Assembly: GCF_001194135.2 (NCBI RefSeq)
Contig: NC_068981.1
Span: 132,334,217 to 132,398,216, forward strand
Direction: 5' to 3'
Length of the DNA stretch: 64,000 nt
Source: Octopus bimaculoides
Taxonomy: Eukaryota
A model generated the notes under the pieces. The model was not told the DNA's origin, ran no database searches, and was given only the letters and a program-made list of their open reading frames with translations. How positions within the stretch are numbered: position 1 is the stretch's first letter; the number at the start of each line of letters is the position of its first letter. A program made the translations under genes and the position numbers. Shown piece by piece: positions 1-64,000 of this stretch.

Positions 1-275
1 ATATAAAACAGGTAGAATATTTGGGCCTGATATGCATGGTTAAGATGCTAGAGTTAAATATGGATTAATGAGCCAAAAAGTAATGTAAGCTTAGAATTAA
101 CAAAAACTAATGTAAACTTAGAATGTCCTTGCAGTAACAAATTGAAAAAAATATTCTGTTTGATTTGAATCCACTCTAAAGTCCAGTTTCTTTTGTATAT
201 TGAAACCCAGATGCAATATAGTGAAACATGGCACAATATTATGAAAACTGCATGCTTTTTTGTTTTTTTTTTCAG

Positions 276-344
276 CAAATTACTAAAATCACTGAATGTT
301 CAAAATCTCTAGCAGATAATGCAAAACTGAAGAAAATTTTTGAG
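276..344 (+). CDS. FMNL: formin exon (QITKITECSKSLADNAKLKKIFE)
   Basis: ttttcAG acceptor, GAG/gtattt donor, 69 nt, phase 0-0. Confidence 0.85.
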
Positions 345-3300
345 GTATTTAAGTTTTTTTTTTTTTTGCTTTTTTTATGGGCATCCCATTCCCTCTCTGA
401 CACACCAACATGCCAGTCTTGTCTCTCTGTAGCTTGAGTCCCAGTGCAGCTCCTCCTTCCATTGCCTCCGGTGGTTTGGCAGTTAGCCTGAAATTCTTCA
501 GGTGGCTTATGACCACCTTTGCCGACAGCCAAAATAGCTTGTCATGTGAAGGACAAAAAGACAGAAGCAGAGAAAGAATTACAGTAGTCTATCTGGAAGG
601 GTCACTTACAATGTCCACGTGCTCTGTCTGCCACCGTACTGTCTATCTACGTGGAAGGAGTCGCTTACAACGTTCATGTGCTCTGTCTGCTCTCATACCC
701 TGTCCACTGCCAACTGACTGCTCATGCCTCGCCGACCCCGCATGCTCACCGTGGCCCTTCCAATGGGACCCACAGGCCCCACTTCCAACAGGACATGCGT
801 ACTCCCTCATTTCTGGTCCTTCCCTACAACACACCCTGGCTCATAACACCACAGTTATTACAAAAATTCTGGTTTCACACACAAAATTTTTGTAATAACT
901 TAGTGTGAATGATACACCATTTGTCCAATTTTGGTAAGGTTTTTTGTTCTTTCATGTATGCATAAATATGTATGTTAGTTTATGCATTTATTCATAATGT
1001 ACTTAGTATTTTAGGAGTTTAAATCTTTGTTTTTGAGTATTCAATTTACCTAATGTTGTCCAAACAGGACCACTGTCTTTTGAATTAACCAATCAGTTGA
1101 TTTTTATAATTATCATTATGCATTAGTTTCTTAAAAAAGAGCTTATTTTATCACCAAAGTAGATACCTTTCTGCTTGTTTTGATTTAAAAAAAAAATAAT
1201 CATTTTACTTATATTCTCATAACTTATTATTTGTTGAAAAGTTTATAATATTGTTCTTTTCCATAAATAGATTATTTTGGCATTCGGTAACTACATGAAC
1301 AGTTCCAAGAGAGGTTGTATTAATGGTTTTAAACTGGAATCATTAACAAAAGTAAGTTGAAAGATGTTTTTCCAGTCCTTTTTCTTTCCTCGGGAATTCA
1401 GGTGTAAGAGAAATTTGTACCAGTCAAAGATTGTGTTATGATAGGTGTCATATAGCTTGTTTGAAAGAAAGTTAAGTTTATTTCATTTCTGGCTAACAGT
1501 TTACGTAGTGTGTGTGTGTGTGTGTGTGTTTTATCTGCAGTGCCTTTGATATTTTTAATAAAGTTATTCCTTTGTTTTGCAGTTGTGTCAGATAAAATCC
1601 AAGGACAACAATCAAACTCTCCTGGAATATCTTGTTGATATCATTTGTTGCTATTATCCAACATTAATATTCTGGTATGATGATATTGACTTGCACATAA
1701 AGAGATCAGGTGAGCTTTATATGTTCTGATTAAAAAGATGATAAATATTTTAGGGAATAAATATTAAGACCTGAGAGCTTTGATGAATTTTTGTATATGA
1801 TTATTTTTATAAGAGTTTAATAAAATAGAAGTAGCACAGATAGTGATTTCAAATTTTGGCACAAGGCCGGTAATTTTTAGTTGAGGGGTAAGTCGATTAC
1901 ATCAACCACGGTGTTCAACTCGTGCTTATTTTATCGACCCTGAAAGGGTGAAAGGCAAAGTGGGCCTCTGCGGAATTTGAACACAGATATTATGAGACGA
2001 ATCAGCTACTGTAAAATGATACCAGACATTATAAAAGTTGTAAGAAATTAAATGAAGTTCAGTGTCCCAAACACACATACAAAATTGCACATTAATAACC
2101 TTTGTGCTGCATCTATCTTTATTTTATGTTGTAAACGTTACGGTTTTGAAGGGATATAACTTCGTCTTTATCTCGATTGTTACTATTATTTGTTGAAATC
2201 AAGACAGGCAGATGATAGTACAAGAGTAATGAACAGGGAAGATGTAATATGTGTTAACTGGGTGGGAGCCAACTGTTATAGAAAAGAGAAAGTAAAACAA
2301 TGAAGAAATACTGGAAATTCTAGATTTCTGGAAGCTGGATAAGAGGTCCAGTACTATATATTATGTTTACAAAATGATTATAAAATAAAAGTAAATACTA
2401 TGGTCTAGATTTATGATAGTAAGACACATTCTACCACGAGGCAATTGTTTTAGATCCAACACACATTTTCAGGTCAGATCACTTGGCAAATAAATGCACC
2501 TAAAAAAAAACATTTAATGTTTTTATATATTTTTTTCTTTTATATATTTCAGCTTCATATCAATCCATTGCTGTAGATATATTTACCTTGAGAAAAGGAA
2601 TCGATCTGATGAAGTTTGAGAGGGAGAAAAATACATCTATCAATGAAACGCTTGAAATATCCTTTTTGGCAAAACGTGTGTGTGTGGTGTATGTTTCAAA
2701 TTTTAGTTCAATGTTTTCTTTGCATCAAATGCATAATGAGACCTCAGTGTAGCCATTCTGTTGTATTATCTATGTTTAAGAAACAAGTTCTCCTCATTAC
2801 AGCCACTTTATATCATTTAATTCAGTTTCATTCAGAGTTGTATGAAAAATATTTTACTTCTTCCCAACATATTCCTACAGACAACATTCTCCAAGTTATT
2901 TCAGACAAACCAACTAGATATCTATGCACATCAATCAAAATAATAATCATTTTCTAGCAAAAGATCCTTACATAAATTTATGATAGAAGGTTTCAATTTA
3001 AATTTGAACTCTTCAAAATGACATAATTTTGTATCTTGAAACTAGTTATTGTTTTAAGTGGCCTGGTTTAAAAGAAATTAAAATTCACAAGACGAAAATA
3101 CATAAGTAGCCACTCTAAGTTATAAAACCATGTAGCTGGTTAGGTACTTGTTACTTCAAAGAGACCATTAAATAATGCACTTGAAAATGTTAGCAAATGT
3201 ACATAAGTTTTTCTACTGTTGATTTTGCTTCAAATATTTGAGAAGGCTTATGTTCATCTTTATAATTTTGACACAAGACCAGCAATTTTAGAAGAAGGTA

Positions 3301-6300
3301 AATCAATTACATCGACCCCAGTATTTGACTGGTGTTGGTATTTTATTTTATTGACCCCCGGAAGAATGAAAGGTTAATCGAATCTTGGCAGGATTTGAGC
3401 ACAGAATCTTAAAGAGCGGGAAGAAATGCTGCAAAGCATTTTGTCTGCTTGGTAATGATCCTGCCAGCTTGCTACCTTCATCTTGTTATAATTATGACGC
3501 CTTAACTGTTCATACACATTCTATAACATGGCAACAACAGAGATGCATACTGTATGGGAATCATTTAAATTGATGGAAGAAAGTTACAAAGATATCTGCT
3601 CCAAATTTGGTGAGAATTACAAGATAATTGATCCGGGTCTGTTTTTTAGTTACTTCAGTGATTTTGCCCAGCATTTCAAGGTATGTATCAGAGACTTCTT
3701 GATAATATTTTGATTCTAGTGTCACATGTCTTCAAAGAATGCATTCTTTTTTCTTACTTCTGTGTAAACAATTCTGACTTTAGTTTTGACAATATTGATT
3801 AATTATAATTTAGTTGAATAGTTTACAATCAAACTAAAGGTAACTCATTACATGGGAGCACTTAGGCTTCAGTAGTAGTAGTAGTAGCATATCTTTTACT
3901 TGTTTCAGTCACTTGGCTGCAGCCATGCCTTGAAGGGTTTTAGTTGAACAAATAGACCCTAGGGTGTATTTTTTATTTTAAAGCCTGATACTTATTCTAT
4001 TGGTTTCTTTTGCCAAACTGCAAAGTTATGGGGACATAAACACACCAACACCAGTTGTCAAATGGTGGTGGGGAACAAACAAATACAAAGACACACACAC
4101 ATAGGGTTATTATATATGACTGACTTCTTTCTATTTCTGTCTACCAAATCCATTCACAAGGTTTTGCTTGACCCAAGGCTATAGCAGAAGACACTTGCCC
4201 AAGGTGCCACACAGTGGTACTGAGCCTGGAACCATGTGGTTGGGAGCAACCTTCTTACCATACAGCCATGTCTGCACATTAACTCTCTGGGGAGTGGAAG
4301 TTTAGCAAGAAAGAATTTGAACAGATAGACATAAGAATTTGAGATACCACATTTCAAATTTGTAGGTGGTCTCATTGTTTGTTATTATTGTAGGTTATCC
4401 AAAGTATATACATATATAAGTCCAGTATAGACGAACAGTTAAGGATCCCATCAAGTCTAGGATTCCATCCGTCTGCATGAGATCTTGAACACGTGTCACT
4501 TCTGTAGCAAGTATTGACCCTTACTTAGTGAGTGCAATTAGGTTGATGAAAAATGTTTGGAAGCCTCTTAATTGTAACTGTATCTGTAATTTAAAAATAC
4601 AGCCTTGTAACACCATGTCATGCCATTCTGCATGGGGATTACATTAAAGATACACATGTCTGTGGAATACTCAGCCATTTAGAACTAATTCAGTTCACAT
4701 TTCACTGGTTAACTGTAGAAAGTACATCCTGTTAAAAAGTAATGGCTTTAACAATATGAAAATAAATTTGTCAAAAAGTAACCTATCCACATTGATATTG
4801 AAGAAATGTAAAAATAGCAAAAAGAAATCTCTCTTGAATACATATAATCAATTTATTAACTTTTTAGCTTGTTTTCTTTCATGTTGTCTAGATCATTTCT
4901 CTATTTTCATATAAATTGATGTAAATAAATGTTCTCGTTATTTTTGGCCTCTGATAGAATTTACAATTAAAATGATTTCCAATTTTCTTTTATATTATTA
5001 GAAAGCTCTGGAGAAGTCATTTGGCAGTAACCAATTAACAGCTGATTCTAAATCTTTCTCAATGAGTGCCATTTACCAGCAGACAGATTCTGATTCTACA
5101 TCATCTGGTGGATTAAATGCTCTGAAATCTTCCCAAACTAGAAGATCTTACACCAAGTTTAAACAAGGAGCCTTTTCTGCAGGATCTCGATATGGAAGTA
5201 AGTTCTATCTTTCGGTCATTTCAACTTGTATTGATTCTTAATGACTGTGTGTGCAGCAAGTACTGGACCATTTATCCAGCAAACTTGGGATCAAAAGTGT
5301 CTCAGATTTCTGGATTTTCCTTTCTTTTTTCTTTTTTTTCTTTGGCGATAGTCTCAATATATACTTAAAATTTAAAAAATAAACTATTGAAAAGTAAATA
5401 GCTAAATTGTATTTAACAGATTCAAACTAATATACTTCTAAACCAGGGTCGGTTTGATATTTATTAATACACTTGACATTCTTTTAATATACCATGCTGT
5501 ATCAAGCAAAGAAAAGTAAAGAACATGATTTTATTTAACAGCTACAGATACAAATTAATATACTTCTAAAACAGAGTATGTCTAGTCATTATCAATTCAC
5601 TTAAAACAGTAAAGAATAAAACTATTTTAAATACATTGTATGCAAATTAGCCAACTTTAGATATGGTCTGTTTACTAAATAGAGGGTATTGAATATTGCA
5701 CAATATTGCACAGTATTCCTAGATTTCTGGAAATCTGATAAGAGGCTGAGTACTGTATAAACATACATTAATGTATTGATATTACTAAAATAATGTATTG
5801 ATCAATACTAAGAATTTCAAATACAGCAGGGTTTATCACCTCTAAATATTAGTAAGCTTCAGCATCATTTGTTTTTTTTTTACTATTTTGTTCTGGTTTA
5901 GGGTGATGGATAGTCATCAGTGATAGGGCATTTCAGTATTTACTTATAACTATTTATATTCTGAGTTCAGATCCCACAAGGGTAATGGTTGCTTTTCATC
6001 CTTCTCAGGTTGATAAAATAAGAATCAGTGAAGTAGGTTAAGTATTAGTATGAGCATAATATACTATATTGATCCACCAAATTTGAGTCCTTGTGTTTAC
6101 ATTAGAAACTAATAGTCTATTTAGCTAAAAAACAATTTCTGGAGTATGTATCGCAATGATGTTCACTTCTGTTGAGCAAATATTCTGGGATTATTATTGT
6201 TATTATTACTATCATTATTATTATTATTAAGGTGGTGTGCTGGCAGAATCATTAGCATGCAAGACAAAATGCTTAGCAGCATTTCATTCATATTTACATT

Positions 6301-7388
6301 CTAAGTTCAAATTCCAACAAGGTTGACTTTGCTTGTCATCCTTTTGGGGTGATAAAATAAGTAGCAGCTGAAAACTAGGGTCAAAGTAATCAAATTACTC
6401 CTTCCCCAAAATTGCTAGCCCTGTGCCTATTATAGAAATAGTGATAAAAATAATAACAATCCTTTCTACTAAAAATACAAGGCCTGAAATTTTGGGGGAG
6501 GGGACTAGTCGATTACATCGACCTCAGTGTTTCACTAGTACTTAATTTATTGACCCTCAAAGGATGAAAGGCAAAGTCAACCTCAGTGGAATTTGAACTC
6601 AGAACATAGAGACAGACGAAATGCCACTAAGCATTTTTCACAGCATGCTAATGGTTTCGCCAGCTTGCCGCCTTAATAATAATAATGATAATTATTATTA
6701 TTATTATTATTATTATTTTTATTTTTTTTTTATTTTTTTTTTTATTATTATTATGGAAACCAAAATAATCTTCACAGCTATACATTTTTCTCATCTTATT
6801 GTCAGTTTGATTGCTATTCTGATGCCTTTTCATGCCCATTTGCCCAGAATTGTTTTTTGTATTAAAATATTTAAATGGAAATAAAATCTTGACAGAAATT
6901 TCATTGTTATATGAATGATTAGAAACATTTTCTGCTTTCTTAAGTTATGCTCTCAGTAGAGATTCTTCCTAGTTTATTAAATTTTATAAATTATGCCCGT
7001 TTTTGTTATAGGCAAAAGATATATTAACTCCAATGAAAGAAGAAAAGAAGAGAAGAGGAGAAGCTTAAGACGAGAGATTCCCGTTTTAACAAACAGCAGT
7101 AATTCAAAGCAATACCATTCAGTTCGCTCAACAAGAGAATTGCAGAACTTAGTGGCTAGAGGCCTTCGAAGTTATAAGTCTCTGTCTTGTCTTGCAGATG
7201 TAAACCTTTCAAAAACAGCAAACATCAAGGAACAATATGCTAACAGATTGAATAATGACTTGTCTTCTCAACACATCTTGCCAGTCCAATATGATTACAA
7301 AGGCATAGGTAACAAAATAACATATATACATTTCACAGACAAGCAGATGCAAAAGGACTCAGATAGTGATGAAGTAACTTGTCTATAG
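276..7388 (+). CDS. FMNL: Formin, FMNL/FRL-like (FH2 C-terminal half plus tail), 5'-partial; join(276..344,1271..1351,1583..1709,2553..2656,3516..3680,5002..5197,7012..7388)
   Basis: Spliced translation QITKITECSKSLADNAKLKKIFE/IILAFGNYMNSSKRGCINGFKLESLTK/LCQIKSKDNNQTLLEYLVDII.../ASYQSIAVDIFTLRKGIDLMKFER...NETLE/TFYNM...SYKDICSKFGENYKIIDPGLFFSYFSDFAQHFK is collinear with the formin FH2 domain. LAFGNYMNSSKRG..GFKL.SL is characteristic of the FMNL subfamily. All exon phases are compatible. The subfamily call is from recalled motifs. Confidence 0.85.
376..540 (-). mobile_element. possible LTR-retrotransposon pol (RT C-terminal) fragment in formin intron
   Basis: GC-rich island; minus frame reads VVISHLKNFRLTAKPPEAMEGGAALGLKLQRDKTGMLVCQRGNGMP, which resembles pol fragments I recall from marine invertebrate genomes; not verified by search. 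Confidence 0.3.
1271..1351 (+). CDS. FMNL: formin exon (IILAFGNYMNSSKRGCINGFKLESLTK)
   Basis: AG/GT boundaries (gtaagt donor), 81 nt, FH2 GNYMN motif. Confidence 0.93.
1583..1709 (+). CDS. FMNL: formin exon (LCQIKSKDNNQTLLEYLVDIICCYYP...)
   Basis: tttgttttgcAG acceptor, gtgag donor, 127 nt, FH2 KS.D...TLL.YL motif. Confidence 0.9.
2553..2656 (+). CDS. FMNL: formin exon ending at a U12 AT donor
   Basis: tttcAG acceptor; open frame SYQSIAVDIFTLRKGIDLMKFEREKNTSINETLE; followed by ATATCCTTTT. Confidence 0.85.
2657..3515 (+). other. U12-type AT-AC intron
   Basis: 5' site ATATCCTTT, branch site CCTTAAC at 3500-3506, terminal AC at 3514-3515; splicing keeps the FH2 frame. Confidence 0.9.
3516..3680 (+). 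CDS. FMNL: formin exon (TFYNMATTEM...KFGENYKIIDPGLFFSYFSDFAQHFK)
   Basis: 165 nt, starts after the AC acceptor, ends AAG/gtatgt; FH2 FGE...FF..F..F motif. Confidence 0.9.
3890..4280 (-). mobile_element. tRNA-derived SINE, family A (other copies ~9140-9510, 24720-24890, 38180-38347, 42394-42735, 45180-45595, 48510-48835, 49940-50100, 53608-53925, 56215-56377, 57510-57900, 62640-62790)
   Basis: Recurrent ~400-bp unit; head with A/B-box-like GTGGCTGTGTGG...GGTTCAGTCCC, CORE-like ACCTTGGGCAAGTGTCTT and an internal (CA/TA)n tract. Confidence 0.8.
5002..5197 (+). CDS. FMNL: formin exon (KALEKSFGSNQ...GSRYG)
   Basis: pyrimidine tract + AG, gtaagt donor, 196 nt open frame, phase fits both neighbours. 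Confidence 0.75.
5256..5757. mobile_element. degenerate TIR element (Tc1/mariner-pogo-like MITE)
   Basis: GTACTGGACCATTTATCCAG at the left end is roughly inverted to ATCTGATAAGAGGCTGAGTACTGTA at the right; a related end occurs at ~2310-2355. Confidence 0.4.
6229..6445 (+). mobile_element. tRNA-derived SINE, family B (other copies ~1849-1987, 3260-3480, 18965-19157, 24115-24530, 29965-30100, 40370-40550, 41290-41625, 45600-46200)
   Basis: Recurrent unit GGCGG..GCTGGCAGAA...TTCT(G/A)AGTTCAAATTCC...TTTCATCC...GATAAAATAAGTA(C)CAG. Confidence 0.8.
6465..6674 (-). mobile_element. tRNA-derived SINE, family B, inverted relative to 6229-6445
   Basis: Reverse complement of the same unit, ending CAGCTTGCCGCCTT then an (AAT/TAT)n tract. 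Confidence 0.8.
7012..7388 (+). CDS. FMNL: formin terminal coding exon (...DSDEVTCL*)
   Basis: tttgttatAG acceptor, phase 1 matches the previous exon, lies within ORF 6993-7388, AATAAA near 7410. Confidence 0.7.
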
Positions 7389-7574
7389 TTTACTTTCTTT
7401 TCTGACAGCAATAAACCCTACAATAGTCTCCACATTTTCTTTCAGTGTAAAGTATATGTGCTGCTATAACACGAATACAAATGTTTATATGCACATAATG
7501 CTTAAAAAAAAAAGAAAAAAATTGTATATATTTGTAAAATTCTGTATATTTTTGCATCAAGTTGTACATGTATA

Positions 7575-7700
7575 GTTTGCATATATCTTTATGTATGTGT
7601 TTGTGTGTGTATATAATGTATGTGTGTGTATATAATGTATGTGTTTGTGTGTGTATGTAATGTATGTGTTTGTGTGTGCATGTAATTTATGTATGTATCA
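7575..7700. repeat. degenerate TG/TA-rich minisatellite (TATGTGTTTGTGTGTGTATATAATG-like units) downstream of the formin stop
   Basis: About 4-5 imperfect tandem units visible. Confidence 0.6.
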
Positions 7701-10700
7701 TCATTTTACATCAGCAGGTTTCTTCCTGGATCATTTCACACTTTTGCCCAAGTCGTCCTTTATAAGCTTCACATGTCTGTGTTAGTGTAAGTCTTCTCTC
7801 TTACACACCACAGCTAATTCCCAGTTTTTCTCTCAGTGCACTTTTGCTCTGTTATTCATATGCTGTTAGCATATGTCTAACAAAATATGCTCATCTGATT
7901 TTTTCCTAGCCTTCCCATTCAATACATGTCTCAATACCATGCAACATTGCACTTTGTACACAATATTTTGCATTTGTATTGTTTCACTATCTGCTTTGAT
8001 TTTTTTTTTCTTTCTTCAATGGTCCCTTAATTAAATATATTAACACTAATTTAACTATTGTTTTTCATGTGGATGGCAACTTTTGAGTTGTATATTTTCT
8101 AAACAATTGTATAATTTCCTGTGCCAACAGATGTACAATGATACAGTGATTCCTTCATTAAGACTCCAATAAATACAGTGAAAGCTATACTCATGATGAG
8201 CTCAGAATAATATCAAATCATATCTGGAGTTGTCTCCCATAAAAAAAGAAAGAAAAATAGTTATTGACTAACTGATATTAATTTTACCTCACTACATCAT
8301 TATTTATATTTTGTTTTCTAGTGATTCCTGTACTAAATATATTAACTCAAACTTTATTATATTAATATATCAGATTGGAAGCTTAGTAACTGAGGGGTTA
8401 GTTTACTTTTTACTACTAACCCTTAGAGCATGAGTTTGATTTCTGTTCAACATACTACATTTTGTACTTAGATAAAGTATATTACTCTACTTGCCCCCAT
8501 TTAAGCTACCTGATAATAGGTTCTATTTGTGCTTTATGATTGTATGGTTATCATTAAGTAGAACATCTAACAGTTTATGCAAATATTAACATTATCAGAT
8601 ACATGCTAAACATGCTATTGTAGATACATGCTAATCTATAATGTTGTTAAATTAGCTGGAAAAATCAGTTTCAAATTGATAACATTTTTTCAGCGAGTGA
8701 GTGTATGAAATATGGAAATAAAAGCCAGTATTAAACACAGTTACAACTAATGTGGTATACTAAGATAAGACTCATGCATTTCCTTTAAAAAGGTCAATGA
8801 AAGCAAGAGTTGAAAGATGCTTGTGTTTTATTGACATTCTTTGAGAAAAGACAAAGGAAATGTTGCTGTTCTATTCCTTGTGAATATAGTTAGTATAAAT
8901 GTATAATTACTAACTAGTTCATAAATAATTCCTCTTATAGTATAAATTTTATAGACATTCAGTAATATATCAAGCTACATACTTTTATTTGGTTATGTTT
9001 ATAAAGAAATATAGATACTTTCATCGCAAACCAACTTTTTCAACCTACATTTTTGTTTTCTATACCTAACAACCAGACCATGGCTAACTAAATCTTGATA
9101 TTTTTGAAACATTAAATTGAGCTATTGACTATCTTTTATCTTTTACTTGTTTCAGTCATTGGACTGTGGTCATGCCTTGAAGAGATTTTATTCAAACAAA
9201 TTGACCTCAGTTCTAAATTTTTTACATCTGATATTTATTCTATTGGTCTTTTTTGCCAAACCACTAAGTTACAAGGATGTAAACAAACCAACACTAGTTG
9301 GCAAGCTGTGGTGAGGAACATAAACCCCAAAACACGCACATATTTATATGTCTTTCAGTTTCCATCTATGATATCTACTCACAAAATTTTAGTCAATTTG
9401 TCAGCCTGGGGCTATAGTAGAAGATACTTGCTTAAAGTGCCACACACTGACATTGAACCCAGAACCATGTAGTTGGGAAGCAAATTCCTTACCACAAAGT
9501 TACACCTGTTAAATTAAAGAATAAAACTTCCGATTTGTGGAAATTAATAATTATTGGAATTAAGTGAAATAATGGTGATGTGATATATCAAAAATGTTAG
9601 ATCTCAGTATTTAGTTTCAACCCATCAAGCTCTGAATTCAAATTCCACTGAGGCTGACTTTTCGTTTTTTATCACTTTGAGATTACGAAATCATGTACAG
9701 TGCCAATATACTGATGGCTGATTCATTTAGATGTTATTATACGTCATACGAAAATAAAACTGTTATTGCATCATCAGTTATTAACTTAAGTGTATTGACC
9801 TTTTGAATCCACAAATACATTTGACTCTACTTCAGAAGATGCAAAAGTAATGGGCCAGATGGGTTTGTGTTTATGGCTGAAAATAATATTTTTGCTAATT
9901 AGTAAACCATAAGCACATGTGGCCATGTAATTTTGTGTCTTTCTGGGGGTACAGTCTAAATATGCTAAAGCATATTAATAGTTTCAAAGGGTTAAAAGGT
10001 ACCAAAAACGTAGCTTTGTTCTCTTATAAAACAAACAAGTAAAAATTTAGATGGTCAGGAATTCCAGTCAACAATTAGTAGCTTCATTGATTATTCTTTT
10101 TACCTAAATTTCATTATTTTAATTAATGGGCTGTCTGGTATAGAGGTTTCGATATTTTGCATGTAGGTTGCAAAGCAATGTTGGTACTTGCGTTTTTTGG
10201 GGGAAATAATCTCCTTTGTATTCAATTGAAATTATTTCAACTATAAATGTTTGAAATGAAAAAGGAGTTGTTAACTCATTAATGGCCAATGTCCCATTTT
10301 GGAGACAGAGATTTTAAATTTAATATAAATAACATAAAAACTTTTGTTTTTATTATATACTTCATATTTATAATATTTTCCAAGTATACCATTAAAATTT
10401 GCATATAATAGGAGAAATATAATCAAAAAGGCCATAGGAGCTAAGAAATGTAAACTTTTATAAATAATATTCATAGTTGAATTATAACCTTTAATGGGTT
10501 AAATTCTAAAGGCTATTTTATCCTCATTCAGAATAGATTACACTTTAACTTAAAAATCAGTGTTGACATCACAGTCATAAGAACATAAGTTCAAGTCTTA
10601 GATCAGGTAGCACATCTTTATTTCAAATTGCTCCAGTCTACTCAGGTAAAACTGAGTACCAACCTAGGCCTAGTGCAGCCCTTTCTTTCTGCAGGGTCAA

Positions 10701-11625
10701 GGGGTGAGAGGGTCAAAAGGGAGCCTGTGTCTGCTTGCAACTTCATAGGGATGGAAAACAATCAGCAAAAGCATGGTACATGTTAGCTGGTCATATTTGC
10801 TTGTGTGAAGGCTATGAGAGTAAAGGTTACATATTTTCAAACACCTAATTTGAAAAAGCAAGAGAAAATACAAATTTCTAAGTGATGCTTTGAAGTAGGT
10901 TATAAGTTTATCTTTCTAAATTAATATCAACCCTCATATTCCAACAGGTTTTCTCCACCTTTCATTGATTAGCTAGACTGATTAATTTTTTTTGTGAAAT
11001 TTATTCCTTTGCAATATCTTATTAGATATTTCAATCCATTTCTTTTCAGATTATTTATCTTTGCAATGACTCTTACTTTAAGAGTTTTCCTGTTTTAGAA
11101 AATGTTTAGTTAAAAACTGAAGCATATATAATCTCCAGTATGAAAAAAATCACCTTCATTTCTTTAACTCATATTCTTTTATGTTGGCACATAAGTGTGC
11201 AATATAGCATCTCTATGTATTTTGATCCTAATATCTCATCAGTGAAACCCGTGTCTTCCTTAATCTACCTCTAGCACAGGTACTTCCCACTAACAACTTA
11301 TAGTACTATGATTTTTTTTTTTAACCCAACATGATCATCTATATCAATTATGTGACTGTATCTGTGTTCTCACTTCTCTTATATATTGGTGCTCAATTAC
11401 TTTCTTAATTTGTTTGCACACATACTATATAAGAACAAATATTTACTTTAATTTTCCAATCTATTTACAGTACTAACAAATTTTTATTTCCAATTTACTG
11501 TAAAATTTTGAACCAGTCATTTGTATAAAAATTGTATAAAGAAAAACCAACTGTATTGAATAAAAAAATATATGATTAAGTTAAATGTTTTCTTTGCATT
11601 ATTCTATAAAATATACTTTATTTAA

Positions 11626-11840
11626 CCCCTTAACATTCAAATTACTCTGCCAAATCCAATACTTATATATTCAGTTTTTCAATTAATCATGTATTATCTC
11701 ATAGCTTTGAAATTTCAATGATAATTGTTTATTTTTAATATGACATTATAGGGTGTGAAAGGCTGCAACTGGCCACTTAGAACATAAACAAGGTTGAATA
11801 GGTATTTGGACCTGATATGACTGGTTTAGATGTTAAAGGG
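11626..11840. mobile_element. TTAA-flanked MITE (piggyBac-like ends CCCTTTAGCATT); other copies 1-57 (partial), 11878-12078, 36824-37042, 50940-51116
   Basis: TTAA on both sides, short TIRs ccctt(t)a(g)catt...atg(c)taaaggg, shared ~210-bp internal sequence across copies. Confidence 0.75.
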
Positions 11841-14800
11841 TTAATATGAACAATTTAAGATTTTAATTTTGATTTAATCCTTTACCATTTAAACTAGCTA
11901 TATGCAGCACAAAAAGTCTACTTGTTTTATGTTCGAATTGACCACCTCCATACAATGTCACTCGAAAAATAAACAATTGTATCATCAAAATCTTGAAACT
12001 ATAAGCTAATGCATGCTTAATTCAAAACAATTTTAACGATTAGATATTTCATTTAACAGTAATCTGAATGCTAAAGGGTTAATATATTTGTCAAGATAAA
12101 ATGAAAATGAGATATACTGGTACGAAACAGTTTCTGCGAAGAGTAATTTTGCTTATCTGTTACTTGTTTCAGTCATTGGACTGTGACCACTTTGAGGCAC
12201 CACCTTGAAGGGTTTTTTAAAATCAAAAAGATCAACCCTTGTACTTGTTCTATTGGTCTCTTACTGAATTGCTAAGTTATGGAGACATAAACAAACCAAC
12301 ACCAGTTATCAGGCAGTGGTAGGACAAACAGTGTAACTTGTATTGCATTAGCTTAGCTATAGATCACAGATGAAATTAAATTTCATCATATAAAAAACCC
12401 ATGATGATAGCAATACGATACAAAGTCCTGACCTATGAACTCAACTCCATATTTTAACCATTCAGCTATTTCAACATTTTTACTATTATCATTAGGTGAT
12501 CCACCACAGAAAGAAATACAAGACAAATTTTTGTTATAAAATCAAAGATTTGTGTATATGTATAATGTGTTTCTGCATGCTTGAGAAAAAGCTATCTCGG
12601 CAAAAGTTATATATTGAGCATATTTGTGTGAGTGTGTTCACAAAAATATACACACATGTTTGTATACTGTCTACAACAACATGATGTTAAAATGAAGACA
12701 TAAAAAAGGCAATATTTCTTAAAATTCCAGAGTATTTTTATTAAAAGCTTTAATAAAATTTAATGACTAGGGAAAAAAAAAAATTAAAAGGATTTTAAAA
12801 TTTAATAAAACATCTGGTAAAATGGTTTATAAATAAGACAATAAATATAGAAAGCAAAACAAAACTTGGCCATAAATTTCTGCAAATCTCATTAGTTATA
12901 TTCAATCTTATGGCGCAGAATCCTTGAGAAAGAAACTTAAAGAACTAATGGACTAGATATGCAAGCACCTCACCAACAGTATACACAAGGTGTAAGTTAC
13001 AACGAGCAATGATATTCTGCAAAACTTGTTTCATTTATAGTATGTGTGAATGTATTTATATATAATGGTAACATTCAGACCATCAGATGTTGTTATACAT
13101 TGCTGGTCATAATGTACTTCATAATGTTTTAGCTTTCAAATGATACCACCCCACTGGTTAGGTAAGCAGGTCAACATTTTCACCTGAATGGAATGCCAGT
13201 CTGTCACTGAGTTACCCATTTACAGCTGAATGAACTGGAACAATGTAAAATGAAGTGTTTTGCTCAAGAACGCAGCTGGTCTGGGAATTGAAACCACAAT
13301 CTCATGATTTTGAGTGCAGCATCCTAACCACCAGGCCACATGCCTTCACAGACGTGTGCATCTGTGTGAGAATTATGAATAAATCAGCAAATATTTTCAG
13401 TAAAGCTATTATTAATACATAGTAGTCTTTGGATTAACTCATGTCATATTCCTGGCAATTAATGTCTGTTAACAAAATAATGTCAAAAATATAATGAGAG
13501 AGTAAAAACCCTCAACCTATTGCACAAATAACTTGATAAATATTAAAATCCAGGATAAAAAAGCAATGAAATAAAAATATCTTCCAGTTCAAATATCTAC
13601 TAAAATCGTTTTGTGTTGTTATTCTTCATTTTAGTTATGACTAAATATTTTACTTATGAAGAAGTTTTCATGTCTGGATGTCTCAAACTAGCTACAAACA
13701 ACAATTGGATTGTAATTTTCTAAATTTTTGCACTTCAACTGAAGAAAAAGAAACAGGATTCTTAAGATAGAGGGACTATCAAGCAATCCATCCATCATCA
13801 TCATTGTCATCATCTACAGCATTTAACATATGTTTTCCATACTGGCATGGATTGGATGGTTTGACTGGAGCTGGTAAACCAGAAAATTGTCCAAGGTTTT
13901 ACTGTCTGCTTTGGCATGCATTCTACAGCTGGATACCCTTCTTAATGCATTTTATGTGATACAAGCACCAGCGTAAAATGCACATAGTACACTCTGTAAA
14001 GTAGTTGGTGTTAAGAAGGGCATTTAACTAGATAGACAGAGACTGGTTTTATATTTGCATGTGTAAGAGAGTGAAAAGGAAGTCTACATTGAATTTCTCA
14101 GTGAACTCGGATTTCACTTGAACATGGAATGTAAGACGTAATGGAAAGCACATACTTTCCCAAAGCAGTTCCACCTGCAAATCAAAACTAGATTGTATCC
14201 GTAAGATAATTTGGAGCTTTGTTATCTCAATCTGTGACATGTTTAAAAAATATTTACTAAGTAGTTTTGACTAGAATGAGAACTGTTAGGTACTTAAATT
14301 GTTGCCCTAACAAAAAAAAAAAAAAAATTTTTTAAAAATAAAAATAACAACCTAGAGCACAGAGCACAGCAACAAACTTGCAACAATATAGTATAGTGAA
14401 TTTCAATTCAGCGAATTTGAATCCATAAAATACAAATATAATATTTTGCTTGTTACAACGTGCTTATGGTTGTGTTATGTTTTAAACAATCTTAACTATA
14501 GAATGACATCTAACATAATCAAAATCTTTGATATAATGAAACAAATGTCACAAAGATTTATAAATTCAGAAATCCATGCAGTGAAACAGAAAAAGGAAAT
14601 TTGATGAAATGTGGAATTTCTTAGGTATGTAATCTTGTATTCAATCTAGTATCTACAAACCATTTAATGTATCTATGTATACATTTATGCATGTGTAGAT
14701 AGGGAAGTATATATAAGTATGTCTGTAAGGTACATAGGAAATGAAATATAATTATAGAATTTAAATAAATAAACTTGGAAAGTCAGATGTAGAAAAAGAA

Positions 14801-15354
14801 ATGTGTTGAAATAACCTGTTTACATCAAGGCAATTAGTAACAATTTCTGGTAAAATTAATTTCAAATTAAATACTCAAATGATAAAAAAAAGCAGTTTTA
14901 CTCTTGAGAAAATATAATTAAAATTAATAATTGTAATATATTGTTTTGGAACTTGAAACATCTCCAAAGTAATCCTTAGACTTGTGTATCTTAGAGGAAA
15001 GTCATGAGGTCTTGTGCTTACACCCTCACATGCATCAACAAAATACATTTTCCAAATAAATACATACATTAAATAAAATTTTTATCCCCTTTTCAAAGTT
15101 AAATGCATAAAAGAATATGGTTGTATTTGCACCAAATTATTGGCCTATTCAGATTTCAATACATGGAGATAGTAATGTACACAGCCATTATATTTACTAA
15201 AAGCTCCCTCCCACCGCTCTCATGCACAGAATTAGAGACAGTCAAAAGAAAATATTTTCTTCATCTGAAAAAAGACAAAAAAAACCCCTTAAGTGTAAAT
15301 TTTTCATATCTACAATGGATCCAGCTATATGGATACAATGAAGCAAATCAAATT

Positions 15355-15737
15355 CTAATGGATGTTTTCAGGATTGTTAAAAGCACTTGAATCTTGTGTT
15401 CTTTCTGCATGACTGGGCAGAACCTCCCACTGGTCACCAGGATTAAGAGAAGAGGACGAAGAGGATGATGTATCCCAGTTCAGGCCATCTGAAATGTCGT
15501 GTGCATTTACAGCCATAGTGTTGCTGTCGGAAATCAAGTTTGCTGAGGAATCTAGAGATGATGTCATTACATCATGTGACACTTCTGGCATGGATGCTGT
15601 GGGCTGTTGATTACTAGTACTGACTGGCACAGCTGAAGACCGATGGCGAAGATTAGAGTTGTCTACAAAACTTCTGGGTGTCATTGATGATACAGCATCA
15701 GCAAGTCCTCCTAAAAGTTCAACATTTTCGTTTGTAC
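15355..15737 (-). CDS. LDAF1: LDAF1 terminal coding exon (S/T-rich, contains DQWEVL)
   Basis: ttctgttttccAG acceptor, phase 1, 383 nt to the stop, matches ORF 15355..15786. Confidence 0.75.
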
Positions 15738-17056
15738 CTGGAAAACAGAATTTTTTTTTTAAAGCAATAAAAAAAAAAAAACTCATAATTTACATTTAGA
15801 AATTGTTTGTATATCATTCATCAAATAAACTACTTGCAAATATGGCTGTATGGCCACATTGTGGTACCTTGGATAAAACCTGAGAATGAAATTTGTATGT
15901 CAAAAATTGCACTGAAGTCTGTCTAATACATATAGATTTTGGTTTCCAAGTGGCTTCAATGCCATGGTTCAGTAGTAGAATTCCTTCTTTTATTAGTTAT
16001 GGTGTTTTTGCAGGGCAAGTTGTCAGATATAGTACTATTATTAATAATGCTAATAAATTTTTGGATAGAATAAATAAACTGTTAAGATATTTAGTAAAAC
16101 AAGGGTATAGATATAGTAAATTGGTTAAAACTTTTAATCGCTGTTTAGGTGGGACACTTGAAATATTAAATATGGGGTAGTATCTAGTCTTCAACTTACC
16201 AAAGATTTGTAAAGATTTGGAATGTTTACGATTTAAGTTATTTGCTTATTACATCACCAATATTGTTTGAGACAATTGAGGAAGTAGTAATTACATACTA
16301 CGTTATCTAGAGATAAGATGGTCTTTTAAATTCTAGAGGTGATGGAACCATGTGGTTTGAAAAAACATGTAAGTATTAATACTTTAAAGTTTTAATTTAG
16401 CTTTAATTGTAGCAACGTTTTATAATAATAGTTAATTACAAGTATACTTTTATTAGTTCTTATTTAATAAATTTAATGTTTCTATTAGTTAGTGGTAAGT
16501 TTACATTAAAGCTTGTAAGGGTAATATATATTAATGAGTGTGTAGTGTTTTTATTATTAACTTCTGAATTATGAAATAATGTATTTCACTCATTATTATA
16601 TTATTCATTAAATTAAATTCAATCGTGTTTTGTTTTGGAGAGAATTGAAATAAAGCTTTCGTTTTTTTTTTTTTTATTATAGTAGTAACTATGGAAGACT
16701 GGTGGGATTATTATTTGTATGGACTATTAATACCGACACAAATCATCATCATCATACATAGATTTATGTGTTTCTTTGTTGTAGTTTAATTTTAAAGCGT
16801 TTAATCCTGCCTATATTTAGATTGAATGAATGTGGTTATTAAGCTTTCACTTTTATATTATACTATGGAAGACTGTAAGGAATAAAATATATGATCTAAA
16901 GGTTTGATTGCTGTTTAGTTACATATTTAGGAGTTGGTTATAGATTTATTTATTGAATTTATTTATCGATACTGTTGTACACAGGGGAAATATACAGATA
17001 GTTTATTCTGTTCATGCTATTATATTAGCATTATCATGCGTTTGAGAATAAATTAT

Positions 17057-17099
<43 letters not shown>

Positions 17100-20000
17100 T
17101 ATAGATATAGGGCAGGGAATTGCCAATTAGTTAATAAAATTAATAATTAACAATTTTGCCAAGTAGTTCAGTATGCAAAAAAACCTTTATTGGTAAAACA
17201 TTTATAATTATAAACATATAGGGATCAGCATGAGTTGCTTCACCAACATACTGAAAATTTAGAAATAGCAGTCAAAGAACTACTAATTCTAACTACAATT
17301 TTTTCTCTCCAATGGATGGCGATATTTACGGCACACATAGAACAAAACAGAAGAGAAAACAAAAACAAACTTGCTGTTAGTTAATCATGTACGACGTTTC
17401 GTGATTGGAGAGAAAAAATTGTAGTTAGAATTAGTAGTTCTTTGACTGCTATTTCTAAATTTTCAGTATGTTGGTGAAGCAACTCATGCTGATCCCTATA
17501 TGTTTATATATATATATATATATATGTGGTAATCTGAAACCATATGAATGGTCATGCCATGGACAAGTTTAGGAAGGACCTGATAAAGATCTTCAAAGAA
17601 TTTGGTCTATCTATAATGGTCTCCACCATATTTGACAAAAATCGACTTTCTGGGTTTAACTCCTGACTTGAAGACAGGCAAGTACTACCTTTACGGGAAG
17701 CCCAATGGGGAATCTGTGTATATCTATCCCCACCCAGCTCTAATTGGATACTTAGTCACAAGCACAAATAGAAGAATCTATAGACTATCAGCAGATAGGG
17801 AGATCTTCAACAGGGTTGCTCCCACCCATTATATACAGGCATTAGTGAATAATGGATTCACTGAGAAGTTAGTATACATGGAGGATACCCACCACCACCA
17901 TCTGAACCTGAAGAGAGTCACGAAGAGAAAATTAATCTAGTTTAATCCTCCATTTAACCTAGAAGTTTCAACCAACACAGCTAGGAGCTTCCTGATGCTA
18001 ATCAAGAAACACTTTCCTAGAATCCAAAAGAATTATAAACTTTTCATCTCCTACAGTGTTGAGGTTAGTTACTTCTGCTTAGACAACACCACTTCTAACA
18101 TTGCATGCTACAATAGATGCAAACACACCTAAACTGCCAATGTACACCCCAACCTGTAACTCCAGAATCCTACCAACTTCCTGCTGGAAGGATCCTGCTT
18201 CATAAGGTCAGTGGTCTATAGAGCCACCTTCACATCATCTGGTAGCATTACAACACACTACATGGACATGACAACTAATGACTTCAAGGGAAAGTTACAC
18301 AGCATATGTACTCCTTCAGTGGATAAAATGCCAGTAAATACTTTGTGGAACTTCCGACTGCAATGCTGAACTAGGTGCCAGGTACCATGCATCAGTCTAC
18401 ACTTGATCCAGGGTTGTAGCTCAGTAAAAGAGACGAGTAGTGGGAAAAGGTGAGTCTGACAAACAGGGAACACACTTAATCGCCATCAAGAAAGCACTGG
18501 AGATGTCATAGCCTCAGCACATGTCAGTGCATCATCAGCCATGGCATGCCCAATCCTCCATTCAGTGGGGTTGACAACAAATGGAGTACCTGACCACTGG
18601 TATGTGTCTCTTCAACAGAAAGCAGAAGAGTATGCACTCCAATTTAGTTAGATGTAAATTGAGGCAAGGTACAATGATCAAGTGGTTGTATATAACAGAG
18701 GTGATATATGCATTTGCCACTTCTCAACCTTTCAGAGATGGTTTTCTCTCGGACCATTTCTGGGTGAGACTAGCTACCCTGCTCGTCACCTCATCCCAGT
18801 TCTTCTCCACTTGGAGATCCAGACTAAATCAGACTCCAAGCAATTTAACAGGTCCTTCTGTCCAGCGTCCCACATTATTGGAACTTCTTCAAGTTCCAAG
18901 TTACAGGCTCAATGACTTTTTCTTGGTTAATTTTTGCTCCTGTCATTTCCTCATGCTCTTTTAGAGCACAAGGCCAGCAGTTTTTTTTTTTGTTTTTTGT
19001 AAGGGAGGGAGTAAGCTAATTACAATGACTCCAGTGCTGAACTGGTACTTATTTTATCGACTCTGAAAAAAATGAAAGGTAAAGTTGACCTTGGTGAAAT
19101 TTGAACTCAGAATGTAGAGACAGACAAAATGTTACAAAGCATTTTGTTCAGCGTGCTAATTCTGCCAGCTCGCCACCATGTTGTTGTTGTTTGATGATGA
19201 TAATGGATGATGATGACGATGATGATGATGGTGATAATAAACTACAGTGTTTACTCACTTGGGATTTGGCTTTCAGTGGGTGTATCACGCCTGGCTAACA
19301 TTTCATGGTCCAGTTCAGTATTTGACACTGATTGTGACTGATTTGATTCTATAATGTTCTCCACATTATTTGCCTGGTTATTTGCTGACAGCCCAACTGG
19401 AGTTGAAGTTAATACAGTATTTCGGGTCGGAGAAGTGGATGTCAGATTTTCAACAGGGACTGATGATGTACCTGATGGTGCAAGCTGTGAAGCCAGCGAT
19501 GGATAGATTGTATTTGTTGGTGAGCTTGTGATAACAGGATTGTTATCTGAAGTGGAATTGTCTGGCTGAGATGGTGGAGCTGATGGAGGAGATGGTGGGT
19601 CTGATGGCGGAGATGGTGGTGGAGCTGATGAAGCAGTATGTTGTTGCTGTTGTTGGTAGTTGTGAGCATGCTGGAACTGCTGATGAAAACGATTGAAGAC
19701 ATCAATACTTTTATGAAAGACGAATAAACCAACTGCCACTGAGAGACTGAAGACAATTGACAATACACCCATAAGAATGAGTACTCCTCCTAAGATGATA
19801 GTTGCGAATGTTAGGACAGTACCTGAAAATTAATAGGAAAAAAATAAAAATGTAATCAGTGAAGCCAAAGTATTTAAGTAATAAAGCAGAACAATTTCAA
19901 ATCATTTTTTAGTAGCTATTCTCTATCTCAAAAAGTAATGTGATAAAGATTTTCAAGAGCCACCGAGGTTTGTAAAGTAAGTGTTTAGCTTTGGATTCAG

Positions 20001-22928
20001 TAATGTTAAGAGGATAAGAGAAGAATTTGCCTCTCAATAAAATAGCAGTGGATAAATAGGTAAAGTTCCTGTAAAACATGGTACATATTCCTTCCTGCTA
20101 TATGAATTGAGTCATATTGAAGTAATTGTCTCATACAGATATCTACCACAATATCTTCAGTGGAAACGAGCAAACAGATGGTATGATATCTATTCAGAAA
20201 TAACACCTCTAGTAAGTAGAAATCTAATTTCAAATCTTAAAACAAATATTTATTTTGCATACTTTCATTGATTATGCAACATAATCACAATATTTCACTT
20301 TTATACTTCAGTTCACAATTCACAAGAATTTAAAACAGAAACTCTCTTTAGTAATGATTATGGTTAGCTTGAACAATTAGCATCAATACAGATTTCATAA
20401 CATAAGATTCAAAAGTAGCATATCTAAGATAACCTAGATGTCTACATTCACTGATCAGATGTATATTTCAGATTTAGCAAAATTGGGATAATTTTCTATT
20501 ATAACTTTTGATTTTAAAATATAGAAATTAAATTTTCATTTCAATAAATAAAATACACAAGAAGGAAAGTTTATGAAACCTAAAATTAGATTCCTTTGAG
20601 CACAAAATTAACTAAAAGATTAACAGTGTATTGTGTGTAAGAGGGTGAAAGTTCATTACATTTACATGTTTGGAAATGTAAACTATATTAGAAATTTCTA
20701 GAACTGTATCTGAACCTATGTGATAAATGCTAAAAGCCATAATATACTTCTGAATTATTTAAAAGATATGATTTCAAAGGACTAAATTTAGTATGTTATC
20801 TGGCAGCTATATCTAATAAGATAGCTATTGCCTATACAACAAACAGAGAAAATGATGTTTTTACATAATATTCTGTCTGCAACCATTATACTTATCAATC
20901 TGAATAATTTCAATACTATCTGAAAAAAGTTATTTGAACAAAATCAGATGATGTCATCTGTGCACAATCACATGCAATACCTGCTTGTGATTCATTGAAT
21001 CCTGTGCTGATGTTTTGTTCAGGATTGTCACTTGACATGGCTTGAGGACATCTGGTCAGCAATTGGAACTGTTCCATTAAATATCGTTCCAGAGAAGAAA
21101 TGCTGTATTCAGAGCCTGTGAGTCATAGTGTAGAAGGGAGTAGAGTTAGGAGAAAGTCAAATTAATTCAGTGCAGTTACAGCCTAAGTTAAAACACAGGA
21201 GAAATTATTCTTAGACAGTGCCAAAATAAAGTGATGAAACAACAGAAAAAAAAATAAGGCTCATTATCTACAACTTAAAGGCACAAACTAGTGTATTTAC
21301 ATATGTAGTCTTTATCAACTTATTAACTGTTGGATATAATTTCTGTTATATCCTCTGGGATGAGGTTTCATTAATATAAAATATATATTACACTTTTCTT
21401 CAAAACCGCTTTTGATTGACTGTATCAGGAACAGTTAAATCACTGGCTATCTTCATATTGTTTATAAGACAAAACTAATAACTACTTGGTGAGAATGATT
21501 TAGGTATATAGTACATACTATTTGTTACTAGTCATAATAGCACATCACCTGGAGGCAACTAAAGATTCAATAAGTTACAGTTTGGGAAAGCAAATAATTC
21601 TGAAACATCATGCAACAAAATGTAACTATAACATATTATTTCTATGACTCATATCCTTACATAAGATATTTCCTTTTTTTTTTATTAATAATAATACAGT
21701 TAGAGGAGGAAGAGCAGCACTATGAGAATTTTACTGTAAAGCCTTTGAGACAGGTAGGAGGTAAATATAGAAAGAACAAAGTCTCATCAACTGCTACAGT
21801 AGGAAGCATCACTTAAACTATTAAGCTATCCTCAAACCTCATTCAAATATTTGTAACCGAACTCATTCTGCCTTCCAAAGGCTATATGTGAAAATAGAAT
21901 AGTTGTCCTCATTATTGATACAATATTGGGTTTACAATGCAGATATAAGTTGAACATATTTGTACAACACCAAATTTTTATCATTTCACTGAATGATATT
22001 TGAAATCTTTCTTTATGAGTCATTCATTCAATTTTATCTGAAAGGATTCAATTGCAGTATTGTATATGATAAAGCCATTTGATATTTTCCTGTTAGCTTG
22101 GGGTTTCATTTCACTGTCATTTTTTCTCTTTTATTATCTGTTCAGCCACAAGGCAAGTATGGGGTGATGAAATTTAGAGCCTTGCCCTCAACACAATACA
22201 ACACAACACTGTGCCAGCAGAGATACAAATTCACAAGTCTTCAGCCTAGAGCAGTGATTCTCAATCTTTTGTAATTTCATGGCAGACAGAAGATCAAATA
22301 AAATTATTGGTGCACTTTGAGCATTAAAAAAAAAAAAAAAAAAAAAAAAATTAGATTTTAACATTAAATATCTAGAATATATACAAAACAATTGTGTTAT
22401 TTAATCACTCATACTTATGCATAACAAAATTATGAATAACACTACAATGGATTTAGCAAAGCTTTAAACCATATTTGAAAAAAATCTTTGGTACACCTAG
22501 GTATCTGCTGTGATCCATCAGTGTGCCATGATGTACCATTTTGGAATCACTGGTCTAAAGGCTTACCTATTTAGAGTAATTCATTGTACAAAAGCAAGCA
22601 TCACAGTTGCTAAACATGCATCAATCTAGACATTGCTTTCTAAAAAAAAATATAACATGACTTGAATAAAAATGAAGGAGAGTTAAAGATACTTACCTTC
22701 AAGAAACATAAACCCACCAAATGTAAGGAAAATACTGAAAAGTGTAAAGGCAAAGAAACAGGCAACAGGCACACTGCATAATACAATAGTAAAAATTCCA
22801 AACATTGTGATGAAAGGATGGTTGGCTGCAAATGTTTTTAGCTTCTCCAAGCGGTTAGTAAGGTCAAAGTTTTCAACCAGATCTTGATAAATGTGGGAGA
22901 GAATTGTGCTGAAGCTTTCATTCTCCAT
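15355..22928 (-). CDS. LDAF1: Lipid droplet assembly factor 1 / promethin (TMEM159)-like, ~392 aa; complement(join(15355..15737,19259..19822,22697..22928))
   Basis: HPFITMFGIFTIVLCSVPVACFFAFTLFSIFLTFGGFMFLE/GTVLTFATIILGGVLILMGVLSIVFSLSVAVG matches the promethin pattern (HPF...VP..FF......LEG....GG..LL). In-frame stops lie upstream of ATG 22928. GT-AG introns are phase 1-1 and the total of 1179 nt is in frame. Confidence 0.85.
15950..16190 (+). mobile_element. Penelope-like retroelement fragment (RT thumb region)
   Basis: MPWFSSRIPSFISYGVFAGQVVRY...F..R...L...L.KQGY.Y..L...F matches the PLE pattern FP.LSSNIP....YGV..SQL.RY. Confidence 0.7.
17061..17100. repeat. (TA)n microsatellite; many other (TA)n, (TG)n, (GA)n and (ATC)n tracts occur across the window
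   Basis: Directly visible. Confidence 0.9.
17209..17508. repeat. perfect 105-bp inverted repeat with 90-bp spacer (MITE-like)
   Basis: 17209-17313 is the exact reverse complement of 17404-17508; embedded in TA-rich flanks. Confidence 0.9.
17530..18480 (+). mobile_element. decayed Penelope-like retroelement (RT C-terminus plus GIY-YIG endonuclease)
   Basis: MDKFRKDLIKIFKEFGL..KIDFLGLT.DL.TGKYY.Y.KPN, NRRI.RLS..REIFN...Y..AL...GF, then I*FNPPFN.EVSTN....FL.LI.KHFP and SVVYRA motifs; frameshifts and stops present. Confidence 0.85.
18490..18930 (-). mobile_element. Tx1/L1-clade LINE ORF2 fragment
   Basis: Minus frame WTEGPVKLLGV*FSLDLQVEKNWDEV..RV.....W.ERKPSLKG*EVA..YI...KLE..LF.FL....P.VR.SICCQ..GGLGMP; interrupted. 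Confidence 0.75.
19259..19822 (-). CDS. LDAF1: LDAF1 coding exon 2 (second hydrophobic segment plus Q/P/S/T-rich region)
   Basis: ttttcAG acceptor, CCAA/gtgagt donor, 564 nt open frame. Confidence 0.85.
20981..21115 (-). CDS. candidate symmetric cassette exon of LDAF1 (GSEYSISSLERYLMEQFQLLTRCPQAMSSDNPEQNISTGFNESQA)
   Basis: Pyrimidine tract + cacAG acceptor, GCAG/gtatt donor, 135 nt, phase 1-1, no stops. Confidence 0.45.
22697..22928 (-). CDS. LDAF1: LDAF1 coding exon 1 (exon begins at 22965 with 5'UTR)
   Basis: ttttacAG acceptor at 22966-22967, GAAG/gtaagt donor, first hydrophobic hairpin. Confidence 0.88.
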
Positions 22929-25900
22929 TTTCAGCTGTTGGATGGATTACTTGCAGGTACTTTAACTGTAAAAGAATGGAATATTTGAGTATGTGTAGGT
23001 CTGTATTTATGTGTATCTTTGTGTGAATGTGTGTTTATGTGTGTGTATGTGTATACACACACACACACACACACACAGGTATACAAGTTCAAGCACACAT
23101 TACGTGTCATACAAATTGAGACATGATAAAATTATGCACGAAGATCTGTGTCTTGTGCTATAATTAGACCGACATTACAACCAGAATATTATAGATAAAT
23201 AAAAGTATTGATTGTTTGAAATCAAGTGTTACTAATTACTGCCAACAATGTGCTATGGCTAACGATACACCAGCAATCTAAGTGGGCTAGTTAAATGCTA
23301 TTTCTAGAAGATAAGTTTCTAGGGTTACATACCTATTTAATTTAGACAGGTTAGAATATTTATAAAGCATGTTATCTTGAAATTGTGCTAGAGTTAAGCA
23401 ATAAAGTTGTCCAAGACGATTTGTTCCAGATGTTGAACATCCTCAAAGTATGTGTCAATTTTATTTAATATTCAAAGATCAAATTCCTTTCCAGCTAGTA
23501 TATAGACATATCATTCATTTATCTTGGACTGGATAGGCTTAAGTTATCCAAAATACACTGCAGTGAGATGAAGCTTTGGTAGAACTCATGTGTCTATAAA
23601 TTATCTGTAAGGTTAATATGTATAATAAACAGAATCTGCTATTTCTCAAAAAGAGTATTATAAGGATACATCTACTCACCCCTAAACTGTATCTTATTAC
23701 ACTTCCCACACCTCAATACAGGTCTCAGGAATAATAGTGAAGCTACTGGAAAACCATGGATTTGTTTGGGAAACTAGCTTTAATCAAGAAAAGGGGAGTC
23801 AAAGTGGGGAAGGGTATAGGAAGATGAAGGTAGGAAGGAAAACATAAAGTGGTGAAAGATGAGGACAGTTGAAAGTGGAAGGAATAAAGAAACTTTAAAG
23901 GTAAACAATATCAAATGCCTGTGCATACATCAGGTTCTAAATGAGTGATGACAATATTTTGAAGTTGCATGATAGGTACTTCTTCAAATGCCTGAATTTC
24001 CTGAATACCTCTGATCTTGTGTTTAAAAGAGGTTTTGGTTATGAAAGTTTTGAGGAATTTCCTCTTCTCTGCCTTGCACAAATCACATCTTTTCTTGATA
24101 ATATCTTAGAAAGGTCCAAGGCAGTGAGCTGGCAAAATCATTACTGCATCAGGAAAAATGCTTAGTGACATTTCATCCAATTTTACCGTCTGAGTTCAAA
24201 TACCACCAGGGTCAACTTTTCCTCTCAGGATCGATAAAATAAGTACTACTTGAAAACTGAAATCAATGTGATTGACTTGTCACCTGCCTCAAAATTGCTG
24301 GCCTTGTGCCAAAATTTGAAACTTAAGGTAGCAAGCTGGCAAAATCAGCATATTGAGCAAAATGCTTAGTGGCATTTTGTGTGTTGCAACGTTCTGAGTT
24401 TTTTGTTGAAGCAGACTTTACCTTTCATTTTTTCAGGGTTAATAAAATAAGTACCAGTTCAGCATTAGGGTTGATGTAAACAACTTATCCCACTCCCAAA
24501 ATTGCTGGCCTTGTGCCAAAATTTGAAACCAATATCTTAGAAAGGTCCAGACCTAATATGGTATAAAGGAAACCAATCACTTTTCTTTTAAGCAAGTCAT
24601 AGTGAAAATGAGAACAACAACATATATACTGGGATTGAAAATATAAAAGAATGTTGAAAATTTCCCTCTAAACTGACACAAAGTCATGCACATACACACT
24701 TACATAGATATACCATATATATATACATATGATGGGCTTCCACAGTTTGTTTACTAATTTCACTCACAAAGCATTGGTTGGTCCAGGGTTATAGTAGAAG
24801 ACACTTGCCCACAGTACTGTGCAGTGGGACTGAACCCAAAACCATGTGGTTGCAAAAGCAAGCTTCTTAACCACACAGCCATGCCTGCACTTATGAAAAA
24901 GTAAGAATATGGCAGCGCCTAAAAACTAGAGGAAGTAAAGATGAGAATAGAGTTTTAAAAATTACCTGAAAAAAAAGAGTAAGCCTAATAAAATATGAGA
25001 ATAAATTAGATGAGCAGTTAGCTGTAAATGTGACAGTGAGCAATACATAAGGCCATAGGGTAAAGTTCTCAAGAGTAGTAAGATTATTAACAAGGGGTTA
25101 ACTAGTAATGTATGCATAAAGCATACTGTTAAGATAAATAGATTAATAATGAAATCAATGATAGATAATGAAAAGAAAGTTTACTAAAGCAGGTGATTAA
25201 GGAATCTATAAATAAAGTATGAATAATAATGATAATTGTTTCTGACACAAGGCCAGTATATACTATACACACAGACAAATGTATTTCATGATAGGATATA
25301 ACCATACCATAGACATCACTTACAGGTGAGTTTGACCTGATAGAATCTGTCACACTTTTGCTAGTTGTTTTATGTATGCATGTAGTTGTGAGCAGACATA
25401 GAAAGTCCTTCAGCTCTTCTACTTTTGACTCAGTGGGAAATGCAGTATGTAACAGCTGGAAAGAGTGGGGAGGCTGCATGAAAATTTTTTTTTAAATGGT
25501 TTGTACTCATTTTTCAGCTGTGTTATTTTCCAAACAGAAGTTAATTAAGGGATATCTAATATGTAATGAAAAAATGTATGTAAACAATTGTAATTACTGC
25601 TGTAAGTAAGTTGGCCAACCAAGGTGGAATGAACCGTTTTGGGAGCAATAATGGGGTATATCCAATAGATTTGATAGAAGAATCAATAAAGGGGGGAAAA
25701 AAACCCCCTCAAAGAATGCAAATCTGAAACTAAAACTACGAGCAAAAACACTCCAACCATGACAATCCAGTTCTTTTTTTCCATCATAATCTATCTAAGG
25801 ATACATTTTTTAATATGCTTTTAGTTACAATGGTAAGGTATGGTATAAGAGAGATTTGGCAACTATTGTTAGCAAGTTGAGCCAATGTCCTCATTTGGTT

Positions 25901-26204
25901 GGATGTGGTTGTTAGGAACCTACCATGTGGTTAACTTTTTGTTTTTCTTTTACAAAGTATCAAAAGAAATAGATTAAAAAGGCAAGACTCTTCTATTTCA
26001 TTTCAGGAATTCTATAAGCAAACAACTTTTGGACAGATTTGATCAAGTGGATTATCGTTCTCAAAATGAAGAGACCAAACTTGAAAGACATTTTCTAATA
26101 TGGATTGAACATTTTACCAAGAACTTTTTATCTGAAACTGTCATGATATTGGAGTTGGGTTTCAAAGTCATGAGAAAATAGTGAAAACAATCAAAGAATT
26201 TCTA

Positions 26205-26568
26205 AGCAAGAGCACTCAGAGAGAGCAAACTACTGCCAAGGTAACACCAACATCCTCTCAATGATTAGTCAGAGATGATTTTTAAAATGAGAATATCTGA
26301 AATAAACTCAACTGCTCTCACAAATGAGAATACTAAAAATGAACCTGACTGCTCTCAAAAATTAAGTAAAAAAAAAAAGAACGAAAAATAATGCAGAATC
26401 CTTGTTCAATACCAGATTGATCTCAAAATCTAATCAGTTTGTGCCAGTCACAAGGCCATCTCTGAAAGTTTCATCCAAATCCATCCAGTGGTTCTTGATA
26501 TATCTTGTCCAAACAAACAAACATGACTGAAAACAATACCTCCACCTTTGCTAAGGCGGAGGTAATAA
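26205..26568 (-). mobile_element. non-autonomous element with subterminal IR and stem-loop (Helentron/HINE-like)
   Basis: Hairpin ACCTCCACCTT-TGCT-AAGGCGGAGGT at 26538-26563, degenerate partner AAACTACTGCCAAGG near 26227; classification is inference. Confidence 0.4.
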
Positions 26569-27538
26569 AGAAAATGAAACTATTCTAGTCAACTGCAAAA
26601 ACAATTTACAAACATTTTAATAGGATTCTTTTCTCAGCTAAACATAACCTGCATTTTCTGCTGTGATTAAAATAAGGCTTGCATTCCTTTAAGATTTTCC
26701 ACTTGATATACTTCATTGTACTGTTGTACAATTCTCAGAGAATCAGCAGATTTACCTAAAGTGCAGGAACAAAATTTTCAGTCCATACCCACATGAGAAG
26801 ATATATATATTGTTTTATGTACAGGTCCCACCATGATTATAATCACTAGGTTCTCAACCACTGGCCCTTCCAGCATCACACCCTGAAAATCCAACAAAGT
26901 CTTTAACCAAAACATACATCAATGTACAGATATACATGTGCAACCAAACATAGGCTTAAAAGTTTGGACACCAACGCTCGCAAAAAACTCCTCCCTACAT
27001 ATATACCAACCCCTTACCCTCCACCTCATCCCACTGGACTCTTGCTGCTTTACAGTCACTCCAGATTCTTTAGGAGCCAAGAAATATAATAACCTTGATA
27101 AACCCCTCGCCTTTTAGCCTCCTGCTACTGTGTTTCATCTTTCTTCACAACAACCACAAGTCCAATGGGACATTTTTTTACCTCCAGTAACACAGAGCAG
27201 TCACCATATTTTTTCCATACCTGCCATCTCTGAAGAGAATATGGTGTTAGTTAACCCTCTGTTCTTTGATATCTGATTATCTAATACCAGCGTGAAACTG
27301 ATTTGTAAGATAGGCTGAAATCTATATTACTGTATACTTTCATTAATGAGAAATATATGAGTGCATATTTTTCTGAATTATGGATTCTTGGACGACAAAC
27401 TTAAGTACATAACATATGTTTAATATAAGAAAAGTTGCAGTCCAGTGGTTACAACCCTTTATAATAAACAGTAATCTAGTATTATCAGCAAATAGAACTT
27501 TTATTATTTTGAGCAAATCATTTATACACACACACATA

Positions 27539-27577
<39 letters not shown>

Positions 27578-27589
27578 CTTCAGCCATTA

Positions 27590-28250
27590 GACCATGTTTG
27601 GATGGTGCTTTTTACGTGCCACCGGCATGGGGAGCCAGTCAGGCAGCTCTGGCAGCAACCTACGTATGAATGGTGCTTACTGCATGCTACCAGTACTGGT
27701 AATGGCCACAATAACAATTTCCATTTGATTTGATTTTGATTTACTTGACTCAATAGGTCTCCTGAAGCACAGCATGTTGCCTGACGATTCAAAGGTACTT
27801 TTTAAATGGGCTGGTTATGCGATACTGGTGTAGGCTACGTCTGTGATCTCACTTTCCTTGCCGGGTCTTCTCAATCACAGCATACCTTCAGAGGTCTCGG
27901 CCTTTTGTCATTGCCTCTGTGAGGCCCAACGTTCAAAGATCATGCTTCACTACCTCATCCCATGTCTTCCTGAGTCTCCCTCTTCCATGGGTTCCTCCCA
28001 CTGTTAGAGTGTGATACTTCTTCAAACAGCTCTCCTCATCCATACATGGCACATGCCCATACCAGCGCAGTCGTCTCTGTTGCACACCACATCTGATGCT
28101 TCTTATGCCCAACATTTCTCTCAGGGGGCTTACATCCTGTTGTGCGTGCAGACTGACATTACACATCTAGCAGATCATACTAGCTTCATTTCTTTCAAGT
28201 CTACGCATGTCTTCAGCAGTCACAGCACCTGTTTCACTGCCGCGTAGCAA
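27590..28250 (-). mobile_element. RTE-clade LINE 3' fragment (related pieces ~34630-35065, ~60770-61330)
   Basis: IRCGVQQRRLRWYGHV..M.E.SC.KK...L.V.G..GRGR.RKTW.EVVK.DL is the typical RTE ORF C-terminus. Confidence 0.85.
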
Positions 28251-28299
28251 TCGGTCTTTTTTTTTTGCCAAAACGGTAAGTTACGGGGATATAAACACC

Positions 28300-31200
28300 A
28301 ACACTAGCATACACTAAGCACCTCTATCGCAACAGAATGAGTTAGGGAAAATAAGATAATTTGTTGATCAATTACTGTTTCAATACATGCCATTTAAAAT
28401 ATTTGCGAGAGTTGTGGTACCGCACGCTCGCAAGGGTGTTTGGCTGTTTCAGTGTTTCAACCTAGCGATCAGACATGGTAGTGTTTTGGGTTACTTCAAA
28501 GCCTTTTTTGAAAATGTCAGTATTCCCTGGTGCGATGTAATAAAAAAAGGGGGGGGGGGTATGCACACCTTATTTTATTTACTTTTCTTTCTACACAATT
28601 TTTTGGGGGGCATTTTTTTCTTACTTTTTCTACGGAAATGTATTGTGTTCTTCGATAAATAACTCGTGATTTCTTTTTAAAGTTTTGGGGAATCCCTTAA
28701 ATTACCCTATATTTTTATAACACGTTGTTCACCACCTAACGTTTAAGCTCTGATTACAAAGATTCCAAATATTTTACCGGGAATACACGAAACGATAAAT
28801 GAGTTTCATCATTTCGCTGCAATATGTACCAAATCAATCTGGTGGTGTCACCTTTGTAAAAAATATATTTCATACAATAACAACCTTTAAAAAAAAGTAA
28901 TAAAAATATATCTTTTAAGTATTGTTGTTTGTTTTTCTTCAGAAAAATTAATGGCGTTCGTGTTTGTTTTGTAGAGATTAGTTTCATTTTCTTTTAATTT
29001 TGTGGCAGTAATATGCAAGAAAGGCTGCCGATTGCCAGACAAAATACGAGATAATCATGTCTGGAAAGCTTTTGGTCAAATAGTTTGTTCGATTATTGAC
29101 TAACATCAATAAAGTATCTATCCCGTTATCCAAAAGTCTGCATTATGTACGCAGCAACAATAGGAAACAACGACGCAATTTAGTTGAAAACAATTGTTCC
29201 TTTATCAACTTGTATTAAGTAGTACTATTTGCACTTTTCTTAATTATAACATATCAATATGAACAAAAGAACAGTTAATTTCTTTGTTAGAATATATATT
29301 TTGACGGTAGTAAGATTAGTTTGACTAGATGTATAAATGGGATCCAAGAATTGTTTGTATACTTCTGCTATCAGAAAATCAAAATACATAATTTATTTCA
29401 ATTTACGTTGAATACAATAGGAGAATGCCCCGAGACTTTCACCCATGTGTCAAATATATATAGGGTGAAAGTATCAAATAGTACCTATATATTTATCAAA
29501 TAAGAGATCCGATGCCTAATAAACATCTGCAATCCACCTCTGTTCTTCCTATTCAAATAAAATGTCTGCGTCTCTCGGCTTCTCTGGGGTCGCTCGACTT
29601 GCTAGTAGATCCAAATTATTCCTTCTTATACCATATCGGCTGAAACAAAACAGGAGTTACAGTATACCAAGGGCTATATTATCCAATGCTCGAACATAAG
29701 ATGGATGGCTACGGCTGGAAAGCCTCTGATCTTAGATCAGCTCCATTAGAGTTGACTTGCGACAAAAAAAATGTCCATTGTTTTTTATGAATTAACACTA
29801 CAGAATTTAGATGGCAAGATATAGGTGATGTAGTGTTTATTATTAACATAGTACAGTTTACTATAGCGATGCTCATATATAAACATACATATACAGAGCA
29901 AAGTAAACAGACACACAAACATGCGGAGCTGAGTAGACATGTGTAGACAGGTTTTATTATTAAAGTACAACTCCGCCGAGGTCGACTTTGATTTTCATCG
30001 TTTTGGGGTCGAAAAAATAAATACCAGTTAAGCATTGGAGTCGATGTAATCGACTTATTGCCAACCCCCAAAATTTCAGGCTCTGTGCCTATAACAGAAA
30101 AGATTATTATTATCATTACAGTACAACGAGCAATAAAATGTCCAGATAATAGATAACATTAAAAAAAAAGATATAGATAACTCACGATAAAAACAATTCA
30201 GATATAATATTATTACTGAATTGAAATTTCGACGTTGGTTAACGATAATTCATCAAACTCCTTCTGATCCAAAAGTGAAGTTAATTAATCTACAAGATGT
30301 GAAGTCGCTATTCAAGGCAGGGGTGTCGTAGTTTTCACAACACAGATTAAGAAAGAAAACAAAAGCAGTAAATTAGAAACGCTACGGAGGAAAGTAAAAA
30401 TGGACTATCTCTTTTGTTTTATAAATAAATTTAAGTCTTTCAACAGTTGAAGAAGCCTGCTTTTGTTTTGATTACAGACCACAAACAATTGTTGAATTAT
30501 TATTAAAGAACACAAGACAGATTGGGGTTTTTTTCATATCTAAAGCTTCAGTAGTTTAATACTCTAACATAGTCTTGTTCTTTAACTACAGAGTTAAACG
30601 TCTATTCCAAGGACAATATTGCATTGGGCATTTTATTATTTGTTTTATTACTGTAGTTACAAACTACTATAGAAATTGGTTCTTTTTTAATTATTAATAT
30701 TTTTTTAATTGTGTTCCAATATTAAAAATATTAATCACTTACCTAATGTTTTCTTTTTCCTTTTTCCGAACCGGATATAAAATTAAAATTCGTTCAAAAT
30801 GATTCTTCACAGATGTTACGGAAGGTGCCTAATAAAAAACTAATAATTTCTACCAAAAACTAAATCGCTTCATTAATGATTCGAGAATTCGTTCATAATT
30901 TAAACGACATATGTCTATAATCTACTTTATAAACGTTTCGTGAAAAATAGCAGAAATTTATTCTTTAGTCATTAATAAATCTTCGCTAAAGAGGTTCGAA
31001 GGCAATTTGGAAACTCCGAACAAAAAACTTTATATTTTTGATTTATTTATCTTTCTATTTTTGTTTTAGTTATTGGACTGCCCACATGTTATTGCTCTAG
31101 GGCATTAACTTAAAGAATTTAGCTAGGAAAATCGACTCCCAGTACTTATTTTCAAAGTCTGATACTTGTTCTATCGATTCTGTTGACGAACCGTTAAGGG

Positions 31201-31600
31201 TAAACAAATCAACACCATTTGTCATACGATAGTGGGAGACAACTACAACACATACACACTCATGTGTGTGTACACACACATAAATTTGACATGGGCGATT
31301 CTTTCTTGTCTTGGGATTCACGGTCAAACGGCTGGGTGGAATTGTGCGAAAAATTACACAAATGTGTAGAATGATCCGGTGGTGATGCTATAATAATACT
31401 CTTGTGTTTATGAATGTGAAAGGAAGGAAGGGGTGATGTCATACTTGGTAGTGGGATGATGAAAATTGTACGCTGAAAAAAAAAATCAAACAGCGTTTCA
31501 ACTTTCTGAATATATGTGTGTTTGTAAAAGGAAGGTATGCGAATGTATGTGTGTGTGCGCGCAATGGAAGTGGGATGGTTCATCTTTGTTTGCTTAATAT
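28300..31600 (-). promoter_or_regulatory. CpG-retaining region; probable promoter and first non-coding exon(s) of LDAF1
   Basis: Visibly more CpG than flanking introns despite AT-richness; strong minus-strand donors ATC/gtgagt (30185) and TAG/gtaagt (30742); upstream of the LDAF1 acceptor at 22965. Confidence 0.35.
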
Positions 31601-31797
31601 TTGGGTTTATTTTTTGATTTGGCTGAATTTTTTTTTTTTTTGTTGGTCAGTTATTTTTAGCGCTTTGATAGAAAAAAGTCATTCTAAAATTTTTTTTTAA
31701 TGTAAGCATGCTCAAACAAGTCGAATGCTTACACAGAGCAGGTTTTACAGCCACATCATCCAAACAGACCTGGTGAAACTGGGCTTAGCTGCTAGTA

Positions 31798-32607
31798 NNN
31801 NNNNNNNNNNNNNNNNNNNNNNNNNNNNNNNNNNNNNNNNNNNNNNNNNNNNNNNNNNNNNNNNNNNNNNNNNNNNNNNNNNNNNNNNNNNNNNNNNNNN
31901 NNNNNNNNNNNNNNNNNNNNNNNNNNNNNNNNNNNNNNNNNNNNNNNNNNNNNNNNNNNNNNNNNNNNNNNNNNNNNNNNNNNNNNNNNNNNNNNNNNNN
32001 NNNNNNNNNNNNNNNNNNNNNNNNNNNNNNNNNNNNNNNNNNNNNNNNNNNNNNNNNNNNNNNNNNNNNNNNNNNNNNNNNNNNNNNNNNNNNNNNNNNN
32101 NNNNNNNNNNNNNNNNNNNNNNNNNNNNNNNNNNNNNNNNNNNNNNNNNNNNNNNNNNNNNNNNNNNNNNNNNNNNNNNNNNNNNNNNNNNNNNNNNNNN
32201 NNNNNNNNNNNNNNNNNNNNNNNNNNNNNNNNNNNNNNNNNNNNNNNNNNNNNNNNNNNNNNNNNNNNNNNNNNNNNNNNNNNNNNNNNNNNNNNNNNNN
32301 NNNNNNNNNNNNNNNNNNNNNNNNNNNNNNNNNNNNNNNNNNNNNNNNNNNNNNNNNNNNNNNNNNNNNNNNNNNNNNNNNNNNNNNNNNNNNNNNNNNN
32401 NNNNNNNNNNNNNNNNNNNNNNNNNNNNNNNNNNNNNNNNNNNNNNNNNNNNNNNNNNNNNNNNNNNNNNNNNNNNNNNNNNNNNNNNNNNNNNNNNNNN
32501 NNNNNNNNNNNNNNNNNNNNNNNNNNNNNNNNNNNNNNNNNNNNNNNNNNNNNNNNNNNNNNNNNNNNNNNNNNNNNNNNNNNNNNNNNNNNNNNNNNNN
32601 NNNNNNN
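31798..32607. other. assembly gap (others: 33744-34123, 38385-38735, 41891-42393, 50680-50689, 52919-53607, 62409-62418, 63237-63661)
   Basis: Runs of N; all long X-rich ORFs in the track are artefacts of these. Confidence 1.
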
Positions 32608-33594
32608 CATGAAAGGGCTAAGGTGTAGGTGCAGGAGGTGGTCAAACTCTGTTTAAGGAGTAGACAACCACCATATATATATATATATGGTATTCTTTCG
32701 ATTTGAATTGAAAAAAAGCAAAACATTGTCTCTGTGTATGTGTGTGCTTGTTCCTCTTTGCATACATGCTTGTTCTTTGTGTGAGTGTGTGTGGGGGGGG
32801 GGCGTTCTTGTTTGTGTGTGTGTGTGTGCATGTGCATGTTGCAATATTTCTGCTCTTTAGAGGTTGAAAAAAAACCCCACATGGACTACTATAATTGATA
32901 TGGTGTTCTCGTTTTCTGTTTGGAAATTTATGGATTTTACATACACACATGAAGCAGGTAAGAACAAATATGCAAGGCTTTTTTCCTTCAAGTTTAAAAT
33001 GCAACATTGCTGGTATAATTTCGTTAATCTATATTCCACAACACATAAATACATAAAAACAGAACAGGCACACACACACACACACACACACAAAGAACAA
33101 GCACACACACACACACACACATCACAAATTCTATGGAAATTACCTTTTCCTATTCTGTCATTCCTGTTTGTGAGGAGTGTAATATCAAAACGTGATCTTC
33201 CATTTAAATTTACAAGGAAGTTATCTCAGAAACCTTGTCCTTTACCTGTTGTTTCTAGCATGTCTGAGATGACATTTGCATATCCCCCCTCCACTTATTT
33301 CTTTCCTCAATTTAATCACATTCCTATGTTTTCCATACAGGAAATTTGCATTTCGCCCAAAAGTGGGTAGCCAATGAGTGATTTCTCCAACTTGAAGATT
33401 GTTAAAAGTTTTGGTTGAAAATTTATTTTTACTGCTATTCGCTGGTGCCTCTGGGAAAAATAAGTTGACGAAAATACAGCTAGGGTCATGACGAATGTCC
33501 TCCTAAAATTGGAGCGACATGCGTGCTAATTTTTGGACGTGTATAAATTACATTCACGTACACACGCATCCTGCCTTTTATATATACAGATAAA

Positions 33595-33631
<37 letters not shown>

Positions 33632-34208
33632 ATGTATATGTTTATGCGTCTGTGTTTGTCCCCCCACCATCACTTGACAACTGAGGCTGGTGTATTTATG
33701 TCTCTGTAACTTAGCGGTTCGGCAAGAGACCGACAGAATAAGTNNNNNNNNNNNNNNNNNNNNNNNNNNNNNNNNNNNNNNNNNNNNNNNNNNNNNNNNN
33801 NNNNNNNNNNNNNNNNNNNNNNNNNNNNNNNNNNNNNNNNNNNNNNNNNNNNNNNNNNNNNNNNNNNNNNNNNNNNNNNNNNNNNNNNNNNNNNNNNNNN
33901 NNNNNNNNNNNNNNNNNNNNNNNNNNNNNNNNNNNNNNNNNNNNNNNNNNNNNNNNNNNNNNNNNNNNNNNNNNNNNNNNNNNNNNNNNNNNNNNNNNNN
34001 NNNNNNNNNNNNNNNNNNNNNNNNNNNNNNNNNNNNNNNNNNNNNNNNNNNNNNNNNNNNNNNNNNNNNNNNNNNNNNNNNNNNNNNNNNNNNNNNNNNN
34101 NNNNNNNNNNNNNNNNNNNNNNNATAATATAGGATAAATTCTTTATAAAAACCTCATAATGAAAAATTTCGTAATGAAAAAATTCATCGTTTCTTCATAG
34201 ATATATTT

Positions 34209-34378
34209 AATTATATATAAAGGGCATTAACTGTGTATTAATGCCTCACGCTATTGAGGGACTAAATAAGTAAAAAAAACTACCAAAAAAGTGCTTATTT
34301 TTGGTAGTTTTTTTTACTTATTTAGTCCCTCGATAGTGTGAGGCATTAATACACAGTTAATGCCCTTTGTATATAATT
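34209..34378. repeat. near-perfect palindrome, 81-bp arms, 8-nt loop
   Basis: 34209-34289 pairs with 34298-34378 with 3 mismatches. Confidence 0.9.
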
Positions 34379-35564
34379 ATATATATATATATTGATTCAT
34401 TCTCGAAAGATGCCTGTTGCTATTTTTTGTTGTTTGTATTCGTAATTGTGAACCATGTTCTCCTTTTTTTCTTGTTTGTTTTTTTTATCATTCATTCATT
34501 ATTGTAATAATAGCATGAGAAAGCAAAATACTTTCAATTCTGTCAGTATACAAGCGGCCCTCAAAAAAACTTTCTGTGATTTAAGTGGCCCGTAATGTAA
34601 TTTGAGTGGGCCAGGCCTAGGTTAGACAGTTTAACTGAAATTGGTAAGTTGGAGAGCTGCACCAGGTTCCAATCTGATTTAGCATGGTTGCTACAGCTGG
34701 ATGCTCTTCCTAACACCAACCACTCCACGAGTGTAATGGGTGCTTTTTACATGCCACCAGCATGGGTACCATTTACATGATACCGGCAATAGCTATGACT
34801 ATGATTTCACTTGGCTTGTTGAGTCTTCTCAAGCATGGTATATTGCTATGATCTCAGCCACTTATCATTGCCTCCATGAGACCCAACGTTCAAAGGGAGT
34901 TTTTTACATGCCACCAGCCTGGGTACCTGTTACATGACACTGGTATTGACCATGACCACGGTTTCACTTGGCTTGACAGGTCTTCTCAACCATAGCATGT
35001 CGCCAAAGGTATCAGTCACTTGTCATTGCCTCCATGAGGCCCAATGTTTGAAGATCATGCTTCTCCACCTGGGGCCTATGTCTTCATTTGATATATTTTA
35101 ATATAAATATACCACAGAAAGGTTAAGCAAATTCAGTCTTTCTCACATCTTAATATAGTCATGCATAACTGCTTTGTCTCATTTTATTTTGTCCTTTAAC
35201 AATTCTAAAAAATGTTTTGAATTTATCTTGAACAATTTGGTAAGCTGTGACACCATGAGAAGAGAAAAAAAAATTAAACTTAAGTTGAATTAAAATAAAC
35301 AAAAATTAAATAAAACAAAAGCAAAACATTGCAAAGTATGTGACCAATTTATTTGCTTCTAAAGATGAAACAGGAAATAAAATACCAATGAAAATGTTTA
35401 CTCTTTCTGAGAAGTATATCACATCTTTTTTCTAACCCTCAAGTTGTTGACATTCTTTAGTCATAGTTCAGTCTAATTGAGCAGGCCTATAATCAAAGGC
35501 GTTTCAGCCAGAGCAATCACATCTCTTTGTTTATACACTGTCCAGTGTATCCTTTCTTTATATA

Positions 35565-35691
35565 CAGGGTGTCCACAAGGTCTGGGTACATGGAGTTAAT
35601 AAAATCATAACATAAACAATTAAATATAAGAAATAATAATTTCTTAAAGTATGTGTTAATCCCCATGTACCCAGACTTTGTGGACACCCTG
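35565..35691. mobile_element. Tc1/mariner-type MITE, 127 bp
   Basis: 29-bp TIR CAGGGTGTCCACAA(G/A)GTCTGGGTACATGG with 1 mismatch; TA on both sides. Confidence 0.85.
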
Positions 35692-36206
35692 TATGATAGA
35701 ATGTGATTTGAGGAATATTTAGCTGCTATTTCTACCAGGCTGAGGAACTACATAGACACATATTTTTGCTATTGCTGCTGCTGTTGTTGTTGTTGTTAAT
35801 GATGTTGATAATGATTTAGTTATTGTTTTACATCTGTTGGAACAAACCTGTTAAACAATTTCAGTTTGCCAGCAGTTTGGGGCATGATTCCACCTTTATT
35901 ATGGGGATAAGATGATGAACTAAAAATTCAAGACATAAAACACATGGTCTCTGTTTTAAAGAATTTGATGGCAACACTGAGCAGCTTACATGGCTACATA
36001 CAGGCTACCTCATTGGCTCACGATAGTATTCTCAATGGTGGTGGTCGCGTTGTTGTTTGTAAGGTAGTTTAATTTTGGAAAGTTACGGATTGATACTTCT
36101 AAAATATAACTGATTACTAAAAAGAGAACAGAAAAATAATTAGAACATCCAGTATCCATTACAGCCACTAATTTCATTTGTGATGGACAAATATGAATAG
36201 TAACTT

Positions 36207-60069
<23,863 letters not shown>

Positions 60070-62369
60070 GACTGTTCTTTAGAAATCTGAAGAACAAAAT
60101 AGAAACAAATATGTTTCAACCATAAAAATATTGAAAAAAAAAAACAAACAAAAGAAAGACAGCACAACTTATTTTTATATTCACATCTGTAAAAGAGAAA
60201 AAAAGGGTTGTGATGATGATTATAATGACGATGATGATGATGATGTTCGTCATCATTGTTGTTCTTGTCATCATCATCATCACTCTTCTATGCTTGCATG
60301 GGTCAGACAGAAAGGCCAAGTGCCCTTCCTGTCACCAACTCTTACCTGTTTTGAAGCACGGTAGTATTTTCCTATAGCTAGACATATTTTTCACAGAAGA
60401 CTGGAAATGAACAACATTGCTTGTATGATGATGATGATGATGATTATTTACATGTCTAGACAGAGGTGGCTCAAGATGAAGATATCAGAAGATAGGGGAA
60501 TTGATGACAGATATGAGAGGGCATGGAGATAGCAAATATGAGATGTGTTAAAGACAAAGTATGGACAGTCTAAGATGTATCTCAGAGAAGGAGAGATGGC
60601 TGAAAGCACAGAAGGGATTGGTGTCAGGAGTATGAGATGTGGGGAATGCTTGATGGGGCAGATTGGGTGCAGAGGAGGAACCTAGTACATATGGGCATAC
60701 ATAAAATGCTCTTAAGACTTCATTTTTCCAGTGGTGAATGGGTCTTCTTGAATAGTGTGAACCACCAGTCATCTCAGTCTTTTGACATCTCTTCCATGAA
60801 GCTCAATATTTAAAGAACAGCCTTCATTACTTTGTCTCAGGTCTTTCTCGGTCTCCGTCTTCCACAAATTCCATCCACTTTAAGCATTAGGCACTTCTTT
60901 ATACAGCTGTCCTCATCCATATTCATCATATGGCCAAACCAGTGAAGCCATCTCTCTGGCACACTACATCATATTCCTCTTATACCTAACTTTCCTTTCA
61001 ATACATTTGTGCTTTACCACACTGACATAGCACATCTAACTGAGCATACTAGTTTCATTCTTCTGTAGTCTTTGCATCTCTTCTGCATTCAAGGTTCACA
61101 TCTCACTACTATGTAACATTACTGTTCTTACTCAAGCATCATACAATCTGCCTTTCACCCAGAGAGAGATCTTTTGCTACCAACAGAGTACCAATTTTCT
61201 CTATCCTAATCTTATTCTAGTAACTATAGTTTCAGAACATCTTACTCCACTGCTAATTAGGCAACAGAAACTATCTACTACCCCGAGGGATTTTTCAGGG
61301 CATTTGAGAAAATCTATTTCCCATGTGTCCTTACAGTTTATTGCTCCAGCACATTTTTAAATTCCAATATTAGCGTTATTACCAAAGACATGTTATAATG
61401 TTGACTTCACAACTCCTCTTAGATCTACAGTAACAACCAACTAAATTCAATTCTATCAGACACAAGACATCTATCCACTAGTAAATGTACCTGGCCATCA
61501 GTGGCATATGGTGGCTGTTGTCATTAGGTGTGTTGCCACAGAGAATTCTAAAGAATGACTAGTCAATTTTATTTATAAATCTTTTTGCAATGTTTTTTTT
61601 TTTTGAAGATAACACATGAAATAGTTTTTTCACAAAAATATTTCTCCAAAATTAAATCATTCAAATTTATGAAAAACTTTGTTTGGAATTATACTAGGCT
61701 ACATAGGCCTTTTTCAGGTTATGATTTAAGCTAGGAAGCTCTTAAATTTTGTTACTAATCAGTATATAATCATTGAAAATTAAATTTAAAAGTGTGTATT
61801 TCTGTGATTGTAAAAGCATTTAAGATCAACAAAATTCTCAGAGCAAAATATCAATGCACAACCTTTCAGAATTTGACTTGACTTAAGTTTTGTTTCTAAC
61901 TTCTAAAAGGGTATTATTAATTTTGAAAACAAATTAAGATCAAAGTTATATGATGACGTAAGAAAAAATTATTGGATAAAAAATTAGTTTAGGGATTCTA
62001 AATTAATTTAAACATACAACTTCTTGCAACCATGCTGTCAAAGCTGTCGTACACTGCACACACTTCGCCATTATCTGATGATATGCCCATTACCATATTA
62101 TGATACTATGTGCTGTGAGGTGTACAGTGTTATTTCAGGACACCTATCACCAAATTTCAAGCAGGGGCATAAAGTTTTCCCTTATGATTGGTGATTAAAT
62201 TTATGAGTAAAGTTAATATTTTAAATGAATTTGCCATTTTCGATGGGTGTGTAGCACACACCTAGCACACCTCAAATCTATGCCCTTGCTCTACCATATC
62301 AAATTATATTTCTAAGCTTCTATTGTTCTCTGTGTTAAATTTTGATTATTTTTAATTTTGTTAACAACC

Positions 62370-62408
<39 letters not shown>

Positions 62409-62418
62409 NNNNNNNNNN

Positions 62419-62457
<39 letters not shown>

Positions 62458-63954
62458 GGTGAGTGATGATAATGATGATGATATTGGTGGTTTCAAAACT
62501 GGGACACAAGTGACAATAATAGTCTATTGCTGCATTCTTTTAAATGGATGTAGAATTCACTTTCACTGTACAATGGCAGGAAAGATTATTCATATTCACA
62601 CCAACATATATTTATGCAAATTGGCTTCTAATTTTCTACGCACGACTGTGTAGTTATGAAGTCTGGTTCTCAACTGTATGGTTTCAGATTCAGCTCCAAT
62701 ATGTGTCACCTGGGGTAAGTGGATTCTCTTACACTTGGGCCATCCGCAGCCTTCTGTGTGAATTTGGGTGACAGAAACCAAAAGAAGCCTGTCTTATCAT
62801 ATTCCTCATCATTTTAAAGTCCACTTCTCCATGCTTGCATGGCTCAGGCATAGTTTATTGAAGCAGATTATCCATGGCCTGTATGCCCTTCCTGATGTCA
62901 ACCTTCTCCCATTTCCAAGCCAGGTAACACATCCTCATAGTTTCACAAAATATTGGGGAAATGAATGACTGCTTCTATGATAGTGACACTCATTTACAAC
63001 TATCACACTATGCCACAACACAAAGAGCCACACACACACACACACACACACATGTATGAACACACACACACACACACACACTCGCACTCACTCACTCACA
63101 ATGGAGATCTTTCAGTTTCCATTACCAAATTCACTCACATGGCTTTGGCTGGGGCTATAGTAGAAGGCAGTAGAACCTAGTTAATAACTGAACAAGATTC
63201 ACTTACAGACCATTTCTGACAAATATATTCAGTTAANNNNNNNNNNNNNNNNNNNNNNNNNNNNNNNNNNNNNNNNNNNNNNNNNNNNNNNNNNNNNNNN
63301 NNNNNNNNNNNNNNNNNNNNNNNNNNNNNNNNNNNNNNNNNNNNNNNNNNNNNNNNNNNNNNNNNNNNNNNNNNNNNNNNNNNNNNNNNNNNNNNNNNNN
63401 NNNNNNNNNNNNNNNNNNNNNNNNNNNNNNNNNNNNNNNNNNNNNNNNNNNNNNNNNNNNNNNNNNNNNNNNNNNNNNNNNNNNNNNNNNNNNNNNNNNN
63501 NNNNNNNNNNNNNNNNNNNNNNNNNNNNNNNNNNNNNNNNNNNNNNNNNNNNNNNNNNNNNNNNNNNNNNNNNNNNNNNNNNNNNNNNNNNNNNNNNNNN
63601 NNNNNNNNNNNNNNNNNNNNNNNNNNNNNNNNNNNNNNNNNNNNNNNNNNNNNNNNNNNNNAAAAAAAAAAAAAAAAAAAAAAAAAAGAACATGTCACTA
63701 ACCTTTACTTACTGAAATGAATGAAATGCCAATATGTGTAGGTAGCTGCAACAGTTTGCTGTCTCTTGAGAATGTAAATAACTGCAATACTATCTCTCTG
63801 AAATTTAAGATAACATAAAATATTTAAAACAGTTGAGTTATGACATAAAATTCAAGTCAGATAAATTATGAATTTGAATCAAACTGCTTTGATCCATACA
63901 TGTAACTCCCAATAAATTGGTTGAGTGCCCTTCTTTCGCTTGTCTACTCACTCC

Positions 63955-64000
<46 letters not shown>

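Follow-up and report, generated by a model that had tools for sequence, protein, structure and literature searches.

The window analysed here is a 64,000 nt stretch of Octopus bimaculoides DNA (contig NC_068981.1), and its minus strand carries a gene whose three GT-AG exons (22928-22697, 19822-19259 and 15737-15355) encode a protein of 392 aa. The spliced product is 100% identical over these 392 aa to the RefSeq Octopus bimaculoides protein XP_014787407.1. Coding exon 1 (22697-22928) begins with the ATG at 22928, encodes the N-terminal helix and the first hydrophobic hairpin (aa 1-77), and ends in phase 1 at position 22697 with the donor GAAG/GTAAGT. Coding exon 2 (19259-19822) supplies the second hairpin, to approximately aa 114, and then the first 151 residues of a tail. 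It is followed by intron 2 (15738-19258), a 3.5 kb GT-AG intron that is AT-rich and contains repeats, including one 114-nt inverted repeat. Coding exon 3 (15355-15737), which is also spanned by an Octopus genomic fragment (P0006), encodes the last 127 residues of the tail and terminates with a stop codon at 15357-15355.

An alternative cassette exon of 135 nt with AG/GT flanks is located at 20981-21115 on the same strand. When included, it separates the two hairpins by a further 45 aa (SEYSISSLERYLMEQFQLLTRCPQAMSSDNPEQNISTGFNESQAG), and the product is the 437-aa isoform X1, as represented by XP_014787405.1, O. sinensis X1 and Argonauta P0003. In a Pfam scan, neither the cassette exon nor the ORFs of introns and flanks had a meaningful match. 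A previous reading of the sequence alone had assigned the gene to 15355-19822, an interval that holds exons 2 and 3 but excludes both exon 1 and the cassette exon. We are close to certain of the overall anatomy of the gene and its protein.

The same sequence-only reading proposed that the promethin exons are spliced to the last exon, and this proposal is supported by several observations. The 19259/15737 junction has a canonical donor (AA/GTGAGT) and a canonical acceptor (TTTTCCAG/GT), maintains the reading frame, and matches the annotated models of four octopod species, which have equal architecture. Furthermore, in cuttlefish, mRNA-sized contigs (2.7-2.9 kb, drawn from many runs) have the hairpins, the tail and the C-terminal motif in a single ORF. 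The collection lists contigs with the whole ORF in 53 blocks, of which 24 contigs were read, and the whole ORF is also present in a second decapodiform transcript. These findings argue against an artefact in which gene prediction mis-joined the last exon. Such an explanation could draw on the fact that read-through at the exon 2 donor leads to a stop two codons later (…QIPSE), and that Sepia contigs P0015 and P0017, which are unspliced or genomic forms, end with …SPEEGQ. A tail-truncated isoform is therefore possible.

Relationship to LDAF1 and the extended tail

The protein matches the Pfam Promethin profile (PF16015) with an E value of 4.6e-15 and a score of 55.8 bits, compared with a curated cut-off of 27, and its identification as LDAF1/promethin by the sequence-only reading was thus correct. 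The matching domain (aa 16-114; 19713-22883, minus strand) covers profile positions 5-103 of 106 and is divided between exon 1 (22883-22697) and exon 2 (19822-19713). Members of the promethin family have a central hydrophobic double hairpin of ~76 aa between hydrophilic N- and C-terminal parts (PMC6468817). The octopus protein conforms to this description, with hydropathy above 1.6 confined to windows that start at aa 33-99, and with AF2-predicted helices that span residues 3-141 overall and residues 38-75 and 80-141 over the hydrophobic region.

A genome search with PF16015 recovered one credible promethin gene, with the stretch of exon 1 covered by the match at G000:C1:132356854-132357102. 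Three further matches proved to be translations of poly-Ile/Leu/Val microsatellites and so are not paralogues. The closest non-cephalopod relatives, from Haliotis, Lottia and Mya, bear LDAF1 or promethin annotation. We identify the gene as the sole LDAF1/promethin orthologue of coleoid cephalopods. The names now given to these genes, ‘cell wall protein RBR3’ and ‘uncharacterized protein DDB_G0283357’, derive from composition alone.

LDAF1 is a hairpin protein that partners with seipin at lipid-droplet nucleation sites and is later found on the droplet surface. The domain and the central double hydrophobic segment are common to the octopus protein and to known representatives such as human TMEM159 and Drosophila CG32803. 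In contrast, the octopod gene has the cassette exon between its hairpins, and its products of 392-437 aa exceed the 148-253 aa of LDAF1/promethin proteins from other molluscs.

This difference in length corresponds to a tail of ~277 aa after the two hydrophobic hairpins, in good agreement with the ~270 aa of disordered sequence claimed earlier. The tail consists of 55% S/T/P/N/Q, has a net charge of -20 and reaches a hydropathy maximum of only 0.58. It is predicted to be disordered, with AF2 pLDDT values below 50 at residues 138-364 and 368-392, although this model was built from three sequences only and serves as a disorder indicator and nothing more. The portion of the tail encoded by exon 2 contains QQQQQ, PPPSPPSDPPSPPSAPPS and a stretch rich in S/T/N. 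This confirms the order of polyQ, SSAPPPSPPSDPPSPPSAPPS and S/T/N-rich sequence given for the region after the hairpins, but the polyQ tract is modest at five residues.

Among coleoids the tail beyond the hydrophobic region measures 229-289 aa, compared with a median of 40 aa and a maximum of 78 aa in 62 other promethin representatives. No comparable tail was found in other promethins among 1.84 billion representative proteins, including those of seven non-cephalopod molluscs. The long tail thus appears to be a coleoid innovation that replaces the usual C-terminal stub of ~40 residues, as judged from Octopus, Argonauta, cuttlefish and one decapodiform-like transcript. Going by what is known of the family, it probably faces the cytosol. 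Its length, composition and negative charge (net -20 to -22 in octopods and -10 to -11 in decapodiforms) are conserved across species but its sequence is not, with identity between octopus and cuttlefish of ~23% outside the island described below. A second, smaller conserved island was evident in the species alignment, where L-R-H-R (aa 295-298; 15640-15651, minus strand) takes the form LR[HQ]R, with a Ser no more than two residues further on, in every species compared.

A conserved 28-residue island near the C terminus

Residues 346-373 (15415-15498, minus strand), which read D-I-S-D-G-L-N-W-D-T-S7-L-N-P-G-D-Q-W-E-V-L-P, form an island with the consensus D.SD.LNW[DE][ST]SSSS[ST]SSLNP[GA]DQWE[VL]LP. 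Octopus and cuttlefish agree at 23/28 of its residues (82%), a value equal to that of the promethin domain, and the tail past the island is 5% identical. Relative to the 23% background of the tail, the binomial probability of such identity is 7e-11, or ~2e-8 when corrected for windows. Moreover, the 26 codons compared (aa 348-373) carry 10-13 synonymous differences. Synonymous sites have therefore diverged freely while selection acted on the peptide, and we conclude that the island is shown to be under purifying selection at the peptide level. The same divergence led us to reject conservation at the nucleotide level, whether through an RNA-editing duplex or through some regulatory element. Taken with the splicing evidence above, it leaves an artefact of either kind, mis-joining or nucleotide-level constraint, largely refuted and very improbable.

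Within the island, DQWEVL (aa 367-372) lies exactly at 15435-15418 on the minus strand and carries the LIR-type core W369-E-V-L372 with D367 upstream. Those coordinates had been given for PGDQWEVL, which would instead start at 15441. A second decapodiform sequence reads DQWELL, and this V-to-L replacement at the tolerant X2 position is the sole change in the core. Near the end of the protein, as noted previously, there is a run of seven serines (aa 356-362; 15448-15468, minus strand) encoded by exon 3. It appears as SSSS[ST]SS in all species and offers candidate phospho-acceptors upstream of W-x-x-L. Further upstream, L-N-W-D (aa 351-354; 15472-15483, minus strand) resembles a W-acidic motif, with Leu at p-2 and an acidic residue at p+1, and becomes L-N-W-E in decapodiforms. 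The two tryptophans (W353 and W369) are invariant, and across five sequences D367, E370 and S356-362 either do not change or change conservatively.

The proposal that DQWEVL is an island of conservation within an otherwise divergent tail withstood the comparison set for it in advance, since the motif is retained in Octopus, Argonauta and two decapodiform sequences. The comparison drew on three Octopus species and one further Octopus fragment, on Argonauta and Sepiidae, and on a single decapodiform-like transcript. A profile search for further cephalopods gained P0023 alone. The exon 3 peptide used by itself as a query gave no matches in additional species, probably because fragments are clustered under full-length representatives. 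A search of the octopus genome for a second copy of the island returned the self-match alone.

The W-containing island is absent from other promethins. A looser pattern, [DEST]..Wxx[LIV], occurs in the tails of 3/62 other near-full-length promethin representatives, and one of these (P0087), like a second match in P0033, adjoins the hydrophobic core. The LIR-like cases in a scallop (DWATI) and a chiton (VEWLSVI) look sporadic. We therefore rejected a C-terminal LIR-like motif as a general trait of promethins.

Candidate partners of the island

The conservation of the island shows that it has some function, but does not imply that this function is binding to ATG8. A canonical LIR has the form Theta-x-x-Gamma, resides in a disordered region and is flanked by acidic or phosphorylatable residues. 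As the earlier reading supposed, WEVL agrees with this definition, having a [W/F/Y]-x-x-[L/I/V] core, a disordered context and acidic and Ser flanks. It does not match the stricter xLIR pattern, [ADEFGLPRSK][DEGMSTV][WFY][DEILQTV][ADEFHIKLMPSTV][ILV], as Q368 at position -1 is not an allowed residue; many validated LIRs also fail this pattern. The accompanying caution that such motifs arise by chance was well placed. Wxx[LIV] is present in 28% of shuffled tails, and in 8% with an upstream acidic residue. In a single sequence the motif is thus weak evidence, and it is the conservation of the island that places DQWEVL above chance.

Validated LIRs include YEVL in FUNDC1, FEEL in TEX264 and DDFELLD in FAM134B, and the first of these has x-E-V-L in common with the octopus WEVL. 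Organellophagy receptors combine a membrane module with a net-negative disordered region and a LIR, and the LIR of SEC62 worked at 28 or more residues from the membrane but failed at 10 residues. The layout claimed for the octopus protein was likewise seen, with a membrane anchor, a long, net-negative disordered tail that would lie on the cytosolic side, and upstream serines preceding a distal LIR-like motif (211-268 residues from hairpin to Trp across species). FAM134B/RETREG1, TEX264, SEC62 and FUNDC1 have this layout in common with the octopus protein, and FAM134B has hairpins as well, but none of the four is homologous to it. Furthermore, the octopus island exceeds the LIRs of these proteins in length and has a second Trp.

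Our preferred reading, which we consider possible though short of probable, is that the island is an ATG8/autophagy module and provides a candidate receptor mechanism. It could then serve as a phospho-regulated docking site for the ATG8 family, and possibly also for FIP200. W369 and L372 would fill the two hydrophobic pockets of ATG8, and D367, E370 and phosphorylated serines 356-362 would contribute negative charge that tightens binding. The long acidic disordered tail would let the motif span from the ER or droplet surface to the phagophore. Such a protein would constitute a built-in selective-autophagy receptor that marks LDAF1-bearing ER subdomains or droplets for lysosomal turnover, a role analogous to those of FAM134B and TEX264 on the ER and of the yeast Ldo16-Vac8 tether on droplets. 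Against ATG8 binding, the conserved block is three times the length of a LIR, and the invariant upstream Trp in L-N-W-[DE] is left unexplained.

That upstream Trp would be accounted for if the island were instead a bipartite W-acidic motif (LNW[DE] plus QWE) that recruits and activates kinesin-1 through the kinesin light-chain TPR. In that case coleoid LDAF1 would be a motor adaptor, by which droplets or ER subdomains are moved or positioned on microtubules. In a W-acidic motif, D/E residues flank a Trp within a disordered part of the adaptor, as in TNLEWDDSAI of SKIP, where the TPR also binds a Leu at p-2. The octopus LNW[DE] resembles the motifs of SKIP, calsyntenin-1 and nesprin-2 in its Trp with an acidic residue, its Leu at p-2 and its location in a disordered tail, and L351, W353 and acidic residue 354 are retained in all five sequences. 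Another W-E occurs 16 residues downstream, and known kinesin-1 adaptors often have two W-acidic motifs. However, both octopus copies are acidic on the C-terminal side only, with N or Q rather than D/E at p-1, and T/S takes the place of an acidic residue at p+2. In the second copy, p-2 is occupied by D367 and not by Leu/Met, and the invariant L372-P373 would be unexplained. We consider recruitment of kinesin-1 unlikely.

The resemblance to a LIR could also be coincidental, with the island binding COPI (through Trp-based delta-COP motifs), FIP200/Atg11-type scaffolds only, VAP, or a factor peculiar to cephalopods. The 28-residue block is kept as a unit, and its SD.L and SSLNP segments fit no single known motif class. 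Trp residues in acidic or serine-rich disorder serve several trafficking machineries. Similarly, the LR[HQ]R island with its Ser fits an Arg-based signal of the COPI/14-3-3 type, and would hint at trafficking control. Nevertheless, among specific known motifs none gives a closer fit than the LIR core. The reported delta-COP motif is W-x(1-6)-[WF], which is exceeded by the island's W-W spacing of 15 residues, and there are no relatives of the island elsewhere in the octopus genome to suggest a partner. Some other partner is possible, if doubtful.

Finally, the tail might work mainly through bulk physics. At droplet nucleation sites, a disordered brush of negative charge would govern spacing, crowding or the remodelling of membranes, and the island would be a regulatory phospho-switch or degron instead of a receptor motif. 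The conservation of length, composition and charge rather than sequence is as such a brush would predict, and the serine run is invariant. There is precedent in organellophagy receptors, whose disordered regions of negative charge fragment organelles without any need of the LIR. However, two invariant Trp residues, Leu and Pro, retained amid free synonymous change, are the signature of a specific binding interface, and we regard a mainly physical role as improbable.

Implications for lipid-droplet turnover

A link between LDAF1 and a LIR was not found in the literature searched, which agrees with the earlier statement that the idea had no prior description. A related precedent does exist in yeast. 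There Ldo16, which partners with seipin and is a putative homologue of LDAF1, tethers droplets to the vacuole through its C-terminal disordered region, and the resulting vCLIP contact is needed for lipophagy. Like the octopus protein, Ldo16 has an N-terminal hydrophobic anchor and a C-terminal disordered region. Its partner, however, is Vac8 on the vacuole, the process is microautophagy without involvement of Atg8 or a LIR, and its disordered region is short, with no similarity to the octopus tail detected or expected. Ldo16 is a functional analogy, and does not make the octopus protein a member of the vCLIP-type tethers. Apart from this yeast case, in which the partner is Vac8 and not Atg8, the promethin family offers no independent support for a link to autophagy. 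Spartin (SPG20) is a droplet-localised protein with a reported LIR that links droplets to the core autophagy machinery, but it is soluble and peripherally bound, belongs to an unrelated family, and is neither an ER-to-droplet hairpin protein nor a seipin partner.

The selection of lipid droplets for autophagy in animals is poorly understood, and we know of no animal LDAF1 that has so far been linked to degradation. What seems new here is a coleoid version of a known family, LDAF1/promethin, equipped with a long tail and a conserved docking patch. A role for coleoid LDAF1 in lipophagy or ER-phagy is plausible on these features. On a fuller and more speculative proposal, which we hold only tentatively, coleoids turned LDAF1 into an autophagy receptor by means of an acidic disordered tail and a phospho-regulated LIR, linking droplet birth sites or droplets to phagophores. 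This would be an independent, ATG8-based reinvention of the yeast Ldo16-Vac8 system, and the island might also bind kinesin-1 via LNW[DE] as a dual switch between transport and degradation.

The LIR-like docking module is constrained, compact and easily mutated (W369/L372, W353 and the serine run). Placed in mammalian cells, it would allow a test of whether ER or droplet sites marked by LDAF1 can be directed to autophagosomes or motors. Should ATG8 binding fail, the island would still represent a clean short linear motif conserved between both coleoid superorders. If ATG8 binding holds, coleoid LDAF1 may be an animal counterpart to the droplet-vacuole tethering performed by yeast Ldo16.

The gene model and its promethin core

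The minus-strand gene comprises three coding exons that join in frame to encode a 392-aa protein, which is 100% identical to Octopus bimaculoides XP_014787407.1. Exon 1 (22928-22697), which is located upstream of the interval assigned to the gene in the sequence-only reading, begins with an ATG that lies six codons after an in-frame stop, and ends at a GTAAGT donor. Exon 2 (19822-19259) is bounded by an AG acceptor at 19822 and a GTGAGT donor after 19259, and exon 3 (15737-15355) has its AG acceptor at 15737 and its stop codon at 15357-15355. The same architecture is found in four independently annotated octopod genomes, and the 19259/15737 junction proposed from the sequence is the one annotated for XP_014787407.1. 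The splice sites of exons 2 and 3 are canonical and the frame is kept across the junction. Furthermore, cuttlefish contigs of 2.7-2.9 kb carry an uninterrupted 404-aa coding sequence from the hydrophobic hairpins through DQWEVLP (53 blocks of the collection were listed and 24 contigs read). Together, the splice sites, annotations and cuttlefish contigs provide good indirect evidence that exon 3 is joined to exon 2 in octopus.

If the exon 2 donor were left unused, translation would proceed through 19251-19258 and stop after two codons (…QIPSE*), giving a predicted 267-aa protein that keeps most of the disordered tail and lacks the conserved island described below. Retention of this intron would therefore create an isoform without the island, a possible regulatory point. 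Two Sepia contigs (P0015 and P0017), which end in …SPEEGQ* and place an exon boundary at the homologous position, may be unspliced forms or genomic reads. The same intron, which separates the two tail exons, contains a 114-nt inverted repeat (17200-17313 and 17404-17517; 97% complementary, 90-nt spacer) lying between (TA)n tracts; the element is MITE-like or hairpin-forming. Also, an alternative 135-nt, frame-preserving cassette exon (20981-21115, minus strand) adds 45 aa (SEYSISSLERYLMEQFQLLTRC…ESQAG) that fall precisely between the first and the second hydrophobic hairpin, yielding the 437-aa isoform X1. O. sinensis and Argonauta share this exon, which is absent from the recovered cuttlefish transcripts and encodes a peptide with no Pfam match.

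The octopus protein belongs to the LDAF1 family. Residues 16-114 match Pfam Promethin (PF16015) with 55.8 bits (cut-off 27, E=4.6e-15), and both hydropathy (19-residue windows, with those above 1.6 starting at aa 33-99) and an AF2 model reveal a single long hydrophobic helical region at aa ~33-117 that is interrupted at aa 76-79. Its closest relatives outside cephalopods are the LDAF1/promethin proteins of Haliotis, Lottia, Solemya, Liolophura, Pinctada, Mizuhopecten and Mya, which are 148-253 aa long. When the whole genome was searched in six frames with the Pfam model, the gene and three further places were matched; the latter were dismissed as translated poly-Ile/Leu/Val microsatellites, and the gene is the sole credible promethin gene in the genome.

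In RefSeq, ‘cell wall protein RBR3’ is the name given to the O. sinensis and A. hians orthologues, and ‘uncharacterized protein DDB_G0283357’ to that of O. bimaculoides. Both evidently derive from the low-complexity tail and do not reflect the Promethin domain.

Elsewhere in the window, no further convincing protein-coding exon was found among ORFs of at least 95 aa. A minus-strand ORF fragment at 27936-28166 (…RRLRWYGHVPCMDEESCLKK…GRGRLRKTWDEVVKHDL) has no Pfam match and resembles the C-terminal part of reverse-transcriptase ORFs of LINE type. Six assembly gaps appear as N runs of 351-810 bases (31798-32607, 33744-34123, 38385-38735, 41891-42393, 52919-53607 and 63237-63661) along with two further 10-base gaps, and CA/TA/ATC-type microsatellites are abundant throughout.

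A conserved island in a divergent tail

The tail (residues 116-392, 277 aa) is 55% S/T/P/N/Q, carries a net charge of -20 and has no hydrophobic segment (highest 19-residue hydropathy 0.58). Its pLDDT is below 50 throughout except for a small bump at 365-367, in an AF2 model that was built from a shallow alignment and serves only as a disorder proxy. The seven-serine run seen in the sequence-only reading lies at aa 356-362, and the ‘polyQ’ reported there is present as a run of just five Q. A profile search across 1.84 billion representative proteins recovered 88 promethins, of which only the cephalopod entries have a long tail; in 62 other near-full-length promethins a median of 40 aa (maximum 78 aa) follows the hydrophobic core. 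This distribution indicates that the extension is a cephalopod innovation, shown here for coleoids, the group sampled, and the resulting architecture is new for the LDAF1 family.

Relatives carrying the tail or parts of it include O. sinensis (97% identity), O. vulgaris (full-length protein), a further Octopus (exon-3 fragment), Argonauta hians (57% identity), a Sepiidae cluster of full-length proteins, with Acanthosepion pharaonis and many contigs from transcripts among its members, and a second decapodiform-like transcript (5′-truncated, 354-aa open frame). Octopus and cuttlefish are 82% identical in the promethin part, 23% in tail residues 126-345, 82% in residues 346-373 (15415-15498), and 5% beyond residue 373. 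The 28-residue island so defined has the consensus D.SD.LNW[DE][ST]SSSS[ST]SSLNP[GA]DQWE[VL]LP. It contains DQWEVL at aa 367-372 (15435-15418), exactly where the motif was first noticed, and the proposal made then, which would have fallen had DQWEVL varied among related cephalopods, withstands this comparison. At the tail background rate, 23/28 identities would arise by chance with a probability of ~7e-11, or ~2e-8 when corrected for all window positions. The island, which occurs once in the octopus genome, also holds both tryptophans of the tail. Across 26 compared codons (aa 348-373), octopus differs from two decapodiform sequences by 10-13 synonymous changes, and the constraint therefore acts on the peptide and not at the RNA or DNA level.

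The genome-predicted A. pharaonis protein CAE1306138.1 (P0012) reads through into …SSSSSTLKIFFYH…, where cuttlefish transcripts L001-L004 read …SSSSSTSSLNPGDQWEVLP. It follows that an extra intron interrupts the serine run in decapodiforms and that the last exon, which bears the motif, is missing from the deposited model.

Candidate partners of the island

The sequence-only reading proposed a candidate lipophagy/ER-phagy receptor. Its observation is confirmed and its interpretation gains partial support: the anatomy and the conservation are solid; the ATG8 mechanism stays a best guess. WEVL satisfies the canonical definition of an LIR (Theta-x-x-Gamma within disordered sequence, with acidic or phosphorylatable flanks), shares E-V-L with the validated FUNDC1 LIR YEVL, and shows V to L as its sole core substitution (in the second decapodiform-like transcript), at the tolerant X2 position. 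In layout, octopus LDAF1 matches the general plan of organellophagy receptors (a membrane module, then a net-negative cytosolic disordered region and a membrane-distant LIR), and its tail resembles those of ER-phagy receptors in arrangement without being homologous to them. Charge ranges from -10 to -22 among cephalopod sequences, and the hairpin-to-motif distance is 211-268 residues; in the study that describes this plan, a SEC62 LIR worked when at least 28 residues separated it from the membrane and failed at 10. Promethins move onto the droplet monolayer (PMC6468817), and the tail must be cytosolic if this protein behaves like other members of the family.

Phosphorylation of the serine run would turn on binding of ATG8 (perhaps FIP200) by the island, and LDAF1-marked ER subdomains or droplets would thereby be routed to autophagosomes. 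We consider this the best single guess from the sequence features, and one rather more apt to be wrong than right, because tail shuffles produce a core LIR motif by chance in 28% of cases, the stricter xLIR pattern is unmatched (Q at position -1), and the conserved unit is 28 residues long and includes a second invariant Trp beyond the WEVL core. A kinesin-1 adaptor role is a possible alternative: L-N-W-[DE] retains the Leu(p-2)/Trp/acidic(p+1) arrangement of SKIP, whose W-acidic peptide kinesin light chain binds, but the N-terminal neighbour of both Trp residues is non-acidic.

It is also possible that the island docks COPI or another trafficking partner, or is a dual-function module. A second mini-island within the divergent tail of all five cephalopod sequences, [ST].LR[HQ]R with a Ser in the next two residues (15640-15651, aa 295-298, plus flanks), is a candidate Arg-based (hydrophobic-R-x-R) ER-retrieval/COPI signal with a nearby phospho-Ser (14-3-3-type masking) or, alternatively, a candidate basophilic kinase site. 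A PSAP tetrapeptide in a proline-rich stretch (19575-19586, aa 157-160) matches P[ST]AP, a TSG101/ESCRT-I-type late-domain motif. O. sinensis and Argonauta retain it, but it is probably compositional because decapodiform sequences have PSSP or PSPP.

Relation to known lipophagy systems

In the literature searched, no coupling of LDAF1 to an LIR was found, and TMEM159 and LC3 co-occur only incidentally. Spartin is a known LIR-bearing droplet receptor. The idea that an LDAF1-type protein with a disordered tail serves lipophagy is already known from yeast, since the disordered region at the C terminus of Ldo16, a putative LDAF1 homologue, tethers droplets to Vac8 on the vacuole in a contact required for lipophagy.

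The promethins of Mizuhopecten (P0033, …LPDWATIHKECK) and Liolophura (P0029, …QAVEWLSVI) end in W-x-x-[IV] preceded by an acidic residue. These ends are probably due to chance because five other molluscs' promethins lack them, but would merit attention should ATG8 binding by the cephalopod motif be demonstrated.

The cephalopod feature is lineage-restricted and rests at present on sequence alone. The island is under striking constraint, and a parallel in yeast would open the lipophagy idea to direct testing.
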